This document shows, piece after piece, positions 1 through 64,000 of a stretch of 64,000 nucleotides of DNA. This DNA comes from Pseudomonadota bacterium (GTDB taxonomy: Bacteria > Pseudomonadota > Gammaproteobacteria > Steroidobacterales > Rariloculaceae): positions 208,138-272,137 of the forward strand of contig JAYZFC010000002.1 of assembly GCA_036337035.1 (NCBI GenBank), written 5' to 3'. How positions within the stretch are numbered: position 1 is the first letter of the stretch; each line of letters starts with the position of its first letter. The position numbers were made by a program, and so were the translations under genes. The notes under the pieces were generated by a model. That model was not told where the DNA came from and searched no databases. It saw nothing but the letters and a program-made list of their open reading frames with translations.

Positions 1-977
1 GTTTTGATCTTCCCATAGAGCAGAGAATTGGAGTAGGTGTGGGTATAGCCATGCCCCCAACAAACCGTCCTAATTTAGGTGGTATGGGATTAATGTCAGA
101 TGGAGCTATAACTAACAATGTAGATGGCGTTGATACTAGTAATCTGGTATCACAGGCTCCAGCTAGAATAATTCAACCTAATAATACTTTTTCTGGTGAT
201 CGTCAATCGATAGAGATTGCTGGAGTCTACCTAGAGCTTGTTAAGGCACCAGGTGAAACTGATGATCATCTATATGTTTGGTACCCAAAAGAAAAAGTTA
301 TCTTTACAGGAGATAACTTCTATCAGTCCTGGCCAAATACCTATCCATTGAGAGGAACAGCTAGAAGATCAGTTCGTGACTGGGTTGATAGTTTGAGCTC
401 TATGGTTGAAGAGAAGCCTGAAATAGTTATACCTGGACATACAACACCTATGCAAAATGCTACAGAAGTACTTACAAACTACCGAGATGCACTTAAATGG
501 GTTTTAGATAAAACTGTTGAAGGAGCAAAATTAAACCTTACTCCAGATGAATTGGTTAACTTTGCCCAATTGCCAGAACATCTTATTCATCTTGATTACC
601 TTCAAGATTATTACGGAAGCCAATGGGGTACTGTTCGTGATATATACGCGCAAGATCTAGGCTGGTTTGATGGTAATGTACTAAATTTACATCGGCAAAC
701 TCCCTTAGAGCAGGCGGAAAATTTAGCAGATCTACTAGGTGGAGTTAAACTACTTTCGGTTAAGGTAGATGAAGCGCTTAGATCTAAAAATTACTATAGA
801 GCAGCACAACTTGCTGATGCTTGGTCAAGGTTAGAACCGGAAAATTATGAGCCATGGTTTGCTCTGGCTCAATCTCTTTCAGCTATTGCCGAACAAACTT
901 TTAATGCCCCTGCTAGAAATTATACTCAATCTTCTGCTAATAAGGCACTTAGAACAGCAGAAAATCTTATGGAATGA
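1..977 (+). CDS. MBL-fold alkyl/aryl-sulfatase-like hydrolase, 5'-truncated by the window edge
   Basis: The frame is open from nt 3 through the GTG at 39, so the gene begins upstream of the window. APGETDDHLYVWYPKEKVIFTGDN..YPLRG..VRDW..PGHTTP and the following helical region are colinear with the distal metallo-beta-lactamase half and dimerisation domain of SdsA1/BDS1-type alkyl sulfatases. No SCP2-like tail. Confidence 0.65.
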   Translation, partial: FDLPIEQRIGVGVGIAMPPTNRPNLGGMGLMSDGAITNNVDGVDTSNLVSQAPARIIQPNNTFSGDRQSIEIAGVYLELVKAPGETDDHLYVWYPKEKVIFTGDNFYQSWPNTYPLRGTARRSVRDWVDSLSSMVEEKPEIVIPGHTTPMQNATEVLTNYRDALKWVLDKTVEGAKLNLTPDELVNFAQLPEHLIHLDYLQDYYGSQWGTVRDIYAQDLGWFDGNVLNLHRQTPLEQAENLADLLGGVKLLSVKVDEALRSKNYYRAAQLADAWSRLEPENYEPWFALAQSLSAIAEQTFNAPARNYTQSSANKALRTAENLME

Positions 978-987
978 TTTTTAATTG

Positions 988-1869
988 TTAGCTACCCAAA
1001 AATACAACTGTTTTCTTTCCATCTAAAAAAACTCTTCTCTCTATATGATACTTAACAGCTTTAGCTAATGCGATATTTTCATTATCACGGCCAACTTGAG
1101 CTAGATGATCTGGCATATGGTTATGATCTACTCGAGTAACTATCTGCTCTATGATTGGCCCTTCGTCTAATTCTGATGTGACATAGTGAGCTGTAGCACC
1201 GATTACTTTTACTCCCCGATCATAAGCTTGGTGATAAGGCTTTGCACCCTTAAATCCTGGTAAAAATGAATGGTGGATGTTTATACATCGGCCAATTAAC
1301 TTATTTGAAAAGTTATCAGACAAAATTTGCATATATCGGGCTAATACCACAAGATCAGTATCAGTTTCTTCAATTAATTTAAGTAAAGTTTCTTCCTGCT
1401 CTATTTTATTATTATCATTAACTGATATATAAACAAATTTTATGCCCTCACGTTCTGCTAAATGTTCAAGATCAGTATGATTTGAAACTATGGCAATAAT
1501 TTCCATATGCAAATCACCAGTTTTACTTCGGTAAATAAGATCGTTTAGACAGTGATCAAATTTTGAGACCATTATTATTACACGAGTAGGTTCTTGTGGA
1601 TTATGAAATTGCCATTTCATATCTAACTTTTCCGCTACTTCTGAAAAACCCTCTTTGATTTTATCAATTGGAGGAGAATTATCTTGGGTACGAAATACCG
1701 CGCGCATAAAAAATCTATTGGTAGATTCATCATCAAATTGCTCAAGTGCACAGATATAACAATCTCTATTTGCAAGATAGCTACTTACCGCTGCTACAAC
1801 CCCAGTACCTGCCTCACAAGTAGCAATTAGAATATAATTATTTTTTTTCTTTGTAAGCTTAAAAGACAT
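988..1869 (-). CDS. purU: formyltetrahydrofolate deformylase
   Basis: 293 aa. N-terminal ACT-like domain plus formyltransferase core, with NIHHSFLPGFKGAKPYHQAYDRGVKVIGATAHYVTSELDEGPII. Confidence 0.9.
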   Translation of the reverse strand: MSFKLTKKKNNYILIATCEAGTGVVAAVSSYLANRDCYICALEQFDDESTNRFFMRAVFRTQDNSPPIDKIKEGFSEVAEKLDMKWQFHNPQEPTRVIIMVSKFDHCLNDLIYRSKTGDLHMEIIAIVSNHTDLEHLAEREGIKFVYISVNDNNKIEQEETLLKLIEETDTDLVVLARYMQILSDNFSNKLIGRCINIHHSFLPGFKGAKPYHQAYDRGVKVIGATAHYVTSELDEGPIIEQIVTRVDHNHMPDHLAQVGRDNENIALAKAVKYHIERRVFLDGKKTVVFLGS

Positions 1870-1963
1870 TAGAATTTCACTCTATCGAAGATACATCACG
1901 CTTGTTTATTTACATTAATAAAGATTGTCATATTAGAAAAAAAATAAGTAAATAGCTAATAAT

Positions 1964-2003
1964 AAAAAAATGGGGGTGCCTAAGTGGCTAAAAAGGCTCA
2001 CCC
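1964..2003 (-). terminator. candidate intrinsic terminator of the upstream sugar operon
   Basis: Minus-strand RNA reads GGGUG-AG-CC[14-nt loop]GG-CACCC, then CCA and UUUUUUU. It lies about 140 nt after the stop of the last operon gene. The stem is short and bulged. Confidence 0.35.
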
Positions 2004-2140
2004 TGAGGAGAACTAAGCATATTAATACCTATAATATGTCTATAGAATGGCCTATAACCTCTTCTATGGCGACTTCTTAGACTTAAGCAATAAAAGAATC
2101 ACTAGCATAGAAATATTCAGGATAAGCAGTTCTGGCAGCC

Positions 2141-2655
2141 TTAAAAAGTAAAGTCTAAATTATTTTTAAGTGATGTCGGGTCATCCACCTTGATAAAATG
2201 AATATTTAGCTCATCTGCACATTCCTGATCTGAAATCTGATCGCCAACAAAAATTTCATTTTCATGATTATCAGGAAAAAGTTCTCTATACTTCTTTATC
2301 ATACCTGTATTTGGTTTTCTGCATAAACAATTAGATTCTTTTATATGGGGACATACAATTGCCATAGATATAGGTAGGTGGGCTCTAATTATCTCAAGGT
2401 TTTCATTTATAAATTCTTTAGTTGTAAGTTTTCTGGATATATCAGGCTGATTTGATATTACAACTAAATTAAATTTTTTTTTTTGGAAAATATGAGAATA
2501 TCTTCTATGTCTTGTTTAATATTTACTTCATCTAAATTTCTTGGAGAAGATAACTTATTTGATCTATAAAATGCAGTATTTAATACGCCATCCTTATCTA
2601 GATATAAAGTATTTCTATATTGAGGTTTAGCAAAATGATAAATAATTGGTTCCAT
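2141..2655 (-). pseudogene. gmhB: HAD-IIIA phosphatase (GmhB-like heptose bisphosphate phosphatase) split by a frameshift in an A11 run
   Basis: N-terminal ORF (2464..2655) carries LYLDKDGVLN (the DxDG nucleophile motif). Reading the other frame straight through the run gives KKKFNLVVISNQPDISRKL...CPH...CLCRKPNTGMI...FVGDQISD, ending at 2141. Only the homopolymer at 2474..2484 breaks the frame. Confidence 0.7.
2474..2484 (-). repeat. A11 homopolymer (T11 on the plus strand) at the gmhB-like frameshift site
   Basis: Counted directly in the sequence. One extra A or two fewer As would fuse the two reading frames. Confidence 0.9.
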
Positions 2656-2658
2656 AGA

Positions 2659-3357
2659 TCAAATGACAAACCCAGACTGCTGAGCATCTTCATAGAACAT
2701 TTTTACGGTATCTAGTGAATAATCCTCAGGGCTTTTTCCAAATAACTGCATTTTTTTATAAAGTTGAGGTGACATGGTAATGATATCACAACCTGATTGC
2801 TCTGCAGTTACATAATCATATACCATTCTTGGGCTAGCCCACAAAACATTACAATTGCTATTATTATGAATATAGTCTGATATTTCCTTTACGAAAGGGC
2901 CTGCATTTATACCAATATCATATATTCTTCCTGCAAAAATTGACAAGATAGCCTCGGATTTTTCTAAAACAGGCAAAATATGTTTAATCTGTTCAATTGT
3001 AAAAATAGCTGTAATATTTAACTTAATATCACTTTCTGCTAAATATTTAATCGTATCTACAGTAGATTCGCCATTCGTAAAGGTTATCGGAATCTTAACA
3101 TAGACATTAGATGCTAATAAGGATAATTTTTCTGCTTGATCCACTAAATCAGCATGGCTATCTCCTATTACCTCAAGTGAAACCGGTAGATTATTTGATA
3201 GGCCTAGTACTCTTTTAGAGTGCTCTAGATAATTTTTCACTCCTAAATTTCTAAATAATGTTGGGTTGAATGTATATCCTTCTATCCCCTTATCTGATAA
3301 TTTTTGCATTTCATCTTCAGTAGGCCCATCTATATATATATTAATTTGATTTTTCAT
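2659..3357 (-). CDS. transaldolase family protein (short TalC/Fsa type)
   Basis: 232 aa. GYTFNPTLF and the Schiff-base lysine context YVKIPIT are typical of short transaldolases/fructose-6-P aldolases. Confidence 0.75.
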   Translation of the reverse strand: MKNQINIYIDGPTEDEMQKLSDKGIEGYTFNPTLFRNLGVKNYLEHSKRVLGLSNNLPVSLEVIGDSHADLVDQAEKLSLLASNVYVKIPITFTNGESTVDTIKYLAESDIKLNITAIFTIEQIKHILPVLEKSEAILSIFAGRIYDIGINAGPFVKEISDYIHNNSNCNVLWASPRMVYDYVTAEQSGCDIITMSPQLYKKMQLFGKSPEDYSLDTVKMFYEDAQQSGFVI

Positions 3358-3362
3358 AATAT

Positions 3363-3983
3363 CTATTCACCATTTTTATCTAAATCTTCGATACAAAAAC
3401 ATATTGCATGAAGTATTGCTATGTGGGCTTCTTGAATGTTAGAAGTTTCGTTTGATTTCACTGTAATAGATAAATCTGAAAAATCTTTAAGAATTCCCCC
3501 GCCTTTACCAGCTATTGTAAATATTTTAAGGCCAAGTTCTCTTGCCTTTTCAGCAGCATATACAAGGTTCATTGATGCGCCATTTTCTCTATTTCCCCCT
3601 CCTGTGGTGATTAAAAAAAGAATATCACCTTTATTTCCTAAGGCCTCTACCTGTCTTGTAAAATAGGAAGTAAAATCAAAATCATTAGCCCATGCTGTAA
3701 TGGCTGATGCATTGTTACTTAGTGAAACGGCTGCTAGTGCAGATCGATCTCTACCCTTAAATGTACATAATAGCTCTCCCGCAAAATGCTCAGCATCAGC
3801 ACAAGAACCTCCATTGCCTCCTATAAGAACTTTATTGCCATTTTTATTATTATTATAAATCTCTAGCGCCATGCTTTTAATCACATCGATTTCATTGCTA
3901 ACAGAAGAAATTACTTTTGCACTTTCTTGGAAGTAGCCTTTTAAAAAATTTTTGTTTATTTCACCCATAATAGTTTCTATCAC
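3363..3983 (-). CDS. gmhA: SIS-domain sedoheptulose-7-phosphate isomerase-like protein
   Basis: 206 aa. GGNGGSCADAEHFAGEL closely matches the GmhA signature GNGGSAADAQHFAAEL. Confidence 0.75.
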   Translation of the reverse strand: MIETIMGEINKNFLKGYFQESAKVISSVSNEIDVIKSMALEIYNNNKNGNKVLIGGNGGSCADAEHFAGELLCTFKGRDRSALAAVSLSNNASAITAWANDFDFTSYFTRQVEALGNKGDILFLITTGGGNRENGASMNLVYAAEKARELGLKIFTIAGKGGGILKDFSDLSITVKSNETSNIQEAHIAILHAICFCIEDLDKNGE

Positions 3984-4004
3984 ACTCCAAAAATAATTAC
4001 CAAA

Positions 4005-4832
4005 TTAAATACTTCTACCACCATCCATAATTATAGACTGTCCCGTCATATATGAGCTTGAGTTAGAAGCTAAAAATACAATTGCATCCTCGTATTCATT
4101 CTCATTGGCCCATCTACCTAATAAGGTCCTCTTTTTGACATTTTCAACTAAGTGTTTAGGCTGATTATTGAATACTCCACCAGGCAAAATAGCATTCACT
4201 CGAACATTTTTATATCCCCAATACTCTGCAAGATACCTAGTCATACCAATTAGAGCAGTCTTAACTACTGAGTATCCCAATGGCTTATAGGACTCTATAT
4301 CTTCAAAACTTTCTGTTGGTGAATAAACTCTCTGGTCTGGAGATCTTATTGCCAAATCAGAAGAAATATTAATAATAACTCCATAATTCCTTTCAGCCAT
4401 TCTTGAACCAAAAACTCTTGAGCAAATAAAGGTCCCTGTTATACCAACATCAATTTCCTTATTCCATTCATCTAAATCATAATCTTCAAGTCTTCCTGAA
4501 GGGCCTGCATTAAGATTTTTCATTTCTGGGTTTATTGAAGCATTGTTTATTAATATATCGACTTTCTCGCTATCATTATCTAGATTAATAGCTAACTTCT
4601 CTACAGATTCAAGACTCGTTATATCACAGATAACCGATTCAAAGATTGCCGACGGATTTTCTTTAACTAATTTATGTTCACAGCTATCTAATCCCTCTTT
4701 ATTAACATCCAATAAAAAGACCTTTGCTCCAGCTCGAGATAGAGCTATTGCATGTCTTGGACCGAGAAAACCGCCTGCACCTGTTATTAGTGCCGATTTT
4801 CCAGCTAGCGTATCTTTCTTAAAGTTTTGCAA
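4005..4832 (-). CDS. short-chain dehydrogenase/reductase (classical SDR)
   Basis: TGAGGFLG cofactor motif near the N-terminus and the YSVVK catalytic YxxxK motif. 275 aa. Confidence 0.8.
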   Translation of the reverse strand: MQNFKKDTLAGKSALITGAGGFLGPRHAIALSRAGAKVFLLDVNKEGLDSCEHKLVKENPSAIFESVICDITSLESVEKLAINLDNDSEKVDILINNASINPEMKNLNAGPSGRLEDYDLDEWNKEIDVGITGTFICSRVFGSRMAERNYGVIINISSDLAIRSPDQRVYSPTESFEDIESYKPLGYSVVKTALIGMTRYLAEYWGYKNVRVNAILPGGVFNNQPKHLVENVKKRTLLGRWANENEYEDAIVFLASNSSSYMTGQSIIMDGGRSI

Positions 4833-4858
4833 AGATATATTTTCTCTAAAAAAATAAT

Positions 4859-6049
4859 TTATTTCCTACCAATTCTATCAATTAAATTTGATAGAATCTC
4901 AGCTTTTTTTGATGCCACATCGATATTTCTATAGTTCGTTTTAAATAACATAAGCTTCTTTTGTAAATCTTCTGCATTAGGACATAAGCCATTATCACAG
5001 ATAGTATTACCAATTTTTTTCTTATAAAAAACATTTTCAAGATATGGGTTCATCCAAGCGCTATAAAAACCATCTCCCCCATCTGAAACATACGAATTAT
5101 AGAATTCTTTCCATGTAGTGGATTTTTGCTCCTCTCCCAGAAATTTAAATCCTGCAGTCAAATATGTATGGTTAGCCTCGCTTATTCTTTTCTGAGGTAT
5201 CATCCAACTGCAGCCTTCAACAGCTTTATGAAACATATCAGATATCATTATTCTCCTATCAACAAGTTCATCTATTCTTTCAAGTTGTGCAAGCCCTACA
5301 CAAGCTGTCAAAGGAGTCATCCTATAATTAAGACCTGAAGTATCATGCCTTTTATAAAGTGGATTTTGAAATTCTGAAGAAGCTAAACTCACTCTTCCAG
5401 CTGTTGCTGTTAAATTACCATAACCAATACCTGCATATTTTCTAACTCTGGTTGCTAGATCTTCATTTGAAGTAATAACCATACCGCCCTCACCTCCTGA
5501 AGTCATATGCTTTTTATTTTCAAAACTATAAACAGCCATATCAGCATGAGAACCTGCAAAACTATCTTTATACTTCCCCATGATCGTCTCAGCACTATCA
5601 TCAATTACAATAATATTTCTTTCTTTAGCAAACTCAATAATTGGTTCAATATCTAAAGGTAGTCCAAATAAAGATACTGGCATTATTACCCTAGTTTTTT
5701 CAGTTACTACAGGCTTAATACTATCTATATCAATATTCCATGTATTTGGATTAATATCTGCAAAAACAGGTGTCAAGTTACTCTCAACCGTAACAAGGGC
5801 ATTCATGATTACAGTCAATCCTGGTGATATAACCTCATCTCCTGGTTTTAAATCACATGCTTTTAACGCAGCATGCAATCCTGAGGTAGCAGAATTAACC
5901 GCAATTGCATATTTAGAACCAGAAACTGCCAAAAATTTTTCTTCAAATTTTTGAACCCAAGGATAATTTTTATTCTCTGGAGTTTCTGTATCTAAATACC
6001 TTTTAATATACTTAAGCTCATTACCTATATATTTTCCGAATTTGTCCAT
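4859..6049 (-). CDS. DegT/DnrJ/EryC1/StrS-family PLP-dependent sugar aminotransferase
   Basis: 396 aa. NSATSGLHAALKA and the FENKKHMTSGGEGGMV lysine region are typical of this family. Confidence 0.8.
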   Translation of the reverse strand: MDKFGKYIGNELKYIKRYLDTETPENKNYPWVQKFEEKFLAVSGSKYAIAVNSATSGLHAALKACDLKPGDEVISPGLTVIMNALVTVESNLTPVFADINPNTWNIDIDSIKPVVTEKTRVIMPVSLFGLPLDIEPIIEFAKERNIIVIDDSAETIMGKYKDSFAGSHADMAVYSFENKKHMTSGGEGGMVITSNEDLATRVRKYAGIGYGNLTATAGRVSLASSEFQNPLYKRHDTSGLNYRMTPLTACVGLAQLERIDELVDRRIMISDMFHKAVEGCSWMIPQKRISEANHTYLTAGFKFLGEEQKSTTWKEFYNSYVSDGGDGFYSAWMNPYLENVFYKKKIGNTICDNGLCPNAEDLQKKLMLFKTNYRNIDVASKKAEILSNLIDRIGRK

Positions 6050-6057
6050 AATCGATA

Positions 6058-6819
6058 CTATTTCACCCTCTTGTTAAAATCCGCCTGATTGTTTTTAAAT
6101 TCCTGATTCCTAAACCAATTTATTATAGAAAGATTATTATCCTTTATTACTTTCACAATAATAGATGAATCTTCTAAATATGATACTTTATTAAATAAGG
6201 ACTGATAAAAATTTAAGTCTTCTTCATAGTCAACTGTTAATCTAATATCTGCTAGAAACTCATGCTCACTTCTCGGATGAACTTTAGAATATCTTAAATC
6301 TGCTCTATCTAAAAAAACATCAATCACATCAGTATCTGTATTGTAATCTGAAGCAGTAGAAAATAGTTTTTTCATTCCATTTGCAGAGAATCCTAGAGTG
6401 ATAAGGCCTGGCAAAAGATCATCCGAGCCTTTTACGCTATCGTTATTATCAGATATTAGCTTATTTAAAGCATCTTTTGCTAATGAGAAGCTAAAAGTCG
6501 GATCATCTGCATCAATCAGCATTGCATAATCTAAACTATATTTTTCAAAACAAGAATGCCACCTATGGATTTTATTCAATAAGCTACCGCGATAAATATC
6601 TACATTATTCTTTTGTGCGATAATTGCAACTTCATCATCTGAACAATCCTCCGATGTTGCAACAATTACCCTAAATCCGATTTTTTTTGCTCGAGCTATC
6701 ACAAGCTCTATCATTGATAATTCTTGGAAAATCTTTTGGAAACATTTCTTTTCTAATCTTGTTGATAAAGCTCGAACAGTAACTATTGCTGCCAAATTAT
6801 TTTTTTTAGTATTGACCAT
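6058..6819 (-). CDS. SpsF/NeuA/KdsB-type cytidylyltransferase-like protein
   Basis: 253 aa. N-terminal AAIVTVRALSTRLEKKC...VIVATS...DIYRGS resembles the SpsF-like (CTP_transf_3) pattern ARxxSxRLPxK...ATS...RGS. Confidence 0.55.
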   Translation of the reverse strand: MVNTKKNNLAAIVTVRALSTRLEKKCFQKIFQELSMIELVIARAKKIGFRVIVATSEDCSDDEVAIIAQKNNVDIYRGSLLNKIHRWHSCFEKYSLDYAMLIDADDPTFSFSLAKDALNKLISDNNDSVKGSDDLLPGLITLGFSANGMKKLFSTASDYNTDTDVIDVFLDRADLRYSKVHPRSEHEFLADIRLTVDYEEDLNFYQSLFNKVSYLEDSSIIVKVIKDNNLSIINWFRNQEFKNNQADFNKRVK

Positions 6820-6832
6820 AAAAAAATACTCA

Positions 6833-7558
6833 CTACCTTAACATTCTCCAAAGCCTTATCTCATAGGCTATACCTTTTCCTTGAGATCTTAGAAGAAATA
6901 AAATTGCCTCAGATACCTCTTGTGTAGTCATCAATGAGTCTTTATCAATGTCATCTCTATCTTCCATCATGCTTGTAGATATGCCAGCTGGGGATATGGT
7001 ACCTACTCTAATGTTACTCTTCCTCACCTCTTCATCTAAAGCTCTGGAAAATCCTAGAAGAGCATGCTTAGTTGAGCTATATACTGTATGTCCTTTTGTG
7101 CCGCCACCATTATAAGAGCTTGAAGAACATATGTTGATGATACTACCCCATTTTCTTTTTTTTAGATTTTCGATAAAAAACTTACATATAAGCATAGGTG
7201 CAATAATATTTATATTGTAAGTTGAGAGAATTTCTTTCGCATTAAATTTCTCAAGATTTTTTAAAGAAAATACTGCTGCATTATTTATTATAATATCTGG
7301 GCAACTATAATTCTTCTCAATATATCGACAAGTATTCTCAACTTCCTCTGTGATAGATAAATCGCATGTCAAAACCTCTAATATATTTTTATTTGATTTT
7401 ATTTGCTTCTTAATATGATCTTTTTTATCAGAACCTGAAGTAATACCAATAATTCTAATACCTTGTTCTGATAAAGTTTCAGATATTGATAAGCCTAAGT
7501 CTCCAGTTATACCGGTAACTAAAGCTAGTTTTCCATTGAGTATTAGTTCTGTAGTCAA
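6833..7558 (-). CDS. short-chain dehydrogenase/reductase (classical SDR)
   Basis: LVTGITGDLG glycine-rich motif and YSSTK catalytic motif. 241 aa. Overlaps the upstream gene by 4 nt. Confidence 0.8.
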   Translation of the reverse strand: MTTELILNGKLALVTGITGDLGLSISETLSEQGIRIIGITSGSDKKDHIKKQIKSNKNILEVLTCDLSITEEVENTCRYIEKNYSCPDIIINNAAVFSLKNLEKFNAKEILSTYNINIIAPMLICKFFIENLKKRKWGSIINICSSSSYNGGGTKGHTVYSSTKHALLGFSRALDEEVRKSNIRVGTISPAGISTSMMEDRDDIDKDSLMTTQEVSEAILFLLRSQGKGIAYEIRLWRMLR

Positions 7559-8370
7559 AGCTTACTGTCTCTTATGAGTTTTTTTACAAACCTTAGATAT
7601 TGCTTAGCTGTTTCAATATCATTTTTCCCCCTGGCACCCTGTATAACAATATTACCAGTGAAATTAATTTTTTTTAATGACCTAAAACATGCCTTAAAAT
7701 CAACATCCCCTTCTCCAATCTTAACAGTTGTACCAAAAAGTTTAGTTCTATCTTTAATATGTAAACTATAAATCAGCTTATCAAGCTCTAAAATAGCCTT
7801 AGGCGTATCTTCACCTAATGAACAACTATTACCTAAATCAAAGTTAATCTTTAAATTATCACTACCAACTTTATTAATTAGACTTTTTATATTTAAAGTA
7901 GCTAATGATGTTTCAAGGGAAACCACAATATCATATTTTTTAGCATATTTGGTTATAGATTTAAGTGATCTTATCGCATCTTTTGCGTGATATTTATTTA
8001 AAATAGAACTATTGTCTTCGAGAGATAACGCCAACCTTGGTATGGCAAGTTCACTACAAGATCTAATTAATTCTTTTGCTACTTCAGTTGACTTTTTTGC
8101 TGTTTTACCAAAAATAGGATTGAACATAGAATAATCACAACTAATAGAAAATATTTCAACTTTTGTTGCTAGTTGAACCTCTTGAATTTCCTTCTTACCC
8201 TTTTTACTTAGTAAAGGATTTTTTAAATTATCGAAGATAAATTCTATTCCATCAAAACCTATTTTCTCAGCAATATAAAATTCATTCTTCCAATTATCTC
8301 TTGGGAAAGCCTGAATAAGGTTGTTTATTTTTTTTGAAAGCCGGCCTTGTACAATTCCTATTTTATTCAT
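7555..8370 (-). CDS. xylose-isomerase-like TIM-barrel sugar phosphate isomerase/epimerase
   Basis: 271 aa. GFDGIEF near the N-terminus and an alternating beta/alpha pattern with H/D/E residues (LHIKD) are typical of the AP_endonuc_2 family. Confidence 0.6.
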   Translation of the reverse strand: MNKIGIVQGRLSKKINNLIQAFPRDNWKNEFYIAEKIGFDGIEFIFDNLKNPLLSKKGKKEIQEVQLATKVEIFSISCDYSMFNPIFGKTAKKSTEVAKELIRSCSELAIPRLALSLEDNSSILNKYHAKDAIRSLKSITKYAKKYDIVVSLETSLATLNIKSLINKVGSDNLKINFDLGNSCSLGEDTPKAILELDKLIYSLHIKDRTKLFGTTVKIGEGDVDFKACFRSLKKINFTGNIVIQGARGKNDIETAKQYLRFVKKLIRDSKL

Positions 8371-8378
8371 TTTGACCT

Positions 8379-9386
8379 CTATTTTAAGACGTGGGCACCA
8401 TTGAATTCAAATTTAAAATCTAACACTTTATAACCATTATTAACTAATTTTTCTTTAAATAAATCTCTTTGTTTATCAACTACCATCATAAAAAAACCTC
8501 CTCCTCCTGCACCTATGATTTTTCCACCAAGAGCTCCTAATGATTTTATTTCTTCATACATACTATCTATATTTGTACTCGAAATAGAGCTAGAGATCGT
8601 TTTTTTGATCTTCCAATGATCATCCATTCCAATTCCAAATTCTCTTATTCTCCCTTCTGTTAATTCACTAACTGCTCTTATCCCGATAGATTTGATTTGA
8701 TCATAAGCATCAAGTACTAACTTATCATCTGACTTTAGTTTTTTCTTTTGATCTTCTATAATATTTTCAGATCTTCGTTCAATAGTGGTATAAATAAGAA
8801 AAATGCTCTCTTGAAGACTCTTGAGCTCTTTTTTACCAAGAACTAAAGGTTCACAAGCAACCTTTAGATCTTTACTAACTTTAATTATTTGTATTCCTCC
8901 TAGTGAACTAATATATTGATCTTGATATCCACCAGCCAATCCCAAAATCTCTCTTTCAACATGAAAAGCCTCTTCTGCTATTTCTATATTTGTCCTAGTC
9001 TGTCCCATTAAGTTTCTTATAGATTTAATAAATGCAACAATTAATGTACTGGAAGCTCCTAAACCTGTGAATGTTGGCATTGTTGAAAAAGTTGCTACCT
9101 GGAATGAATCATAAATTTTGAAATACTTTAATAGTTCTCTTATTATTTGATGTGAGACTTTATCGATAGAATTAACTCTTTCTGTCTCAGAGTATTGTAG
9201 AAATATATCTTTATCTAATGATCTTTTGGCAACCATAACGGTTATATACTCATCAATTGAAGCTGAAATCATAAATCCTTCATTTTTTGAAGCATAAAAA
9301 GGTAAGTCGGTCCCTCCTCCTCCTAATGAAATTCTGTATGGAGCGCTCGCTACTGAATGTTTTTTCTTAAACTTAAGCATAATCAA
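8379..9386 (-). CDS. GHMP-family sugar kinase, HddA/WcbL-like (heptose-7-phosphate kinase type)
   Basis: 335 aa. APYRISLGGGGTDLPFY is the N-terminal signature of HddA-type kinases. PTFTGLGASS is the GHMP ATP-binding motif. A C-terminal GAGGGGF is present. Confidence 0.7.
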   Translation of the reverse strand: MIMLKFKKKHSVASAPYRISLGGGGTDLPFYASKNEGFMISASIDEYITVMVAKRSLDKDIFLQYSETERVNSIDKVSHQIIRELLKYFKIYDSFQVATFSTMPTFTGLGASSTLIVAFIKSIRNLMGQTRTNIEIAEEAFHVEREILGLAGGYQDQYISSLGGIQIIKVSKDLKVACEPLVLGKKELKSLQESIFLIYTTIERRSENIIEDQKKKLKSDDKLVLDAYDQIKSIGIRAVSELTEGRIREFGIGMDDHWKIKKTISSSISSTNIDSMYEEIKSLGALGGKIIGAGGGGFFMMVVDKQRDLFKEKLVNNGYKVLDFKFEFNGAHVLK

Positions 9387-9394
9387 AAAAATGT

Positions 9395-10171
9395 CTATAA
9401 CAACTTTTCTACTTCACCTAATAGTGACTGAGAACCAGCAGCAATTATACCTTGTTGCTGTAATATATCTTTAGACTCTGTGTGTATTATTCTGCAATCT
9501 CCTCCGGCAGTAGATAAAAATATCTTAGCAGCAGCAATATCCCACGGTTTATCAGTAGGATTAACATAAACATCTATTCTGCCGGCAGCTACATAAGCTA
9601 ATTCCAGATTAGCTGATTCCAATATATGAATCCTCCTACAAATAGGAGGTGCAACTCTATCAAGAATAGATTCTAATGAATTTTTTTTATCATCAAAATT
9701 AGATTGATTAGTATTAAAGGACACAAGCGCCTCAGATAATTTCTTCTTATTATCTAATTTATACTTTTTATCATTTATATAAAAATCCTGCCCATTTGAA
9801 TAAAACATTTCATCCCTAGATGGATCAAAGACGCCGGCAGCTATAGCTTGATTTTCTTCGACTAAAGTTATTGAATGTGAATAAAATGGAATACTGTTAA
9901 CGAAATTTGTCGTTCCACATATTGGATCAATCACCCATGTGTAACGTGAATCTGGTTTTGAATAAAAATCACTCTCTTTTCCTTCCTCGCTAAAAATTCT
10001 ATCATTAGGAAATAAATTCTTTATATTCTCTAAAAATGCATCATGTGCAATTAAATCTGAATTAGACAAGAAACCCTTATCGTCCAAATAGATTGATCTA
10101 AAATCCTTAGCTTTTTCAACCTTAAGGGCAATTTTCCTCAAAATTGAAGGAATAGCAGAAACTCTATCCAT
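9395..10171 (-). CDS. inositol monophosphatase/FBPase-superfamily phosphatase
   Basis: 258 aa. WVIDPICGTTNF metal-binding motif plus the downstream WDIAA motif. Confidence 0.75.
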   Translation of the reverse strand: MDRVSAIPSILRKIALKVEKAKDFRSIYLDDKGFLSNSDLIAHDAFLENIKNLFPNDRIFSEEGKESDFYSKPDSRYTWVIDPICGTTNFVNSIPFYSHSITLVEENQAIAAGVFDPSRDEMFYSNGQDFYINDKKYKLDNKKKLSEALVSFNTNQSNFDDKKNSLESILDRVAPPICRRIHILESANLELAYVAAGRIDVYVNPTDKPWDIAAAKIFLSTAGGDCRIIHTESKDILQQQGIIAAGSQSLLGEVEKLL

Positions 10172-11245
10172 TTATACAAAATCTTTATAAGAAATAATAT
10201 GGTTTTTTTCTAAATCTAAAAGTGCAGTCCTTCCCTCAACTTCATAATATTTATTAGGCAGAATTCCTTCTTCTTTTTTTGTAACTACAGTTCTTAAGTT
10301 ACTAAAATTTAATTTATCACCTTTCTTTATCTCTTTAGAGGTAATTATTCTTTTAGATAGTACGCTATGTAATACACTTTCTGAATCTAAGAACACTTTA
10401 TTTGTATCTCCTAGAGCAATTTTTATTTTATTCGAATCAACTATTAGTTCTTTAAATTCATTAAACTCTAACGATGCATTCTGATCAGGTCCGCTCATTT
10501 TACGACTCAATGTAACATGCTTCTCGATAACTTCAGCACCCAAGGCAACCGCCCCTAAGGTACCAGTATCCCCTACTCCATGGCCTGAAAAACCAACATC
10601 TTGATTAAAAAGATTTTGTAAAATAGGAATACATCTTAGATTTTTATCTTCTAACTCGCTTGGGTAAGCTGATGTGCAATGAAGAAACATTAAAGGACAG
10701 CTAGCTTTATTAAAAATTTGCCATGTATTATTAATTTCAGCCCAATTACACATACCAACACTTGCTATAACTGGTATTTTTTTAGAGGCTACAAGCTCCA
10801 TAAACCAAAAATTATTTGTATCAATACTAGCTATCTTTATAACCTTTGCTTTATTTTTTACTAGAAAGTCTAAGCTATCTTCATCCCATGGGCTAATAAT
10901 ATAATCTAACCCTTGCTTTGTTGCATGATCCCACAACTCAAGATGTTGTTCATCACTTAACTCTAGCCTAAGGTCAGGATAATCCCATGTACCAAATGCT
11001 TTTGACTCATCAGGAAAATCATTTTCATTCTTGCTAAGGTAACCTGTTGGTTCCTCAATTTTAACTCCATCTAAGAGTAGATATTCTGGGTTTCTTTTTT
11101 GAAACTTAACTGCTTTAGCTCCAGCTTCTTTTGATTTGTCGATCATATTTATCGCTAGATCAAATAGACCATTATGATTAATTCCTATTTCTGCTATAAA
11201 ATATAGCTCATCCTCTTTAGCAAGGTATTGTTTCTTAAAGCTCAT
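10172..11245 (-). CDS. NeuB-family PEP-dependent ulosonic acid synthase with C-terminal SAF domain (divergent)
   Basis: 357 aa. FIAEIGINHNG...AGAKAVKFQ, HCTSAYP and GAEVIEKHVTL match the NeuB/PseI/LegI family. The usual SDHT motif reads SGHG, and there is an extra ~40-aa segment after the KFQ motif. Confidence 0.75.
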   Translation of the reverse strand: MSFKKQYLAKEDELYFIAEIGINHNGLFDLAINMIDKSKEAGAKAVKFQKRNPEYLLLDGVKIEEPTGYLSKNENDFPDESKAFGTWDYPDLRLELSDEQHLELWDHATKQGLDYIISPWDEDSLDFLVKNKAKVIKIASIDTNNFWFMELVASKKIPVIASVGMCNWAEINNTWQIFNKASCPLMFLHCTSAYPSELEDKNLRCIPILQNLFNQDVGFSGHGVGDTGTLGAVALGAEVIEKHVTLSRKMSGPDQNASLEFNEFKELIVDSNKIKIALGDTNKVFLDSESVLHSVLSKRIITSKEIKKGDKLNFSNLRTVVTKKEEGILPNKYYEVEGRTALLDLEKNHIISYKDFV

Positions 11246-11509
11246 GATTAATGTCCCAAAATATTGATTGTTTTATAGGATACCCTAATATTTTCGTTAG
11301 GGCTGCTCTTATATAACTAATTATAAAAAATAACACTTAAAAAATTAAATATTTTAACAAAATATAATTATATAATAACTTTTATCTTATTGATTTAGAG
11401 TTAAGATAGATTTTTTTGTTGGTAATTAAAGAGTAATTGCCATACATTTGTAATACAGCTAATGAATCGTAGATGTGGTAAAAAATTGAAGCCCTTATAA
11501 AAAAGGCTT

Positions 11510-11600
11510 GGAGAGATGGCTGAGTGGCTGAAAGCGCTCCCCTGCTAAGGGAGTATACATTAATAGTGTATCGAGGGTTCGAATCCCTCTCTCTCCGCCA
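11510..11600 (+). tRNA. tRNA-Ser (anticodon GCU), class II with long variable arm, encoded CCA
   Basis: Hand-folded. Acceptor GGAGAGA/TCTCTCC. D arm GCT-GAGTGGCTGAA-AGC. Anticodon arm CTCCC-CTGCTAA-GGGAG. 19-nt variable arm. T arm GAGGG-TTCGAAT-CCCTC. Discriminator G followed by CCA. Confidence 0.92.
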
Positions 11601-11646
11601 GATTTAAAATACTTTAAAATGTTGATAATGAAATAAGGAAATTTTT

Positions 11647-12612
11647 ATGAATAGATCTTTAATATTAATGCTTTTTTGTTGTGTTCAAAGTTCTTTGATT
11701 GCTCAAACTCTTGTTCCATCAGATATACCCTGGATACGCCTAGATCAAAATTTTAGCAGTGGAGATTCATGGGAACTCCAATTAGTGCCAACCCAAGATG
11801 AACTCTATGTTCCAATAGGTTTAGTAAAGCCGGAAGGAGACGGTCCTTTTCCTATTATACTAATTGGATCTGGACAAGGCATAAACGGAATAAAAAAAAT
11901 ACAAGATCAAATGGATATATCTCATGGCTTAATGATGCGCTTAGCTAAAAGAGGTTATGCATCTGCTTTTGTAAATTTTAGAAACGAGGTACCAGAGCTT
12001 TATAATGAAGTTGGAGATGCAACCTTAATTGAGGATAATGTCAGTGGCGGCTACCGTACTCTTCGGTCTAGAGGGAGCCTTGATTCAGATGATTTTATTT
12101 CTATCATAAGGCATATTGGGAGTTTGTCTTATATTGACTCTAACCATATTGGCGCAATAGGCAGTAGTCATTCAGGAGAAATTATCATGAAGGCTGTATC
12201 AGATAGTAACTTATTAGCTGCTGCTGTTCCTGCAGAAGCCGCAGTTAGAGAATACCTACTTGTAAGCGATGCTGATGCTCCTAGAGATGAAACAGGAACA
12301 GAGCTTCAATTACAGGATTTAGATTACGTAAGAAGCATCTCTAATCGGGAACGTGCAATGGAAAGAATTAATAGGATCAATACTCCTCTCCTAATTATGG
12401 GAAGAGATGGTGATCACCTGCAAGGCTTGTTTGAATTATTATTTGAGTGGGTAGATGAATCAAAAAAGAATGTAAGGTGGTTATCCTATAGTCATCATGA
12501 ACATGGATATGTCTTACTTCGTAACCTTCCTGATGGTTCCTTTTCTCCAGATAGAATCCAAGAGTTAGCTTATAAGGAATATATAGAATTTTTTGATAAA
12601 TATCTAAAGTAA
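11647..12612 (+). CDS. secreted alpha/beta hydrolase (dienelactone hydrolase / prolyl oligopeptidase-like)
   Basis: N-terminal signal peptide (LILMLFCCVQSSLIAQ). GSSHSG nucleophile elbow. A late DGD...H stretch is consistent with a Ser-Asp-His triad. Confidence 0.6.
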   Translation: MNRSLILMLFCCVQSSLIAQTLVPSDIPWIRLDQNFSSGDSWELQLVPTQDELYVPIGLVKPEGDGPFPIILIGSGQGINGIKKIQDQMDISHGLMMRLAKRGYASAFVNFRNEVPELYNEVGDATLIEDNVSGGYRTLRSRGSLDSDDFISIIRHIGSLSYIDSNHIGAIGSSHSGEIIMKAVSDSNLLAAAVPAEAAVREYLLVSDADAPRDETGTELQLQDLDYVRSISNRERAMERINRINTPLLIMGRDGDHLQGLFELLFEWVDESKKNVRWLSYSHHEHGYVLLRNLPDGSFSPDRIQELAYKEYIEFFDKYLK

Positions 12613-12623
12613 GGAGTTAATCA

Positions 12624-13685
12624 ATGAATAGGAGATTATTTTTAGAAAACGCAGTAAAAATATCAGCTGGAACATTGCTTTCAAATACATCATTAAATGC
12701 CTTCGCACAATCCAGAAAAGAAGTTTTATTGAATGGTAAAAAAGCAACTATTATTGATATTCATGCACATTGTCTTTTTCGAGAAGTCGCTCCTTTAATT
12801 ACAGGAACTAAACTAGGAAATGCCTCTCTTGATGACATTCTTGTATTAGGAACTCATAGAATTGATGATCTAGATGAAAGAGGAATCGATATTGCTGCAC
12901 TTAGCGTTAATCGATTTTGGTGGTATGAAGGCGACGACCTAGATCAGGCTAAAGCAATTGTAAGAATCAATGATGAAGGTGTGGCTAATTGGTGTAATAG
13001 ATACCCAGATAGATTTATAGGTCTTTCTTCGCCGGCTCTTCAGTTCCCAGAATTAGCTGCAGAACAGGTTGAATATGCTGTTAGAGAATTAGGTCATGTC
13101 GGAGTTTGCATAGGCGGTCATGCCCAAGGAGAGGTGCCCTCTTCCAAAAAATATGACCCTTTTTGGAGCAAAGTTCAAGAATTAGGAGTCCCTATTTTTA
13201 TGCATCCTGATGGCTCTAGGAATATCATCCAACCAGGTGCTTTAGGTGGGGCTGGTGGATTAGACAATGTTATTGGAAATCCCCTAGAAACAACACTTTT
13301 TCTGTCTAAAATAATTTTTGATGGTACTTTAGACCGCTTTCCTTCAGTTAAAGTAGTAGCAGCCCATGGAGGTGGTTATTTTCCTTCATACTTAGGTAGG
13401 TCTGAAGTTGCATGTATTAGAAATAATTCTAACTGCATCAATAAACGAAAACCAAGTGAATACCTAAAAGATCAGATTTTAATTGATACAATGATTTTTA
13501 ATGAAGATAGTCTTCGTCACCTAGTTAATGTTGCCGGAACTGGACAAATAGTTTACGGATCTGATATGCCATTTGCCTGGCCAGATACAATAGATTTGGT
13601 TGTTAATGCTAACTTCTTAAGTAATGAAGAAAAAAGAGCAATTCTTGGAGGAAATCTAATAAAATTACTTAACTTAAATATTTAA
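12624..13685 (+). CDS. amidohydrolase-2 (ACMSD-like) family metal hydrolase/decarboxylase with a Tat-like signal
   Basis: MNRRLFLEN...AFAQ resembles a twin-arginine leader. IIDIHAHC, FMHP, AAHGGG and GSDMPF match amidohydrolase_2 metal-ligand positions. Confidence 0.65.
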   Translation: MNRRLFLENAVKISAGTLLSNTSLNAFAQSRKEVLLNGKKATIIDIHAHCLFREVAPLITGTKLGNASLDDILVLGTHRIDDLDERGIDIAALSVNRFWWYEGDDLDQAKAIVRINDEGVANWCNRYPDRFIGLSSPALQFPELAAEQVEYAVRELGHVGVCIGGHAQGEVPSSKKYDPFWSKVQELGVPIFMHPDGSRNIIQPGALGGAGGLDNVIGNPLETTLFLSKIIFDGTLDRFPSVKVVAAHGGGYFPSYLGRSEVACIRNNSNCINKRKPSEYLKDQILIDTMIFNEDSLRHLVNVAGTGQIVYGSDMPFAWPDTIDLVVNANFLSNEEKRAILGGNLIKLLNLNI

Positions 13686-13735
13686 TTATTTTCAAATAAA
13701 TATATGCTATAGGTATCATCTAGGGAGATTTTCTG

Positions 13736-14197
13736 ATGGCAATTGAATTAAAAATTAATGGGGACTTAAAAGCAATAGATGCTGAGCCATCTACACCTCT
13801 GCTATACATTCTCCGACAGGATCTTGAGCTTAACGGCCCTAAATTTGGTTGTGGTGTTGCACAATGCGGTGCCTGTACTGTTCTTGTTGATAAACAACCC
13901 ATTAGAGCTTGTGTAACTCCTATTTCGGCCCTAATAGGAAGAGATATTACTACTTTAGAAGGTCTAGGTAATGAAGATTCTCCGCACCCCTTACAGACCG
14001 CTTTTATTGAAGAACAAGCAGCCCAATGTGGTTTCTGCTCTAATGGAATGATAATGTCAGCAGCAGCATTATTAGAAAACAACCCAAATCCTACAGATCA
14101 GGAAATCAAAGATTCTCTAAATGCAAATCTATGTCGATGCGGTACTCATACGAGAATACTTAAAGCTGTAAAAAAAGCAGCAGGAAACCATTCATGA
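13736..14197 (+). CDS. [2Fe-2S]-binding small subunit of a xanthine-oxidase-family molybdoenzyme (IorA-like)
   Basis: 153 aa. GCGVAQCGACTV and CGFCSNGMI...CRCGTH are the two canonical 2Fe-2S motifs. Overlaps the next gene by 4 nt. Confidence 0.88.
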   Translation: MAIELKINGDLKAIDAEPSTPLLYILRQDLELNGPKFGCGVAQCGACTVLVDKQPIRACVTPISALIGRDITTLEGLGNEDSPHPLQTAFIEEQAAQCGFCSNGMIMSAAALLENNPNPTDQEIKDSLNANLCRCGTHTRILKAVKKAAGNHS

Positions 14198-16425
14198 AAA
14201 AAGATATTGAGATATCAAGAAGAGTTTTTCTGCAAAGCATATCAGCTCTAGCAATCCAAGTTACCATTCCTAATCTTTCTTTCTCTCAAGAGGATTTGCC
14301 TCGAAGTATTTCAGATAACCCTCATCTTAATATTTGGCTGAAAATAAATGCTAATAAAACGGTCTCTCTATCAATGGGAAAGGCAGAGCTTGGTCAAGGT
14401 ATCAGGACTTCCTTAGCGCAAATAGCAGCAGAAGAGTTAGATCTAGATTTCAGCAGAATTATAGTAGAAACATTAGATACTGATAAATCACCAACAGAAG
14501 GTAGAACTACTGGAAGCACTTCTATTGAAAGAAGTGGAGTGGCCGTAAGAATGGCATCTTCCGAAGCTCGTCATATTCTCCTTAAAAATGCTGCAACAAA
14601 TCTATCCTCTAAATTAGATGAGTTATCTGTAGATAATGGAAAAATACTTATAAACGGAAAATATTCTAAGTTAACTTACTGGGACCTTCTAGGTAATAAA
14701 AGTTTTGATACAAAAATATCTGGCCTTGTCTCGCCTAAAAATCCAGAAAATCATAAAATAATTGGCACATCCCAAAAAAGACTTGATATACCTGCAAAAG
14801 TGTTTGGGGATCCATCATATGTTCAAGATATGATAATGCCAAATATGCTTCATGCAAGAATGGTAAGATCTGAAATAGATAGTGCTAATTTAATTTCTAC
14901 TCAGCCAGAAGCAATAGACCACATTAATGGCATTGTATCAGTAGTTCAAGATGGTTCTTTTTTGGCAGTTGTTGCAGAAAGAGAAGAACAAGCAATTTCT
15001 GGTGCTGAAACATTAAAAAACGTTACTGTCTGGGAACAGTTTAAAGAACTTCCTAATCAAGACAAATTTCCCGATATTCTTCGTGAGTTAGAAGCTCTAG
15101 ATCCAGAAGTTATTTTTGATCAACAGTCGCCGTCTACAAACATAAAATCTAGCAATATGAGAGAATTTACTGCTAATTATTCTAGGCCTTATATTGCACA
15201 TGCTGCTTTATCTCCTTCAGCTGCTGTAGCACTTTGGGATGGAAATAGGCTGACGGTTTGGAGTCACACTCAAGGAGTCTTCGAATTAAAAGGGACTCTT
15301 TCTACAGCACTAAGTATAGAAGAATCAAAAGTTAGATGTATCCATGTAGAAGGTGCAGGTTGCTATGGACATAATGGTGCAGATGATGCAGGTCTTGATG
15401 CTGCTCTTATAGCAATGAAGTTTGAAGGGCGTCCAATTAAGCTTGTATGGTCTAGAGAAGATGAGTTTAGAAGAGAGCCTTATGGATCTGCAACTAGCAT
15501 TAAGATTTCTGCAAATCTTGATAGCTCTAATATGATTTCCAACTGGGACTATCATCACTGGACCTGTACGCATTCAACAAGACCTTCAGGAGGAGTTGGT
15601 GCTGCTAATTTATACGCATCTTTTGAAAAAAATAATCCTTTACCTGATTCAGCAAGATACACTCTTCGTAACAGATTTAATGGAGGAGATAGAAATGCTA
15701 TAGCCCTTTATTCCTTACCACAACATCGTGTAACTAGGCATTTGATATCTGAAAATCCCTTAAGAGTATCTGCCCTAAGAGGTTTAGGGGCTCATGCTAA
15801 TGTATTTGCAATAGAATCATTTATGGATGAGCTTGCTACAGAAGCCAACCAAGATCCAATTGATTTTCGAATAAAACATCTTGAGGATTATCGTGCTATA
15901 GCAGTACTTGAAGAAGCAAGAAAACTAGCAAATAACAAAGAAAAATTAGAAATTTCTGATAATGTAGGTAGGGGCGTTGGATTCGCCCGTTATAAAAATA
16001 CCGGTACTTATTTTGCTGTAATTGTAGATATAGGTGTTAACTTAAATTCTGGAGCTATTAAAGTACATAGAGCATTTGCAGCAGTGGACCCTGGTCAAAT
16101 CATCAATCCTGATGGAGTGAAAAATCAAATAGAGGGCGGCATAATACAAGCCACAAGCTGGACTCTAAAAGAATCAGTAAAATTTTCTACTTCTGGAATT
16201 CAAAGTACCGACTGGATAACTTACCCAATTTTACGCTTTACTGAAGTTCCATCAGTAGAAGTTAGCCTTATAAATAGACCAAAATTAGCTTCTTCGGGTC
16301 CTAGCGAATGTGCTCAAGGCCCAACATCTGCAGCTATCGCTAATGCAGTTTCAAATGCTATCAATATTCGAATCAGAGACTTACCACTTTCGCAAGAAAA
16401 ATTAAGCCTAAAACTTAATTCATAA
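14194..16425 (+). CDS. molybdopterin-binding large subunit (IorB / aldehyde oxidase-xanthine dehydrogenase family) with Tat signal
   Basis: 743 aa. SRRVFLQS twin-arginine leader. MGKAELGQGIRTSLAQIAAEEL and GAGCYGHNG blocks are typical of isoquinoline 1-oxidoreductase beta-type subunits. Confidence 0.85.
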   Translation: MKKDIEISRRVFLQSISALAIQVTIPNLSFSQEDLPRSISDNPHLNIWLKINANKTVSLSMGKAELGQGIRTSLAQIAAEELDLDFSRIIVETLDTDKSPTEGRTTGSTSIERSGVAVRMASSEARHILLKNAATNLSSKLDELSVDNGKILINGKYSKLTYWDLLGNKSFDTKISGLVSPKNPENHKIIGTSQKRLDIPAKVFGDPSYVQDMIMPNMLHARMVRSEIDSANLISTQPEAIDHINGIVSVVQDGSFLAVVAEREEQAISGAETLKNVTVWEQFKELPNQDKFPDILRELEALDPEVIFDQQSPSTNIKSSNMREFTANYSRPYIAHAALSPSAAVALWDGNRLTVWSHTQGVFELKGTLSTALSIEESKVRCIHVEGAGCYGHNGADDAGLDAALIAMKFEGRPIKLVWSREDEFRREPYGSATSIKISANLDSSNMISNWDYHHWTCTHSTRPSGGVGAANLYASFEKNNPLPDSARYTLRNRFNGGDRNAIALYSLPQHRVTRHLISENPLRVSALRGLGAHANVFAIESFMDELATEANQDPIDFRIKHLEDYRAIAVLEEARKLANNKEKLEISDNVGRGVGFARYKNTGTYFAVIVDIGVNLNSGAIKVHRAFAAVDPGQIINPDGVKNQIEGGIIQATSWTLKESVKFSTSGIQSTDWITYPILRFTEVPSVEVSLINRPKLASSGPSECAQGPTSAAIANAVSNAINIRIRDLPLSQEKLSLKLNS

Positions 16426-16451
16426 TCAACATTAATTTGGAGACAACAATA

Positions 16452-17900
16452 ATGAAAAAGAATCTAATTAATTTTTTCTTAATCATCATTATAACTGGAT
16501 GTAATAATTCCTCCTCTGAAAGAAATATAAGTATGCCAAATAATAAAAATAGCAATGAAGAATCTTGGAACATGTCTTTAGTAGGATCAAATAACTTACA
16601 AGGTAGAAGTGCTTATCATGCAGTTCCTCATCGCTATGATGATAGATATATTTTATTTGTTGGACATCATTCTGGCGAAAAGGTAAACAGTTTGAATGGC
16701 AAAGTAGAAACTAATGGTATGTCTATTCTTGATATCACTAACCCAAGTAAACCAACATACTTACATCATCAACCTCCATCAGAAGGGGCAGAAAATAGGC
16801 AGCACGTGCAAGTATGTAATGGCAATGACCTACCTAATGCTAACCCTGAAAAAGTATATTTGATTAATACCAATGGAAGTCTCGGTGCAGAGCTATTAGA
16901 TGTTAGTGATCCAGAAAAACCCCAAATCATTGGAATGATCTATTATACTGGCACAACAGACCAAGGAGGAAAACAAACTCATAAAATTTATTGGGATTGC
17001 GAATCAGGAATTGCATATTTAAATGGTACTCCTGAAGGGTGGCGTATCCGAAGAGTACTTCAATTATTTGATATGAGCAATCCCCTTGAACCAAAGCATA
17101 TTCGTAATTTTGCATTAGACGGAAGTCAACCAGGTGCTGAAGGTCCTATTGGAACGCCTTTGCATGCTCCTTTCGCTTTTGGCGATAGGGTATATTTAGG
17201 ATATGGTGCAAGCGATGATGGAGTTATGCAAATTCTAGATCGAGATAAGCTTATCAATGGTGATCCAGAATCAAGCGAACCTTTCAAGCCTACCAAAGAA
17301 AATCTTTTATATCCTCAGATAAGTCGTTTAGATATGCCAGAATATTATGGCGCACACTCAGTAAAGCCTTTATTTAATTTAGAAGTTAAAGATTTTGTTG
17401 ATACAGAAAAAAATAAATTTTTAAACCTAGCTTTACTTGCATCAGAAGAAATAGGCATAGGCAACTGCTCAACAGATAGAGATATGTTATTTATTGTTGA
17501 TATAACAGACGAAGATAAACCATTTCCTATTTCTTCATTCCAAGCTAAAGAAGATCTTGGTAATTTTTGTGAGCGTGGACTTCGTTTTGGATTGCATTCT
17601 GTGAATGACAACTACCATCCTAATTTTGATAATTCTCTAGTAATAATGTCATACTTTAATGGAGGTACAAGAGTTGCGGATATCCGTGATCCTTTTAATC
17701 CAGTTGAAGTAGCTTATTTTGTTCCTCAAATAAATGATTTTACTCAAGAGATTTGTAGTAATGAAGAGTGTTTCAGACAAATACAAACTAATAATGTAGA
17801 TATTGATGATCGTGGGTTTATTTTTTCGGTTGATAGAGCAGGAAGTGGGCTTCATATACTAGAATTAACAGGAGAAGCAAAAAAAATTGCTGGTTTATAA
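16452..17900 (+). CDS. LVIVD-repeat beta-propeller lipoprotein
   Basis: Lipobox LIIIITGC. Recurring repeats MSILDITNPSKP, AELLDVSDPEKP, LQLFDMSNPLEP, LFIVDITDEDKP, TRVADIRDPFNP. I prefer the ATG at 16452 (GGAG 9 nt upstream) over the TTG at 16437 used by the ORF track. Confidence 0.6.
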   Translation: MKKNLINFFLIIIITGCNNSSSERNISMPNNKNSNEESWNMSLVGSNNLQGRSAYHAVPHRYDDRYILFVGHHSGEKVNSLNGKVETNGMSILDITNPSKPTYLHHQPPSEGAENRQHVQVCNGNDLPNANPEKVYLINTNGSLGAELLDVSDPEKPQIIGMIYYTGTTDQGGKQTHKIYWDCESGIAYLNGTPEGWRIRRVLQLFDMSNPLEPKHIRNFALDGSQPGAEGPIGTPLHAPFAFGDRVYLGYGASDDGVMQILDRDKLINGDPESSEPFKPTKENLLYPQISRLDMPEYYGAHSVKPLFNLEVKDFVDTEKNKFLNLALLASEEIGIGNCSTDRDMLFIVDITDEDKPFPISSFQAKEDLGNFCERGLRFGLHSVNDNYHPNFDNSLVIMSYFNGGTRVADIRDPFNPVEVAYFVPQINDFTQEICSNEECFRQIQTNNVDIDDRGFIFSVDRAGSGLHILELTGEAKKIAGL

Positions 17901-17903
17901 TTT

Positions 17904-18332
17904 ATGAAAAATAAAGTAGCTTTTCTTTCATTAATATTTATATCAGTAATAGCTTTAAGTAATATGGATTCTTTCAAAAACCCAAATAATGATCAGTTAT
18001 CTAAAATTAAAGTCATTAGTGTGATTGAACTTAATAATATTAATCAAAAAATTAATAGTAATAATTTATTACTTGATGTTCGAACTGAAGAAGAATTCAA
18101 TCTAGGACATATTCCTAACGCCATAAACATTCCACACGAGTTGCTTCTAAATAACCTAACTACCTTAAATAAGCATAAGGAAAAAAATATTTATGTTTAT
18201 TGTAGAAGTGGGCCAAGAGCTAGTCTGGTCATAAATAAATTGCTGAGTAATGGCTTTAATAATATCATAGATGTTGAAGGTGACTTTTTATCTTGGGTAA
18301 ATGCGGAATTGCCGATAGAAAAACCTGAATAG
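17904..18332 (+). CDS. exported single-domain rhodanese (sulfurtransferase)
   Basis: Signal-like N-terminus. LLLDVRTEEEFNLGHIPNAINIP and the active-site loop YCRSGPRA. Confidence 0.8.
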   Translation: MKNKVAFLSLIFISVIALSNMDSFKNPNNDQLSKIKVISVIELNNINQKINSNNLLLDVRTEEEFNLGHIPNAINIPHELLLNNLTTLNKHKEKNIYVYCRSGPRASLVINKLLSNGFNNIIDVEGDFLSWVNAELPIEKPE

Positions 18333-18341
18333 GAGAAATAG

Positions 18342-18581
18342 ATGAATGAACTAAATATTCAATTCTTTGCAGAACAAGTAGGTTTTTTTGTGATGAGTAT
18401 TACTTGGTTTTTAACTGCAATCGCGTTTGCAATTATATTTGTAAATTTAAAAGGCGAAGAAAAGCACTTAAGGTACCCTAATCCAATTCTAAAATTTTTA
18501 GGATTCACCACAATTATATGGATAAGTGTTTGGATTTTTTTATTAATTTTCTTCGCTATCTTAGACATCATATTCTCTTAG
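18342..18581 (+). CDS. small two-TM membrane protein, unknown function
   Basis: 79 aa with two hydrophobic helices. AGGAGA lies 6 nt upstream of the ATG. Spacing is 9 nt to both neighbouring genes. Confidence 0.45.
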   Translation: MNELNIQFFAEQVGFFVMSITWFLTAIAFAIIFVNLKGEEKHLRYPNPILKFLGFTTIIWISVWIFLLIFFAILDIIFS

Positions 18582-18590
18582 TAAGTTATC

Positions 18591-19781
18591 ATGCTTGACC
18601 AAGCTGTAATTTTATCAACGGCCCGAACACCAATAGGAAAAGCATATAAAGGAGCGTTCAATAATACTTATGGGGCAACACTAGCTGGTCATGTAATTCA
18701 TCATGCAATAAAAAGAAGTTGTGTTGATGTCAATGAAGTAGAAGATGTTGTTATGGGCTGTGGTAGACCGCAAGGAACTACAGGAAATAATATAGCAAGG
18801 CAAGGTGCTCTTCGAGCAGGCTTGCCAACTAAAGTTTCTGGGCTTACTGTAAGTAGACATTGCTCATCTGGCTTACAAGCAATTTCGGTAGCAGCCCAAA
18901 ATATAATTACGAATGATATTCAGGTATCAGTAGCAGGAGGAATTGAATCAATATCTCTAGTACAAAATGAGCACACCAATACTCACTTTATAAATGATCC
19001 TGAATTAATCAAATTGCAGCCAGATATTTTTATGTCAATGCTTGAAACTGCTGAGATAGTTGCAAAAAGATATAGAATCTCTAGAGAACAACAAGATGAA
19101 TATGCACTGATTAGCCAGAGGAGAACTCATGAGGCACAAAAAAAAGGTAAGTTTGATGATGAAATTATTGCTCTTGAATCAATTAAATTAGTAAAAGATA
19201 AAGAAAGTGGAAAAATTAAGAAGGAAAATATTAAAATTTTAAAAGATGAAGGTAATCGTCCCTCAACCTCCTTAGAAGGCCTCTCTAAACTAAAAACTGT
19301 TTTTGAAGGACCAGAAAAAACTATCACAGCTGGAAATGCATCTCAACTATCTGATGGGGCTTCAGCATCTGTTATAGTTAGTGAAAGGTATGCTGAAAAA
19401 AAAAGTTTGGAACCTTTAGCTGCTTATAAAGGTTTTGTAGTTGCGGGGTGTGATCCTGATGAAATGGGAATTGGGCCAGCTCTTGCTGTACCTAAGCTGC
19501 TTAAAAAACATAATTTAACTGTAAATGATATAGATTTGTGGGAGCTAAATGAAGCTTTTGCTGTCCAAACGATTTATTGTAGGGATCAGTTAGAAATACC
19601 TATGGAAATTATGAATGTTAATGGTGGGTCAATATCTATAGGTCATCCTTATGGAATGACTGGCGCTAGACTTGCTGGTCATGTAATTTTAGAAGGAAAA
19701 AGAAGAAAAGCTAAATATGTAGTAAGTACTATGTGTATTGGTGGTGGAATGGGTGCCGCTGCTTTATTTGAAATATTTTAA
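18591..19781 (+). CDS. acetyl-CoA C-acyltransferase (thiolase)
   Basis: 396 aa. [10 protein letters not shown] (active Cys), [22 protein letters not shown] and CIGGGMGAA. Confidence 0.92.
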
Positions 19782-19798
19782 TGTTAAGGTTTTGATTT

Positions 19799-20083
19799 AT
19801 GTCGATGAAGAAAGTAAGAAAAGAAATAGATGCTATTGATAAGGAGTTAGTTGTATTACTAACTAAACGTCAGAAATGGATTGAAAAAGCCGCTTTAGTT
19901 AAAAATGATGAGGCACTAATATTTGATCAAGATAGAATTGACCAAGTTCTAAAAAATGTAGAGCAATTATCTAATGAATATGGGTTATCTTTAAAAATTA
20001 CCTACCCATTATGGAAAAAGTTAATTGAACTATCTATAGAACACGAATTTGCTGAACTAAAAAAAATACAAGTGAAAAACTAA
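19799..20083 (+). CDS. monofunctional AroQ-class chorismate mutase-like protein
   Basis: 94 aa. VRKEIDAIDKELVVLLTKRQKWIEKAALVK matches the LRxxIDxIDxxLLxLLxxR helix-1 pattern. Confidence 0.6.
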   Translation: MSMKKVRKEIDAIDKELVVLLTKRQKWIEKAALVKNDEALIFDQDRIDQVLKNVEQLSNEYGLSLKITYPLWKKLIELSIEHEFAELKKIQVKN

Positions 20084-20097
20084 TAAATTACTATCAA

Positions 20098-21147
20098 TTA
20101 GACTGAGTCTTCAACTACACACTCATAAGGCTCGACAGTTTCACCTGGCAGATTAATCCAATGAGCTTCCCAAACAAAAGGTTCTACTAGAGAGCTAGGT
20201 TCATCAACAACTAGCTTATAATGCAAAACATCATCGGTTGCATTGAAATACTCTGTTAGTTTTACATTTTCTGACTGAGGAACACCCACTCTATTAAGAT
20301 ATGGCCAGTTAATCCTATCTGTTTTAACTACCAAGGTAGAATCTTGCCACTCTCCAATTGAATATCCAGTATGAGAGAAGGGCATATCTTCTGGAGCTAT
20401 AACATTTTCTCCCATAACAATAGTTCTTTTAGCATCAAATTCTTCAAAAATAATTTCTATATTTCCACCAACCTGGATAAATTGCATTGGATAAGGGTTT
20501 CCCATCAATGAAGGCATACCAGGAGGTACACATTCCAACAAAGGGTTATCAAGAATATTATCAAAATTCGATACAGCGATCTTAGCAGACTCCATCAAAT
20601 TTTGTGGCTGTGAGAAAAACCAAGCTCTAACAGCCTGGCTCCAAACTTTATAAATATTTTCTCTAGATAAAGAACTATCTATATCTGGAGTTTCGCTATA
20701 ACCAATGTCAATTGCTAATCTACGATCGTCACCTATAAAAGTATTAGACCATCTTGGCTCACTAGATGCTCCTAACAATAGCTCTAATTGTTGATCCTGA
20801 ATAAGCATATGAGATACTTGAATATAATTATCTCTTGCAGTTGATGGATTGCCCGCTACTAAAACCCTATCTCCAATAGAAACCTCATCGCCAGTAAATC
20901 CTCTTCTTCTTTGGGCACTAATTGAGCCTCCTTCTATGGTCCAAATTATAGTTGATGAGTCTTCTCCTTGCTCTTGAACCTCAAGCAATATGTGGGGGTT
21001 TCTCCAACTTATTTTTGATACTAGACCTTCAATTTCTCTAACAACACTGCGATCAAATTCAGCCATAGAGTGATGAGATGATGCATGTGAACAAAGAAAA
21101 AAAAGAGTTATCGAAATAGTACTTTTAATAGTCATTATAAACTCCAA
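20098..21147 (-). CDS. secreted hypothetical protein
   Basis: 349 aa with a signal peptide. The N-terminal HHSMAEFDRSVVREIEGLVSKISWRNPH block resembles small DUF6152-type exported proteins. The rest is unassigned. Confidence 0.45.
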   Translation of the reverse strand: MEFIMTIKSTISITLFFLCSHASSHHSMAEFDRSVVREIEGLVSKISWRNPHILLEVQEQGEDSSTIIWTIEGGSISAQRRRGFTGDEVSIGDRVLVAGNPSTARDNYIQVSHMLIQDQQLELLLGASSEPRWSNTFIGDDRRLAIDIGYSETPDIDSSLSRENIYKVWSQAVRAWFFSQPQNLMESAKIAVSNFDNILDNPLLECVPPGMPSLMGNPYPMQFIQVGGNIEIIFEEFDAKRTIVMGENVIAPEDMPFSHTGYSIGEWQDSTLVVKTDRINWPYLNRVGVPQSENVKLTEYFNATDDVLHYKLVVDEPSSLVEPFVWEAHWINLPGETVEPYECVVEDSV

Positions 21148-21185
21148 AAAGATCTAGAGTTAATATAGCACACAAAAAAATAATA

Positions 21186-22139
21186 CTATTGGTTATCTAA
21201 CCAATCGTCATCTGATTCTTCACTCAAATCATCGAATAGGTAAGTACTAAGATATCTTTCACCTGTATCAGGAAGCATAACAAGCATTACTGAACCTGGC
21301 TCAGCTGATTCAGCTACTTTTAAGCCAGCAGCAAGTGTTCCTCCCCCGGACAAACCAACGAAAATACCTTCCTGTTTTGCGAGATTTCTAGCTGTATTTT
21401 TCGCTTCCTCATCAGTTACTGGAATCAGATGGTCATGAATATCCAAACTCATAACTTCAGGCAAAAAATCTGGAGTCCAGCCCTGTATCTTATGAGGTTG
21501 CCAATCCTTACCCGCTATTAACTGGGCACCTTCAGGCTCAGTAGCAACTATCTGAACATTTGGTCTGGCAAGCTTTATAACTTCACCCGCACCCGTTAGA
21601 GTGCCTCCAGTACCCCATCCAGTTACCCAATAATCGAGCTGTCTGCCAGCAAAATCACTTAAAATTTCTGGGCCTGTTGTTTGTCTGTGAAATTCTGGAT
21701 TTGCTAGATTTTGAAATTGTCTAGCTAGAAACCACCCATTTTTTTCTGCTAACTCTTCTGCTTTTTTAACCATTCCTGTAGCTCTATCGGCAGCAGGAGT
21801 TAATATAACTTTTGCTCCAAGAGCCTTCATGATCTTTCGACGTTCTACTGAAAAGGTCTCAACCATAGTAGCAACAAATTGATAACCTTTAGCAGCACAA
21901 ACCATAGCTAAAGCAATTCCTGTGTTACCAGAGGTTGCTTCTACGACTGTTTGCCCTGGGCTTAATAACCCTTTTTTCTCTGCATCATCAATAATTGCAA
22001 AAGCAAGGCGGTCTTTAACTGAGCTAAGCGGATTAAAAGATTCTAACTTAACGAAGATATCAATACCCTCTGGACTAGTTTTGCTCAATTTTACAACTGG
22101 TGTATTCCCAATCGTCTGAAGTACGCTTTCATATATCAT
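21186..22139 (-). CDS. cysK: cysteine synthase A (O-acetylserine sulfhydrylase)
   Basis: 317 aa. IGNTPVVKL, NPLSSVKDRLA (PLP lysine), TSGNTGIALA, GTGGTLTG. Confidence 0.88.
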   Translation of the reverse strand: MIYESVLQTIGNTPVVKLSKTSPEGIDIFVKLESFNPLSSVKDRLAFAIIDDAEKKGLLSPGQTVVEATSGNTGIALAMVCAAKGYQFVATMVETFSVERRKIMKALGAKVILTPAADRATGMVKKAEELAEKNGWFLARQFQNLANPEFHRQTTGPEILSDFAGRQLDYWVTGWGTGGTLTGAGEVIKLARPNVQIVATEPEGAQLIAGKDWQPHKIQGWTPDFLPEVMSLDIHDHLIPVTDEEAKNTARNLAKQEGIFVGLSGGGTLAAGLKVAESAEPGSVMLVMLPDTGERYLSTYLFDDLSEESDDDWLDNQ

Positions 22140-22276
22140 ATAAACCTTTTCCTTTTACATTCACCGTAGAACGTCGAAAGATACATGTTTTTTAACAAAA
22201 AAAGAAAGATTTTGTTACAATTCATATATTCCAAAATGTTATATGATATAATACTATAAAAATATAAAATAATTTT

Positions 22277-23284
22277 ATGACACTTAAACAACTTAAATAC
22301 CTGATTTGCATTGCTGATAATGGCCTTAATATATCTTCTGCTGCAGAAAAACTCTATACAAGCCAGCCGGGAATAAGTAAACAAATAAAGTACCTTGAAG
22401 CTGAGCTAGGAATGCAGCTATTTAAGAGAAAAGGAAAAAGTCTAGTGTCTATTACAAGTGCAGGGTTTGAGGTAATTGAAAAGGCAAGAAAGATTCTTAG
22501 AGAATCAGAAAATATTAAAAGAATTGCGGGTGATCTTTCAGGTGAAGAAGAAGGCAAGCTTTCGATTGCAACTACTCATACTCAAGCAAGATACATTTTA
22601 CCTGATATTATTAAAAATTTTACTCAAAAATATCCAAAAATAGATTTGGAACTTCATCAGGGAACTTCTGAACAGATCGCAGAACTGATTAATACTCATC
22701 AAGTTGATTTTGCTATGGCGACAGGGGCAATAAAATATTTCCCTAGCCTTAAATTACTTCCGCTTTTTAATTGGAATAGAATAATCCTTGTTCCTAAAAA
22801 TCACCCTATATCTATAAAAAAGATAAGTTTAGAATCTCTTTCATCCTATCCTTTAGTAACCTATATTTTTAGTCTTACTGGAGACTCATCTTTTAAACAA
22901 GCATTTCTAGATAAAAAACTAAATCCAAGAGTTGTATTTACAGCAAGAGATGCTGATATTATCAAAACTTATGTTCGAATTGGAATGGGGGTTGGAGTAG
23001 TTGCTTCAATGACCTTTGAGGAAAATGATTCTCATGATTTAACTCCTATAGATGCATCAAATTTATTTCCAGAAGTTACCACTTGGCTAGGATTTCCAAA
23101 AGATATGGTTCTTAGAAGCTATATGAAAGATTTTATTAATATGCTTTCACCAATATATAATAATAATTTAATAAAACAAATTATTGATTGCAATGATCAG
23201 GAATCTATTGACATATTGTTATCGTCAATCACTTTTCCTACATATAGATTCTCCTCTAATAAAAAGAAGCTAACCCTGAATTAA
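22277..23284 (+). CDS. cysB: LysR-family regulator, CysB-like
   Basis: MTLKQLKYLICIADNGLNISSAAEKLYTSQPGISKQIKYLEAELGMQLF parallels the CysB/Cbl N-terminal HTH. Divergent from cysK. Confidence 0.75.
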   Translation: MTLKQLKYLICIADNGLNISSAAEKLYTSQPGISKQIKYLEAELGMQLFKRKGKSLVSITSAGFEVIEKARKILRESENIKRIAGDLSGEEEGKLSIATTHTQARYILPDIIKNFTQKYPKIDLELHQGTSEQIAELINTHQVDFAMATGAIKYFPSLKLLPLFNWNRIILVPKNHPISIKKISLESLSSYPLVTYIFSLTGDSSFKQAFLDKKLNPRVVFTARDADIIKTYVRIGMGVGVVASMTFEENDSHDLTPIDASNLFPEVTTWLGFPKDMVLRSYMKDFINMLSPIYNNNLIKQIIDCNDQESIDILLSSITFPTYRFSSNKKKLTLN

Positions 23285-24634
23285 TTTTTTGGCAATGGAA
23301 ATTCCAGATTCCATGGCGCCCTCCATTCCTCTATTCTCTTTTGCTAAATGCTCGCCACAGAAATGAATATTATTATGAGAATCTCCAAGAATATTAGCGT
23401 AATTTCTAATCTGACCAGGTCTATAATAAGCCCAAGCACCTTTAGAAAATCTCTCATTACCCCAAGATATTAAATCAATAAATTCTAGCTGACCCTTTGA
23501 TGCTGGCCTAATATTTTCAATAGTTTTAGTAATTAATTCTGCCGCTTCGTTCTTTGGTAATCTATCAATTGCTTCTGCATTCTTTCCAAAAATCCAAGAA
23601 GTAAAACTTGAAATCTCTTTAGGGTTATCTCTACTTCTTGTTGCACTAAACATACCTACTAGGCTATTTGAAAAAAAACTTGGGTTATATTCATCTAATT
23701 CCCAGAACTTTGACTTATGCCTAAAATAAATTTGAGTCATCGGCTGATAAGGTATATTTTTAATTGCTTCATATTGCTTTGGTGGAAGATCGGGAATAAA
23801 TAAAATTTCTTTTAACACACTTAGAGGAATTGAACATATCACATGATTGGCTACATATTGACTACCATCTTCACAAAATATTGAAATCTCATTTCTCCCT
23901 GAATTTATACTAAGTACATTTTTATTGAAATGAATTTCTTTTTCTAACTGAGATGACATAATGTCAGTAAAGGTGCTTACTCCATTTAATGCTGTGTATC
24001 CGATTACTTTATCGTCAATCATCTTCTGATCTGAAGAAAATGCTGCTCTATATAATAATAGAAGTGTAGAAACATCTTTAGCATCTAAGCCGTAACTTAC
24101 ATTTATACCATAAACTAGCTTGATCTGATCTTCGCTAAAACCCTTATCTTTTAACCATTGCTCAAATGGAATATCATAAATAAGATTTTTCTTATCTAAC
24201 CATTCTCCAGCGCTATTTAGTGGATTATATTGCTTAGTAAGAACTCTATATATTGACCATGGCATAATATTTCTAAATTTTTCAGGAAAAATATTTTTTT
24301 TACTACTAGGCCAATCTTTTTGTGTAATTATTTCATTATCTAAAACAAGATCTTGCTCCTTAAAAAAAGAAAGCATATGAGAAACATCAATCAAATCAAT
24401 ATTATTATTTTTTGCAAATTCTATGATCATTTTATAATTAGCGCCTATATATGTTCCTCCGGCTTCTATATTCCTACCGAAATGATCCATAGAATGAATT
24501 CTTCCACCAGATCTATCATTAGCCTCAATCACTTGAACACTTAACCCCATTTTCTGTAATTCTAATGCGGCTACTAATCCAGATAACCCTGCACCAATGA
24601 CAACAACAGATCGTTTTATTTTTTTTGATAACAC
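23270..24634 (-). CDS. FAD-dependent amine-oxidase-family flavoprotein (MAO-like)
   Basis: VVVIGAGLSGLVAALEL...VIEANDRSGGRI, GGTYIG and C-terminal FCGEHLAKENRGMEGAMESG resemble monoamine/polyamine oxidases more than canonical HemY. It lies 8 nt downstream of hemH on the same strand. Confidence 0.75.
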   Translation of the reverse strand: MLSKKIKRSVVVIGAGLSGLVAALELQKMGLSVQVIEANDRSGGRIHSMDHFGRNIEAGGTYIGANYKMIIEFAKNNNIDLIDVSHMLSFFKEQDLVLDNEIITQKDWPSSKKNIFPEKFRNIMPWSIYRVLTKQYNPLNSAGEWLDKKNLIYDIPFEQWLKDKGFSEDQIKLVYGINVSYGLDAKDVSTLLLLYRAAFSSDQKMIDDKVIGYTALNGVSTFTDIMSSQLEKEIHFNKNVLSINSGRNEISIFCEDGSQYVANHVICSIPLSVLKEILFIPDLPPKQYEAIKNIPYQPMTQIYFRHKSKFWELDEYNPSFFSNSLVGMFSATRSRDNPKEISSFTSWIFGKNAEAIDRLPKNEAAELITKTIENIRPASKGQLEFIDLISWGNERFSKGAWAYYRPGQIRNYANILGDSHNNIHFCGEHLAKENRGMEGAMESGISIAKKLIQG

Positions 24635-24642
24635 TTATCTAT

Positions 24643-25716
24643 TTATTCTGCTTGGCATAAAGAGGGTTTTGTTGGTCCTGGTCTTCCAGAGAGACAGCAA
24701 TCTGGAGGACAATAGTTATGGCTTGGACCTAAAGAGCCTAAACTAGGCCTAATATCATCGCTGCTTAATCTTTCTTGAACCAAGCTTGTTACCATAGATA
24801 TATAGGCTGGATGATCCCCTACAGTTTTAGCCCTAACCATATTTATATTTGACTCTTTAGCTGATGATTGTGCCTCTATATCAAGATCAAGAACTACCTC
24901 CATATGATCACAAACAAAACCTATAGGGACTATAACTAAATTCTTATATCCTCTACTTGATAAATTTTTTATGGCATCTTCTATATCTGGCTCTAACCAT
25001 GGCTCACCATAAGAAGCATTATTACTCTGAAAGATAAGATCCCAGTTTTTAACCATTAATGAGTTCGCAACTAAAGAACTAGCTTCCTTTAATTGAGTTA
25101 CATATTTAGTATGTTTAGACATCGAAAGGGGCAAGCTATGAGCTGTAAAAAAAATTATAGTCTCTTTCTCATCAAATAATCCAAGCTTATCAATAGCATC
25201 CTTCGCACGAGAGCAAACTGCTTCTATAAATCCAGGATGATTAAAACCTAATCTCAACTTATCCACCTTAAAAGGATTGCCTAGAGCCTCATTAGCTACA
25301 TAGAGATCTTCTCGATATTTTCTACAACCGCTATAAGAGCTAAAAGTGCTTGTAACAAAAGTTATAACATTTTTTACTCCATCATCGTGCATAGCTTCAA
25401 ATGTATCTTTCAGCATGGGATGCCAATTTCTATTACCCCAATAAACAGGCAAATTAATATTATTCTTTAATAAATCCTTCTTTAGCGCTGCTATAAATTT
25501 TCTGGTCTCTTCGTTTATTGGGCTGATACCATCAAATTGGTGATATCTTTTTGCTATAGCTTGTTTAGCTCTATCTGGAACATTTAACCCTTCTAATACA
25601 TTATCTAAAAATGGAAGAACATCATCCATCCCCTCGGGCCCTCCAAAAGAGAGTACTAGTAAAGCATCATAACTATTACTACCACTATCAATTAAATTTT
25701 GGGACTTGTTTGCCAT
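24643..25716 (-). CDS. hemH: ferrochelatase, actinobacterial (coproporphyrin ferrochelatase-like) type with Cys-rich C-terminus
   Basis: LLVLSFGGPEGMDDVLPFLDNV...DGISPINE...PVYWGNRNWHP...SSYSGCRKY parallels Mycobacterium-type ferrochelatase as I recall it. The C-terminus reads CPPDCCLSGRPGPTKPSLC. Confidence 0.88.
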   Translation of the reverse strand: MANKSQNLIDSGSNSYDALLVLSFGGPEGMDDVLPFLDNVLEGLNVPDRAKQAIAKRYHQFDGISPINEETRKFIAALKKDLLKNNINLPVYWGNRNWHPMLKDTFEAMHDDGVKNVITFVTSTFSSYSGCRKYREDLYVANEALGNPFKVDKLRLGFNHPGFIEAVCSRAKDAIDKLGLFDEKETIIFFTAHSLPLSMSKHTKYVTQLKEASSLVANSLMVKNWDLIFQSNNASYGEPWLEPDIEDAIKNLSSRGYKNLVIVPIGFVCDHMEVVLDLDIEAQSSAKESNINMVRAKTVGDHPAYISMVTSLVQERLSSDDIRPSLGSLGPSHNYCPPDCCLSGRPGPTKPSLCQAE

Positions 25717-25722
25717 AGCCTA

Positions 25723-26499
25723 TCAAAGAGAATATTCTGGACGCCATGTATCTTTCGTATCCTCATCTATGCCTTGACTCTGATAATGCCAAATACGCCT
25801 TCCGACAAAGAAAGGGCCTAAGCTTTCTAAATATTGAGAGGTTTGCTCAGTTGTTCTCATTTCTTCAACGACAGCAGAAAGGGGATGTAAATAAAAACCT
25901 AATAATCCAATGACAAAATCATTATCATTTTTATCTAATCCATGACAAGCCAGTCTTATATCTGTAGCTAGGTTATCATGCCCATATCTTTTTGCTAGAC
26001 TACCGTGTTCACCTAGAATTTTTTTTTGCTTCGCTTCTGGCAAAACATAGAATTCCTTCTTTCTTCGAAGTGGATACCAGATTCCAAACTCATTATTTTC
26101 ATCAAGAATCTTGTTCAAAGGTCTGACCAATAAAGTATCTTCTAGATCTTGTTCATAACCAATAGAATAAGTTCTTCCTAGCATATCAAATTCAGACTTA
26201 TGATTTAGCAGGGAAAAAGATTCTGTTTGAAAAACATTTCTTAAGTCATTTGATCCCAGCTTATCCATTTCATACCAATTAACAATTCCTATACCGCTAG
26301 GATCGTTAAGATCTTGATAAATAACAGCAGATACGCCATTTCTTCTAAAAGCACTAGTAATATCCTTTAACATTTCACGATCTTTACAGTTATTAAAGGC
26401 TGTAAATTTTATAAATAATCTTCTATCGAGGGAAATTTGTTTTCCATCCTTCATACCCTTTTCACTAAGATCAACTATATTCTCTTTTTCATCAGCCAT
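25723..26499 (-). CDS. hemQ: chlorite-dismutase-family protein, HemQ/ChdC-like coproheme decarboxylase
   Basis: 258 aa. YPLRRKKEFYVLPEAKQKKILGEHG...MRTTEQTSQYL...PFFVGRRI is colinear with actinobacterial HemQ (YPFVRSYEWYLLP...ADHG...LRATDARRH...PFFTG). Sits between hemE and hemH. Confidence 0.72.
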   Translation of the reverse strand: MADEKENIVDLSEKGMKDGKQISLDRRLFIKFTAFNNCKDREMLKDITSAFRRNGVSAVIYQDLNDPSGIGIVNWYEMDKLGSNDLRNVFQTESFSLLNHKSEFDMLGRTYSIGYEQDLEDTLLVRPLNKILDENNEFGIWYPLRRKKEFYVLPEAKQKKILGEHGSLAKRYGHDNLATDIRLACHGLDKNDNDFVIGLLGFYLHPLSAVVEEMRTTEQTSQYLESLGPFFVGRRIWHYQSQGIDEDTKDTWRPEYSL

Positions 26500-26504
26500 A
26501 TTAT

Positions 26505-27527
26505 CTATTCCCTATTCTCTTCGTTATGTATTTCATCAATCAAAGCATCTACACTCTCTAAAGGAGTGTTTGGCATAATGCCATGTCCGAGATTCATAAT
26601 ATGCCCAACTGGATCAACATTTTTAAGAAGTTTTTTTGTCTCTTGGCGAGTTGCTTCCGGACCAGCAACAAGAATCGCAGGGTCCAAATTACCCTGAATT
26701 GCCCTATTCTTACCATAAAGATTCTTTATCTCTGATAAATTAACTCTCCAATCAACAGCTAACACCTCAGAAGGTAGCTCTGCATATGCATTAACTAAAT
26801 GAGGAGCATTTTGTAAAAAAATAATTCTAGGTACATTAATTTTACCTATTTCAGAAAGTAAAAATTCTAAATGGGGCTTAATGTATTTCTGCCAACTATC
26901 TAGAGATAATAAACCAGCCCAAGAATCAAATATTTGTACTGCATCTACACCTGCTTCTACCTGACTTTTAAGATAGCTAATCATATGTAATGTAATTTTT
27001 TCTAATAGCCGTTCCATAACTTCTGGCTCTGAAGCTAAGAAAGATCTTAATTTTGGAAAATCCTTATTACCTTTGCCTTCCACTAAATAAGCTGACAATG
27101 TCCATGGAGCGCCACAAAAGCCTAATAATGCTATTTCATTAGAGAGCTCACTTCTTGTTTGAGCAATCGCCTTCATTACTTCTGGAGCAATTTCTTCTGC
27201 CCCCGTATCAATAAGATTATCTACATCTTTATTGTCCGAAATAGGATTAGTAATAATTGGTCCAGGGTTAAAATCAAAATCAATTCCTAAAGATGGAACA
27301 GGGCTCATAATATCAGCAAAAATGATTGCTGCATCTAAATCAAATCTCTTAATTGGAAGAAGAGTAACCTCAGTAGCAAAATCAGACGATCTAGATAAAT
27401 CTTTAAAACTATGTGTTTTTCTAAGAGCTCTATATTCTGGTAAATATCTGCCAGCCTGCCTCATAATCCATAAAGGCCTTCTAGGAGTTGGATTTCTATT
27501 AATAGACTCTAAGAGTATCTTTTCCAA
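26505..27527 (-). CDS. hemE: uroporphyrinogen decarboxylase
   Basis: 340 aa. PLWIMRQAGRYLPEYR signature, FDSWAG, NLGHGI. Confidence 0.92.
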   Translation of the reverse strand: MEKILLESINRNPTPRRPLWIMRQAGRYLPEYRALRKTHSFKDLSRSSDFATEVTLLPIKRFDLDAAIIFADIMSPVPSLGIDFDFNPGPIITNPISDNKDVDNLIDTGAEEIAPEVMKAIAQTRSELSNEIALLGFCGAPWTLSAYLVEGKGNKDFPKLRSFLASEPEVMERLLEKITLHMISYLKSQVEAGVDAVQIFDSWAGLLSLDSWQKYIKPHLEFLLSEIGKINVPRIIFLQNAPHLVNAYAELPSEVLAVDWRVNLSEIKNLYGKNRAIQGNLDPAILVAGPEATRQETKKLLKNVDPVGHIMNLGHGIMPNTPLESVDALIDEIHNEENRE

Positions 27528-27539
27528 TTGACTTTCCTT

Positions 27540-28274
27540 TTAATTATTATCTTCTTTAGGATTAACAAAAAATTGATATCCCACACCTCTAACAGTATGA
27601 AAATATTCAGGTGATTCTGGATTAATTTCAAATCTTTTTCTGAGTCTAACAATAAAATTATCTATCGTTCTAGTAGAGGGAAAAACTTCGTAGCCCCATA
27701 CTTTATCTAATATCTCTTCTCTTGTTATTACTGTATCGATATTTTCAGAAAAAAGCTTTAAAATCATAATCTCTTTATGCGTAAGGACGTGCTCAACACC
27801 TTCCCATGACTTTGCCCTATAAGTTTTAAAATTAATAGAATTCTTACCAAAATTAAGAAAAGAATTATCATCTTTTAGCCATTCGCTTCTTCTTAATATA
27901 GCAGAAATCCTAAGCAATAATTCCCTTAGATGAAAAGGCTTACCTAGATAATCATCTCCACCAGCTTCTAATCCAGAAACCCTATCATCTAAACTATTTT
28001 TTACTGTCAAGAACAAGACTGGTACCTGGGATCCTGATGATCTAATTCTATCGCAAACCTCTATACCATCTAATTTAGGCATCATCACATCAAGTAAAAT
28101 TAGATCATATTTATTATCTAGAGCCTTGGTAAGTCCCTCTTCTCCATCATAGGCTATTTCAACATCATACCCCTCTGAAACAAGGCTTTCCTTTATTCCT
28201 TCAGATATATTCACTTCATCATCAATAACTAATATTTTATTCATACTCATAACTCTATCTATTCTATAGGCCAA
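27540..28274 (-). CDS. OmpR/PhoB-family response regulator
   Basis: Receiver domain (ILVIDDE...LILLDVMMPKLDG...LTVK...GGDDYLGKPF) plus winged-helix (IDNFIVRLRKRF...TVRGVGY). The true start may be the internal MSMNK/MNK. Confidence 0.88.
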   Translation of the reverse strand: MAYRIDRVMSMNKILVIDDEVNISEGIKESLVSEGYDVEIAYDGEEGLTKALDNKYDLILLDVMMPKLDGIEVCDRIRSSGSQVPVLFLTVKNSLDDRVSGLEAGGDDYLGKPFHLRELLLRISAILRRSEWLKDDNSFLNFGKNSINFKTYRAKSWEGVEHVLTHKEIMILKLFSENIDTVITREEILDKVWGYEVFPSTRTIDNFIVRLRKRFEINPESPEYFHTVRGVGYQFFVNPKEDNN

Positions 28275-29260
28275 GTAATAATAAATATAGCGCCTTTATT
28301 TATTCCATCACTCGTAGATATAATTTTTCCGTCTAATAAAGAAACTAACTTTTTGACAATATATAATCCCAATCCACTACCTGGCATAGATCTTACTAAC
28401 TCATCTCCTGATCTATAGAATTTTTCAAAAATCATTTCATTATCCTTAATTGGATACCCCATACCATCATCCTTGATAGCAAGAATTATACTATTATTTT
28501 TACATTCTCCCTTTATCTCTATATTAGAAGATTTAGCAGCATTACATGATTTAATTGAATTATCTATTATGTTTGCAATTATTGATTCAAGAATTAATCT
28601 ATCAGAATAAATATCTAATCCTTTATCTAAATTCAAACTAATATTTATATTCTCTAATAAGTCTTCTGAAAAATTAGATATACATGATTCAATTACAGTT
28701 TTTAAATAAACCTTTTCTTTCTTGATAGTAACTTTTCCTGATTCAATCTTGCTAGTATCTAGCAAGTTATCTATCATGCGTAAAAGTCTATCAACATCAC
28801 TTAAAACTCTATTAATTCTTTTATTATATCTACTAGAAGGCTTATCAAGTAAAATAGCTTCAGCTGATATCCTAATACTTGCAAGAGGTGATTTTAATTC
28901 ATGAGAAATAGCAGCTAAAAAATTTTGCTGCCTTTTTCTTAGATCATATTCTCTTCTAATTGTTACAGTAAGTATTCCAATTCCTATAATTAAAACTAGT
29001 AAGAAAAATGATCCCTCCCATATAACTCTATTAATTCTACTTTCTGAATCTTCATATAACTTTTCTATATAACTTTGGCTATATATAGTAGATTCTTCAT
29101 TTGGATCGGTAGATATCAGCACTGATAAAAATTCATCTCTAACTGTATTTGTGTAATTTACCTGATCAATAATCCAAAAAGCTACTTGCCCTATTGAAAC
29201 AATTAACAATATAAGAAGACCTATTTGTAACACATTAGTAGGGTTAAATTTTTTTAACAT
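28259..29260 (-). CDS. sensor histidine kinase (2 TM, ~50-aa outer loop, no HAMP/PAS)
   Basis: H-box FLAAISHELKSPL begins about 12 residues after TM2. N-box NIIDNSIKS and G-boxes DDGMGY, GSGLGL are present. Overlaps hemL by 17 nt and the response regulator by 16 nt. Confidence 0.85.
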   Translation of the reverse strand: MLKKFNPTNVLQIGLLILLIVSIGQVAFWIIDQVNYTNTVRDEFLSVLISTDPNEESTIYSQSYIEKLYEDSESRINRVIWEGSFFLLVLIIGIGILTVTIRREYDLRKRQQNFLAAISHELKSPLASIRISAEAILLDKPSSRYNKRINRVLSDVDRLLRMIDNLLDTSKIESGKVTIKKEKVYLKTVIESCISNFSEDLLENINISLNLDKGLDIYSDRLILESIIANIIDNSIKSCNAAKSSNIEIKGECKNNSIILAIKDDGMGYPIKDNEMIFEKFYRSGDELVRSMPGSGLGLYIVKKLVSLLDGKIISTSDGINKGAIFIITWPIE

Positions 29261-30575
29261 TTATTTCCCCAGTTTTATAATTGAAGCTACAATTAGTTAA
29301 TATTTTTTCAATTCTTTCTATAAAGAAATTAATATCTTCTTTTGTATGAACAGATGATAAAAAACCAACTTCATACGCAGAAGGAGCTATATATATGCCG
29401 CTATCTATTAGCGCATGAAATAGTCCTGAAAAGGTTTTAGCAGATCTATTATCTATAAGCTCAGCAGACCTTATTTGATAATTTGAATGAAGGGATAGCC
29501 AAAAAATTGAGCCAACCCTTGAAAAAAATATTTCAAATGGAGATTTTTTTATGATGTCATTTATAGAACTTTCAAAATATGCTCCGATATTTTCTAAGTA
29601 TTCCCAAATATTTTCCTTTTTTAAGCACTTCAGGGTCGCTAAACCAGCAGACATTGCTACAGGATTTCCTGATAATGTACCAGCTTGATAGACTCCTCCT
29701 ATAGGTGCAAGCTTCTCCATTATATTTTTTCTTGAAGCAAATGCTCCAACTGGCAAACCTCCTCCTATAACTTTTCCAAATGTTGCAATGTCAGGGATAA
29801 CATCATAATATCCTGCTGCTCCCGTTTCTCCAATCCTAAAGCCTGTTATAACTTCATCAAAAATCAATAGAGTGCCATATTGATTACATAAATCTCTTAA
29901 TAGCTTAATATAATCTTTCCTTTGAACTAATAGCCCATTATTAGCTGGTATTGGTTCTATTATTACTGCTGCTATATCAGAACCCTCTTTTGAAAAAAGC
30001 TCAATCAGCTCTTTCTCATTATCTAGTGGTAAAACTCTAGTTAATTCTGTAAATTTATTAGGTATTCCGTCTGATGATGGTTTATTAAAAGTTGTTGAGC
30101 CAGATCCAGCTGAAACCAATAATGAGTCTACATGGCCGTGGTAACAACCTGAGAACTTAACAACTATATCTCTCTTTGTTGAGCCTCTTGCAAGCCTTAT
30201 TGCACTCATTACTGCTTCTGTACCAGAAGAAACAAATCTTATTTGCTCAATGCCTGGGTATGAAGAAACTATTTCTTCAGCTAACATAACTTCAGCCTCA
30301 CAAGGTGCTCCAAATGAAGTGCCTAAGCTTGCTGCTAATTTAATTGATTTCAAAACTTCTGAATTAGCATGTCCAAGGATAAGAGGACCCCAAGAACCTA
30401 AAAAATCTAAATATGAATTTCCATCTTGATCAGTTAAATACGAAGATTTTCCTGACTTAATAACTTTTGGTAATCCACTGACTGCATGAAATGCTCTAAC
30501 TGGAGAATTAACACCTGCAGGGATAACTTTTTTTGCTCTAGTAAACAGTTCCTTAGATTTAGATTTCATAGCCAC
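29244..30575 (-). CDS. hemL: glutamate-1-semialdehyde 2,1-aminomutase
   Basis: 443 aa. IPAGVNSPVRAF, GSWGPLILGH, FDEVITGFR, TFGKVIGGGLPVGAF (PLP lysine). Confidence 0.92.
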   Translation of the reverse strand: MAMKSKSKELFTRAKKVIPAGVNSPVRAFHAVSGLPKVIKSGKSSYLTDQDGNSYLDFLGSWGPLILGHANSEVLKSIKLAASLGTSFGAPCEAEVMLAEEIVSSYPGIEQIRFVSSGTEAVMSAIRLARGSTKRDIVVKFSGCYHGHVDSLLVSAGSGSTTFNKPSSDGIPNKFTELTRVLPLDNEKELIELFSKEGSDIAAVIIEPIPANNGLLVQRKDYIKLLRDLCNQYGTLLIFDEVITGFRIGETGAAGYYDVIPDIATFGKVIGGGLPVGAFASRKNIMEKLAPIGGVYQAGTLSGNPVAMSAGLATLKCLKKENIWEYLENIGAYFESSINDIIKKSPFEIFFSRVGSIFWLSLHSNYQIRSAELIDNRSAKTFSGLFHALIDSGIYIAPSAYEVGFLSSVHTKEDINFFIERIEKILTNCSFNYKTGEINVKKI

Positions 30576-31549
30576 TGGCCTTTGATTGCATCCCTCGCAT
30601 GATATGAGATTATTTGATTAGCCCCAGCTCTAGCTATTGCATATAAATTTTCTCTAACAACTGAAGCTTCATCTAACCAACCTTTTTCTGCAGCTGCCTT
30701 AACAGCAGAGTATTCACCAGAAACATTATATGCAGATAAGGGCAGTGAGCATTCAGAACTAACTGTTTTTATTATATCCAAAAAGGCTAGAGCTGGTTTA
30801 ACCATAAGCATATCTGCACCCTCTTCTTCATCTATTTTAGCTTCTCTAATCGCCTCTTTAACATTTCTTATATCCATTTGGTAAGTTTTCCTATCGCCAT
30901 CATTAGGTGATGAATCAGCAGCTTCTCTAAATGGGCCGTAGTATGCTGAAGCATACTTTACAGCATAAGAAAGGATGCCTACATTCTCTAAATCTTCCTT
31001 ATCAAGAGTTTCTCTAATTTTTTTAACTCTCCCATCCATCATGTCTGAAGGGGCCACAATATCTGCTCCAGCTTCTGCATGACTTAAAGCAATATTTGCT
31101 ATTGCATCTAAAGATAAGTCATTGATAACATGGCTATTTTTAACAAATCCACAATGGCCGTGATCTGTATAAGCACAAAGACAGACATCAGTAATAACAA
31201 TAACTTCATCACCAAAGGTATCTTTTAGTCTTCTCACTGCGTTTTGAATGACACCTTTCGAATTCCATGCTTCCCTACCATCAGGAAACTTATCACTTAA
31301 ACTACCCGGTTGGCCAAAAAGTAAAACAGCATTAATTCCTATTTTCAAATCAATATCTACTTCCTTTAAAAGCTCTTCTATGCCTAACTTAAACCTTCCA
31401 GGCATTGACAAAATCTCTTCTCTTTCAGTTGGTTTTGGTAAAAGAAAATGAGGAATAATAAACTGTTTTGGTAAAATATTTATTTCAGCATTAAGATCTC
31501 TAATAGCTTTAGATTTTCTATTCCTACGTGGTCTTTTAACTATATTCAT
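30566..31549 (-). CDS. hemB: porphobilinogen synthase (delta-aminolevulinate dehydratase), Cys-rich Zn-site type
   Basis: 327 aa. RPRRNR N-terminus, DVCLCAYTDHGHCG zinc site, MVKPA active-site lysine, SGEY. Confidence 0.92.
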   Translation of the reverse strand: MNIVKRPRRNRKSKAIRDLNAEINILPKQFIIPHFLLPKPTEREEILSMPGRFKLGIEELLKEVDIDLKIGINAVLLFGQPGSLSDKFPDGREAWNSKGVIQNAVRRLKDTFGDEVIVITDVCLCAYTDHGHCGFVKNSHVINDLSLDAIANIALSHAEAGADIVAPSDMMDGRVKKIRETLDKEDLENVGILSYAVKYASAYYGPFREAADSSPNDGDRKTYQMDIRNVKEAIREAKIDEEEGADMLMVKPALAFLDIIKTVSSECSLPLSAYNVSGEYSAVKAAAEKGWLDEASVVRENLYAIARAGANQIISYHARDAIKGQWL

Positions 31550-32264
31550 TCATCACCCTAATTAATCCTTCTAATCCCGGTTTTTCAGAAACACCCATTA
31601 CCTTTATTCCTAGAGATTCAGCTTTCTTCTTTGTCGTATTGCCAATGGTATAAACCTTTGCTTCTACATCATTCTCTACCTGATTAACAAATCCCTGAAC
31701 AGCAGATGGGCTTGCAAAAAAAATAGTATTTATATTAATTTCTGATAGTAATTTTTTTTTATTTAATTGCTTAATTGGTTCCGTTCTATAAATATTTATC
31801 CTTTCACATAAAATATCTTCAGATATTAGCTTTTTTTCAATAATATTATTTGCATTTTCTGCAACAGCTAATAAGACTTTGCTACCTTTATCGATTATTG
31901 AAACGAGCTCTTTTGAAAATGATATTGAATTACTCTCTACTCCCACATAATTAACTCTATTAAAATAATTTTTACAACTATCTTCAGTGGCTTGACCAAT
32001 TGCTGCAATCTTTGTGTCTGTAGAGATCTTGTAGCTATTTATCTTGCTGAAATATTCCACTCCCTTTCTTGATGTAAAAACTATCCAGTCTATTTTCTGT
32101 ATTTGACTTATTTTTTTATTTAATTTTGATTTTTCAATAGAAATAAAATCAATACATGGAAGAATAGTGCTATGAAAACCTATTTCCTTTATTTTAGAAG
32201 ACCAATTAATACTATCTTCCTTGCTCCTAGTAAGTAATATTCGATAATTATATTCTATATTCAT
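31536..32264 (-). CDS. hemD: uroporphyrinogen-III synthase
   Basis: 242 aa. ILLTRSKEDS start and a two-lobed size and pattern. The position between hemC and hemB (4-nt and 14-nt overlaps) supports the call. Confidence 0.65.
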   Translation of the reverse strand: MNIEYNYRILLTRSKEDSINWSSKIKEIGFHSTILPCIDFISIEKSKLNKKISQIQKIDWIVFTSRKGVEYFSKINSYKISTDTKIAAIGQATEDSCKNYFNRVNYVGVESNSISFSKELVSIIDKGSKVLLAVAENANNIIEKKLISEDILCERINIYRTEPIKQLNKKKLLSEININTIFFASPSAVQGFVNQVENDVEAKVYTIGNTTKKKAESLGIKVMGVSEKPGLEGLIRVMNEYS

Positions 32265-33169
32265 TTTTTTATTAATATTGACATAGTTTTTTTAAATAAC
32301 TCTTTCCTATTTTTTCCTCTTACTCTAGATTCTATTATCTTTCCATTTAACTCTAATCTTGAAACTAATTTAATATACTGATTATCATCTGTATCAGGGA
32401 AGCAATATGAACCAAAAGGTAAATTGCATCCGCCTTCAAACTGAGCTAATAAAAGCCTCTCTAAATCTACATTTCTTCTTGCATCAGAATCATTAATACT
32501 TTCTATTATTTTTTTAATATTAGTATTTCTTTCATGACACTGAATAGCTATTGCTCCTTGTGACGGAGCTGGTATAAATATCTCTGGATCTAATCTAATA
32601 ATTTCTAGCCCTTCTAAATTTAGATTAATTTTATTATCTAATAGTCTTTGAATACCTGCATTTGCTAATACTATAGCATCATAACCTTTATTAATTTTTT
32701 TAATACGAGTAGGAACATTTCCTCTGATAGGCTTTATTTTTATATCATCTCTAAAATACTCTAACCAAGACTTTCTTCTTACAGATGATGTTCCAATAAC
32801 TGAGTTCTCCTTCAAAGGAATAAAACCTAATGAGCTATCAACATAATCTCTATTAGCAACAATAATATCTGCTGGATCAATTCTTTCACTAATTGCAGCT
32901 ATAGTAAGACCTTCCGATGAAGTTGCAGGTAGGTCCTTACATGAATGCACAGCTATATCTACTTTACCCTCAATTAATGCCTTTTCAATTTCCTTAACAA
33001 AAATACCTATAGGTCCTATTTCACTAAAATTCAAATTATTAGACAAATCACCGACTGTATCTATTTTAACTAGCTCAGTCTTGTGGCCCATAGACGATAA
33101 ATGTTTTGAAACAGATAATGACTGTTTTATAGCTAGATCAGAACTTCGAGTACCTATTCTTATATGCAT
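32261..33169 (-). CDS. hemC: hydroxymethylbilane synthase (porphobilinogen deaminase)
   Basis: 302 aa. IRIGTRSSDLAIKQ, DIAVHSCKDLP, GTSSVRR, RGNVPTR, and a dipyrromethane Cys in GGCNLP. Confidence 0.92.
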   Translation of the reverse strand: MHIRIGTRSSDLAIKQSLSVSKHLSSMGHKTELVKIDTVGDLSNNLNFSEIGPIGIFVKEIEKALIEGKVDIAVHSCKDLPATSSEGLTIAAISERIDPADIIVANRDYVDSSLGFIPLKENSVIGTSSVRRKSWLEYFRDDIKIKPIRGNVPTRIKKINKGYDAIVLANAGIQRLLDNKINLNLEGLEIIRLDPEIFIPAPSQGAIAIQCHERNTNIKKIIESINDSDARRNVDLERLLLAQFEGGCNLPFGSYCFPDTDDNQYIKLVSRLELNGKIIESRVRGKNRKELFKKTMSILIKK

Positions 33170-34503
33170 TACTTAATTACCTTATCATCCTGTTCTAGCT
33201 GAAGGCTTAAAACAGATTTCAATTCTTTTGCAAAGTCCTCATCAACCCCTTCTAAAAAAGCATCTAATGAGCCTTCTGGGCCCTTATGAATTAATCCTCT
33301 AATACCAACAGACGGAATATGAGCAAATCTCTTTGCTAAAGAAGTGCACCATGCCTTTATCGCATCCTTCTCCTTGCTACCAATCCCTTTTAATTCTTTT
33401 CTCATAAGTTTTTTTAATCCTTCTTGTGCAGTATAATGATATCTATCTTGTAAAATAGAGAAAATGGGAGCATACATTCTCTCTGCATATACCTCAGGAA
33501 GATCTAATAAAGCCTTATCTATAATCTCTCTAGCAATTGCTGACTCATTTAATCTAGAACTATGATTCTTTTTTGCTTCATTATTAATTTGATCTAAACC
33601 AATTCTTTTAATTCCTAGAATATCGCATGCTTTAGGATCAATATCATACGTTAAAGACATATCAATAAATAATTTATCACTTAGCTGAGATCCATTGATA
33701 GTCAATTTCTCTAAGAAAATCTTATCAAAAATATAATTATCTGAACTAGTTGAAGAAAATAAGCAAGAAAAATTATCTGGTGAAGATAAGAACTTTTCTA
33801 ATGAAATATATTTAGTATTATATTGATTAGATATTTTTTTAATCTTATTTACTGTTCTATTAATAAAAAAGAATGGGATATTAATTTCATGTAAAGATTT
33901 AGCAACTTTCTTAATAACATCTGACATGCCAACTAAAGCAATAGGCTCTTTATAGTTATCATAATGATTCTTAATATGAATAATTGAAATCTCTGATAAT
34001 GATGTTTTCCCTCTGCTTATTCCAGTTGCTTCTCTTACATTAGCAGAAACTTTTAGTGCTTGCTCAAATAATAAATCTATCCTCTGTCCTATAAGATTAT
34101 TTCTTAAAAATAAATCCTTACATTTCTTAACCTGTCCTGTTATCTCAGTCTCACCAAGAGCTGCAGAATCTAATCCTGAGGTAACTAAAAATATGTGTTC
34201 GCAGGCTCCCTCAGAATGCCATGCTCTAAGTTTTTTTCTTGCCTCTCCTGGCGCTGGTTTATTTCCTGTTAATAGCTCAAATATAAATGGCCTAAGATCT
34301 TTATGCTCAGTATATTTAGTTGAGGAATAGATTATTTCAATTCTATTACAAGTAGTTAAATAGACAATTCCAGATAACCCATGTCTAATCTTAAAATCTT
34401 CTAATTTATTATGTAATCCCTGTTCCTCTAGCAAGTATTGCTTAAGATCAACAGTCTGATCCTGTCTCCATGATGTACCTACAACATTAAGATCATCTAA
34501 CAT
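33169..34503 (-). CDS. hemA: glutamyl-tRNA reductase (divergent)
   Basis: 444 aa. TTCNRIEIIY active-site Cys motif, HIFLVTSGLDSAALGETEITGQVK, INRT. The N-terminus and dinucleotide-binding loop are atypical. Confidence 0.8.
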   Translation of the reverse strand: MLDDLNVVGTSWRQDQTVDLKQYLLEEQGLHNKLEDFKIRHGLSGIVYLTTCNRIEIIYSSTKYTEHKDLRPFIFELLTGNKPAPGEARKKLRAWHSEGACEHIFLVTSGLDSAALGETEITGQVKKCKDLFLRNNLIGQRIDLLFEQALKVSANVREATGISRGKTSLSEISIIHIKNHYDNYKEPIALVGMSDVIKKVAKSLHEINIPFFFINRTVNKIKKISNQYNTKYISLEKFLSSPDNFSCLFSSTSSDNYIFDKIFLEKLTINGSQLSDKLFIDMSLTYDIDPKACDILGIKRIGLDQINNEAKKNHSSRLNESAIAREIIDKALLDLPEVYAERMYAPIFSILQDRYHYTAQEGLKKLMRKELKGIGSKEKDAIKAWCTSLAKRFAHIPSVGIRGLIHKGPEGSLDAFLEGVDEDFAKELKSVLSLQLEQDDKVIK

Positions 34504-34554
34504 ACTATTACCTATGATTGAAAATAGAATAATATGTTTTATACTTATCTACAT

Positions 34555-34571
34555 TGTCACGTAAATGTCAC
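34555..34571. promoter_or_regulatory. TGTCAC-N5-TGTCAC direct repeat (11-bp phasing) in the hemA upstream region; candidate operator
   Basis: Read directly: TGTCAC at 34555-34560 and at 34566-34571, 52-68 bp upstream of the hemA ATG inside the 76-bp intergenic gap. Function is inferred only. Confidence 0.25.
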
Positions 34572-34579
34572 ATTTTCCT

Positions 34580-35620
34580 CTATTTAAAAGATGTTAAAAC
34601 TACTTTCTGTAAGTCATCAAAATTATCCTGTATTTGTTTTGCTAAATTTAACTGTCCTTTTGATCTAATAATATTATGCTCACTATGGCTATTATAGATT
34701 TTATTATTCCAGCTAAAATATGACTCATTTAAAGCATCTACACAAAATCTTGCTGATAATTCAAGAGTAATAAATAAAAAGGAGGGCAATATATTTTCAT
34801 ACTCAGTTTTCTTTAAGATATCTCTACCTTCGATTGCATATCCCTCCAATACATTTTTAAAATAAGATAAAGATAAAGTAGAATCTTCGTGATCTTCACT
34901 TTTTTGATTGCACCATGAGCGAAGTGCATCTCCAATTTCATAATATATTGGCCTTTCACCTAAAGTATCTAAGTCAATGAGGCATATAGCCTCATCCTTA
35001 TCATTAAATATAATGTTTGTAATCTTAGGGTCTCCGTGAACTTTCCTTAACTGGCTATCATCTAAATTAGGCATTAATTCAGATAAATTAAATATTTGAT
35101 TTGATATTTCCTTTACTATTTTAATATTTTTATGATTTTTTTTGTTAATTAAAGTTTTTTCTATTTCTTCTTTATAATAGGAGAAATTATAATGATATTT
35201 TTTTTTATAAGAAAAATTATAATCATAATTGTTAATAATTTTATGAAACCTACCTAATAATTCTCCTGCACTTCTTGCCTGTTGTTTATTCTTTAGACAA
35301 TTAAAATTATGGCCTTCAATATAGCTTAGCTGCCTCCATACATATCCATCCAGTTCAATAAAAATTTCTCCAGTAGTACTAGGTATAATTGATGGTGTTT
35401 TAAAATTATTTTTTAAAAAAAATTTAGTTATGTTATCTATATCTTTATTAATTTCCTTGGGAAAGATTTTATTGACTCTTTGAATTATTGACCTAGGTTT
35501 GCCATTATTTTTCACCACCCAAGTCTTATTTATCAAACCTGAATCAATAATCTCTAGATCAGAACCATCAAGGCCAAAGAATTTCCTAATTCTATTATCA
35601 ATGAGTTTATCTTGATTCAT
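34580..35620 (-). CDS. APH-fold phosphotransferase, N-acetylhexosamine-1-kinase (NahK)-like
   Basis: 346 aa. SIIQRVNKIF, VHGDPKITNIIFNDKDEAICLIDLDTLGERPIYYEIGDALRSW resembles the NahK-type H(G/N)D.K..N...D...IDLDT..PG...D.GD..R catalytic region. Confidence 0.55.
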   Translation of the reverse strand: MNQDKLIDNRIRKFFGLDGSDLEIIDSGLINKTWVVKNNGKPRSIIQRVNKIFPKEINKDIDNITKFFLKNNFKTPSIIPSTTGEIFIELDGYVWRQLSYIEGHNFNCLKNKQQARSAGELLGRFHKIINNYDYNFSYKKKYHYNFSYYKEEIEKTLINKKNHKNIKIVKEISNQIFNLSELMPNLDDSQLRKVHGDPKITNIIFNDKDEAICLIDLDTLGERPIYYEIGDALRSWCNQKSEDHEDSTLSLSYFKNVLEGYAIEGRDILKKTEYENILPSFLFITLELSARFCVDALNESYFSWNNKIYNSHSEHNIIRSKGQLNLAKQIQDNFDDLQKVVLTSFK

Positions 35621-35622
35621 TT

Positions 35623-36075
35623 TTACTCATATGGCTGTCCTATCACAGAAATGACTTGTTCTCTCTCAAAGCCTCTTGACTCTAAATATCGCAATCTTTT
35701 TGCATATTCATTTATATTATCTATAGCGCTATTTTTAAATTTTTTGTTTAGCACCTTCTCAGCTAGGCGAGACCAATCATATTCTAAATCATTAAATAAT
35801 GAGTCTATTAAGTCTTTATCTATACCCTTTCTTCTTAATTCTGATTTAATTTTAATAGGTCCCTGACCTGCAGAATATTTGAAATGAAAAAATTCTCTAG
35901 CAAACCTATGGTCATCTAAATATTTTTTATTTAGTAGTAATTTTATTGTTCTATCAACCAATGCAATAGAAAACCCTCTATCTAGAAGCTTACGCTTGAG
36001 CTCTAAACTACTATGATCTCTCCTAGAGAGAAGATCTAAAGATTTTTTTTTGCAAGCGTTTTCTTCTTCAGTCAA
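35623..36075 (-). CDS. recX: RecA regulator RecX
   Basis: 150 aa. [21 protein letters not shown] repeat-helix pattern. Lies immediately downstream of recA with a 4-nt overlap. Confidence 0.82.
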
Positions 36076-37118
36076 GCTTTTTTAGAATCATTATTTTCTT
36101 GTTTAGGAACAGATTTTTCTGCTTGCCTATTAGGAATTAATTTCTCCTTAACCCTAGCCTCTATCTCATTTGCTATCTCAGGATTTTCTAGAAGAAATTC
36201 TCTAGTATTATCTTTACCTTGACCAATTCTATTATCCTGATAGCTATACCATGAGCCTGATTTATCAACAATACCTTGCTCTACTCCTAAATCGATCAGC
36301 TCGCCTTCTCGAGATATACCAAGCCCGTAAAGAATTTCAAACTCTGCTTGTCTAAAAGGTGGGGAGAGTTTATTTTTCAGAACTTTTACTCTAGTTTCAT
36401 TACCAAGAATATTATCGCCTTTTTTGATAGCTCCAATCCTTCTTATATCAAGTCTAACTGAAGAGTAAAACTTAAGTGCATTCCCACCTGTTGTTGTTTC
36501 AGGATTTCCAAACATTACACCTATTTTCATACGAATTTGATTTATAAAAATAACCATACAGTTTGATTTTTTTATATTACCAGTTAGCTTTCTTAATGCC
36601 TGTGACATCAATCGAGCATGAAGACCCATATGAGAATCACCCATCTCTCCCTCAATTTCAGCTTTTGGTGTCAAGGCAGCAACAGAATCTACTACAATAA
36701 TGTCTACAGCCCCAGAACCAACAAACCTATCTATTATTTCTAATGCTTGCTCACCCGTATCTGGCTGACTAAGCAAAAGCTCGTCTATCTTTACGCCTAA
36801 TTTTTCAGCATAAACTGGGTCTAAGGCATGTTCTGCGTCTACAAAAACTGCTGTCCCTCCCATCTTCTGGGCTTCAGCAACTACTTGGAGAGTAAGAGTA
36901 GTTTTACCTGATGCTTCAGGACCATAAACTTCTATAATTCTCCCCTTTGGTAAACCCCCAATGCCTAAAGCAATATCTAACCCTATTGATCCTGTAGAAA
37001 TAACATCAATATCATTACTAGCAGAAGAATCCCCAAGCCTCATTACGGAGCCCTTTCCAAATTGTTTTTCTATCTGATCTAGAGCGGCACTTAGTGCCTT
37101 ATCTTTACCTTCTTTCAT
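36072..37118 (-). CDS. recA: recombinase A
   Basis: 348 aa. [10 protein letters not shown] Walker [38 protein letters not shown]. Confidence 0.98.
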
Positions 37119-37163
37119 AAATTTTATTCCAATTGAACATATTTTTAACCAACAACTAAAATA

Positions 37164-37685
37164 TCACTGAGTACTAAGATTAGCAATCTCAATAAGACCG
37201 TATAGAGCCTTCTCTGCACTAGCATAACGAATTGCTTCCCTATCTCCAGTGAAATAACAAGTCTCAGATATAGCTTCAACCTTAGTAGCCCATCCAAAAC
37301 ATACAGTACCAACTGGTTTAGAATCATTACCACCCTCAGGACCAGCAATACCGGTAACTCCGACAGATATATCAGCACCGCTCATTGTCATAATATTTTT
37401 AGCCATATCTAGCGCAATAATTTCGCTAACAACACCTTTATCATTTATTTTACCCTCATCTATATTTAAAAATCTTACTTTAGAAGAATTGCTATATGTA
37501 ATGATTCCATTTGTGAACCATTCTGAACTACCAGAAGTATCTGTTATTATTTTAGAAATCAATCCACCTGTACAAGATTCAGCAGTTGCAAGATTCCAGT
37601 TCTCTTTAATAAGGATTTTACTTAATTTAATAGCCAATGACTGAGATTTTTTAATGTCTAAACAATTCATATATTTCATGAACAA
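37164..37685 (-). CDS. pncC: CinA C-terminal-domain protein / nicotinamide-nucleotide amidase
   Basis: 173 aa. ATAESCTGGL, GVTGIAGPEGG, KPVGTV. Confidence 0.82.
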   Translation of the reverse strand: MFMKYMNCLDIKKSQSLAIKLSKILIKENWNLATAESCTGGLISKIITDTSGSSEWFTNGIITYSNSSKVRFLNIDEGKINDKGVVSEIIALDMAKNIMTMSGADISVGVTGIAGPEGGNDSKPVGTVCFGWATKVEAISETCYFTGDREAIRYASAEKALYGLIEIANLSTQ

Positions 37686-38779
37686 TTACTAATTATTTTA
37701 TTATATATCTCTAGATTACCATTAATCATTTTATCAATTGAGAATTTTTCTTTAATTGATTTACATCCATTTATAGATAAATAGTTTCTTTCATATGGGT
37801 TAGAAATAAGTCTATCAATGGAACTTATAAATTTTAATTTATCATAAGGAGGAATCAATATTCCATTTACCTTATCTATTATAATATCCTTTATTCCACC
37901 AATAGAATAGGCTACTACAGGTACCCCTAAACTTAAACTCTCGATAATGCTTAATCCAAGTCCCTCTCTAGTTGCAGGATGAACAACTAGATCTAATTTT
38001 GGTATCTGATCAACAATATCAGAATGAAAACCAACTAGACTCACATATTTATTCAAGTTAAGGCTAGTTAATTTATATTCCAGTTTCTTTCTTAAGTAGC
38101 CATCCCCAAAACAAATTACATGAATATTAGGATGTCTATCAATTAACTTTCTTAATAATAAAAAAAAATCTAAATGGCCCTTTCTTGAAATCAACTGTGA
38201 AATAATACCAATAATAAACTCTGTATCTGAGGGTAAATTAAATTTCTTAATTATTGAATTTTTACTAAAATTTGATTTTTTTTTATTCAGAGATACTCCT
38301 GAAGGTATATAGTGAACAATAGATCTATCTATTCCCAAGTAATTAATTAAATAATTTTGAATTGACTTAGATATAGCAATAACTCCATCGTATGAATTGT
38401 ATTTTATTCTTGCAATTTTTTTAATTTCTAGTGAATCAACTCTTCTAGTAATAATAGAGGGTATACCCAAAGATTTAGCACACCAACCAGAATAATAATC
38501 AATACCTCTCCTAGAATGAACATGAAGAATTTGAGGATTATAGAGCTTCAATATTTTTTTTAAGTTGCTATAAAAAAATAAATCGAGATCGCCTCTCATT
38601 GGCATTTCTACAATATTAACTAGGTTTTTTCTATCTTGGCATTTTTCCTTAATTAAGCTTGTTGGTCTACATAACAAATAATTACTAATTTTTTTTTTAG
38701 CTAATCCTTCTGCAAGATCAAGAACCTGTTTTGCACCACCATAAAAGCTATTCCCAGATTCTAAATGCATTACTCTCAT
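37676..38779 (-). CDS. GT4-family (group 1) glycosyltransferase
   Basis: 367 aa. The C-terminal half has VHPATREGLGLSIIESLSLGVPVV, matching the E-x7-E region of retaining GT-B transferases. Contains an in-frame A10 run. Confidence 0.8.
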   Translation of the reverse strand: MRVMHLESGNSFYGGAKQVLDLAEGLAKKKISNYLLCRPTSLIKEKCQDRKNLVNIVEMPMRGDLDLFFYSNLKKILKLYNPQILHVHSRRGIDYYSGWCAKSLGIPSIITRRVDSLEIKKIARIKYNSYDGVIAISKSIQNYLINYLGIDRSIVHYIPSGVSLNKKKSNFSKNSIIKKFNLPSDTEFIIGIISQLISRKGHLDFFLLLRKLIDRHPNIHVICFGDGYLRKKLEYKLTSLNLNKYVSLVGFHSDIVDQIPKLDLVVHPATREGLGLSIIESLSLGVPVVAYSIGGIKDIIIDKVNGILIPPYDKLKFISSIDRLISNPYERNYLSINGCKSIKEKFSIDKMINGNLEIYNKIISNCS

Positions 38780-38782
38780 TTT

Positions 38783-39418
38783 TTATTCATGCATAAAGTA
38801 ACTATTATTTAAAAAACTAGATATTTGTTTAATAACCTTTTTACTGTATAACATACCTACATGGCTTACAGGAATAAGAATGCTATCTGTAATACCATCA
38901 ATTAGTGATTCATTCATAGTAATTGTTCCGTCATGTGGCCTTGGTAATCTACAAATTATTCTTCCTAAACCAAACGGAAAATCTCCACAAATCATCCCAA
39001 TCTTCTGAGGGCCTTTCCAAGATAGTAAAGGGTCATGATCAAGTAGATTAACCATAGTTTTTCCTAACATAGCTTCTCCGAAAGGGCTCATTCGCAAAGT
39101 CTTAGCAGAGATAGATCCTTTTATAGGTGACCCTAAACAGACAACCTTACCATCTAATATATCATCATGATCCTTTAGCATATGTAGGACTAGAGCACCT
39201 CCCATGCTATGGGCAACTATATTTAATTTCTGTATGCCTAATTTTTTAATAAAATCCCTAAGCTCATTAATATTCTCCTCTAAGCCTTTACCCATAGTCG
39301 AATAATCAAAAAATAATGTTGAATAGCCCTCTTTTGATAAAGCCTTACCAATAGACTTCATACTATCTCTATTTCTCCATAAACCATTTACTAGCAATAC
39401 AGTTTCCATACCTAACAA
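38783..39418 (-). CDS. small alpha/beta hydrolase (lipase/esterase-like)
   Basis: 211 aa. VLLVNGL near the N-terminus and the AHSMGG nucleophile elbow. Confidence 0.6.
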   Translation of the reverse strand: MLGMETVLLVNGLWRNRDSMKSIGKALSKEGYSTLFFDYSTMGKGLEENINELRDFIKKLGIQKLNIVAHSMGGALVLHMLKDHDDILDGKVVCLGSPIKGSISAKTLRMSPFGEAMLGKTMVNLLDHDPLLSWKGPQKIGMICGDFPFGLGRIICRLPRPHDGTITMNESLIDGITDSILIPVSHVGMLYSKKVIKQISSFLNNSYFMHE

Positions 39419-39426
39419 AAAAAGAC

Positions 39427-39861
39427 TTAAAGCAATCTCTTAATAGCCTCCTTATTTGTCCAAGATTGAACCATTTTCAAAGCTTGTTCTGACTTGACCC
39501 ATTTATAGCTTTTATGCTCTTTATAACATAAATCTATAGAAACTTTTTGTGGTATTTTCAAATACCACAAATGTTCAGTATTAAAATTCACTTTAGGATC
39601 ATATCGATCTTTCCACTCTGGAAGAATAGAAAATTTATTTTTTAATTTAGCATCAATGATAGATTCAGAACTTAAACCAGTTTCCTCTTTTACTTCTCTA
39701 ATAGCAGCATCATGAGGATCTTCATTCCAACAAATGGTACCAGTAACTGATTGCCAAAAATTTACTGGGTGGGTCCTTTCTAATAAAAGAAAATCCATAT
39801 AAAAAGTATATATAACTACTAAAACTGACTCAGGACGTCTATATAATCTATTTGGCATCAA
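39427..39861 (-). CDS. nudB: dihydroneopterin triphosphate diphosphatase (Nudix)
   Basis: YRRPESVLVVIY...FWQSVTGT...AAIREVKEETGL...YKWV...SWTNKEAIKRL is colinear with E. coli NudB as I recall it. Conserved position next to aspS. Confidence 0.85.
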   Translation of the reverse strand: MMPNRLYRRPESVLVVIYTFYMDFLLLERTHPVNFWQSVTGTICWNEDPHDAAIREVKEETGLSSESIIDAKLKNKFSILPEWKDRYDPKVNFNTEHLWYLKIPQKVSIDLCYKEHKSYKWVKSEQALKMVQSWTNKEAIKRLL

Positions 39862-39864
39862 TCT

Positions 39865-41628
39865 TTAATCAGGCTTCTTTAATCTTATCCCTAATTCTTT
39901 TAGCTGGTCAGTGTTCGCAACACTAGGGGATCCCATTAAAAGATCACTAGCTGTCTGAGTCTTTGGAAATGCAATAACATCTCTGATACTCTCAGCATTA
40001 CTAGACATTAACATAACTATTCTATCTAGCCCAAAAGCAATTCCCCCATGAGGAGGGCAACCATATTGCATTGCTTCTAAAAAGAAACCAAATTTTTCAT
40101 CAGCTTCTGTTTTGTTTATATCAAGTATTTTAAATATAGCTGACTGCATTTCTGAATTGTGAATTCTTATCGATCCTCCACCAATTTCTGAACCATTCAA
40201 AACCATATCATATGCTTTGGAAAAAACTTTTCCTGGATTCTCTAATATTTCTTTAGTTGAGTCTATTGTTGGAGAAGTAAATGGATGATGAGTAGATGTC
40301 CACCCACTCTTATCTTTATCAAAAAGAGGAAAATCTGTTACCCACAAAGGTTTCCAATCATTTTCTAAAAGATTTAAATCTAAGGCAACTCTATCCCTTA
40401 AAAAACCTAAACTGTCGTTAACCACCCGAACTTTATCTGCTCCAAAAAAAATTAAATCACCAGTATTTACTTTAAGCTTATCTAGTAATAATTTTAATGA
40501 ATCTTGAGATAAAAATTTAATTATTGGAGACTGAAGACCCTCTATACCTTTGCTAGTATCATTTACCTTTATGTAAGCTAAGCCTTTAGCACCATACTTT
40601 GATACAATCTCTGTATAATCATCAATTTCCTTTCTAGTTAATTTACTTCCATCAGGAATAACCATAGCTGCAACTCTAGATCCTTCAGTATTAGCAGGCT
40701 CTGAAAAAACTTTAAAATCAACTTTCTTAAATAACTCTGACACCTCTATTAATTTTATTGGGTTCCTTAAATCAGGATTATCCTGACCATAACTTTCAAG
40801 AGCCTCAGAATAAGTCATTCTAGGAAATGGATCTGGAAGATCAACATCTATAACAGCTTTAAAAGTTTCTCTAATCAAAGCCTCCATTAATACCATAATT
40901 TGGCTCTGATCCAAGAAGGAGGTTTCAATATCGATTTGTGTAAATTCTGGCTGTCTATCTGCTCTTAAATCTTCATCTCTAAAACACTTAACTATTTGAT
41001 AGTATCTATCAAATCCTGACATCATGAGTAACTGTTTCATCAGTTGTGGAGACTGCGGTAAAGCAAAAAAATTTCCTAATTGAGTTCTACTAGGCACTAG
41101 ATAATCTCTTGCACCTTCAGGAGTAGTTTTAGATAACATAGGTGTTTCTATCTCTATAAAATCTGCCCTATCAAGCAATTTTCGTATGGTTTGTGTAACT
41201 TTATGGCGAAGACGAATGTTATTTTGCATACCTTCTCTTCTCAAATCTAAATACCTATACCGCAATCTCATTTCTTCACTAGCATTCTCCTCATGATGAA
41301 AAGGCGGAGTTTTAGACTTATTAATAACTTCAAGACTATCTGCTAAAAGTTCAACTTCACCAGATTCTAAATCTCTATTAATAGTTCCTTCTGGTCGCTC
41401 TCTAATAGTTCCTTTAATATTTAAGACATATTCTCCTCTGATTTTTTCTGCCTGAGAAAAAATAAAATCATTATCGGGATCGAAAACTACCTGAAGCAAC
41501 CCTTCTCTATCTCTTAAGTCTATGAAAATTACACCGCCGTGGTCCCTTCTTCGGTGTACCCAACCTGCAACAGATATTTCCTTACCTAGAAGAGATCTGT
41601 CTATTTGGCCACAATAATGAGTTCTCAT
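39865..41628 (-). CDS. aspS: aspartate--tRNA ligase
   Basis: 587 aa, colinear with E. coli AspS. PQSPQLMKQLLMMSGFDRYYQIVKCFRDEDLRADRQPEFTQID and GLDRIVMLM. Confidence 0.98.
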   Translation of the reverse strand: MRTHYCGQIDRSLLGKEISVAGWVHRRRDHGGVIFIDLRDREGLLQVVFDPDNDFIFSQAEKIRGEYVLNIKGTIRERPEGTINRDLESGEVELLADSLEVINKSKTPPFHHEENASEEMRLRYRYLDLRREGMQNNIRLRHKVTQTIRKLLDRADFIEIETPMLSKTTPEGARDYLVPSRTQLGNFFALPQSPQLMKQLLMMSGFDRYYQIVKCFRDEDLRADRQPEFTQIDIETSFLDQSQIMVLMEALIRETFKAVIDVDLPDPFPRMTYSEALESYGQDNPDLRNPIKLIEVSELFKKVDFKVFSEPANTEGSRVAAMVIPDGSKLTRKEIDDYTEIVSKYGAKGLAYIKVNDTSKGIEGLQSPIIKFLSQDSLKLLLDKLKVNTGDLIFFGADKVRVVNDSLGFLRDRVALDLNLLENDWKPLWVTDFPLFDKDKSGWTSTHHPFTSPTIDSTKEILENPGKVFSKAYDMVLNGSEIGGGSIRIHNSEMQSAIFKILDINKTEADEKFGFFLEAMQYGCPPHGGIAFGLDRIVMLMSSNAESIRDVIAFPKTQTASDLLMGSPSVANTDQLKELGIRLKKPD

Positions 41629-41671
41629 AAGATAAATTCCTTTTTTTAAATTATTATTATAATAATGAATT

Positions 41672-42322
41672 CTAAGATTTAGAAGCTCGAGATGCAGCCT
41701 TATTTTTCGGATTTACTGGATGCCACTCTGGAACAACTACACCCAATGAGATAATCATCTTTAAAGCATCCTCAACTGGCATATCTAGCTCAATAATATT
41801 CTCCTTCGGTATCATTAACATAAAGCCTGAAGTAGGATTGGGTGTTGTTGGAAGGAATACTGTTATAAGATCTCTCCCTGTTTTATCTTCTATCTCTTTT
41901 GGGTGTTCTGATGTCTGAAAGCATATACTATATATATCCTTACTTGGATATTGCACTAATATAACCCTTTCAAAAGCAGAATGAGAATCGCCAAAAACTA
42001 ATTCTAAAAATTTTTTTATCCCAGCATATATAGTGCTTACTAGTGGAATTTTTGATAGAAGAGATTCAAAAAAAACAACCGTTCGCTTGCCAATAAAATT
42101 AGCACCTACCATACCAGTTATCATAAGGACCAGTATGGTTAATATTGCTCCTAATCCTATAATATTAAAACCAAATAAATGCTCTGGTTGCAATGATTCA
42201 GGCAAAAGAAGAAGTACGCCATCCATTATGTCCAAAAGCAACAAAAAAACTAGAATTGTAGCTCCTAATGGAACCCAAATAAGAAGCCCGGCAATCAAAT
42301 AACGTCTTATTTTATTTATCAT
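41672..42322 (-). CDS. DUF502-family membrane protein
   Basis: 216 aa with two N-terminal TM helices. IPLVSTIY and TTPNPTSGF blocks are typical of DUF502. Confidence 0.6.
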   Translation of the reverse strand: MINKIRRYLIAGLLIWVPLGATILVFLLLLDIMDGVLLLLPESLQPEHLFGFNIIGLGAILTILVLMITGMVGANFIGKRTVVFFESLLSKIPLVSTIYAGIKKFLELVFGDSHSAFERVILVQYPSKDIYSICFQTSEHPKEIEDKTGRDLITVFLPTTPNPTSGFMLMIPKENIIELDMPVEDALKMIISLGVVVPEWHPVNPKNKAASRASKS

Positions 42323-42656
42323 TTTTGCCCTTTACTTCCATCTTTTTTTTTGTAGACTCTTTAGATTGATTATTTTCTGAATTGCTCTTAGTAATCTTAT
42401 CACCCTTTTTATTTTTATTTTCATCTACTTTTTTAATATCAGAATTATCTACTAGATTTCTCTTCTTATCATTACTTGATTTAAAATCAGTTTCATACCA
42501 ACCACTACCCTTTAATCTAAATACTGGCGCAGAAATAAGCCGCCTTAAGCTATTTTTCTCGCATTTCGGACAAATTACTAGTGGCTTATCACTAATTTTT
42601 TGTAATTCATTTAGATGATGTTTACAGGAATCGCAGCGATATTCGTATATAGGCAT
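42312..42656 (-). CDS. FmdB-family zinc-ribbon protein with Lys-rich tail
   Basis: MPIYEYRCDSCKH...CPKC is the FmdB/CxxC_CxxC_SSSS ribbon. Confidence 0.72.
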   Translation of the reverse strand: MPIYEYRCDSCKHHLNELQKISDKPLVICPKCEKNSLRRLISAPVFRLKGSGWYETDFKSSNDKKRNLVDNSDIKKVDENKNKKGDKITKSNSENNQSKESTKKKMEVKGKNDK

Positions 42657-42682
42657 TCCTAATCCTCTCTAATAATATATTT

Positions 42683-45268
42683 TTAGTGCTTAAGAACTTT
42701 CTCAAAATAGAAATCTTTTTTTCTTATCTCTACCTTAATTATGTCACCAGGTAAAAATTTCCCTTTTAAAATAGCTTCAGCCAGAGGATTTTCAAGTTCA
42801 ACTTGTAATACTCTTTTTAATGGCCTAGCTCCATAATCTTTATGATACCCTGCATTAGATAATTTTTCTAAAGCCTCGTCAGAAAACTTTATGGTAATAC
42901 CCTTTTCTTCTAGCTTTTTATGTAGTTTTTGTATCTGAATATCAACTATTTTTCTAATATGTTTAGCACTTAATGGATGAAATACTACTATATCATCTAT
43001 ACGATTAATAAATTCAGGTTTAAAACTATCTTTTACAACGCTCATAACTGATTTCTTCATAGAAGGGTAATCCTTTCGATCAAGACCATCTATCAGCTCC
43101 CCTCCAAGATTAGATGTCATAACTATAACTGAGTTTCTAAAATCAACGGTCCTCCCATGTCCATCAGTTAATCTTCCATCATCTAAAACTTGAAGTAATA
43201 TATTAAAAATATCACTATGTGCCTTCTCTATCTCATCAATTAATATTATTGAGTAAGGCTTTCTCCTGACAGCTTCTGTCAAATAACCTCCTTCCTCATA
43301 ACCAACATACCCAGGCGGGGCACCTATCAACCTAGCTACAGAATGTTTTTCCATAAACTCAGACATATCTATTCGAATCATGGAGTCCTCTGAGTCAAAC
43401 AGAAAATGTGCTAAAGATTTTGTTAACTCTGTCTTTCCAACTCCAGTTGGGCCAAGAAAAAGAAATGAGCCGTATGGTCTATCGAAATCTGAAAGTCCGG
43501 CTCTTGACCTTCTAACAGCATTTGCTACTGCACTTACTGCTTCACTCTGTCCTACGACTTTTAATCCTAAAGAGCTTTCCATTGATACAAGTTTATCTTT
43601 CTCGCTTTCAAGCATTTTATTAACAGGTATTCCTGTCCATTTAGAAACAATCTCAGCAACTTCACCTTCAGTAACTTTATTTCTAACTAAGCTATAATCT
43701 GTATTTTCAGAAACAATCGCTTCTTTTAATTGTTTTTCAAGCTCTGGAATTTTCCCGTATTGCAATTCAGACATTTTTCCTAAATCTCTAGCTCTGTTTG
43801 CTTGTTCTAGCTCAATCTTAGCTTTTTCTAAACTCTCCTTAGCAGAAGATGCACCTTGCATAATAGATTTTTCTGATTTCCATAGATCATCTAACTCAGT
43901 AAATTCCTTTTCTATTCTCTCTATCTCAATCTCTAAGTCCTTAAGCTTCATCTTTGATGCCTCACTGGACTCTTTCTTAAGTGCTTCCAGTTCTATCTTT
44001 CTTTTTATTAGCTTTCTCTCTAATCTATCTAAATCTTCTGGCTTAGAGTCAATTTCCATCCTAATTAGAGATGCTGCCTCATCAATCAAATCTATTGCTT
44101 TATCTGGTAACTGTCGTCCACTAATATAGCGATTTGATAATACAGATGCAGAAACAATTGCTGCATCAGTTATCTCTACACCATGATGAATCTCATACCT
44201 TTCTTTTAGCCCTCTGAGTATAGCTATACTATCTTCAACATCAGGCTGCTCAACTAATATTTTTTGAAATCTTCTTTCTAGAGCAGCATCCTTCTCTAAA
44301 TATTGTCTATATTCATCTAATGTAGTAGCACCAACACAATGAAGGTCGCCTCTTGCAAGAGCTGGCTTTAGCATATTTCCAGCATCCATAGCCCCTTCAG
44401 ATTTTCCAGCACCAACAACCATATGAAGCTCATCAACAAAAAGGATAACTTGTCCCTCTTGTTTAGCTAATTCATTTAATAGGGCTTTTAATCTCTCTTC
44501 AAATTCGCCCCTAAATTTTGCCCCTGCTATTAGAGATCCTAAATCTAAAGAAAGCACTCTCTTAGACTTGAGTCCATCTGGGACTTCTGAATTTATTATC
44601 CTTTGAGCTAAACCTTCTATTATGGCTGTTTTTCCAACTCCAGGTTCTCCAATCAATACAGGGTTGTTTTTTGTTCTTCTCTGTAAAACTTGAATAGTTC
44701 TTCTAATTTCATCATCTCTTCCAATAACAGGATCTAGTTTTCCTTGCTCAGCCCTCTCTGTTAGATCAATCGTATATTTCGCTAGGGCTTGTCTAGATTC
44801 TTCTGCATTAGGATCATCAACACTAGAACCCGCTCTTAAATCTTTAATTGCTTTTTCAAGCGCTTCTGAACTTAAACCATTATCCTTTAGTAATCTTCCC
44901 AAATCACTTCTATCATTAGTTGCAGCAAGAACAAAAAATTCACTAGAAATATAGCTATCTCCATAATCTTTAGAAATATTATCAGCTATATCTAATAGCT
45001 TACTCAAGGCATTGGAGATATGTGTGTCGCCAAGCTGATTACTAGAAATTTTAGGAAAATTATTAATAATTTTCCTAAGTCCATCACTTAATCTAGATAT
45101 ATTTACCCCTGTTTTTAATAATAAACCTCTAATAGTATTAATGTCTTGAGCTAATAAAGAGGACATAAGATGTGCGGGCTCAATAAATTGATGATCGTTA
45201 TCCAACGCTAAAGATTGTGCATTAGACAATGCAATTTCTAAATTACTTGTAAGTTTATCTGCTCTCAT
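42683..45268 (-). CDS. clpB: ATP-dependent disaggregase ClpB
   Basis: 861 aa. Two AAA+ modules (GEPGVGKTA and GPTGVGKTE Walker A motifs) separated by a long coiled-coil M-domain. Confidence 0.98.
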
Positions 45269-45300
45269 AATATTTAATAATTATTACTATTCAAAATAAT

Positions 45301-45327
45301 TAATGGGGATTACTGGAGAAATATCAA
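45301..45327 (-). promoter_or_regulatory. candidate sigma-32 (RpoH) heat-shock promoter of clpB
   Basis: The minus strand reads TTGATA-13 nt-CCCCATTA, against the consensus TTGAAA-N13-15-CCCCATNT. The -10 element lies about 33 nt upstream of the clpB ATG. Confidence 0.45.
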
Positions 45328-45347
45328 CTTATAAATTACTTCAGCAC

Positions 45348-46073
45348 TTAATCTAACCATAAAATAGTAGCCATTCTTCCACTCTTAGAATCTCTACGAT
45401 ATGAAAAAAAACGATTTTTCTCATTAAATGTACAGAAATTACCCCCATATATTGAATATATTTCAAAATGATTAAATATCAATCTAGCAAGACCGTAAAG
45501 ATCTAGATTCCAAGAATTATTAGTATTTTTTTTGAATTGAGAATCAACAGCAATATTAAGATTTCTGAAAGCTTGATAAACTTTATCACTAACCTGATAA
45601 GCAGCTTGGCTTATACCAGGGCCCATCCAAACAATTAATTCACTAGGGTTACAATCCATAAGTTTGATAGCATTCTGGATAATTCCACTAGATAATCCAC
45701 GCCAACCTCCATGTAATGCACAAATTTTATCTTCTACAGTTGATGAGATAAGTATAGGCAGACAATCAGCCGAAAGAATAGCTAAAACATTTTTCTTTTT
45801 CTGAGTAAATAAACCATCTCCTTCTATGTTTTTAATTATTGTATTATCTATGTCTATTACTAAAGAGCTATGGATCTGATTTAACCATATAGGTTCATTT
45901 GGTAAATCAAAGTATTCAACTAATCTTTTTCTATTTAATATAATTTTTTCTTTATTAATATCTAATTGAAATGAAAAATTATTTTCAGAATAATCTCCTA
46001 TCTCAGTAGTAAAGGCCTTAACATTTTTTTTTACAGGCCAATCTGGTTTTACACATTTAATTTTCATCAACAA
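45348..46073 (-). CDS. pgeF: YfiH/PgeF-family purine nucleoside phosphorylase / peptidoglycan editing factor
   Basis: 241 aa. SADCLPIL, ALHGGWRGL, CTF...FFSYRRD. Conserved rluD-yfiH linkage. Confidence 0.85.
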   Translation of the reverse strand: MLMKIKCVKPDWPVKKNVKAFTTEIGDYSENNFSFQLDINKEKIILNRKRLVEYFDLPNEPIWLNQIHSSLVIDIDNTIIKNIEGDGLFTQKKKNVLAILSADCLPILISSTVEDKICALHGGWRGLSSGIIQNAIKLMDCNPSELIVWMGPGISQAAYQVSDKVYQAFRNLNIAVDSQFKKNTNNSWNLDLYGLARLIFNHFEIYSIYGGNFCTFNEKNRFFSYRRDSKSGRMATILWLD

Positions 46074-47052
46074 ATAGTTCTTTATCTCTTGCTAATATTA
46101 TTAATATATCACTCATATCTTTAGGTAAAGAAGATGTAAATGAAATACCTTTACCTGATGAGGGATGAATAAATGATAGATAACTTGCATGAAGTGCTTG
46201 TCTTTTAAATTTAGAAATTGAGTCCTTCAATTCATTAGAGGGGGATGAAGGTAATATTGGTCTTCCTCCGTATATAGGATCTCCTAATAATGGATAGTTT
46301 TCATAGGATAAATGAACTCTTATTTGATGAGTTCTACCCGTTTCTATTTTAATTTCTAATAAACAGTGAGCTCTAAATTTCTCAATTACTTTATAGAATG
46401 TTTTAGCAGGTTTTCCATTATTATTAACAGTCATTTTTAACCTATCTCTGGGATTTCTAGAAATAGGATGGTCAATTGTTCCGCCAGATATTGGAATATT
46501 GTTACAAATACCAGAATAAATCTTTGTAACTCTCCTATCTTTTATCTGATTAATTAAGCTTAAGTAGCTAGCTGACTTCCTTGCCACAACAATTAGCCCA
46601 CTTGTATCTTTATCAAGACGATGAACGATTCCTGCTCTGGGCAATATTCCCTGATTAGGGTCTAAATATAGTAACCCATTTTGCAAAGTACCAGAATGAT
46701 TGCCTGCACCTGGATGAATAACAAGTCCACTAGGCTTATTTATTATATAGAAATCATTATCCTTATGTATTATATCTAATGGAATGTTTTCCGGCTCAAT
46801 AGGAATTACTGGCTCTAGATCAACATCAAGATTGATGACCTGCCCTTTAAAAACCTTAGTCTTTGGATCCGCTCTTTTCCCATTTAATGTTAACTGACCA
46901 GACTCAATCCACCCTTTTAGCTGACTTCTAGAAAATCTATTAAAAGACTTTGCCGAAGCTTGATCTAAGCGAATTCCAGAAAGCTCATTGGTAACTATTA
47001 TGTTTTCGTTGACCTTTTCCAAGTTTTTAAATCCAAAAGAACAAAATTTCAA
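46057..47052 (-). CDS. rluD: 23S rRNA pseudouridine synthase RluD
   Basis: 331 aa. S4 domain, IINKPSGLVIHPGAGN, VHRLDKDTSGLIVVA, RTHQIRVH. Confidence 0.9.
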   Translation of the reverse strand: MKFCSFGFKNLEKVNENIIVTNELSGIRLDQASAKSFNRFSRSQLKGWIESGQLTLNGKRADPKTKVFKGQVINLDVDLEPVIPIEPENIPLDIIHKDNDFYIINKPSGLVIHPGAGNHSGTLQNGLLYLDPNQGILPRAGIVHRLDKDTSGLIVVARKSASYLSLINQIKDRRVTKIYSGICNNIPISGGTIDHPISRNPRDRLKMTVNNNGKPAKTFYKVIEKFRAHCLLEIKIETGRTHQIRVHLSYENYPLLGDPIYGGRPILPSSPSNELKDSISKFKRQALHASYLSFIHPSSGKGISFTSSLPKDMSDILIILARDKELFVDEN

Positions 47053-47124
47053 AATATGTTAATATTTTATGAAAATAAAAAATATTTACATTATCATTAT
47101 TTAAATAAACCTACACTATTATTT

Positions 47125-47865
47125 ATGATTAAAATACATAAAAAAATTTCAATTATATGTCTTATATTTATTGTCCTTTCATCCTGTACCAACAGTGATA
47201 ATGATATTTTAGATGAAGGTGGTGAAGCCCTTTATCAAAGAGGTATTGAAAGTATGGCTGATGGAAATTATCCAACAGCTTTGGCTTATTTCCAAGCACT
47301 TGAAGCTAACTACCCATTTAGCAACCTAACTAGGCAAGCTCAATTAGATATAATTTATGTATATTATAAAAGTTCACAGCCAGAGTTAGCAATAGATGCT
47401 GCGGAAGAGTTTGAAAGGGAAAACCCTACGCATCCTAGAGTTGATTATTGTTTATATATTATTGGACTGTCATATTTTGATGAATCTCCTAACTTCCTAG
47501 AAAGATGGTTTAGTGTAGATCTTGATATTCGCCCCCCAAAAAATACACTCCAGGCTTTTCAGAGTTTCCAAGAGCTCTTAAGAAGATTTCCTAATAGTCA
47601 ATATGCCCCTGATGCTAGAGAAAGAATGATTTTCCTCAGAAATAGATTAGCTGCTTATGAAAATCATGTAGCAGAATATTATATTAGGCGAGGAGCTTAT
47701 TTAGCTGCAATAAATAGAGCAAAATATGCATTAGAACACTACTCTGGCTCACCAGAATTAGAAATTTCACTAACTCTAATGATTAATGCTTATGAAATGA
47801 TTGGAATGAATAATTTGGCTTCTGATGCAAGAAGAATTTTAGATGAAAATTTTCCTAGTCAATAA
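47125..47865 (+). CDS. bamD: outer-membrane protein assembly factor BamD
   Basis: Lipobox LSSC and TPR-like YPFS...A.LD..Y.YY pattern. Divergent from rluD, as in E. coli. I prefer the ATG at 47125; the ORF-track start at 47056 would leave only 3 bp to rluD. Confidence 0.85.
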   Translation: MIKIHKKISIICLIFIVLSSCTNSDNDILDEGGEALYQRGIESMADGNYPTALAYFQALEANYPFSNLTRQAQLDIIYVYYKSSQPELAIDAAEEFERENPTHPRVDYCLYIIGLSYFDESPNFLERWFSVDLDIRPPKNTLQAFQSFQELLRRFPNSQYAPDARERMIFLRNRLAAYENHVAEYYIRRGAYLAAINRAKYALEHYSGSPELEISLTLMINAYEMIGMNNLASDARRILDENFPSQ

Positions 47866-49466
47866 CCAGAAGTAATAGGGTATCTCCAATCTCTTCCAAA
47901 TGCTCTTTTACTAATTCTTACACCTGGTGGAGACTGCCTTCTCTTGTATTCATTTTTTTTAACCAGTTCTAAAATTCTTACAACAACCTGTCTATCAAAG
48001 CCAAGATTTTCAATCTGCTCTACTGAGGAGTCTCTTTCTATAAACTCTTCAAGTATAGAATCTAGAATTTTATAATCAGGTAAACTGTCACTATCTTTCT
48101 GATTTTCTCTTAGTTCAGCAGAAGGCTCACGAGATATAACTCTTTCTGGTATAACTGAGCTAATAGTGTTTCTATAATGTGCTAATTTATATACTAATGT
48201 TTTGCTACAATCCTTTAAAGGAGCGAACCCTCCTGCCATATCTCCATATAATGTTGCATAACCAACTGCCATTTCACTTTTATTACCAGTAGTTAGAAGC
48301 AAACTATTCATCTTATTTGAAAGAGCCATAAGTATAATACCTCGGCATCTAGCCTGGATATTTTCTTCAGTTACATCTTGCTTTAGTCCAAAAAAAGAGT
48401 CTTTTAACAAATCTAAGCTCGATTGGAAAATTTTTTCAATCGATATAATTTTATAATTAACATTTAAATTTTCAGCCTGAAGACGAGAGTCCTCTAAACT
48501 AATTTCTGAAGTAAATCTAGAAGGCATCATTATAGTTTCAACACGGTCACCTCCTAGAGCATCATAGGCAACACACAATGTTAAGGCAGAATCTATACCT
48601 CCAGATAAACCTAAAATGACATTCTTAAAGTTATTTTTATTAACATAATCTTTTGTTCCTAAAACTAATGCATCATAGATACTCTTAATTGATGATTGCT
48701 CAGGAGAGATATTATTAGCCTTAAATTGAATTGATCCTGAATTTTGCTCGACCTCAATATAATCTATTTGCTCTAAGAAACTATTAGATCTTTGTATTAC
48801 TTTACCATCTGAATTTAATATAAACGAAGCTCCATCAAACACAAGCTCATCTTGTCCGCCTACCATATTTACATAAATGACAGGAACTCCATTTTTTTTA
48901 GCCTTAGAAGATAAAGTTTTCTCTCTTAATAAACTTTTATCTATCTGGTAAGGGGAACCATTGATAGCAACTAAAAAATCAGCCCCTTGAGAACATGTAA
49001 GATCAAATGGGCCATCCTCCCAAATATCTTCACAAATTAAAATACCAATCTTTAAGCCCATAAAATTAACGACTGAGATTTTATCTCCTGGTTTAAAATA
49101 CCTCTGCTCATCAAAAACAGAATAATTAGGCAGTATTAATTTCCTATGTCTAACTATCTCTTGTTGATCAAAAATAAAAGCTGCTGAATTATGAATATAA
49201 TCTTTATTGTGCTCTGGAAAACCTACACAGATAGCTATATCTTTTGTTTTAGATTTAAGATACTCAATGGATTTCTCTACTCTTTTCTTCATACCATGAT
49301 GAAATAAAAGATCTTCTGGGGGGTATCCTGAAATTGCTAGTTCAGGATAAATAACCAAATCACATTTCTCTTTATCTCGAGCTTCTTCTGCAATAGAAAT
49401 AATTTTCTTTGTATTTGATTCTATTGCACCTACATGGGTATTGATTTGTGCAATTGCAATTCTCAC
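47859..49466 (-). CDS. nadE: glutamine-dependent NAD+ synthetase
   Basis: 535 aa. N-terminal CN-hydrolase domain ([15 protein letters not shown]) and C-terminal [10 protein letters not shown]-loop synthetase domain. Confidence 0.9.
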
Positions 49467-50332
49467 TCTAACGCCTTACTCATTGCTTCGCCAAGCTCAG
49501 CTGGAGACCTAACAGTAATAACGCCTGCTTTATCTAATGCATTATATTTCTCTGATGCTGTTCCTTTACCTCCAGAAATAATTGCACCAGCATGTCCCAT
49601 TCTCTTGCCTTTTGGAGCTGTTACGCCAGCAATATAAGCAACAACAGGCTTCTTTACATCGCTATGAATATATTCAGCTGCTGCCTCTTCATCGGTTCCA
49701 CCAATTTCTCCGACTAATATAATTCCTTTTGTATCTGGATCATTCTCAAATTCTTCTAGGCAATCAATAAAATTCATCCCTCTTACGGGATCACCCCCAA
49801 TACCTATACAAGTAGTCTGTCCCAAACCTTCATTAGTTGTTTGAAAAACTGCCTCATAGGTTAAGGTTCCTGAACGGGATATTATGCCTATTGAGCCAGG
49901 AGAATGAATAAAACCTGGCATTATACCTATCTTGCAACTACCAGGTGTAATAATGCCAGGACAATTAGGACCAATTAATCTACAATCATAATTTTTTATT
50001 ACTGATTTAACTTTAACCATATCTAAAACAGGCAGTCCCTCTGTAATACAAACTATTAGCTCAACTCCATTTTCTGCAGCTTCTATAATGGCATCTGAAG
50101 CATAAGCTGCAGGAACATAAATCATACTGACTTTCGCTCCTGTAACATTTACTGCCTCTTTTACATTATTAAATATAGGTAAGTTTAGATGCTCTTGTCC
50201 TCCCTTACCGGGTGTAACGCCAGCAACAACAGAGGTTCCATATTGAATACATTGCTCTGTATGAAAGCTTCCCTGCCTTCCAGTTAAACCTTGACAAATA
50301 ACCTTTGTGTCTTTACCAACTAAAATACTCAT
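49463..50332 (-). CDS. sucD: succinate--CoA ligase subunit alpha
   Basis: 289 aa. [26 protein letters not shown] phosphohistidine loop. Confidence 0.96.
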
Positions 50333-50337
50333 AAAAG

Positions 50338-51501
50338 CTATCCCTCAGCCAACGAAATTATTTTCTTTGCAGCATCTGTTAATGACTCAGCTGCAATTAT
50401 TTTAAAATGACTTTCTTTGAGCAATTTCTTGCCTTTTTCAACATTAGTCCCTTCTAGTCTTACAACTACTGGAACATCTACGCCTACTTCCTTAACAGCC
50501 ATAATTATTCCCTCAGCAATTAAATCGCACCTTACAATACCTCCAAAAATATTAACGAGAATTGCTTCGACACTTTTATTAGCCAGAATAATTTTAAATG
50601 CCTCTGTTACTCTCTCAGCAGTTGCTCCGCCACCTACATCAAGGAAATTTGCAGGTTCACCGCCATGAAGCTTAATTAAATCCATGGTAGCCATCGCTAA
50701 ACCAGCACCGTTAACCATGCATGCAATGTTGCCGTTAAGAGAAACATAATTCAGATCATGCTTAGTGGCTATCCTTTCTTGTTCATCTTCTTGAGACTCA
50801 TCTCTTAGATTGCCTAATTCTGATTGCCTGAACAAAGCATTATCCTCAATATTAATTTTTGCATCTAAAGCTACTATATGACCTGTTTTGGTCAAAATTA
50901 AAGGGTTTATCTCAACTAAGCTAGCATCTGATTTTTGAAATAAGTCAATTAGCTTTAACAATATATCTTTAAGTTCTCTTCGTTGGGATGCATCCAGTGA
51001 AAGACTTAAACCAAGATTTTCTGCATCATTTTCTGTAATGCCTGTTTCAGGATGCACTTCAGTAGTAAAAATCTTCTCTGGTGTTTCTGCAGCAACTTTT
51101 TCTATATCCATTCCGCCACATTCAGAACCCATAATAACTAATTTTTCTCTTGATCTATCAACGAGCAAGCTTAAATACAACTCTTTTAATATTTCAGATC
51201 CTTCTTCAATATAGACAGAATTTATTGGAAGGCCAGCATCTCCAGTTTGGTGAGTTGATAAATTATTACCTATTAAATCACTGGTAAATTTAGCAACATC
51301 ATCAAAAGAGTGTGCTAATTTAACACCGCCCGCTTTTCCTCTTCCGCCAGCATGTACTTGAGCCTTAACAACCCACAACTGTCCGCCTATATCTTTAGCA
51401 GCCTTAACGGCTTCTTTAGCATTATAGGCAATAATTCCTTTAGGTACCGGAATACCATAATCCTTAAAAATAGCTTTTGATTGAAATTCGTGAAGGTTCA
51501 A
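50338..51501 (-). CDS. sucC: succinate--CoA ligase subunit beta
   Basis: 387 aa. MNLHEFQSK..., [29 protein letters not shown]. Confidence 0.96.
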
Positions 51502-51619
51502 TTTAAATTATCTCTATATTAAATTATCTAATTATATTTTATCATTTATTAAGATTAATTTAAGCTTTTAGGTACAGTTTAGGAATATAATTAAGATTGA
51601 AAAAATATATAGAAAATAT

Positions 51620-52453
51620 ATGTTAATTAATAATTATACTCTATTTCTTATAATTTGCATTATTAGCTTAATAATAGGAAGCTTTATTAGCTTGGCTAGC
51701 TTTAGAATCCCAATTATTTTGGAAAGAAAATACAATAAAACACTTATATCTAAATACAATAAGCATAAATTTTATAATTTAGTAATACCGCGCTCCAACT
51801 GCCCTCAATGTCTAAATATCATTCCTTTATACCAAAATATTCCATTATTTAGCTATATTACTCTTAGAGCTAAATGTAGTAATTGTAAAAAACCAATTTC
51901 TATTAGATACCCAATCATTGAATTAGTCACCCTTCTGGTATTTATACTAACTTTCTTTCAATTTGGGTTAAGCCTAGATTTGATAGCAATCTATATATTT
52001 GCATGTTTATTAATCACAGTATCAATAATTGATATTGAGCATGGGCTGCTCCCAGATATAATAACAATACCAATATTAATTGTAGGGATTTTATTTAATT
52101 ATCTATTTTTGGGCGTAACTGAGTTTTACTCAAGTTTAATTGGCGCTATCTGTGGTTACTATAGCTTATGGATAATTTATAAAATTCATCATTTTTTTAC
52201 TAATAGGGAAGGATTAGGTTATGGTGACTTTAAGCTTATGGCTGGTTTAGGGGCATGGATAAGTTGGCAATTTATACCATTTATATTATTCTTTTCTTCA
52301 ATACTAGGAATATTTTATTCAATATTTTTAATAATGTTCAAAAAACATACTATTAGGTCAACTATCCCTTTTGGTCCATTTCTAGCTATTGTAGGCTTCT
52401 TTACTTTTTTATATAAACAAGAATTGTTAGTATTTTATCTACTATATTTATGA
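51620..52453 (+). CDS. pilD: prepilin peptidase / N-methyltransferase (A24 family)
   Basis: 277 aa, polytopic. CPQC...CSNC zinc motif. GYGDFKLM catalytic Asp motif. Confidence 0.85.
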   Translation: MLINNYTLFLIICIISLIIGSFISLASFRIPIILERKYNKTLISKYNKHKFYNLVIPRSNCPQCLNIIPLYQNIPLFSYITLRAKCSNCKKPISIRYPIIELVTLLVFILTFFQFGLSLDLIAIYIFACLLITVSIIDIEHGLLPDIITIPILIVGILFNYLFLGVTEFYSSLIGAICGYYSLWIIYKIHHFFTNREGLGYGDFKLMAGLGAWISWQFIPFILFFSSILGIFYSIFLIMFKKHTIRSTIPFGPFLAIVGFFTFLYKQELLVFYLLYL

Positions 52454-53055
52454 ATAATAACATATTTAAAATAGGTCTAACTGGAGGTATAGCTACTGGT
52501 AAAACAACAGTTGCTGATATATTTTCAAATCTTGGTATAGAAATTATTGATACTGATGAAATAGCAAAAGAGGCTGTTAAACCAGGAGAACCAGCACTAA
52601 AATTAATAATTGATTCTTTTGGTAAAGATATAATAGAAAAAAAATCTAAAAAACTAGATCGTAGAAAATTAAGAAGAATAATTTTTGAAAATAATGAATA
52701 TAAAAAAAAGCTGGAATCAATTCTGCACCCTATCATTCGTAAAAAAACTCTTGATCTCCTACTAGAAACAAAATCAAAGTATGTAATAATTGTTGTACCC
52801 CTTTTAATTGAAACAGGGTTTATAGAGATTGTGGATTATGTAATAGTTGTCGATTGCCCCAAAAAAACTCAACTCCAAAGATTATTGGAGAGAGATAAAA
52901 TAAGTAAAAAAGATGGGGAAAACATAATAAAAAACCAAATAAATAGGAAAGATAGGCTAAAAAAGGCTGATATAGTAATCGATACTAGCAAGGATATAAA
53001 ATCTGTTATAAATCAAGTTAATAAGATATATTTAAGAATTGCTCAAGGATCCTGA
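52450..53055 (+). CDS. coaE: dephospho-CoA kinase
   Basis: 201 aa. GLTGGIATGKTT P-loop, PLL(I/F)E motif. pilD-coaE linkage as in Pseudomonas. Confidence 0.9.
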   Translation: MNNNIFKIGLTGGIATGKTTVADIFSNLGIEIIDTDEIAKEAVKPGEPALKLIIDSFGKDIIEKKSKKLDRRKLRRIIFENNEYKKKLESILHPIIRKKTLDLLLETKSKYVIIVVPLLIETGFIEIVDYVIVVDCPKKTQLQRLLERDKISKKDGENIIKNQINRKDRLKKADIVIDTSKDIKSVINQVNKIYLRIAQGS

Positions 53056-53622
53056 CCAATTTAATTTTTGGACCGATCTCTCACTTTTCTCTAATATTTT
53101 AATACCATAATCTTTCCTTAAATCACAAATTCTTTTATTTAATAATTCATCATCACAATTATATGGCCATTTTTTTATCATAGCCTTAGTTCTTGATTTA
53201 ATTAATTTCTTAACTATCCGAGTATTTTGATAAAGCTTAATAAATCCTTTTATCCCTACTTCAGTAAAAAATACTTTATATAATTTTAACAATTCTTTGT
53301 TTGTAAATGAATATTTTAATAAATCTAACCAACTAAATTGCGTTCCATAAAGAGTCCATGTATCAAGCATTGCTTCTTGTTCCAAAGATATATCAAGGCC
53401 AAAAATAACATGTGTACAATCATGGTTCCTCATTATTGATGATCCAGGATCATCTTCTATTTTTTTTATTGCATTGTTATTTATTTCCGCTGATTTGAGC
53501 AAAGAATAATATATTTCTAACCCTTCTTTAAGCGTAAGATTACAATCCTGATCCTGGTAAGCTATTTTTTCAGTCATATAGTTCTTTTTAAAACAATAAT
53601 TTATATATAAATATAATAACAA
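53032..53622 (-). CDS. hypothetical protein with Coq4-like HDxxH-x(n)-E motif
   Basis: MRNHDCTHVIFGLDISLEQEAML resembles the Coq4 zinc-ligand motif HDxxHx10-13E. The start is more likely the ATG at 53577 (MTEKIAY). Motif-level evidence only. Confidence 0.4.
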   Translation of the reverse strand: MLLYLYINYCFKKNYMTEKIAYQDQDCNLTLKEGLEIYYSLLKSAEINNNAIKKIEDDPGSSIMRNHDCTHVIFGLDISLEQEAMLDTWTLYGTQFSWLDLLKYSFTNKELLKLYKVFFTEVGIKGFIKLYQNTRIVKKLIKSRTKAMIKKWPYNCDDELLNKRICDLRKDYGIKILEKSERSVQKLNWSGSLSNS

Positions 53623-53683
53623 TAGTAATTTTATTTTATAAGATTATACTACTATTTAATCATTATTATTATTAATAAATCAA

Positions 53684-54481
53684 ATGGCTATACCAAAAGA
53701 ATTGCTTCTAGAAAATAAAGATATGATCAATTTTGATCAACCTCTAAATGAGATTATGAGAACCTTCTTGAGAACGGAGTTTCTATATAAGCAACTTTTA
53801 TTTCATCAAAATAATTTATCTGACTTTAGCGTAAGAGCGGCAATCTCTTCTATTATAGAAATAATAAGTATTATAAATAGATCTGGATTAAAAAATGATC
53901 TAATAAAGCAATTTGATAAACAGGAAGATATTTTACTATCATATAAAAAACAGTCTGGCGTAGATCTAGATAGGATAGAAAAAATATTTATTGAAATAAG
54001 TAGTGCTAAAGAAGAATTATTAGCTCTTGATAGTGATCTACCATCTAAAATTTATGATTCTGAGTTCCTGCATGCAATAAAACACAGAAGTAATATACCA
54101 GGAGGAACTTGTATATTTGATTTGCCAAATTTTGCCTATTGGGTTAATCAACCAAAAGAGGAATTGCTATCTGGTCTTGAAGAATGGATTAAGGAAATTA
54201 AACCTATTTGTGAATCAATTATTCATATCTTATGGCTTATAAGAAATAGCAATATTACTAACAATGAAATTGCAAAAAATGGAATGTTCCTCCATGAATT
54301 AAGTAAAGATAATAAGATAATAATGATTACTATATCTATTAATAAAAATTCAAATTTTTATCCAGAAATCAGCGCTGGAAAACATAGATTTTCAGTAAGA
54401 TTTCTAGAGTGGATAAGCATATACGATCATACATCCCAAGTGAAAAATGATGTTAATTTTCATCTATCTCTTTGCCAATAG
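53684..54481 (+). CDS. zapD: cell division protein ZapD
   Basis: FDQPLNEIMRTFLRTEFLYKQL matches the ZapD N-terminus (YEQPLNERMRTWLRLEFL). coaE-zapD neighbourhood as in E. coli. Confidence 0.72.
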   Translation: MAIPKELLLENKDMINFDQPLNEIMRTFLRTEFLYKQLLFHQNNLSDFSVRAAISSIIEIISIINRSGLKNDLIKQFDKQEDILLSYKKQSGVDLDRIEKIFIEISSAKEELLALDSDLPSKIYDSEFLHAIKHRSNIPGGTCIFDLPNFAYWVNQPKEELLSGLEEWIKEIKPICESIIHILWLIRNSNITNNEIAKNGMFLHELSKDNKIIMITISINKNSNFYPEISAGKHRFSVRFLEWISIYDHTSQVKNDVNFHLSLCQ

Positions 54482-54868
54482 AAAATCTTGTATTTTCTGA
54501 TCAGCAGGCAATAACTTAAATTTAAATAGGTCTTCAGGATGGACCCAAGCAATTTCCTGACCTTCTTTTGATTTTGGCTCACCAAGAAAACTTTTTATAA
54601 TCCAAATATCCAAATTAACCATATAATCTTCATATTGATAGTAATAATTCATGATAGGCTTAGCCTTACTCACAATAATACCTAATTCTTCTAGGAGTTC
54701 TCTTGAAAGAGCAGACATATTATCTTCTTGTAAGTTAATTTTGCCGCCTGGAAATTCCCAATATCCTTCCATATATTTACCAGGTAGCCTCTTATTAATA
54801 AGAACATTATTGTTATTATCAAAAATTAATCCTATTACTACTTTTTGGTAATGCTTTCCATTATGCAT
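54464..54868 (-). CDS. mutT: Nudix 8-oxo-dGTP diphosphatase MutT-like
   Basis: Nudix box GGKINLQEDNMSALSRELLEELGI. Lies downstream of secA, as in E. coli. I use the ATG at 54868; the ORF-track start at 54937 would overlap secA by 56 nt. Confidence 0.72.
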   Translation of the reverse strand: MHNGKHYQKVVIGLIFDNNNNVLINKRLPGKYMEGYWEFPGGKINLQEDNMSALSRELLEELGIIVSKAKPIMNYYYQYEDYMVNLDIWIIKSFLGEPKSKEGQEIAWVHPEDLFKFKLLPADQKIQDFLLAKR

Positions 54869-54881
54869 GTTTTGTAAATTT

Positions 54882-57758
54882 CTATTTTCCGCAACAATGC
54901 TTATATTTTTTTCCTGATCCACAAGTACATAGTTCATTTCTTCCTACCTTTGGGCCTTTTCTTACAAAAGGTGCTTTATCAGCGGTATTAGTAGAAGAAA
55001 GTTTTTTTTGTGCTGTCAAGCCTGGTGCTGGTGCATGCTTAAAGTTCATATTCTTTATAGGAGTATTTTTAGGCTTTAATACTTCTGCATCTTCTGGTTT
55101 TCTAATCTGAACCTTAGATAAAGTAGAAATAGTATCAATCTTTACTCTATCTAACATATCACTAAACATTTCAAATGCTTCTCTCTTGTATTCTTGCTTA
55201 GGATTTTTTTGTGCATATCCCCTAAGATGTATCCCTTGTCTTAAATATTCAAGCGCCCCTATGTGCTCTTTCCAGTGGATATCTAAGTTTCTTAACATTA
55301 AATTCTTTTCGAGATTATGCATAACTTCAATTCCAACACTTTCTTTTTTTTCTTCATATTCTGATTCAACTTTATTAATACAATATTCTCTTACATCCTG
55401 TTCATTAAGAGAGTGATCTGACTCTAGTAAAGAATGAATATTGATCTGGGTTCCAAATTTTTGATCAAGAATTTTGCTCAAGCCTTCTTTATCCCAAACT
55501 TCTTCTACACTCTGAGGCTCAATAAAATCATCAATAACTTGATTGATCACCTCTTCTCTTATCGACAGAATAGCTTCTCCAATATTTTCTGAATTCATAA
55601 GTTCAGACCGCTGCTTATAAACAACTTTTCTTTGATCATTAGTAACATCATCATATTCTAAAAGCTGTTTTCTAATGTCAAAATTATGAGCTTCAACCTT
55701 TCTCTGGGCCCTTTCTATTTGTTTAGATAATATTTTACTTTCTATAGCCTCATCTTCTTGCATACCAGCTCTAGACAATAAATTTTTTGTTCTGTCAGGA
55801 TCCCCAAAAACTCTCATTAAATTATCCTCCATTGAAAGATAAAACCTACTTGATCCTGGGTCACCTTGCCGACCTGACCTTCCTCTTAATTGATTATCTA
55901 TCCTTCTAGAATCATGTCTTTCGGTACCAACTATATGCAAACCACCTGACTCTATTACTTTTCTATTAGATTTTTCCCACTCAATTCTAATGTTCTCTAT
56001 ATCATTATTATCTTCTAAAATATTTAATTTTCCCCCCAAAACTATATCTGTACCTCTGCCAGCCATATTTGTTGCTATAGTAACTACCCCAGGCCTACCA
56101 GCTTGTTCCACTATCTCTGCCTCCTGTTCATGATATTTAGCATTTAATACTCTATGAGAAATATCTTCCTTCTTTAACAAAGATGACAGTAGCTCAGAAG
56201 TTTCTATTGAAGTTGTACCTACTAAAATAGGCTGACCTTTTAATCTTCTCTCATTTATATCTTTAATTATTGCAGCAAATTTTCCTTTTTGAGTTAAATA
56301 AACTAAATCTGGAAGATCATCTCTTACCATAGTTAAGTTAGTTGGAATTACTACAGCTTCTAAACCATATATTTGCTGAAACTCAAAAGCTTCTGTATCG
56401 GCTGTACCTGTCATGCCAGAAATTTTATTATATAGCCTAAAATAATTTTGAAAGGTTATAGAGGCTACTGTTTGATTTTCCTCTTTTACTTTCAGGTTTT
56501 CTTTTGCCTCAATAGCTTGATGCAATCCATCAGACCATCTCCTACCAGCCATTGTTCTTCCAGTAAATTCATCAACTATTACAACCTCGCCATCCTTAAC
56601 AATATAATCAACCTCTTTTTTAAATAAAGCATGCGCCCTTAGGGCAGAATTTAAATGATGTAATAAACGTATATTGCCAGCATCATAAAGACTGTCGCCA
56701 TGCAAAAGCAGCCCTGCCTCTTCAAGAAGACTCTCAGCTTTTTCATGACCTTCTTCTGTTAAGTGAGCCTGTTTAGACTTTTCATCAATAGTATAATGCC
56801 CAGGGATAATTAACTTACAAACAGTCGGGTTATTATTTAAGTCTATTTCTACAAGGTGGCAACCTTTATTCTTGCTAATTTCTAATGCTTCATCTATCTT
56901 CTTTATACCTAAAGAATTTCCATTTATATCAAGTAAAGAAATATTTGATGCATCAATATCATCATTCACCTTACCTTCTGGGATATTATGAATCTTTAGT
57001 TTTGGCACAAGCTTATTAATACTTACATAGAGACTAGTACTCTCATCAGATTTACCTGAAATAATTAATGGTGTTCTTGCTTCATCAATTAAAATAGAAT
57101 CAACTTCATCAACAATAGCGAATGCAAGCTTCCTCTGAAACCTATCTTCTAGTCTAAAAGCTAAATTATCCCTTAGATAATCAAAACCAAGTTCGTTGTT
57201 AGTAGCATAAGTTATATCTGCCTGATAGGCCTCATGTTTATCTATAGGATTTTGACCGCTTTTTATTACCCCAACATTTAAACCCAAAAATTTATACACA
57301 GGTCCCATCCAATCTGAGTCCCTTTGAGCTAAATAATCATTTACTGTAACAATATGCACGCCGTCACCTGTCAAAGAATTCAAGTACGCCGGTAATGTAG
57401 CAACTAGAGTTTTCCCTTCTCCTGTCCTCATTTCAGCTATTTTTCCATTATGTAAAGCTATTCCACCAATTAGCTGAACATCAAATAATCTAAGCCCAAG
57501 TACTCTGACAGCTGCCTCCCTCACTATAGAAAATGCTTCAGGCAATAATTGTTCTAGTGATTCACCTCTAGAATATCTAAGACGGAAATCTTCTGTTTTC
57601 TTAGATATCTCTTCATCGGTTAGTAACTTGACTTCACTTTCTAGTATGTTGATTCTTGATACAATTTTACTATAACTTTTGAGTAGTCTTTTATTACGGC
57701 TACCTAGTAATTCAGTAAAAAAATTATAAAAAAAGCTAAACAAAGATAAATTCCTCAA
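54882..57758 (-). CDS. secA: preprotein translocase ATPase SecA (with a ~50-65-aa lineage-specific insertion)
   Basis: 958 aa, colinear with E. coli Sec[39 protein letters not shown], and C-terminal zinc tail [14 protein letters not shown]. Extra segment at residues ~255-319. Confidence 0.98.
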
Positions 57759-57813
57759 AATAAATTATTAAGTTATGTTATTTTAATATATATAATAATA
57801 AACTAGATTTAAA

Positions 57814-58098
57814 ATGATTCGAAAAAATCCTTCTTCTATATCAAAAATTTTAAACTCTAAATTAGGAAAAATGTCTAATTTGATAAAAGAAATCAATAGG
57901 CATAATAAAATAACAAGTAAAATCAAGGGTTTATTGCCTAAGGAAGATGCCGACCACTTGGTTGATGCAAATATATCCAAAGATGGAACTTTAATACTTC
58001 TAGTTGACTCCTCTGAATGGGCCGCCCGTATACGCTATATTGCACCTGACCTTGTGAAAAAAAAGATTATTGTAAAAGTTCTACCTCAAAAAAACTAA
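57814..58098 (+). CDS. DUF721 (DciA-like) protein
   Basis: 94 aa. [26 protein letters not shown] matches the DUF721 core (L.v.v.ss.wa.el......l). Sits between secA and lpxC, as in several non-enteric Gammaproteobacteria. Confidence 0.5.
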
Positions 58099-59006
58099 TC
58101 AGAAACACTCGGAGCTAATCTATATGAAGAAGGTAAATCAACTTCATTTTGAAAAACTACTTCTTCATAACTGTCAGGTGAAGATATAAGCTCTCTTAAT
58201 AATAAATTATTTAAATTATGGCCTGATTTATAACCATTAAATTCTCCTATCAATGATGCACCCATTAAATATAAATCTCCGATAGCATCTAGAATTTTAT
58301 GTCTAACAAACTCATCCCGAAAACGAAGGCCATCTTCATTAAGAACTCTAAATTCATCCAAAACAATAGCATTATCCATGCCTCCACCAAGAGTCAAATC
58401 CTTCTCTCTTAAAATTTCTAGATCTCTAAGAAAACCGAAAGTTCTAGCACGGCTAATTTCTTTCAGAAAACTTGTAACAGAAAATTCTATTGAAACTGAT
58501 TGGCTATTCATCTTAAACACTGGATGTTCAAAATCTATATCCATATTTAATCTAAAACCATTATAAGGAGACAACCTTGCGATCTTGTCACCATCTCTAA
58601 CTTCTACTGTTTTATTTATCTTTATAAATTTCTTATTAGCAGTTTGTGTGTCAATACCAGCAGATTGTAATAAGAAAACAAAAGGTGCTGCGCTTCCATC
58701 CATAATAGGTACTTCAGCAGCTGTTAACTCAACAAATGCATTATCAATACTTAAACCAGCCATTGCCGACAACAGGTGTTCTACTGTTGCTACCTTAATA
58801 TTTTTATATTCTATTGTAGTACCTAAAGTAGTATGAGAAACATTTTGTGCTTTTGCAGGAATATCAATTGGCTGATCTAAATCAATCCTCCTAAAAACTA
58901 TACCGGTATTTTGTGGAGCAGGCCTAATTGTCATATAGACCTTTTCACCGCTATGGAGACCTATACCACTAGCGCGGATTGATTCTTTTATCGTTCTCTG
59001 TTTCAC
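58095..59006 (-). CDS. lpxC: UDP-3-O-acyl-N-acetylglucosamine deacetylase
   Basis: 303 aa. MKQRTIK...[28 protein letters not shown]. Confidence 0.96.
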
Positions 59007-59122
59007 AAGAAATTATAAATCCAGACTTCAATTTAAGTGGCAATACTAACATACTGCACTAAATAAGTGCAAAAAATTAAAGATAGACCACCTAATAATA
59101 AGCTTTTAAAAATATAAATTAG

Positions 59123-60256
59123 TTAGTCTGCCTGCCTCCTAAGAAAAGCTGGAATATCTAGCATATCCTCTTGATCTAGCTTCTCCTCAACATCTTCACT
59201 ATTCCTCCTTACTGTAGGTATATCTAGATCATTGTAATTCGGATTTTCGTTAACAACTTTATCAGAAGATGAAACAACCCTTATTTCTTTTGGATTAGAT
59301 TCTTTTCCAAGTCCTGTTGCAACAATAGTAACCCTAATTTCTTCATTCATATCTGGTTCTATTACAGTTCCAAGAATTACCTCAGCATCATCTGCAGCAA
59401 ACTGCTTAACCGTCTCTCCCACTTCTTGGAATTCTCCTATAGATAGATCCATTCCAGCAGTAACATTAACTAGCACTCCATTAGCTCCAGATAAATTAAT
59501 ATCCTCCAGAAGAGGGCTAGAAATTGCTGCTTCAGTAGCTTCTGCGGCTCTTCCCATACCAGAAGCACTTCCTGTTCCCATCATAGCCATACCCATCTCT
59601 GACATGACAGTTCTAACATCTGCAAAATCTACATTAACCAATCCTGGCTTTGTAATTAACTCTGCTATACCCTGAACAGCTCCCTTTAAAACCTCATTAG
59701 CTGATTTAAATGCATCTAAAAGTGACGTCTCTGAACCAAGCACGCTAAGTAGTTTCTCGTTAGGAATGGTAATTAGAGAATCAACATGCTTTGCTAATTC
59801 TGCAATCCCATGATCTGCAAAGCCTTTACGTTTCTTTCCTTCCATCTCAAAAGGCCTAGTAACTACGGCGACAGTTAGAATACCTAACTCTTTGGCTAAC
59901 TGAGCTATAACTGGTGCAGCACCTGTTCCTGTTCCACCTCCAAGGCCTGCGGTTATAAATAGCATATCGGTTCCACCTATAACTTCTTGGAGTCTATCTC
60001 TATCTTCCATTGCGGCCTGACGGCCTATATCAGGATCGGCTCCAGCTCCTAAGCCTTTAGTTATATTACAACCAATTTGTATATTAGTTTTAGCGTTGGT
60101 ACCTCTCAATGCTTGTGCATCTGTATTAGCACAAATAAAATGAACTCCTTGAATGCCAGAGGAAAGCATATGAGATACAGCATTACCACCACCGCCACCA
60201 ACTCCTATTACTTTTATAATCGCAGTTTCATTATTATTATCCATTAACTCAAACAT
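59123..60256 (-). CDS. ftsZ: cell division GTPase FtsZ
   Basis: 377 aa. GVGGGGGNAV, GLGGGTGTGAAPV tubulin signature, and C-terminal DIPAFLRRQ tail. Confidence 0.98.
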   Translation of the reverse strand: MFELMDNNNETAIIKVIGVGGGGGNAVSHMLSSGIQGVHFICANTDAQALRGTNAKTNIQIGCNITKGLGAGADPDIGRQAAMEDRDRLQEVIGGTDMLFITAGLGGGTGTGAAPVIAQLAKELGILTVAVVTRPFEMEGKKRKGFADHGIAELAKHVDSLITIPNEKLLSVLGSETSLLDAFKSANEVLKGAVQGIAELITKPGLVNVDFADVRTVMSEMGMAMMGTGSASGMGRAAEATEAAISSPLLEDINLSGANGVLVNVTAGMDLSIGEFQEVGETVKQFAADDAEVILGTVIEPDMNEEIRVTIVATGLGKESNPKEIRVVSSSDKVVNENPNYNDLDIPTVRRNSEDVEEKLDQEDMLDIPAFLRRQAD

Positions 60257-60286
60257 TATTAACTCCTATATTAAAGAACTTATTTA

Positions 60287-61510
60287 TTACCAACCTTGAA
60301 ACCAAGTTTTCATTCTATTAAATAACTCAGATCCCCCGCCTAAATTTTCAGAACCTACATCATCTGACTCCTTACCAAAAAGTAATAACCCTACTCCAGT
60401 AGCATGAATCGGGTTTCTTACCACATCTACTAAACCATCTACATACTGTGGGACACCTAGCCTAACAGGCATATGAAATATTTCCTCAGCAAGTTCTACT
60501 GCCCCTTCCATTTTTGAACATCCACCAGTAAGAACTATTCCAGCTGCAACCAGATCTTCAAATCCAGATCTTCTTAATTCATCTCTAACAAGTGAAAATA
60601 ATTCTTCATATCTTGGCTCAACAACTTCTGCTAAAGTTTGCCTTGATAATCTTCTTGATGGCCGGTCACCTACACTAGGAACTTCTATAGTCTCATCTTG
60701 GTTTGCTAGCTGAGACAATGCACAAGCGTATTTAATCTTTATTTCCTCAGCATATTGAGTCGGCGTCCTCAAAGAAACTGCTATATCATTAGTTACCTGA
60801 TCACCAGCAATTGGAATTACAGCAGTATGCTGGATAGCTCCTCCTACGCATACAGCTATATCTGTTGTACCTCCTCCCATATCAATTAAGCATACGCCAA
60901 GCTCTTGCTCATCTTCAGTCAGAACTGAATAGCTAGAAGCTAACTGTTCCAAAACAATATTGCTAACTTCAAGACCGCATCTCTGAATACACTTAACGAT
61001 ATTTTGTGCAGCACTTACAGCTCCTGTTACAAGATGAACCTTTGCTTCTAATCTTACTCCAGACATCCCTATTGGCTCACGGATACCTTCTTGATGATCT
61101 ATCAAAAACTCCTGAGGTAAGACATGTAATATTTTTTGGTCAGATGGTATAGCTACAGCTCTTGCAGCATCTATAACTCTTTCTACATCTCCTGAGCTAA
61201 CCTCTCTATCAAGAATTGCAACTATCCCATGAGAATTAATACTTTTTACATGACTTCCTGCAATGCCAGCAAATACATTATTAACTTCACAACCTGCCAT
61301 CAATTCTGCCTCTTCAACAGATCTCTGAATAGACTGGACCGTTGATTCAATATTTACTACCACTCCTCTTTTTAATCCTCTTGATGGATGTGAACCAATT
61401 CCAATTACCTCTACCTTATTATCTTCAGATATTTCTCCCACAATTGTCACAACTTTTGAAGTGCCTATATCTAATCCAACTATAAGGTTTCTATCTTCTT
61501 TTTTAGCCAA
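60287..61510 (-). CDS. ftsA: cell division protein FtsA
   Basis: 407 aa. Actin-fold motifs VGLDIGTSK, DMGGGTTD, VLTGG. Confidence 0.95.
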   Translation of the reverse strand: MAKKEDRNLIVGLDIGTSKVVTIVGEISEDNKVEVIGIGSHPSRGLKRGVVVNIESTVQSIQRSVEEAELMAGCEVNNVFAGIAGSHVKSINSHGIVAILDREVSSGDVERVIDAARAVAIPSDQKILHVLPQEFLIDHQEGIREPIGMSGVRLEAKVHLVTGAVSAAQNIVKCIQRCGLEVSNIVLEQLASSYSVLTEDEQELGVCLIDMGGGTTDIAVCVGGAIQHTAVIPIAGDQVTNDIAVSLRTPTQYAEEIKIKYACALSQLANQDETIEVPSVGDRPSRRLSRQTLAEVVEPRYEELFSLVRDELRRSGFEDLVAAGIVLTGGCSKMEGAVELAEEIFHMPVRLGVPQYVDGLVDVVRNPIHATGVGLLLFGKESDDVGSENLGGGSELFNRMKTWFQGW

Positions 61511-61536
61511 TTAAAATCACCTCCCATTTAAATATT

Positions 61537-62274
61537 TTATAAACTCGCTAAACGATCTTCCTGTATATCTTTCCAGCCTACAGAAAAGCCACTTGTATAT
61601 CTCATATCTATATATGAAATACGATTAAAATCTTCTTTAAGATTTGGAATAACAATATTAAAAAGTCTATTAGTTCTATTATTTACTTCTTTCCTACCAA
61701 TACGAATCTCAGGTCCGCTAGAAAATGAAATTAGCCATGAATATCTCTCATCCATTGAAATAAAATCTAAATCAAGGTTAGTTTTTTCTAATGAGTCTTT
61801 TATTTCAAAATATTTATTGGATATTTTAAACTCTGACCCTTCAGGTCCAAAAAGATTTGGTAATTCAGGGAAATGATTATTGCCTCTATCAATAAATATT
61901 TCTCCTCTTTCATTAAGAAGGCTATTTTTATTCCATATAGCAGTAGGAATTTGCTCATATATTCGAACAGCAATCTTATTTGGCCACCTTCTAGTTATCT
62001 CAACATTATCAACCCAATCTAACCCTTCTAAACGTGCCTCTAATGATCTTATTTCTATGCTAAAAAAACCTTTTCCTAAAACTCCTGAAAATATCTCTTC
62101 TACTTGAATTGGGTTTACTCTTTGAAATAAACCGACTAACTCAAGCTTCTGAATTGGCGTATCTAAAAATATTCTAGAGGCCAAAAAAATACAAATAACT
62201 AAAACAGTAAATAATATGGAATTAAATAAACTTCTATATTTATATTTTTTATTGTGTTCAATTATATTAATCAC
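61537..62274 (-). CDS. ftsQ: cell division protein FtsQ
   Basis: 245 aa. Single N-terminal TM helix and a POTRA-like VEITRRWPNKIAVRIYE. Position upstream of ftsA. Confidence 0.78.
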   Translation of the reverse strand: MINIIEHNKKYKYRSLFNSILFTVLVICIFLASRIFLDTPIQKLELVGLFQRVNPIQVEEIFSGVLGKGFFSIEIRSLEARLEGLDWVDNVEITRRWPNKIAVRIYEQIPTAIWNKNSLLNERGEIFIDRGNNHFPELPNLFGPEGSEFKISNKYFEIKDSLEKTNLDLDFISMDERYSWLISFSSGPEIRIGRKEVNNRTNRLFNIVIPNLKEDFNRISYIDMRYTSGFSVGWKDIQEDRLASL

Positions 62275-63206
62275 TAAATTAATCCTTTCTTAATTAAAGA
62301 ATTGCTAAAACTATTCTCACCGATAATCTTTACTTCTAATTCGAGGTCTATACTAAATTTATCTTTTACTTTGTTTTTAATTTTATAAATTAAATTTTCA
62401 ATATCTGATGCTCTAGCAGAACCTAAATTAATAATAAAATTTGCATGCTTCTCAGAAACCGCTGCATCTCCTACTCTTTGACCTTTTAGTCCAGCTTCAT
62501 CAATTAATCTAGCTGCATAATCATCTATTGGATTTCTAAACACAGAACCACAACTTCTTTTACCTATAGGCTGAGCTTTTGCCCTTTTGCTTAATAATTT
62601 TCTTGTATCACCTGTATTAATGTTTTCATCTTTATATAATGCGAAAGTAGCACTTAAAAACCATTCTTCCTGAATTCCCTCAACTGACCTATAAGATACT
62701 TTGTACTCTTTTGGAGTTCTTTTATTAATTTCGCCTTTACGGTTTATTGTTTCTACTGAATCAATATTCATCCAAGTCTCTTCACCAAAAGCACCAGCGT
62801 TCATAGCTAAAGCACCTCCTAGAGTTCCAGGAATTCCTGCAAAAAAAGAAGTAGGTCCCAATTTTAATTTTGTGCACTTTTTTGAAAAAATAGCACAGGG
62901 CATACCTGAACTTACTTTTATTATATTTTCTTCTATCTCCATAAATTCTCTAGGTAAATTTAAAGTACAAATTACTACACCTTTATAGCCCCCATCTCTA
63001 ACTAATAAATTTGATCCTAAACCAATCCAATAGATACTTTCATTATCATCTAAGCTACTTAAAAAATATTTAAGGTCAGAGATGCTACTTGGTTTAAAAA
63101 AAATTCCTGCTTTTCCTCCTACATTCCATGAAGTATGCCTAGACATTGGCTCATCTATTATTAGAGTAGATGAACTACTTATTTTTTTTAATAAGCGTTC
63201 ATTCAT
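62274..63206 (-). CDS. murB: UDP-N-acetylenolpyruvoylglucosamine reductase
   Basis: 310 aa. GLGSNLLV, AGIPGTLGGALAMNAGA, RSCGSVFRNP. Confidence 0.9.
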   Translation of the reverse strand: MNERLLKKISSSSTLIIDEPMSRHTSWNVGGKAGIFFKPSSISDLKYFLSSLDDNESIYWIGLGSNLLVRDGGYKGVVICTLNLPREFMEIEENIIKVSSGMPCAIFSKKCTKLKLGPTSFFAGIPGTLGGALAMNAGAFGEETWMNIDSVETINRKGEINKRTPKEYKVSYRSVEGIQEEWFLSATFALYKDENINTGDTRKLLSKRAKAQPIGKRSCGSVFRNPIDDYAARLIDEAGLKGQRVGDAAVSEKHANFIINLGSARASDIENLIYKIKNKVKDKFSIDLELEVKIIGENSFSNSLIKKGLI

Positions 63207-64000
63207 AATTTTATTCCAATTGGCTTTCTTGCTTTAAGAGAATAAAAAAGATTTTCTGAAGTAAGTCCAATATCTCCAGCACCCATTGTTAATAATATAT
63301 CTTTAGGAATAATAATTTTTTTTAAAATTTCTGGTAATAAGTCTAGATTACTAAGAAAAATTGGTTCTAAATCACTACTCAATCTTATTGATCTTGTTAA
63401 AGATTTTCCATTTATACCACTAATAGGTTTTTCGCTTGCTGAAAAAATTTCAGTTACAATAAGAAAATCAACTTTTGAAAGAGACTCAACAAAATCATCG
63501 AATAACTCTTTTGTTCTAGAATATCTATGAGGTTGAAAAATAGTAACAAGTCTTCTTTCTGGCCATATCTCTCTAATTGCTTTAATTGTAGAATTTATTT
63601 CTGAAGGATGATGAGCATAATCATCAATATAATCAATTATTCCATTTTCTGTTACTAAATTTTCCTTAATATGAAATCGCCTATCAATACCAGAAAAATT
63701 ATCTAAGGAATTCTTTATTATTTCTTTACTTATATTTAAATGAAGAGCCACGGCTATAGCTGCTAAGAAATTTTGAATATTATGTATACCTGGTAATTTA
63801 GATTTAATAGTGAATAGTAATTTATTTTTCCTATAAACCTTAAAATAAGTTTTTATACCTTTAATTTTAACTTCAGCTGCTCTTATCTCTGCATCCTCAT
63901 CAAAGCCATATGTTATAATTTTTCTACTTATATTGTTTAAAATACTTTTAATATTGTTATCATCAATACACATAAATACTGTTCCATCAAATGGAAGGTT
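63203..64000 (-). CDS. murC: UDP-N-acetylmuramate--L-alanine ligase, C-terminal part (gene continues beyond the window)
   Basis: PGIHNIQNFLAAIAVA, FSGIDRRF, IDDYAHHPSEI, QPHRYSRT. The reading frame is open to the window end. Confidence 0.9.
   Translation of the reverse strand, partial: NLPFDGTVFMCIDDNNIKSILNNISRKIITYGFDEDAEIRAAEVKIKGIKTYFKVYRKNKLLFTIKSKLPGIHNIQNFLAAIAVALHLNISKEIIKNSLDNFSGIDRRFHIKENLVTENGIIDYIDDYAHHPSEINSTIKAIREIWPERRLVTIFQPHRYSRTKELFDDFVESLSKVDFLIVTEIFSASEKPISGINGKSLTRSIRLSSDLEPIFLSNLDLLPEILKKIIIPKDILLTMGAGDIGLTSENLFYSLKARKPIGIKL

Follow-up and report, generated by a model that had tools for sequence, protein, structure and literature searches.

Eleven genes lie co-directionally and almost without gaps (junctions of -4 to +26 nt) on the minus strand of the window, the 64,000-nucleotide stretch of DNA analyzed here. 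The purU gene (988-1869) is found downstream of the operon and a tRNA-Ser(GCT) gene (11510-11600) upstream, and there is no glycosyltransferase or exporter gene within the operon. The ORF coordinates, the gene order, the Pfam families, and this placement agree with the preliminary description, which had also claimed the lack of glycosyltransferase and export genes. What did not stand is an intact 11th gene, since the GmhB-like gene is split by a frameshift. The preliminary description called for profile-HMM annotation; gene families were assigned by Pfam and the closest equivalogs by NCBIfam models, and the equivalog cut-offs were missed by all of the operon proteins. Thus, the operon enzymes may not share the specificities of their NCBIfam namesakes. 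The host is an uncultured marine bacterium.

The gene at 10172-11245 (minus strand, as are all the operon genes below) encodes a member of a distinct NeuB subfamily (Pfam NeuB, 211.5 bits), a putative ulosonic acid synthase that would use PEP. It scored 265.5 bits against the NCBIfam model NeuB_NnaB (cut-off 399.65) and missed the PseI equivalog cut-off too. Its AlphaFold2 model (pLDDT 93) has the NeuB/PseI fold, with a TM-score of 0.80 to both PseI (8h2c) and NeuB (1xuu). The metal- and PEP-binding residues are retained, and E19, K47, Q49, K137, S140, S162, S220, H222, E241, H243, and D254 are invariant in the subfamily alignment. An SGH motif in place of SDH had been regarded as the mark of divergence, which had to be abandoned because ordinary NeuB homologues also read SGHE. 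Rather, judging from the subfamily alignment, the true signature is a conserved loop spanning some 35 residues (PTGYLSK..ND.P....FG.W.YPD.RLE, residues 66-95) between strand 2 and helix 2, lying over the active-site face. Because this loop diverges, it argues for a non-standard substrate. The stop codon of the synthase gene abuts the start of the next gene (gap 0), which encodes an IMPase-family sugar-phosphate phosphatase (9395-10171; Pfam Inositol_P, 137.3 bits) whose best PDB matches are SuhB/IMPase structures (about 1e-23).

Three further genes encode relatives of sugar-phosphate enzymes. The HddA-like GHMP kinase (8379-9386; Pfam GHMP_kinases_N and _C) is probably an anomeric kinase, judging from its homologues. 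It matches NCBIfam HddA over the full length (E 1e-52) but with only 179.7 bits (cut-off 600), and its best PDB matches are the heptose kinases WcbL (4usk/4usm), 4n3o, and 3k85 (about 1e-40). The SIS-domain isomerase (3363-3983; Pfam SIS_2; true start probably the ATG at 3968) resembles GmhA and may interconvert a ketose phosphate and an aldose phosphate. It scored 157.5 bits against the gmhA model TIGR00441 (cut-off 209.45), its best PDB match is Campylobacter jejuni GmhA (1tk9, 2.4e-36), and the motifs GNGGS..DA.HFA.EL and IQE.H are kept. Thus, the closest relatives of both the kinase and the isomerase are heptose enzymes. The transaldolase (2659-3357; Pfam TAL_FSA) scored 207.5 bits against transald_staph (TIGR02134; cut-off 281.95). 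By comparison with 3s0c, it keeps the Asp, Asn, Glu, Schiff-base Lys, Thr, Phe (not Tyr), and the Arg/Ser/Arg phosphate site. The kinase is the sole HddA-like kinase of the genome. The transaldolase and the isomerase are extra copies: the genome has separate housekeeping transaldolase (contig C2, 150423-151019), GmhA (contig C8), and GmhB-like genes, and in another genome a full HldE/GmhB/GmhA set lies beside the same kind of operon (locus L001). Therefore, the operon copies are dedicated ones.

Four genes may encode tailoring enzymes. A xylose-isomerase-like TIM-barrel protein, a putative epimerase/isomerase (7555-8370; Pfam AP_endonuc_2, 81 bits), has L-ribulose-5-phosphate 3-epimerase and psicose 3-epimerase as its closest named families, far under the cut-offs, and MJ1311 (3wqo) and UlaE as PDB matches. 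Its gene overlaps by 4 nt with that of a classical SDR oxidoreductase (6833-7558; Pfam adh_short, 138 bits). A second SDR, SDR2 (4005-4832; Pfam adh_short_C2, 143 bits), is encoded next to the isomerase. The DegT-family PLP aminotransferase (4859-6049; Pfam DegT, 229 bits) scored 178.7 bits against NCBIfam PseC (cut-off 423.5) and keeps the PLP lysine in an SFENKK motif; its best PDB match is GDP-perosamine synthase (3bn1/3dr4, 5e-47), and the Kdo8N transaminase 5k8b gave 3.5e-27. Finally, an SpsF-type cytidylyltransferase (6058-6819) was detected by a weak match to Pfam CTP_transf_3 (34.5 bits, E 2.4e-8), and CMP activation of the product is ascribed to it. Its AlphaFold2 model (pLDDT 93.5) best matches an uncharacterized Leptospira cytidylyltransferase (6oew, TM-score 0.79-0.83), followed by CMP-Kdo and CMP-Kdn synthetases and also IspD (TM-score about 0.6). 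The predicted fold does not separate CMP-ulosonate synthetases from phosphate-acting IspD-type enzymes.

The last gene (2141-2655) encodes a GmhB-like HAD phosphatase in two frames, of which one (2464-2655) carries motif I (DKDGV) and the other (2141-2491) motifs II-IV. The two frames are joined at an A11 homopolymer (2474-2484) whose length varies between assemblies and relatives. Addition of one A to the run gives a 171-residue protein with all four HAD motifs. The run reads A11 in the window and five independent assemblies, and A12, which leaves the gene intact, in one assembly; of the six related assemblies examined, five thus share the frameshift of the window. An in-frame A9 remains in the deletion scar of a same-genus relative. 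The HAD homologues of L001, L002, and L004 (Pfam PNK3P matches) are intact.

Is this gene set found elsewhere? The neighborhood search proposed in the preliminary description places the operon in a conserved, uncharacterized gene module, which occurs in marine metagenomes, single-cell genomes, and MAGs. The NeuB-like synthase, the transaldolase, the GmhA-like SIS isomerase, the HddA-like GHMP kinase, and CTP_transf_3 occur together in all 15 informative loci (those with 6 kb or more of flanking sequence on each side), usually with the IMPase-family phosphatase. In contrast, among 50 long control loci with an ordinary NeuB, the transaldolase was found in none, the kinase in two, and the IMPase in none (Fisher p of 5e-15, 7e-13, and 2e-8, respectively, which are indicative only as the loci are not phylogenetically independent). 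The transaldolase is likewise absent from all 77 ordinary NeuB loci, ten of which have a GmhA-like gene beside NeuB without any kinase. In clade A of the subfamily, the IMPase gene directly follows the synthase gene in 28/28 loci; in clade B it is the kinase gene, not the phosphatase gene, that follows (28/32), and none of seven clade-B modules has a GmhB-like HAD. The tailoring genes vary more. SDR2, a near-core partner of the isomerase, has homologues (42-69% identity) in 11 of the 15 informative loci, and the TIM-barrel gene is present in 9. The DegT gene is replaced by an Aminotran_4 gene in L001 and is absent in L004 and L008. Some modules consist of the core only, namely L008 (synthase-IMPase-GHMP-SIS-TAL-HAD-CTP_transf_3) and L163 (CTP_transf_3-SIS-synthase-GHMP-TAL-IMPase). 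Across widely differing genomes and glycan loci, down to minimal modules of six and seven genes, the subfamily is tied to the transaldolase, the isomerase, and the kinase.

Based on these homologies, I consider it about an even chance that the module makes a CMP-activated 3-deoxy-2-ulosonic (sialic-acid-like) surface-glycan sugar from an aldose with at least seven carbons, where a hexosamine is normally used. The preliminary description had speculated that PEP is condensed with a modified heptose to yield an ulosonic acid with more than nine carbons. That idea is strengthened by the co-occurrence in 15/15 loci as against the controls and by the existence of housekeeping transaldolase and GmhA genes, while the carbon number could still be 10, 11, or 9. 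The following route is drawn from homology and gene context at every step. The dedicated transaldolase would supply a ketose phosphate, either sedoheptulose-7-phosphate or, as LmbR does, octulose-8-phosphate, which the GmhA-like isomerase would convert into an aldose phosphate. The HddA-like kinase would phosphorylate C1, and the GmhB-like HAD, or the housekeeping GmhB where the A11 run breaks the operon copy, would remove the distal phosphate to leave a sugar 1-phosphate. The 1-phosphate may serve as a handle, as the NDP does in established nonulosonic acid (NulO) pathways. Release of the free aldose would then fall to the IMPase-family enzyme, whose gene invariably adjoins that of the synthase in clade A, and the synthase would join this aldose to PEP, forming a C10 (or C11) ulosonic acid. 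At some stage the sugar may be oxidized, epimerized, and aminated by the two SDRs, the TIM-barrel enzyme, and the DegT enzyme, and the cytidylyltransferase would form the CMP-sugar. Some points stand against this route. It seems wasteful to employ a kinase and then two phosphatases only to arrive at a free sugar. As clade-B modules lack the HAD, their route would need a housekeeping GmhB. The missed equivalog cut-offs, the ambiguous fold of the cytidylyltransferase, and the frameshifted HAD gene count against it as well. The conserved transaldolase has no obvious job if the precursor is sedoheptulose-7-phosphate. The nearest solved relatives of the DegT enzyme act on NDP-sugars, and the module has no NDP-transferase.

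The order of the steps may be different. As in the BT1714/BT1713 or NANS/NANP pairs, in which phosphate is removed from the ulosonate phosphate after condensation, the synthase may condense heptose 7-phosphate or octose 8-phosphate directly with PEP, followed by removal of the terminal phosphate by the IMPase and CMP activation. The product would still have at least ten carbons, and the kinase and the HAD would belong to a side branch or regulation. The contiguity of the synthase and IMPase genes in clade A, a second CTP_transf_3-IMPase pair in L008, and the kinase-free GmhA-like genes beside ordinary NeuB fit this order, and the basic and aromatic loop could form a putative phosphate site. 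However, it leaves no role for the strictly conserved kinase and does not suit clade B, where the kinase gene follows the synthase gene. I regard it as possible but rather unlikely. An ordinary C9 product seems improbable. It would arise if the isomerase, the kinase, and the phosphatases acted on hexose phosphates (fructose-6-phosphate to a mannose-type sugar) and the synthase made Kdn or an aminated Kdn-like acid. Proteins with a SIS domain in NulO loci, PtmF of C. jejuni among them, act on fructose-6-phosphate, and all of the specificity assignments here fall below equivalog cut-offs. Kdn-type acids are also common in environmental microbes (PMC8157484). Yet the GmhA signature and the heptose-kinase matches speak against hexose substrates, as does the divergent loop, and a dedicated transaldolase would be pointless for hexose supply.

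Could the operon hold two pathways? One branch would lead from heptose 1-phosphate to an NDP-heptose via a nucleotidyltransferase encoded elsewhere, and the synthase and the cytidylyltransferase would be fed a hexosamine by genes of the O-antigen locus on contig C8, where nucleotidyltransferases, dehydratases, a PseC-like aminotransferase, and GNATs are encoded. The lack of another HddA-like gene in the genome would fit. However, the C8 nucleotidyltransferase is a clear glucose-1-phosphate cytidylyltransferase (356 bits), not HddC, and the minimal modules tie the synthase to the heptose-type enzymes. Moreover, PseB/LegB, PseG/LegG, and NeuC homologues were not found with the module here, as the preliminary description had noted. 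I therefore hold the two-branch arrangement to be quite doubtful. That the operon makes a soluble metabolite (for example, an aminocyclitol or an amino sugar of secondary metabolism) is very improbable. IMPase, SDRs, TIM-barrel, and DegT enzymes occur in aminocyclitol pathways too, the front-end enzymes are shared with lincosamide biosynthesis, and the operon itself has no glycosyltransferase. On the other hand, genes for a cyclase, an NRPS, or resistance are absent, and the cyclitol alternative of the preliminary description found no support. The NeuB and cytidylyltransferase core is a hallmark of glycan donors, and in other genomes the module lies within Wzz/Wzx/Wzy/glycosyltransferase loci.

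For the CMP-activated ulosonic acid, the O-antigen locus on contig C8 is the likely destination, judging from its gene content. The preliminary description had left the destination unknown, and the operon indeed lacks a glycosyltransferase and a flippase, yet the C8 locus narrows it. This locus has a gene for a LIC12162-family transferase (411 bits; cut-off 225) as well as WecA-like, Wzz, and PglK-like ABC flippase genes. The transferase would add the residue of the CMP-sugar to an undecaprenyl-linked glycan, which the PglK-like transporter would flip. Both families adjoin the module in other organisms. In L008, the gene immediately after the module encodes a LIC12162-family transferase (495 bits). 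Similar genes are found in the vicinity of the module in L154, L160, L163, L164, and L177, and in L017 such a gene comes after a related TIM/SDR/aminotransferase cassette. The genome of the window is the only one among 61 related genomes to have the synthase and the only one to have the transferase; the same-genus sister species, in which the operon is deleted, lacks the transferase. A LIC12162-family gene also adjoins neuABC in Herbaspirillum (PMC6679464).

No paper describing this gene set was found in the literature. The lincosamide octose pathway, in which LmbR/N/P/K, a transaldolase with GmhA-, HddA-, and GmhB-type enzymes, make a C8 sugar, is the only characterized route joining these activities (PMC5854111, PMC4351081), a parallel that the preliminary description missed. 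Higher-carbon (C10) CMP-ulosonic acids have been detected by mass spectrometry only, with no genes assigned (PMC8157484; bioRxiv 10.64898/2026.04.20.719630). Those reported from Magnetospirillum (C10) carry two N-acetyl groups, a composition not predicted by the present operon, which encodes a single aminotransferase and lacks an acetyltransferase; this, too, speaks against the proposed route. If the precursor does have at least seven carbons, the module may yield a product of 10 or 11 carbons, and sugars of that size are so far known only from mass spectrometry.

On the minus strand of the window, from 11245 to 2141, eleven co-directional genes are packed with junctions of -4 to +26 nt. In the order of transcription, Pfam assigns them to NeuB, Inositol_P (the IMPase family), GHMP kinase, AP_endonuc_2 (a TIM barrel), SDR, CTP_transf_3, DegT, a second SDR (SDR2, 4005-4832), SIS_2 and TAL_FSA, followed by a HAD phosphatase; purU lies downstream and a tRNA-Ser(GCT) upstream. 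The ORFs, Pfam, NCBIfam and the flanks support the gene set and order of the preliminary description, except that the eleventh gene is broken. The nearest NCBIfam families are NeuB/PseI, HddA, L-ribulose-5-phosphate 3-epimerase, KdsB, PseC/LegC, GmhA, and a staphylococcal-type transaldolase, all with scores below the equivalog cut-offs. As that description had also noticed, none of the eleven genes encodes a glycosyltransferase, the HddC-type NTP_transferase domain is absent from the operon (Pfam), and the canonical partners of the nonulosonic acid (NulO) pathways, namely the NDP-hexosamine 4,6-dehydratase, the N-acetyltransferase, and the hydrolase/2-epimerase, are missing among the eleven (Pfam and NCBIfam). 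The host, an uncultured marine gammaproteobacterium, has a genome of 1.22 Mb with 33% GC. A promoter and terminator scan gave nothing better than shuffled sequence did.

The NeuB-like synthase (10172-11245), here called NeuB*, matches Pfam NeuB (PF03102) at 211.5 bits against a cut-off of 22.1, while it stays below the equivalog cut-offs of both N-acetylneuraminate synthase (TIGR03569; 265.5 versus 399.65) and pseudaminic acid synthase (TIGR03586; 217.7 versus 340.25). Its AF2 model (pLDDT 93.2) consists of a TIM barrel and a C-terminal SAF/antifreeze-like domain, with TM scores of 0.80 to PseI (8h2c) and 0.79 to NeuB (1xuu). Relatives with 50-78% identity are plentiful in marine metagenomes. 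In an alignment of 32 NeuB* members, E19, K47, Q49, K137, S140, S162, S220, H222, E241, H243, and D254 are invariant; by correspondence to N. meningitidis NeuB, these are presumably the metal-binding His pair and the PEP-binding Lys/Ser/Glu residues. It was found that the same alignment has a near-invariant loop, PTGYLSK..ND.P....FG.W.YPD.RLE (residues 66-95), which the confident AF2 model places between barrel strand 2 and helix 2 on the active-site face. PseI has a shorter, unrelated stretch at this position, and 13 of the loop residues are missing from ordinary NeuB homologues. Judging from these sequences, NeuB* is a distinct subfamily of NeuB synthases. It is the sole NeuB gene in the host genome. 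The SGHG motif, first taken as a mark of divergence in place of SDHT, was rejected as a diagnostic feature, since 'SGH' is common to ordinary NeuB enzymes.

Is the same gene set present in other genomes and metagenomes, a check that the preliminary description had proposed? Loci were compared by tblastn with the window proteins, using six NeuB* protein contexts, one genome-collection locus (L008), and 80 metagenome loci retrieved with a loop-only alignment. Fifteen loci extend for 6 kb or more on each side, and every one of them combines NeuB* with the transaldolase, the GmhA-like isomerase, the HddA-like kinase, and a CTP_transf_3 protein. As controls, 77 loci of ordinary NeuB were used, 50 of them at least 18 kb in length. 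With Fisher p-values that are indicative only, because the loci are phylogenetically non-independent, the transaldolase is found in 15/15 NeuB* loci versus 0/50 long control loci (p 5e-15), the HddA-like kinase in 15/15 versus 2/50 (p 7e-13), and the IMPase by strict tblastn in 10/15 versus 0/50 (p 2e-8). TIM-barrel, SDR2, and GmhA-like genes accompany ordinary NeuB as well, in roughly a fifth to half of the control loci. What sets the loop-bearing synthase apart is therefore the addition of the transaldolase, the kinase, and the IMPase-family phosphatase. Mutual exclusion of the IMPase and an HddC-type transferase was ruled out, as locus L154 has both. A block combining a short loop-less NeuB with TIM-barrel, SDR, SDR2, aminotransferase, and CTP_transf_3 genes was observed in L017, L021, L025, L047, L052, L055, and L075 (Opitutaceae, Mariprofundaceae, Roseburia, Chloroflexus, Azonexaceae, and Rhodospirillales MAGs); a GmhA-like gene is often present there, and the transaldolase, kinase, and IMPase are not.

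The NeuB* modules have two arrangements. Clade A, which includes the window, has NeuB*-IMPase-kinase plus SDR2-isomerase-transaldolase-HAD, and clade B has CTP_transf_3-isomerase-TIM barrel-SDR2-NeuB*-kinase with a convergent transaldolase-SDR-IMPase (HisN-like) group. The gene directly after NeuB* is the IMPase in 28/28 clade A loci and the kinase in 28/32 clade B loci, and the GmhB-like HAD gene is found in clade A and not in clade B. Some modules are reduced to the core, with seven genes in L008 and six in L163. The aminotransferase varies; it is DegT in some loci and Aminotran_4 in a marine single-cell genome (L001), and it is missing in L004 and L008. In a genome-collection scan with the full NeuB* alignment, ordinary NeuB sequences dominate, and L008 is the only true member among the matches listed, together with two distant loop-bearing ones. 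The taxonomic breadth is therefore judged from the metagenome loci, with a small number of named MAGs and single-cell genomes. NeuB* was found in 0/60 relatives of the host and in 0/400 genomes sampled across the phylum, and the module is scarce among species representatives. A search of viral contigs gave no module copies. In a marine single-cell genome (L094, 5572-9809), a second gene set divergent from the NeuB* module encodes a 565-aa HMGL-like (pyruvate/oxo-acid aldolase-type) protein, a CTP_transf_3 protein, and a HAD phosphatase, which may be another CMP-acid-sugar route lacking a NeuB/KdsA synthase. The flanks of several clade B modules (L095 and L164/L161/L143) carry genes for sulfotransferases, a carbamoyltransferase, radical SAM/SPASM enzymes, and PseB, which may point to heavily decorated forms of the sugar and to coexistence with pseudaminic acid genes.

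Two of the enzymes that would supply the precursor, the isomerase and the kinase, resemble heptose enzymes. The GmhA-like isomerase scores 157.5 bits against the GmhA equivalog cut-off of 209.45, with the GmhA/catalytic motifs conserved and C. jejuni GmhA (1tk9, 2.4e-36) as its best PDB match. The kinase aligns with HddA over the full length at 179.7 bits, below the cut-off of 600, and its closest solved relatives are heptose kinases. The module transaldolase keeps the Asp, the Glu, the Schiff-base Lys, a Phe (not the Tyr of fructose-6-phosphate aldolases), and the phosphate site. A second transaldolase gene (contig C2, 150423-151019), a housekeeping GmhA (C8), and GmhB-like genes (C6 and C4) exist in the host genome. 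In L001, the module has an isomerase and a phosphatase of its own even though a full HldE/GmhB/GmhA set lies beside it. By this gene content, the precursor enzymes of the module are dedicated copies beside housekeeping ones. The cytidylyltransferase is a weak Pfam match (CTP_transf_3, 34.5 bits against a cut-off of 22.6, E 2.4e-8). Its AF2 model has a nucleotidyltransferase fold that is closest to an uncharacterised Leptospira protein (6oew, TM 0.79-0.83), with a TM score of about 0.6 to KdsB and to CMP-Kdn synthetase (9t4z). Because its fold match to IspD-type enzymes is about as good, a CMP rather than a CDP product is deduced from the presence of NeuB.

Which known pathway does the operon resemble? 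As in the GDP-D-glycero-alpha-D-manno-heptose pathway (GmhA, HddA, GmhB, and HddC), it has a GmhA-like isomerase, an HddA-like GHMP kinase, and a GmhB-like HAD phosphatase, and the best structural and sequence matches of its enzymes are heptose enzymes. However, an HddC-type guanylyltransferase is lacking, the scores are under the equivalog cut-offs, and the set stands alongside housekeeping heptose genes and is coupled to a transaldolase, an IMPase-family phosphatase, a NeuB-type synthase, and a cytidylyltransferase. The nucleotidyltransferase encoded on C8 is a glucose-1-phosphate cytidylyltransferase, not HddC. The GDP-heptose route shares its isomerase, kinase, and phosphatase steps with the lincosamide octose route but has no transaldolase. 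The latter is the sole characterised pathway joining a transaldolase to GmhA-, HddA-, and GmhB-type steps: LmbR (transaldolase), LmbN (isomerase), LmbP (kinase), LmbK (phosphatase), and LmbO (guanylyltransferase) are followed by LmbL, LmbM, LmbZ, and LmbS (dehydrogenase, epimerase, oxidoreductase, and aminotransferase), and LmbR produces octulose-8-phosphate from ribose-5-phosphate and either fructose-6-phosphate or sedoheptulose-7-phosphate (PMC5854111, PMC4351081). The operon likewise has a dedicated and co-conserved transaldolase, isomerase, kinase, and phosphatase with oxidoreductase/epimerase/aminotransferase tailoring, and nine of the eleven window genes have a counterpart there when matched by enzyme function, not by orthology. 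Unlike the lincosamide pathway, it has no LmbO-type nucleotidyltransferase (Pfam), it closes with PEP condensation and a cytidylyltransferase, not with thio-glycoside chemistry, and the module context is a Gram-negative surface-glycan locus.

Kdn and vertebrate sialic acids are made via phosphorylated intermediates, by BT1714/BT1713 in Bacteroides thetaiotaomicron and by the GNE kinase, NANS, NANP, and CMAS, respectively. The operon shares with them the logic of a kinase, a NeuB-family synthase, an adjacent phosphatase, and a CMP-synthetase, and the CMP-Kdn synthetase is among its fold matches. Its phosphatase is of the IMPase family instead of HAD, its kinase is GHMP/HddA-like instead of ROK, and its precursor supply is a transaldolase and a GmhA-like isomerase instead of hexose or hexosamine. 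The CMP-Kdo pathway (KdsD, KdsA, KdsC, and KdsB) runs in the same order, from an SIS isomerase through PEP condensation and a phosphatase to a cytidylyltransferase, but the operon synthase belongs to the NeuB family and not to KdsA/DAHPS, the isomerase is GmhA-type without CBS domains, and the kinase and transaldolase are extra. Kdo8N tailoring by KdnA and KdnB is a precedent for oxidation and transamination of an ulosonic acid; the operon DegT protein is closest to GDP-perosamine synthase in a PDB search and also matches the Kdo8N transaminase (5k8b) at 3.5e-27. With the bacterial NulO pathways (NeuABC, Pse, and Leg), the operon shares the NeuB-family synthase (TM 0.8 to PseI/NeuB), DegT, and CTP_transf_3, and the release of a free sugar from an anomerically substituted precursor ahead of condensation is proposed for the module as well. 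It differs from them in lacking the NDP-sugar 4,6-dehydratase, the N-acetyltransferase, and the NeuC/PseG/LegG hydrolase, and the NeuB* loop is not seen in ordinary NeuB.

All known bacterial NulO routes free the aldose from an anomerically substituted precursor before the NeuB step. In the module, the natural candidate for releasing a sugar 1-phosphate is the IMPase adjoining NeuB*. The following order of steps is inferred, not demonstrated. The transaldolase would act first and the isomerase after it, the kinase would follow, and a GmhB-type phosphatase, either the operon copy or a housekeeping one, would act before the IMPase-family enzyme frees the sugar 1-phosphate. NeuB* would then condense the free sugar with PEP, and the cytidylyltransferase would activate the product. 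The SDRs, the TIM barrel, and DegT probably act as tailoring enzymes at some stage of the route. The main rival to release before condensation is that NeuB* condenses the 7-phosphate directly and the IMPase acts afterwards, as in the Kdn-9-phosphate route. The product would be unchanged, but the kinase would be left without explanation, and this order seems unlikely. A heptose precursor would give a product of ten carbons, and an LmbR-like transaldolase one of eleven.

Where might the product go? The preliminary description regarded its destination as unknown. Although the operon itself has no transferase, a candidate was found on C8, where an O-antigen-type locus has genes for a WecA-like protein, Wzz, a PglK-like ABC transporter, a GT2, the CDP-glucose pathway, and a 586-residue transferase of the LIC12162 family (TIGR04331). 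This protein scores 410.9 bits and its L008 counterpart 494.9 bits, both above the cut-off of 225. The LIC12162-family gene comes directly after the module in L008, is near the module in L154, L160, L163, L164, and L177, and lies at the end of the related loop-less NeuB cassette in L017; PglK-like transporters flank clade B modules. Among the host and its 60 relatives, NeuB* and the LIC12162 transferase each occur once, both in the host genome, and nine relatives with an ordinary NeuB have no such transferase. In a Herbaspirillum LPS island, a LIC12162-family gene adjoins neuABC (PMC6679464). The transferase has no sequence relative in the PDB. On the basis of this gene association, the C8 protein is proposed to be the acceptor-side transferase for the product. 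The C8 locus (about 86-121 kb; L092 and L093) is large and is on the contig of lowest GC (0.314). It further encodes a fused nucleotidyltransferase/threonine-phosphate-decarboxylase-like protein, a CDP-alcohol phosphatidyltransferase, an AMP-binding enzyme, LA_1612-like and FemAB-like proteins, and a polysaccharide deacetylase, a gene content suggestive of a glycan decorated with phospho-amino-alcohol or acyl groups. In L001, a gene for a PF07388 (alpha-2,8-polysialyltransferase-like) protein is upstream of the module (3298-4344), and this protein would be another kind of candidate for the transfer of the product.

The module is probably a previously undescribed variant of CMP-ulosonic acid biosynthesis. 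A literature search on the gene set, on heptose-derived ulosonic acids, and on dec- and undec-2-ulosonic acids found no paper on the pathway. CMP-activated ulosonic acids of more than nine carbons are the subject of two reports, from Magnetospirillum and Methanococcus, by mass spectrometry only and with no biosynthetic genes assigned (PMC8157484; bioRxiv 10.64898/2026.04.20.719630). It is conceivable, if rather improbable, that an LmbR-like transaldolase leads via octulose-8-phosphate to an (amino-)octose, which NeuB* condenses with PEP into an eleven-carbon, CMP-activated undec-2-ulosonic acid, a never-described class that the LIC12162 family, as a new 'sialyl'-transferase, displays on the surface of abundant uncultured marine bacteria.

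The HAD gene of the window is split; motif I lies in 2464-2655 and motifs II-IV in 2141-2491 in a different frame, and the junction is an A11 run (2474-2484). The length of the run was compared using loci L097-L102 and L187. The window and five independent assemblies have A11 with a broken frame, one assembly (L100, ERZ842402) has A12 with an intact gene of 171 aa, and the sister species G001 has A9 (L187, about 13079) with HAD in frame. The run seems to be an on/off tract prone to slippage and not an artefact of assembly, and in the common A11 allele the GmhB step needs slippage or a housekeeping GmhB. G001 keeps both flanks of the operon and the tRNA, and has a deletion scar between them (L187 12703-13572, on its contig C12), in which window 2097-2621 is joined to 11081-11432. 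NeuB* codons 1 to about 55 are fused in frame to HAD from codon ~12 onward via the 5-nt microhomology ATATT; 8,459 bp of the operon are missing, and the NeuB start codon is lost. From the scar it follows that the common ancestor of G001 and the host species carried the operon, and that the operon is dispensable. A recent island at tRNA-Ser was ruled out by the scar in the sister species and by the GC content of the operon (0.30-0.33), which equals the genome mean (0.33). The purU gene (988-1869) is missing in G001 too, and a search of four close relatives, the same-genus genome among them, gave no purU homologue at E <= 1e-30; thus the gene neighbouring the operon is variable as well.

With a core of only six or seven genes, the module is a concrete, testable candidate gene set for the orphan chemistry of higher-carbon ulosonic acids. 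If the proposed route is true, the sugar family of sialic acid and Kdo would gain C10 or C11 members, NeuB enzymes would have a new class of substrates, a 'phosphate-handle' would be an alternative to NDP-sugar intermediates, and the uncharacterised LIC12162 family would have a function; the octose reading, if true, could open a new sugar class. Present in one species, deleted in its sister, and bearing a hypermutable A-run, the locus has the behaviour of a variable trait of the surface glycan in streamlined marine bacteria, and variation of this sort is what pressure from phages and grazers would be expected to produce.

Follow-up and report, generated by a model that had tools for sequence, protein, structure and literature searches.

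A single-operon haem pathway with a probable coproporphyrin-dependent ending in a gammaproteobacterial family

The window (the whole stretch of 64,000 nucleotides that was analysed) comes from a small marine Gram-negative gammaproteobacterium with an assembly of 1.22 Mb in 10 contigs which is 90.6% complete. It carries eleven co-directional genes on the reverse strand, in the order hemA-hemC-hemD-hemB-hemL, histidine kinase, response regulator, hemE, ChdC-like, hemH and amine oxidase, which are listed here with their profile or domain matches:

33169..34503, reverse strand: hemA-like glutamyl-tRNA reductase, first gene of the operon (TIGR01035 175.4 bits, cut-off 209.55; single copy in the genome)
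32261..33169, reverse strand: hemC, hydroxymethylbilane synthase (TIGR00212 258 bits, cut-off 164)
31536..32264, reverse strand: hemD, uroporphyrinogen-III synthase (PF02602 138.5 bits)
30566..31549, reverse strand: hemB, porphobilinogen synthase (NF006762 443 bits, cut-off 297)
29244..30575, reverse strand: hemL, glutamate-1-semialdehyde aminomutase (NF000818 563.7 bits, cut-off 398)
28259..29260, reverse strand: sensor histidine kinase, inside the operon (HisKA and HATPase_c domains)
27540..28274, reverse strand: OmpR-type response regulator, inside the operon (Response_reg and Trans_reg_C domains)
26505..27527, reverse strand: hemE, uroporphyrinogen decarboxylase, the product of which is coproporphyrinogen III (TIGR01464 386.5 bits, cut-off 302.95)
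25723..26499, reverse strand: ChdC-like Cld-family protein, candidate coproheme decarboxylase (PF06778 56.6 bits)
24643..25716, reverse strand: hemH, actinobacterial-type ferrochelatase, candidate CpfC (PF00762 262 bits; TIGR00109 above cut-off)
23270..24634, reverse strand: MAO/putrescine-oxidase-like FAD oxidase, last gene of the operon, candidate coproporphyrinogen III oxidase (PF01593 184.8 bits)

A sequence-only reading had placed a Cld-family gene between hemE and hemH, and the profile matches confirm all three ORFs, which are on the reverse strand and separated by gaps of 5 and 6 bp. What that reading missed is a fourth gene, the flavin amine oxidase gene which begins 8 bp downstream of hemH on the same strand. 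The five early haem genes and the two regulatory genes extend upstream of hemE, also on the same strand (from 33169–34503 down to 27540); the histidine kinase has the same operon position in gammaproteobacterial relatives, and the response regulator shows 58–65% identity among the relatives' operons. The hemA-like product is divergent, given that its TIGR01035 score is below the cut-off. Every haem gene is present as a single copy in the genome, with one ferrochelatase and one Cld-family gene (a second was not found), and CxxCH is present in 15 ORFs, which indicates that the cell uses haem.

The absence of hemF, hemN, hemG and hemJ from the cluster had been pointed out earlier, and this is correct and holds for the 1.22 Mb assembly as a whole, in which PF01218, TIGR00538, PF03653 and PF12724 (HemF, HemN, HemJ and HemG, respectively) had no match. 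The genome-wide check proposed at the time had also included hemY, and TIGR00562 (HemY) gave nothing above its cut-off in the assembly. A radical-SAM scan of the genome found no HemN-, HemW- or AhbD-like ORF; the only five radical-SAM-type ORFs are by motif MoaA-, RlmN-, MiaB-, BioB- and LipA-like, and as all five are assigned otherwise, there is no HemN, HemW or AhbD among them. We rejected the protoporphyrin-dependent pathway for this genome because the combination of HemF or HemN with HemG, HemJ or HemY was not found in it.

The ferrochelatase was earlier described as actinobacterial in type, and this was borne out. The HemH translation carries SFGGPEGMDDVLPFLDNVL, GNRNWHP and SYSGCRKY (all motifs quoted earlier for this and the Cld-family protein are readable in the translations), and its best PDB match is 28wn, "Coproporphyrin III ferrochelatase", over the full length (241.8 bits, E = 1e-70), with Firmicute CpfCs at 112–128 bits and human PpfC at about 99 bits. 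The score with the actinobacterial ferrochelatase model NF000689 is 379 bits, 29 under the cut-off of 408; it is 344–384 bits in the 21 module-bearing genomes of the family and at most 127 bits in all other families of the order. SFGGPEG, NRNWHP, SGCR.Y and an aligned C-x3-C-C tail are shared with the actinobacterial CpfC with a C-terminal [2Fe-2S] cluster (28wn; M. tuberculosis-type), and Cys131 (in SGCRKY) and C336-x3-C340-C341 align with Cys residues of 28wn. These four residues are conserved in 22–23 of 23 operon copies and would be the putative [2Fe-2S] ligands, matching the actinobacterial CpfC type. Unlike 28wn, the tail has an additional conserved Cys354 (19/22) and lacks the most upstream tail Cys. 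By sequence, the protein appears to group with actinobacterial CpfC rather than with proteobacterial or eukaryotic PpfC, and we regard it as a candidate CpfC.

The Cld-family protein proved less conventional. Its score is 40.8 bits with NF042928 (HemQ_actino; cut-off 235) and 24.6 bits with NF008913 (cut-off 253), and as this is far below both cut-offs we have filed it as ChdC-like, in a separate clade and in neither characterised subfamily; the actinobacterial HemQ membership claimed for it earlier does not hold. The LGEHGS and LGPFFVG motifs are present, and the colinearity with actinobacterial HemQ which had been seen is real at the sequence level for the C-terminal domain (residues ~134–237), while the N-terminal domain matches ChdC by predicted fold only. 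The AF2 model (pLDDT 90, pTM 0.86) and Foldseek give two ferredoxin-like domains of the Cld/ChdC type, of which the C-terminal domain would contain the haem site. The top 41 Foldseek matches in the PDB are all of the non-Cld ChdC/HemQ type, including two older entries which were labelled putative chlorite dismutases on deposition, and the nearest folds are ChdCs of Streptomyces, Corynebacterium and Listeria (E ~1e-12, TM-scores 0.62–0.75). The best fold match is with actinobacterial ChdC (C. diphtheriae 6XUB/6XUC and S. coelicolor 9MIQ, TM-score up to 0.75). Common to both are the proximal His, the Arg of MR.TE, a PFF.G terminus and the catalytic Tyr, which is Y135 in the C. diphtheriae enzyme. 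It differs from actinobacterial ChdC in the N-terminal domain, which cannot be aligned by sequence, and in a distal Asp180-x-Arg182, and its identity to solved ChdCs is only 15–19%.

The key residues are Tyr142-Pro-Leu-Arg-Arg146, His165, Asp180-x-Arg182 and Arg215. The first of these stretches has Leu in place of the Met/Phe of the ChdC Tyr motif, which Pfanzagl et al. in 2018 reportedly worded as -Y-P-(M/F)-x-(K/R)-, and at least one archaeal ChdC homologue bearing the motif is said there to be inactive. In profile alignments, Tyr142 falls on the catalytic tyrosine of C. diphtheriae ChdC, Y135, given that the aligned part of the Y135A chain begins one residue later (for the catalytic role of the ChdC tyrosine, see PMC10427985). 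His165 (LGEHG) aligns in the same way with the proximal histidine (in EHG, DHG or AHG) of ChdCs from C. diphtheriae, S. coelicolor, Geobacillus and Listeria, and Arg215 with the conserved MR..E arginine. His165, Tyr142 with the adjoining Pro, Arg146, Arg215, Asp180 and Arg182 are invariant in 81/81 sequences from about 15 phyla, although it should be noted that the scan patterns which gathered these loci selected for the Tyr, Pro and Arg146. From sequence, the protein is a member of a distinct and highly conserved clade spread over many phyla and is not a canonical HemQ. Of 80 loci of this clade, 35 have haem genes around them, and these come from at least four phyla; the other 45 do not adjoin haem genes. 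There are also members fused to ferrochelatase or to a PCP_red tetrapyrrole-related domain.

The distal side of the haem site requires some caution. Asp180, not Arg, aligns with the distal Gln of Firmicute ChdC, a position we take from the Cld/HemQ literature to be also that of the distal Arg in Cld. For the distal His118 of actinobacterial ChdC, no counterpart was identified in the protein. For the distinction between ChdC and Cld proposed earlier, by lack of the distal Arg, the evidence is mixed: Asp is at the aligned position and the nearest folds are ChdCs, but the same predicted strand (E179–184) has the invariant Arg182 two residues on, and "no distal Arg" is for this reason not clean. 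The Asp180/Arg182 geometry is suggested by the alignment and strand periodicity, and the invariant Arg182 means that a different haem chemistry may be possible. We rejected a functional chlorite dismutase on account of Asp180 at the aligned distal Arg position and the haem-operon context. Chlorite dismutases (N. defluvii 3NN1 and related proteins) share the fold of two ferredoxin-like domains and the proximal His, but ChdC is the better match in both sequence and fold (profile E-values are 0.005–0.7 for N. defluvii Cld and 1e-10 to 1e-6 for ChdCs). DyPs belong to the same structural superfamily, with no sequence-level relationship, and activate H2O2 with a distal Asp and Arg (PMC7611857); one idea, by analogy, is that Asp180-x-Arg182 might resemble this pair.

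The nearest relatives of the amine oxidase, by sequence and fold, are MAO, LAAO and putrescine oxidase, and no PPOX or CgoX is found among its best 60 PDB sequence matches or top 50 fold matches. With the HemY model TIGR00562 the score is 51.9 bits (cut-off 97.85), and the match covers residues 7–85 only, which is the FAD-binding N-terminus. We considered and rejected membership of the HemY/CgoX family, as there is no full-length match to HemY-family models or structures. HemY is likewise a member of the PF01593 superfamily, and CgoX/PgoX (B. subtilis 3I6D and M. xanthus 2IVD) have the same FAD amine-oxidase superfamily fold and the same slot after hemH. The gene is directly downstream of hemH, at 8–150 bp, in every complete proteobacterial operon examined, and the linkage is kept even in a 1.2 Mb streamlined genome. 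Operon copies have no signal peptide. Their closest paralogues within the order, by contrast, carry a Tat export signal and are encoded away from haem clusters, and the two groups form separate clades with 100% support. The paralogues (~40% identical, in sister families, up to eight copies per genome) evidently have periplasmic roles unrelated to haem. On sequence grounds, the operon protein is the sole candidate coproporphyrinogen oxidase found in the genome and would fill the CgoX slot.

We surveyed 201 genomes of the order, with 22 from inside the family (11 genera, 1.2–5.5 Mb, several of them single-contig and 97–100% complete) and 179 from other families. The ChdC-like gene was found in 21/22 family genomes and 0/179 of the others, and HemF in 0/22 and 134/179, respectively, so that the presence of one mirrors the loss of the other, with the ferrochelatase type switching in step. 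One family genome, G495, is without the module. Strong HemJ matches are found outside the family only, and four family genomes have weak HemJ-like matches (34–67 bits). Among 400 genomes sampled evenly over the class, a single one has the ChdC-like gene, and this is the window's own genome. Some members of the family are named Candidatus Rariloculaceae by NCBI. The putative route switch is a family-wide trait and not the peculiarity of a single genome. All the checks proposed earlier that could be run support the idea that a proteobacterium has a coproporphyrin-dependent (CPD) terminal branch, but the proposal needs to be amended in that the candidate decarboxylase is not canonical HemQ, an amine oxidase gene belongs to the cluster and the trait is not a single-genome oddity.

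The logic of the operon is that of the CPD pathway of Bacillota and Actinomycetota (CgoX/HemY, CpfC/HemH and ChdC/HemQ), in which HemE is followed by an oxidase, a ferrochelatase and a Cld-fold decarboxylase, and HemF, HemN, HemG and HemJ are likewise absent. The gene order, hemA-C-D-B-L and then hemE-(Q)-H-oxidase, reportedly mirrors the B. subtilis hemAXCDBL and hemEHY operons. The differences are the diderm gammaproteobacterial host, an oxidase that is MAO-like and not HemY, a decarboxylase of a separate clade, the two-component system inside the operon, and the eleven genes forming one unit.

Our main reading, to which we give a probability of roughly 0.7, is that this single 11-gene operon encodes the path from glutamyl-tRNA to haem, ending by the CPD route, and that it replaced the protoporphyrin route in the ancestor of the family. 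HemE, assigned from strong family matches, would deliver coproporphyrinogen III, which the cytoplasmic MAO-like flavoprotein would oxidise with O2 to coproporphyrin III and H2O2; this is the least certain step. The actinobacterial-type Cys-bearing ferrochelatase would insert Fe2+ to give coproheme, as its close homology to a solved CpfC suggests. Coproheme would then be bound by the Cld-family protein through His165, and haem b would be formed there as propionates 2 and 4 are decarboxylated to vinyls with H2O2 and a Tyr142 radical; fold, conserved catalytic residues and gene context point to both steps. More speculatively, the invariant Asp180-x-Arg182 on the distal strand might be the acid–base catalyst for peroxide activation, replacing the distal His of actinobacterial ChdC. 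The module would have displaced a HemF and HemJ protoporphyrin route in the common ancestor of the gammaproteobacterial family. A more specific version is tentative, and we put it at slightly short of even odds: that the native route was displaced, at the base of the family, by a haem super-operon in the style of Terrabacteria, which brought a cytoplasmic MAO-clade enzyme as a coproporphyrinogen III oxidase of a third type, besides CgoX and CgoN, and a pan-phylum ChdC clade which uses a DyP-like distal Asp-x-Arg instead of His/Gln.

Three other explanations bear on this. It is unlikely, though by no means far-fetched, that the CPD route runs but that the amine oxidase is an ordinary one (for nitrogen scavenging and perhaps H2O2 supply), with coproporphyrinogen III oxidised by another enzyme or non-enzymatically by O2. 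The closeness to putrescine oxidase, MAO and LAAO rather than PPOX/CgoX and the many paralogues outside haem clusters would fit, as would the haem operons of Chloroflexota, Gaiellaceae and Pirellulaceae which carry the same ChdC-like clade and have no such gene within 6 kb. Against this stand the strictly kept position after hemH, the separate clade of operon copies, uniquely without a Tat signal, the lack of any other candidate oxidase found in the genome, and the PF01593 superfamily shared with HemY.

We think it improbable that the Cld-family protein is instead a chaperone, sensor or peroxidase which binds haem or porphyrin, with the vinyl groups made by a yet unrecognised enzyme. The low scores with curated HemQ models, a distal pair unlike either characterised ChdC type, the reputedly inactive archaeal homologue and the 45 loci away from haem genes speak for it, although such loci are explicable, since the sirohaem route also has coproheme as its last intermediate. 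The catalytic Tyr, proximal His, Arg146 and Arg215 are invariant, however, the gene lies between hemE and hemH, no HemF, HemN, HemW or AhbD was found to do the chemistry, and its presence exactly mirrors HemF loss in the 201 genomes. Least probable, and largely refuted, is that the classical genes are missing only through incompleteness of the assembly, with the protoporphyrin route in use and the Cld-family gene either encoding a genuine chlorite dismutase or being irrelevant. A 90.6% complete assembly in 10 contigs and the weak HemJ-like matches in the family leave some room for it, but this is countered by the lack of HemF in all 22 family genomes, the near-complete single-contig ones included, by the concerted switch in ferrochelatase type, by Asp at the Cld distal-Arg position, and by a Cld-family gene inside the haem operon.

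The CPD reading departs from published accounts, in which the coproporphyrin route is "almost exclusively" Gram-positive (PMC10427985), Proteobacteria use the protoporphyrin route (PMC10740692, PMC5095920), and the known PPD, AHB and CPD enzymes account for all haem-synthesising organisms (a 2026 review, PMC13564367); we found no published description. The sequences point to an oxidase outside all known porphyrinogen-oxidase families and to a candidate decarboxylase clade in hundreds of species from many phyla. If this is true, the CPD pathway would be far commoner in diderm bacteria than the reviews say and the list of enzymes incomplete, and confirmation would add new members to the haem enzyme catalogue. 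Automated pathway calls would need correcting, because such genomes would score as haem-incomplete or as carriers of "chlorite dismutase", and there would be less reason to assume that CPD enzymes are drug targets specific to Gram-positive bacteria. It appears that environmental Gammaproteobacteria of an entire family have exchanged one haem route for another, and this would, if confirmed, be a clean natural example of wholesale pathway replacement by transfer.

The haem genes in the window form an operon of 11 co-directional, close-packed genes on the minus strand, the end of which is marked by a convergent cysB-like gene:

33169-34503, minus strand: hemA-like gene (TIGR01035, 175 bits, below the cut-off of 209.55)
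32261-33169, minus strand: hemC
31536-32264, minus strand: hemD
30566-31549, minus strand: hemB
29244-30575, minus strand: hemL
28259-29260, minus strand: histidine kinase (HK)
27540-28274, minus strand: OmpR-type response regulator (RR)
26505-27527, minus strand: hemE
25723-26499, minus strand: chlorite-dismutase-family (Cld-like) gene
24643-25716, minus strand: hemH
23270-24634, minus strand: flavin amine oxidase

The sequence-only reading had described the hemE, Cld-like and hemH genes as the terminal part of a coproporphyrin-dependent (CPD) haem branch. This arrangement was confirmed, and the motifs GEHG, PFFVG, SFGGPEG..DV.PFL.NV, NRNWHP and SGCRKY are all found in the translations, but the cluster had been ended at hemH and the oxidase gene was missed; hemE, the Cld-like gene, hemH and the oxidase gene are separated by gaps of just 5, 6 and 8 bp. 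We note that the hemA-like gene (33169-34503) is divergent and is the sole glutamyl-tRNA reductase candidate of the genome, that the HK and RR genes (27540-29260) sit between hemL and hemE inside the haem operon with overlapping start and stop codons, and that two flanking ORFs of about 347 aa each (34580-35620 and 20098-21147) had no NCBIfam match at E <= 1e-10. The assembly, in which the window occupies 208138-272137 of contig C2, consists of 10 contigs with a total of 1.22 Mb, a completeness of 90.6% and a G+C content of about 32%. Homologues more than 90% identical to HemE and HemH carry the name 'Gammaproteobacteria bacterium TMED78', and at about 60% identity the names are 'Candidatus Rariloculaceae' or 'Gammaproteobacteria bacterium'; from these names we take the host to be uncultured, marine and gammaproteobacterial, with a streamlined genome.

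The absence of the classical genes from the cluster extends to the whole genome, in which six-frame searches found no match to HemF (PF01218), HemJ (PF03653), the HemG-type flavodoxin (PF12724) or, even at E = 0.001, the HemN family (TIGR00538), and nothing above cut-off for HemY. Screening every ORF for the CxxxCxxC motif recovered five radical-SAM-type ORFs which we read from local sequence as MoaA-, RlmN-, MiaB-, BioB- and LipA-like, and with all five assigned in this way, HemN, HemW and AhbD would be absent from the genome. There is one Cld-family gene and every haem gene is present as a single copy, and the 15 ORFs with CxxCH, many having signal-like N-termini, indicate that the cell needs haem.

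The Cld-family protein had been likened to HemQ, an assignment which the HemQ profile models rejected (NF042928, HemQ_actino: 40.8 bits against a cut-off of 235; NF008913: 24.6 bits against 253), and Pfam PF06778 covers residues 134-235 only. It belongs to a large and tight family, referred to here as ChdC-like, with more than 7,700 homologues in a set of 5.8 billion proteins, most of which share about 60% identity with the window protein, and 488 clusters at 50% identity. A confident AlphaFold model built with 28 family members as input (pLDDT 90, pTM 0.86) had as its top PDB fold matches the coproheme decarboxylases (ChdCs) of S. coelicolor, C. diphtheriae and L. monocytogenes (E ~1e-12, TM-scores 0.62-0.75, 15-19% identity), with true chlorite dismutases ranked below. 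Mapping of residues through sequence and profile alignments to ChdC structures placed Tyr142 at the catalytic tyrosine (Y135 of C. diphtheriae ChdC), a register that is fixed because the alignment to the Y135A chain starts one residue after that to the wild type. What this tyrosine and the distal His118 of actinobacterial ChdC do has been described earlier (PMC10427985). His165 aligns with the proximal histidine, Arg215 with the conserved MR..E arginine, and Arg146 lies four residues after Tyr142 where ChdCs hold Lys or Arg. Asp180 aligns with the distal Gln of Firmicute ChdCs, a position which we take from the Cld/HemQ literature to be also the site of the Cld catalytic Arg, and Arg182 is found two residues further along the same predicted β-strand (E179-184). 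In a comparison of 81 family members spanning about 15 phyla, the residues R27, Y61, G108, R109, Y111, E116, W141, Y142, P143, R146, E164, H165, D180, R182, R215, T217, Q219, T220 and GPFF are invariant (it should be noted that WYP..R and DNDF were required by the patterns used in the scan, and the remaining invariant residues were not). The Asp180-x-Arg182 pair looks similar to the distal Asp/Arg of DyP peroxidases (PMC7611857) and, judging by alignment and strand periodicity, might be a peroxide-activating pair.

The best solved relative of HemH is PDB 28wn, annotated as 'Coproporphyrin III ferrochelatase' (362 aa, E = 1e-70, 241.8 bits), and both proteins carry SFGGPEG, NRNWHP, SGCR(K/Q)Y and an aligned C-x3-C-C tail, with the Firmicute coproporphyrin ferrochelatases (CpfCs; 112-128 bits) and the human protoporphyrin enzyme (~99 bits) following among the lower matches. 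CpfCs of Actinobacteria that carry a C-terminal [2Fe-2S] cluster have been described as a separate clade (PMC7340540) and the Cys motif has been defined (PMC8529089). Cys131, Cys336, Cys340 and Cys341 are kept in 22-23 of the 23 proteobacterial operon copies, and Cys354 in 19/22. The NF000689 score of HemH, 379 bits, is slightly below the cut-off of 408 for this ferrochelatase model, which one of 14 control genomes passes.

Over its full length the oxidase is an Amino_oxidase (Pfam PF01593, 184.8 bits). As the genome's best sub-threshold match to HemY it might be considered a divergent member of that family, but the match is by the FAD-binding N-terminus only, with the HemY models reaching no further than this dinucleotide-binding region. 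By sequence, its PDB matches comprise MAO-B, L-amino-acid oxidases and putrescine oxidase (~90 bits), and the AlphaFold model (pLDDT 77) found the same enzymes by fold (TM-scores 0.76-0.79), with no protoporphyrinogen or coproporphyrinogen oxidase in the top 50 fold matches; we therefore reject a HemY-family identity. A profile built from the operon copies and searched across the genomes of the order (Steroidobacterales) returned two classes of match. Orthologues scoring 645-807 bits adjoin the Cld-like gene in most of 21 genomes of the window's own family, Rariloculaceae, with lower scores in genomes G459 (444 bits) and G567 (378 bits, a partial match). Paralogues with scores of 500-595 bits occur in other families at up to eight copies per genome, and the oxidase family is thus not confined to haem operons. 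However, all eight paralogues that were fetched lie outside haem clusters and at least six of these have clear twin-arginine (Tat) signal peptides (e.g. DRRTTLKTFAAASVASLL and SRRHFIQAAGATAAVALA), whereas the operon copies start straight at the GxGxxG motif, and the two groups are split by a branch with 100% support (the tree is unrooted and gives no direction of change). The operon oxidase is therefore a cytoplasmic lineage of its own within an oxidase family that is mostly periplasmic. At two loci (L086 5312-8424 and L092 3152-8197) the Tat-exported paralogues adjoin secreted FG-GAP/ASPIC and RTX/PKD proteins and a DcaP-like porin, which suggests a periplasmic oxidative function apart from haem. 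The operon oxidase is fixed after hemH, the place taken by HemY in the B. subtilis hemEHY operon. For the six-electron oxidation of coproporphyrinogen III it is the sole candidate, and we lean towards assigning it this role, in which it would also supply the H2O2 needed by ChdC.

When one genome was scanned for each species, at least 591 confirmed ChdC-like loci were identified in Gamma- and 'Alpha'-proteobacterial MAGs, Chloroflexota, Acidobacteriota, Elusimicrobiota, Rokubacteria/Methylomirabilota, Dadabacteria/Thermodesulfobacteriota, Latescibacterota, Gemmatimonadota, Gaiellaceae, Pirellulaceae and others. Among the 80 loci kept for context, the gene adjoins haem genes in 35. Proteobacterial loci share the order of the window, hemD-hemB-hemL-HK-RR-hemE-Cld-hemH-oxidase, and Chloroflexota, Gaiellaceae and one Pirellulaceae genome have hemA-hemC-hemD-hemB-Cld-hemE-hemH-hemL. 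The HK and RR keep their position in the operons of gammaproteobacterial relatives and are missing, along with hemL, from the corresponding position in an 'Alphaproteobacteria'-labelled subclade. Members of the clade are fused to ferrochelatase (P0246, P0269), a PCP_red (protochlorophyllide-reductase C-terminal) domain (P0177) or aldo-keto reductase (P0181, P0204), and these fusions and neighbourhoods tie the family to tetrapyrrole synthesis by strong guilt by association. Loci outside haem operons also fit such a role because the sirohaem route, too, has coproheme as its last intermediate. A further member (P0179) is fused to Clp_N repeats.

A tree of the family groups the 23 proteobacterial sequences, that of the window among them, in one clade (SH-aLRT 100%), with other phyla largely coherent. 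Four loci with the full gammaproteobacterial-type operon (L007, L012, L016 and L020) come from MAGs labelled Rhodospirillaceae or Rhodospirillales, but as they interleave with loci from Gammaproteobacteria-labelled MAGs, the labels are probably submitter errors and we do not count them as evidence of a second phylum-level transfer. Acquisition of the terminal genes as one package from Chloroflexota, where the same ChdC-like clade occurs, is unsupported: the short ferrochelatases there are 26-30% identical, and those of the Chloroflexota and Gaiellaceae operons have none of Cys131, Cys336, Cys340, Cys341 and Cys354.

Among 400 genomes sampled evenly over the class, only that of the window has the Cld-like gene. 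In the order sample of 201 genomes, the gene was found in 21/22 genomes of the family and 0/179 from other families, and the same 21 genomes (11 genera, 1.2-5.5 Mb, several single-contig) have NF000689 ferrochelatase scores of 344-384 bits compared with <= 127 bits in the other families. Conversely, HemF (PF01218) was found in 0/22 and 134/179 genomes, respectively, and HemJ (PF03653) is strong (>120 bits) in many other families with just four weak matches in the family (34-67 bits; genomes G518, G525, G567 and G574). These weak ORFs look like a divergent HemJ/CopD-like paralogue, and similar weak second copies accompany a strong HemJ in other families. Pathway replacement predicts just this pattern, in which three genes are gained and HemF and HemJ are lost together at one tree node, and the coupling largely excludes an explanation by MAG incompleteness. 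The exception, G495 (genus g326), lacks the Cld-like gene, operon oxidase and actinobacterial-type HemH and also has no HemF or HemJ matches, which could reflect a missing contig or real loss. We note that sister families f4, f259 and partly f258 (e.g. G385, G419 and G418, and including 1.4 Mb streamlined genomes) had no ferrochelatase match at E <= 1e-10, weak HemF-like and HemJ matches only, and at least one Tat-exported amine oxidase copy each; these may be haem auxotrophs or users of another route.

The CPD route is known in Bacillota and Actinomycetota, and there are reports of it from certain diderm phyla (Acidobacteria, Planctomycetes, Deinococcus-Thermus, Chloroflexi and Nitrospirota; PMC5095920, PMC7611857, PMC10740692), with Proteobacteria described as protoporphyrin users. 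Our literature search, which several key papers fell outside, found no account of the route in Gammaproteobacteria, of the ChdC-like clade, or of a MAO-type coproporphyrinogen oxidase. The core of the sequence-only interpretation is supported, though it was imprecise over the decarboxylase family, which falls below the HemQ cut-offs, and incomplete in leaving out the oxidase. We consider it probable (roughly 0.8) that a CPD terminal branch as a whole operates in this organism, most likely composed of an actinobacterial-type CpfC, a candidate decarboxylase from the new ChdC-like clade, and a candidate oxidase that is not HemY.

Follow-up and report, generated by a model that had tools for sequence, protein, structure and literature searches.

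The housekeeping SecA that this marine bacterium encodes at the locus contains an extra segment of about 65 residues that resembles the N-terminal domain of initiation factor IF3 (IF3-N). This raises the question of whether a translation factor domain is truly present in the preprotein translocase ATPase and, if so, where it is placed in the protein, how widely it is found, and what it may do there.

The secA gene and its locus

The window, i.e., the whole 64,000 nt stretch of DNA that was analyzed, carries secA on the minus strand. The gene and the parts of it that concern the insert are as follows.

54882..57758, minus strand: secA, housekeeping preprotein translocase ATPase, 958 aa as listed, with a TTG start
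56997..57053, minus strand: first PPXD helix, residues ~236-254, directly upstream of the insert; aligns to E. coli SecA 228-246, with a predicted helix at 238-248
56802..56996, minus strand: whole extra segment, SecA residues 255-319, in place of a ~13-residue acidic loop (E. coli 247-259, part of PPXD "prong 1")
56970..56996, minus strand: N-terminal linker of the insert, residues 255-263, KIHNIPEGK (clade consensus K-L-H-x-P-P-x-G)
56805..56969, minus strand: core similar to the IF3 N-terminal domain, residues 264-318, beta-beta-alpha-beta-beta (Pfam IF3_N, 1tif match, AF2, Foldseek)
56508..56801, minus strand: rest of PPXD, residues 320-417, which opens with the native hairpin (SecA_PP_bind; aligns to E. 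coli 260-314)

It should be noted that relatives are annotated 3-6 codons shorter at the N-terminus. The true start may therefore fall 3-6 codons downstream of the TTG, and SecA residue numbers could move slightly.

The protein scores well above the cut-offs of the NCBIfam SecA equivalogs (NF009538, 1219 bits with a cut-off of 814; TIGR00963, 1090 bits with a cut-off of 800). The full domain set is significant in Pfam (SecA_DEAD PF07517, SecA_PP_bind PF01043, P-loop_SecA PF21090, SecA_SW PF07516 and SEC-C PF02810) and covers NBD1 (DEAD), PPXD, NBD2, the scaffold/wing region and the C-terminal zinc-binding SEC-C motif. The locus is the canonical gammaproteobacterial one at the end of the dcw cluster, ftsZ-lpxC-secA-NUDIX (mutT)-zapD. 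Gene order is the same in relatives L081-L083, and no clade-specific neighbor gene is present in the window or in these relatives. No separate infC is found within the 64-kb window.

Homology to the IF3 N-terminal domain

The Pfam profile IF3_N (PF05198) matches SecA residues 264-330 with E=1.1e-13 and 51.6 bits (gathering score 26.9), covering profile positions 1-67 of 70. The initial annotation, made from the sequence alone, had expected such a match at about residues 270-320 and had assigned 56802-56996 to an IF3-N-like segment. The 65-aa segment by itself gives E=3.3e-14. Inserts from other SecA proteins also match IF3_N, all 45 of 45 diverse examples (best E=1.8e-17), and of four variants from Woeseiaceae and 'Chromatiales bin74', three pass the threshold and L011 scores 22.4 bits.

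In a phmmer search of PDB sequences, the segment aligns without gaps to residues 7-60 of Geobacillus IF3-N (1tif_A, E=1.6e-7). Identities counted from this alignment are 22 in 54 positions (41%); the hand count of about 19 in 46 made earlier, and the IF3 sequences used for it, were essentially right. E. coli IF3 is found as well (8jsg_A, E=1.9e-6). In a phmmer scan of 1.84 billion representative proteins, the matches were almost solely IF3s (35-49% identity), together with three SecA fragments from relatives. SecA residues 264-318 are a true homolog of the IF3 N-domain, and the resemblance goes far beyond chance.

The homology is confined to the N-domain. The NCBIfam infC model TIGR00168 scores 47.2 bits, below its cut-off of 60, and only its positions 5-74 of 170 are covered. 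No IF3_C match is detected in SecA by Pfam even at E<=10, and the sequence right behind strand beta4 is already that of the native SecA PPXD.

In a full-length AF2 model the insert has strands at 272-276, 282-287, 301-306 and 312-317 and a helix at 288-298. The model is poor overall (pTM 0.34), and the insert is its most confident stretch, with a pLDDT of 80-91 (85-91 over the core strands and helix; 73 when modeled alone). The top 10 Foldseek matches in PDB are all IF3-N, and the predicted model superposes on 1tif with a TM of 0.75 and an rmsd of 1.1 Å over 56 columns. The YabR-IF3 complex 9a5a is also among the fold matches. The segment thus comprises the whole beta-beta-alpha-beta-beta core with neither the IF3 linker helix nor the C-domain, as had been read from the sequence at the outset.

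Two other kinds of matches were set aside. Those to leucine-rich repeats (P0121, 3goz) were judged a coincidence of motif and composition in the low-GC window sequence. Some IF3 alignments run on beyond the end of the insert and take in the native hairpin of SecA, where a 12-residue stretch resembles IF3's DYGKYKYEQQKK; this likeness was taken as fortuitous, because the hairpin sequence is also found in SecAs that have no insert.

Position of the insert in PPXD

Both flanks of the insert align to the E. coli SecA chains 2vda, 2fsf and 6gox, and the gap between the aligned blocks is 13 residues in E. coli and 64 here, in good agreement with the ~14 and ~65 first estimated. The Pfam SecA_PP_bind match lies on SecA residues 311-417 and corresponds to profile positions 20-110 of 110, with positions 1-19 unmatched before the insert. 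The N-terminal linker is Pro/Gly-rich, conserved, and of constant length in an alignment of 121 SecAs. The initial annotation had placed the insert at the NBD1/PPXD junction. This placement needs correction: the junction is at E. coli 220/221, with PPXD extending over 221-377 (PMC6620043), and the insert site is about 25 residues inside PPXD, past the first PPXD helix.

'LIISG' and '[VIL]DEK' are 31-47 aa apart in 69 other gamma- and betaproteobacterial SecAs and 86-93 aa apart in SecAs that bear the insert. In the same 69 proteins the loop at the insert site is only 8-24 aa long. The secA reading frame is uninterrupted through the insert. IF3_N is the sole Pfam domain in the segment, and no Hint/endonuclease or transposase domains are present. 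An intein or mobile element insertion was considered and rejected, as Pfam detects no such domains and as all of the clade has the insert, passed on by vertical descent.

Distribution, origin and selection

All of the 120 nearest SecA clusters (64-92% identity) have PF05198 and an insert of 63-66 aa. Among Woeseiaceae-type SecA clusters, a lineage assigned like the other carriers by submitters' names, PF05198 is flagged in 106 of 120, and the other 14 retain a similarly long, diverged insert. The Woeseiaceae, which are abundant in marine sediments, have remodeled the insert with extra loops, giving spacings of 85-98 aa. The insert is present in hundreds of independent assemblies among the matches listed (NCBI, ENA, JGI, Logan), high-GC relatives included. 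The ortholog comparison that had been proposed for mapping the carriers yields ~240 carrier clusters, with insert-free SecA of the Steroidobacteraceae type next to them.

In a neighbor-joining tree made without the insert columns, 26 carriers are monophyletic and adjoin the insert-free Steroidobacteraceae-type SecA. That the carriers form one clade in a tree to which the insert does not contribute suggests that it was gained once, anciently. The dN/dS ratio is 0.15-0.27 for the insert and 0.07-0.09 for the rest of SecA. The insert is thus under purifying selection, and it evolves 2-3 times faster than its host protein. Among the sequences compared, the insert is conserved throughout a large clade and is not private to the window genome. 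The initial annotation was aware of no described SecA with such a module. A literature search found no paper describing an IF3-N insert in SecA.

Residues of the tRNA contact and charge

IF3 contacts the elbow of the initiator tRNA through R25, which is invariant and needed for function, and R66, which is well conserved (PMC9723500). These positions were followed in 91 distinct inserts, with the caveat that the IF3 set used for comparison is biased, because it consists of those IF3s that resemble the insert most closely. The R25 position is Ser in 41 inserts, Glu in 25, and Lys, Ala, Asn or Gln in 5 each, and is Arg in none (0/91). The R66 position is Gln in 74, Arg in 6, Glu in 5, Leu in 3 and Lys in 2. 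At the position of R20 there is Glu in 70/91, and at that of D52, His in 88/91 (window-type clade); Lys or Arg precedes the conserved Pro in 87/91.

The inserts are net acidic, with a mean charge of -3.9 in the window type and -7.7 in the Woeseiaceae type. The loop of insert-free SecAs is also acidic (e.g., RQEEEDG; -0.15 charge per residue). Inserts of the Woeseiaceae type retain the IF3-like motifs 'AD(L/V)V' and 'C(R/K)'. With the tRNA-binding residues of IF3 lost, the insert is probably a structural module that has been re-used, and not an RNA binder.

Possible roles of the insert

The reading that is tentatively preferred, with slightly less than even confidence, is that an IF3-N insertion now serves as an enlarged acidic prong of the SecA clamp or as a module for protein contacts. 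A copy of IF3-N, consisting of the fold core without linker or C-domain, would have entered PPXD in a single event, at a surface loop that is short, acidic and variable in length and that corresponds to E. coli 247-259, within prong 1. The event would date to the ancestor that the Woeseiaceae share with a large sister group, made up of uncultured marine Gammaproteobacteria (TMED78, 'Ca. Rariloculaceae' and others), and purifying selection has retained the insert since. The copy has kept the hydrophobic core and glycines of IF3-N, has lost the arginines that meet the tRNA elbow, and has become (or stayed) acidic; most likely it is without a role in translation now.

Prong 1 is E. coli aa 250-275. 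Its contact with NBD2 is taken from molecular dynamics simulations of the E. coli protein and from no structure of the window SecA: in the simulations, salt bridges link prongs 1 and 2 of PPXD to NBD2 as the clamp closes (bioRxiv 10.1101/2021.01.18.427065). Clamp closure activates the ATPase (PMC5963308). We infer that the module may enlarge the acidic prong of the mobile PPXD clamp and offer a protein-protein surface that would meet NBD2, or another partner, on closure. Such a contact would tune clamp closure and, through it, ATPase activation and substrate trapping.

A functionally neutral decoration should also be considered, though we think it rather unlikely. A stable domain would then sit in a tolerant surface loop without a specific role, kept only because SecA would be harmed if it were lost or misfolded. 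The host loop does vary in length (8-24 aa) across Proteobacteria, and SecA tolerates other lineage-specific inserts (PMC7023208). Clade-specific substitutions outside the insert are limited to K425, R683 and Q824, with none in NBD2, so that there are almost no co-varying positions elsewhere in SecA and nothing to suggest that a docking surface has co-evolved. The faster evolution of the insert, and the gain or loss of loops within it in Woeseiaceae (spacings of 85-98 aa), are as compatible with a decoration under little constraint as with a tuned interface. However, no loss is seen in any carrier-clade sequence examined (~240 clusters), and the dN/dS of 0.15-0.27 argues against neutrality. 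So do near-invariant, clade-specific polar residues, namely His at IF3 D52, Glu at R20, Lys/Arg before the conserved Pro and Gln at R66, which are probably on the surface and which a mere spacer would not need.

The same conserved surface residues could instead mark the place where a partner specific to the lineage docks, such as a chaperone, a component of the membrane or a further factor of translation or targeting, and not a contact within SecA that involves the clamp. PPXD is the mobile domain that faces the client and SecY (PMC5963308), and IF3 is known from PDB in complex with another protein, YabR (9a5a). The ftsZ-lpxC-secA-NUDIX-zapD neighborhood is an ordinary one, however, and offers no candidate partner; docking of this kind is considered improbable. 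The idea that the acidic module might touch the basic n-region of signal peptides was dropped.

A ribosome- or RNA-contacting role, offered as a speculation in the initial annotation, fares poorly. According to this proposal, the module would still bind the 30S platform or the elbow of the initiator tRNA much as IF3 does, and would so couple SecA to ribosomes or to initiation. The homology to IF3-N is true, SecA binds ribosomes (PMC5963308), and the 'AD(L/V)V' and 'C(R/K)' motifs persist in Woeseiaceae-type inserts. Yet the R25 position is never Arg and the R66 position is mostly Gln (74/91), the net charge is -4 to -8, and the linker and C-domain are missing, which account for most of the function of IF3 and alone suffice for growth (PMC9723500). 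In addition, the bulk of IF3-N lies off the 16S rRNA, near uS11 on the 30S platform (PMC5037330), and SecA docks at the exit-tunnel site of the 50S subunit (PMC5963308). From ribosome geometry these two sites would be far apart. The coupling is therefore very unlikely, and there is a slim chance at best that the embedded IF3-N still recognizes some translation component (the 30S platform/uS11, the IF3 C-domain, or another part of the initiation complex). If it did, the SecA of Woeseiaceae and relatives would be physically tied to small ribosomal subunits that are initiating or idle, and translation initiation would be linked to Sec targeting in a way not known from any bacterium; variants with the 'ADLV' and 'CRI' motifs in Woeseiaceae would be the likeliest place to find it.

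An artifact, be it a chimeric assembly, a frameshift or a chance match of composition in low-GC sequence, is almost certainly not the explanation: the window insert is rich in N, I, L and K and gives spurious leucine-rich-repeat matches, but the frame is uninterrupted, 45 of 45 diverse inserts match IF3_N, and hundreds of independent assemblies among the matches listed, high-GC relatives included, carry the same insert.

Comparison with known systems

The insert is a case of domain exaptation, in which a translation factor domain has become part of the mobile clamp of SecA, the essential motor of the Sec system, and has long been fixed there. It also provides a natural experiment on the clamp, with a 55-residue folded domain in place of a 13-residue acidic loop proposed to touch NBD2 when the clamp closes. 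A comparison of SecAs with and without the insert could test models of clamp dynamics and ATPase activation. The insert is in addition a clean molecular signature, usable as a taxonomic marker for the carrier clade of Gammaproteobacteria. For annotation, an IF3_N Pfam match inside a protein of 960-970 aa should not be taken as an infC gene.

Compared with IF3 itself (PF05198; 1TIF), the insert shares the gapless 41% identity to the Geobacillus protein, the predicted beta-beta-alpha-beta-beta fold and the core positions N16, I19, V24, L26, G31, L34-G35, A42, A46, G50, L53-V54-E55, P62 and C65. It differs in that it sits in SecA, has neither the lysine-rich linker helix nor the C-terminal domain, is more acidic, and falls below the infC equivalog cut-off. 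With canonical gammaproteobacterial SecA (E. coli; 2FSF, 2VDA), the window protein has in common all domains and motifs, the locus, and insert flanks that correspond residue for residue. The difference lies in prong 1 of PPXD, where E. coli has 13 residues (native 247-259) and the window SecA has 64, predicted to form an autonomous folded domain.

Large inserts are known from the SecA of thermophiles, namely one of 50 aa in Thermotogales and Aquificales and a second large insert in other thermophiles, both in surface loops of NBD1 (PMC7023208, in which IF3 is not mentioned). Like these signature inserts and the variable subdomain of NBD2, the insert described here is clade-restricted, surface-exposed and conserved, and such segments serve as phylogenetic signatures. 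However, the known inserts are located in NBD1 (or NBD2), whereas the insert of the window SecA lies in PPXD and is recognizably a translation factor domain.

The secA gene and its neighbourhood

The window secA is an uninterrupted open reading frame, and its product scores far over the curated NCBIfam cut-offs (1219 bits for NF009538, cut-off 814; 1090 bits for TIGR00963, cut-off 800). Judged by these profiles it is the housekeeping SecA. The full SecA Pfam domain set and a C-terminal SEC-C zinc motif are present, and the gene order, ftsZ-lpxC-(dciA-like ORF, opposite strand)-secA-NUDIX-zapD, is the usual gammaproteobacterial secA location.

54882-57758, minus strand: secA, 958 codons
57814-58098, plus strand: dciA-like ORF, 94 aa, between lpxC and secA, with a 4-nt overlap with the lpxC 3′ end
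54464-54937, minus strand: NUDIX (MutT-like) ORF, listed as 157 aa, with a 56-nt overlap with the secA 3′ end

The counterpart of the 94-aa ORF in relatives matches DciA (PF05258). The true NUDIX start is probably an internal ATG, since the product in relatives is 134 aa and starts just past the secA stop codon. The listed secA start (57730-57758, minus strand) is a TTG in a very AT-rich stretch. SecA products of the closest relatives are 955 and 952 aa and start 3-6 codons further in, thus the residue numbers used here may be off by a few. The SEC-C motif (residues 944-958; 54885-54930, minus strand) has Cys-Cys in the window SecA; the clade consensus ending is Cys-His (…KHCHGRL), as in E. 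coli. A tRNA-Ser(GCT) at 11510-11600 (plus strand) is the sole RNA gene found by Rfam and ARAGORN within the 64 kb. The G+C minimum (26% vs approximately 32% overall) is at 52001-54000, around the zapD-side genes, where GC skew is near zero.

An IF3 N-domain-like insert in SecA

The initial annotation had described an over-long SecA with a segment resembling the N-terminal domain of initiation factor IF3 (IF3-N), and both observations are borne out. Window positions 56802-56996 (minus strand) translate to SecA residues 255-319. Between the flanking blocks, the alignment shows 13 residues in E. coli SecA chains (native 247-259, IRQEKEDSETFQG) vs 64 in the window SecA. The spacing from ‘LIISG’ to ‘[VIL]DEK’ is 31-47 residues in 69 other gamma- and betaproteobacterial SecAs, drawn from species-representative genomes, and 86-93 in insert-bearing SecAs.

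Pfam IF3_N (PF05198) matches the window SecA at residues 264-330 (E=1.1e-13; 51.6 bits, gathering score 26.9), and the 65-residue segment by itself gives E=3.3e-14. NCBIfam infC matches at its N-terminal positions 5-74 only, with a score under the whole-protein cut-off, and Pfam detected no IF3_C in the window SecA. In the PDB, the segment has a gapless sequence alignment to residues 7-60 of the Geobacillus IF3 N-domain, 1tif (E=1.6e-7, 22 identities counted in 54 positions), and it also matches E. coli IF3 (E=1.9e-6). A phmmer search of 1.84 billion representative proteins yielded 118 matches. IF3s and fragments of IF3, with 35-49% identity, account for nearly all of them, alongside three SecA fragments that come from relatives and a small number of repeat proteins. 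No infC gene was found within the 64-kb window.

A stretch of the insert resembles an RI-type LRR unit, and P0121, an LRR-like multi-repeat protein of 1820 aa, matches the insert in six stretches (E=2e-12). The likeness to LRRs (56850-56930, minus strand; protein matches P0121, P0152 and P0238, and PDB 3goz) was judged a coincidence of motif and composition. The IF3 tblastn and Pfam alignments extend past the insert into native SecA residues 320-338 (56745-56801, minus strand), aligned with IF3 DYGKYKYEQQKK. This likeness looks fortuitous, as the same hairpin is present in insert-free SecAs; in principle, the hairpin could have supplied microhomology where the insert went in.

AlphaFold2 modeling of an alignment of 45 diverse inserts predicts a beta-beta-alpha-beta-beta fold (pLDDT 73). 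In a Foldseek search of the PDB with this model, the top ten matches are IF3 N-domains (1tif: E=1e-5, TM 0.75, rmsd 1.1 Å over 56 columns, for a prediction method that has seen 1TIF), below which scores drop to noise (TM ~0.4). The full-length SecA prediction is poor overall (pTM 0.34), with the insert (residues 251-320) among its most confident parts (pLDDT 80-91, same secondary structure). Sequence comparison and predicted fold agree on an IF3-N identity.

Distribution and origin

The insert is, from sequence comparison, a clade character that extends beyond a single genome. Precomputed annotations place PF05198 in all 120 of the closest SecA clusters (NCBI, ENA, JGI and Logan; 952-992 aa, 92% down to 64% identity), and in the alignment their inserts are all 63-66 residues long, with the consensus SLKLHxPPxGxANxDIEAxxVxLxxxxGxxLGxMSIxEALAxAxExGxHLIExDAxAKPxxCQLxVPGD. 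Of 45 non-redundant inserts, 45 match IF3_N unaided. Submitter names among the carriers include Gammaproteobacteria bacterium TMED78 and ‘Candidatus Rariloculaceae’; the nearest relative is from a Tara Oceans assembly. Among the matches listed from species-representative genomes, other carriers are uncultured Gammaproteobacteria, the ‘Chromatiales bin74’ complete chromosome (CP070671.1) and Woeseiaceae, and flank-only matches come from Steroidobacteraceae, Solimonas, Methylomicrobium, Halieaceae, Comamonadaceae and others.

A search seeded with a Woeseiaceae SecA gave 120 clusters (P0239-P0358) of 965-988 aa, plus one 819-aa fragment. PF05198 is flagged in 106 of the 120; in the remaining 14, an insert of similar length has diverged too far to reach the Pfam threshold. 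In the Woeseiaceae module (also loci L009-L011) the first hairpin is followed by an additional, very acidic loop, and the spacing is 85-98 aa. The module keeps the IF3-like ‘AD(L/V)V’ and ‘C(R/K)’, where the window-type clade has ‘HL(I/V)E’ and ‘CQL’ instead. Three of four variants tested still pass the Pfam threshold.

In a neighbor-joining tree of 87 SecAs, built without the insert columns and without support values, all 26 carriers fall in one clade, sister to insert-free Steroidobacteraceae-type SecAs. This is suggestive of one gain. Nei-Gojobori dN/dS for the window and two relatives is 0.15-0.27 in the insert and 0.07-0.09 in the rest of SecA, with dS close to saturation for the more distant pair. 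Thus the module is under purifying selection, with a constraint 2-3 times weaker than that on the motor core.

Position and possible function

The initial annotation had put the insert at the junction of the nucleotide-binding domain NBD1 and the preprotein-crosslinking domain (PPXD). However, the insert stands in for E. coli residues 247-259, and the E. coli limits are NBD1 9-220, PPXD 221-377 and NBD1 378-411 (PMC6620043). By alignment, the site is therefore approximately 25 residues inside the PPXD, past its first helix. In agreement, Pfam SecA_PP_bind picks up at profile position 20 directly after the insert. On clamp closure the PPXD binds NBD2 via two ‘prongs’, prong 1 (residues 250-275) and prong 2 (320-347), both of which salt-bridge NBD2 in simulations (Krishnamurthy et al., bioRxiv 10.1101/2021.01.18.427065); this places the insert in prong 1. 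As the mobile clamp, the PPXD traps the substrate and, on closing, activates the ATPase; it has a further part in holding the SecY TM6/7 loop (PMC5963308). The host loop in insert-free SecAs is 8-24 aa long and acidic (e.g., RQEEEDG; -0.15 charge per residue). Mean net charge of the insert is -3.9 in the window type and -7.7 in the Woeseiaceae type.

The favoured explanation is that a copy of IF3-N entered the acidic prong-1 loop in a single event and has persisted as a folded, acidic module for protein contacts. Its likeliest role, given its position and charge, would be to give the clamp a larger contact surface for NBD2, or for another partner, as it closes, and thereby to tune substrate trapping and ATPase activation. 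The main alternative is a functionally neutral decoration, with which three features fit equally well: the module evolves faster than the rest of SecA, it has been remodelled in Woeseiaceae, and co-varying positions are lacking elsewhere in SecA. Outside the insert, just three carrier-conserved positions differ in non-carriers; K425 is just ahead of the inward PPXD stem strand and R683 is at the scaffold helix start.

about 56484-56486: residue 425, K for Q
about 55710-55712: residue 683, R for N
about 55287-55289: residue 824, Q for V

However, near-invariant, clade-specific polar residues and universal retention of the insert argue for some specific constraint.

Comparison with IF3 and with known SecA inserts

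The insert preserves the structural core positions of IF3-N. It differs from IF3 in its net negative charge, in having neither linker nor C-domain, and in the residues at R25 (invariant) and R66 (well conserved), which in IF3 touch the elbow of the initiator tRNA and are important for both fidelity and growth (PMC9723500). By itself, the C-domain is sufficient for most functions of IF3 (PMC9723500).

Residues at four IF3 positions in 113 IF3s (a set biased to insert-like IF3s) and 91 distinct window-type inserts
R25: IF3s, Arg 87/113; inserts, Ser 41, Glu 25, Lys 5, Ala 5, Asn 5, Gln 5, Arg 0
R66: IF3s, Lys or Arg 106/113; inserts, Gln 74/91, basic in just 8
R20: IF3s, Arg or Lys 67/113; inserts, Glu 70/91
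D52: IF3s, Asp 108/113; inserts, His 88/91

In 30S complexes IF3-N sits largely clear of 16S rRNA, close to uS11 on the platform (PMC5037330). SecA binds the ribosome at the 50S exit site (PMC5963308). With these docking sites, the lost tRNA contacts, the negative charge and the missing linker and C-domain, the ribosome- or RNA-contacting role first proposed for the module is unlikely, less so for the Woeseiaceae variants.

Precomputed Pfam annotations show the SecA plus IF3_N architecture, yet it appears undescribed as far as could be found; full-text literature searches returned no paper linking SecA with an IF3-like domain. The known signature inserts of thermophile SecAs are in NBD1, and the paper on them has no mention of IF3 (PMC7023208), whereas the insert described here is in the PPXD. 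It is an unusual lineage-specific SecA insert, in that a recognisable translation-factor domain is placed within the moving clamp.
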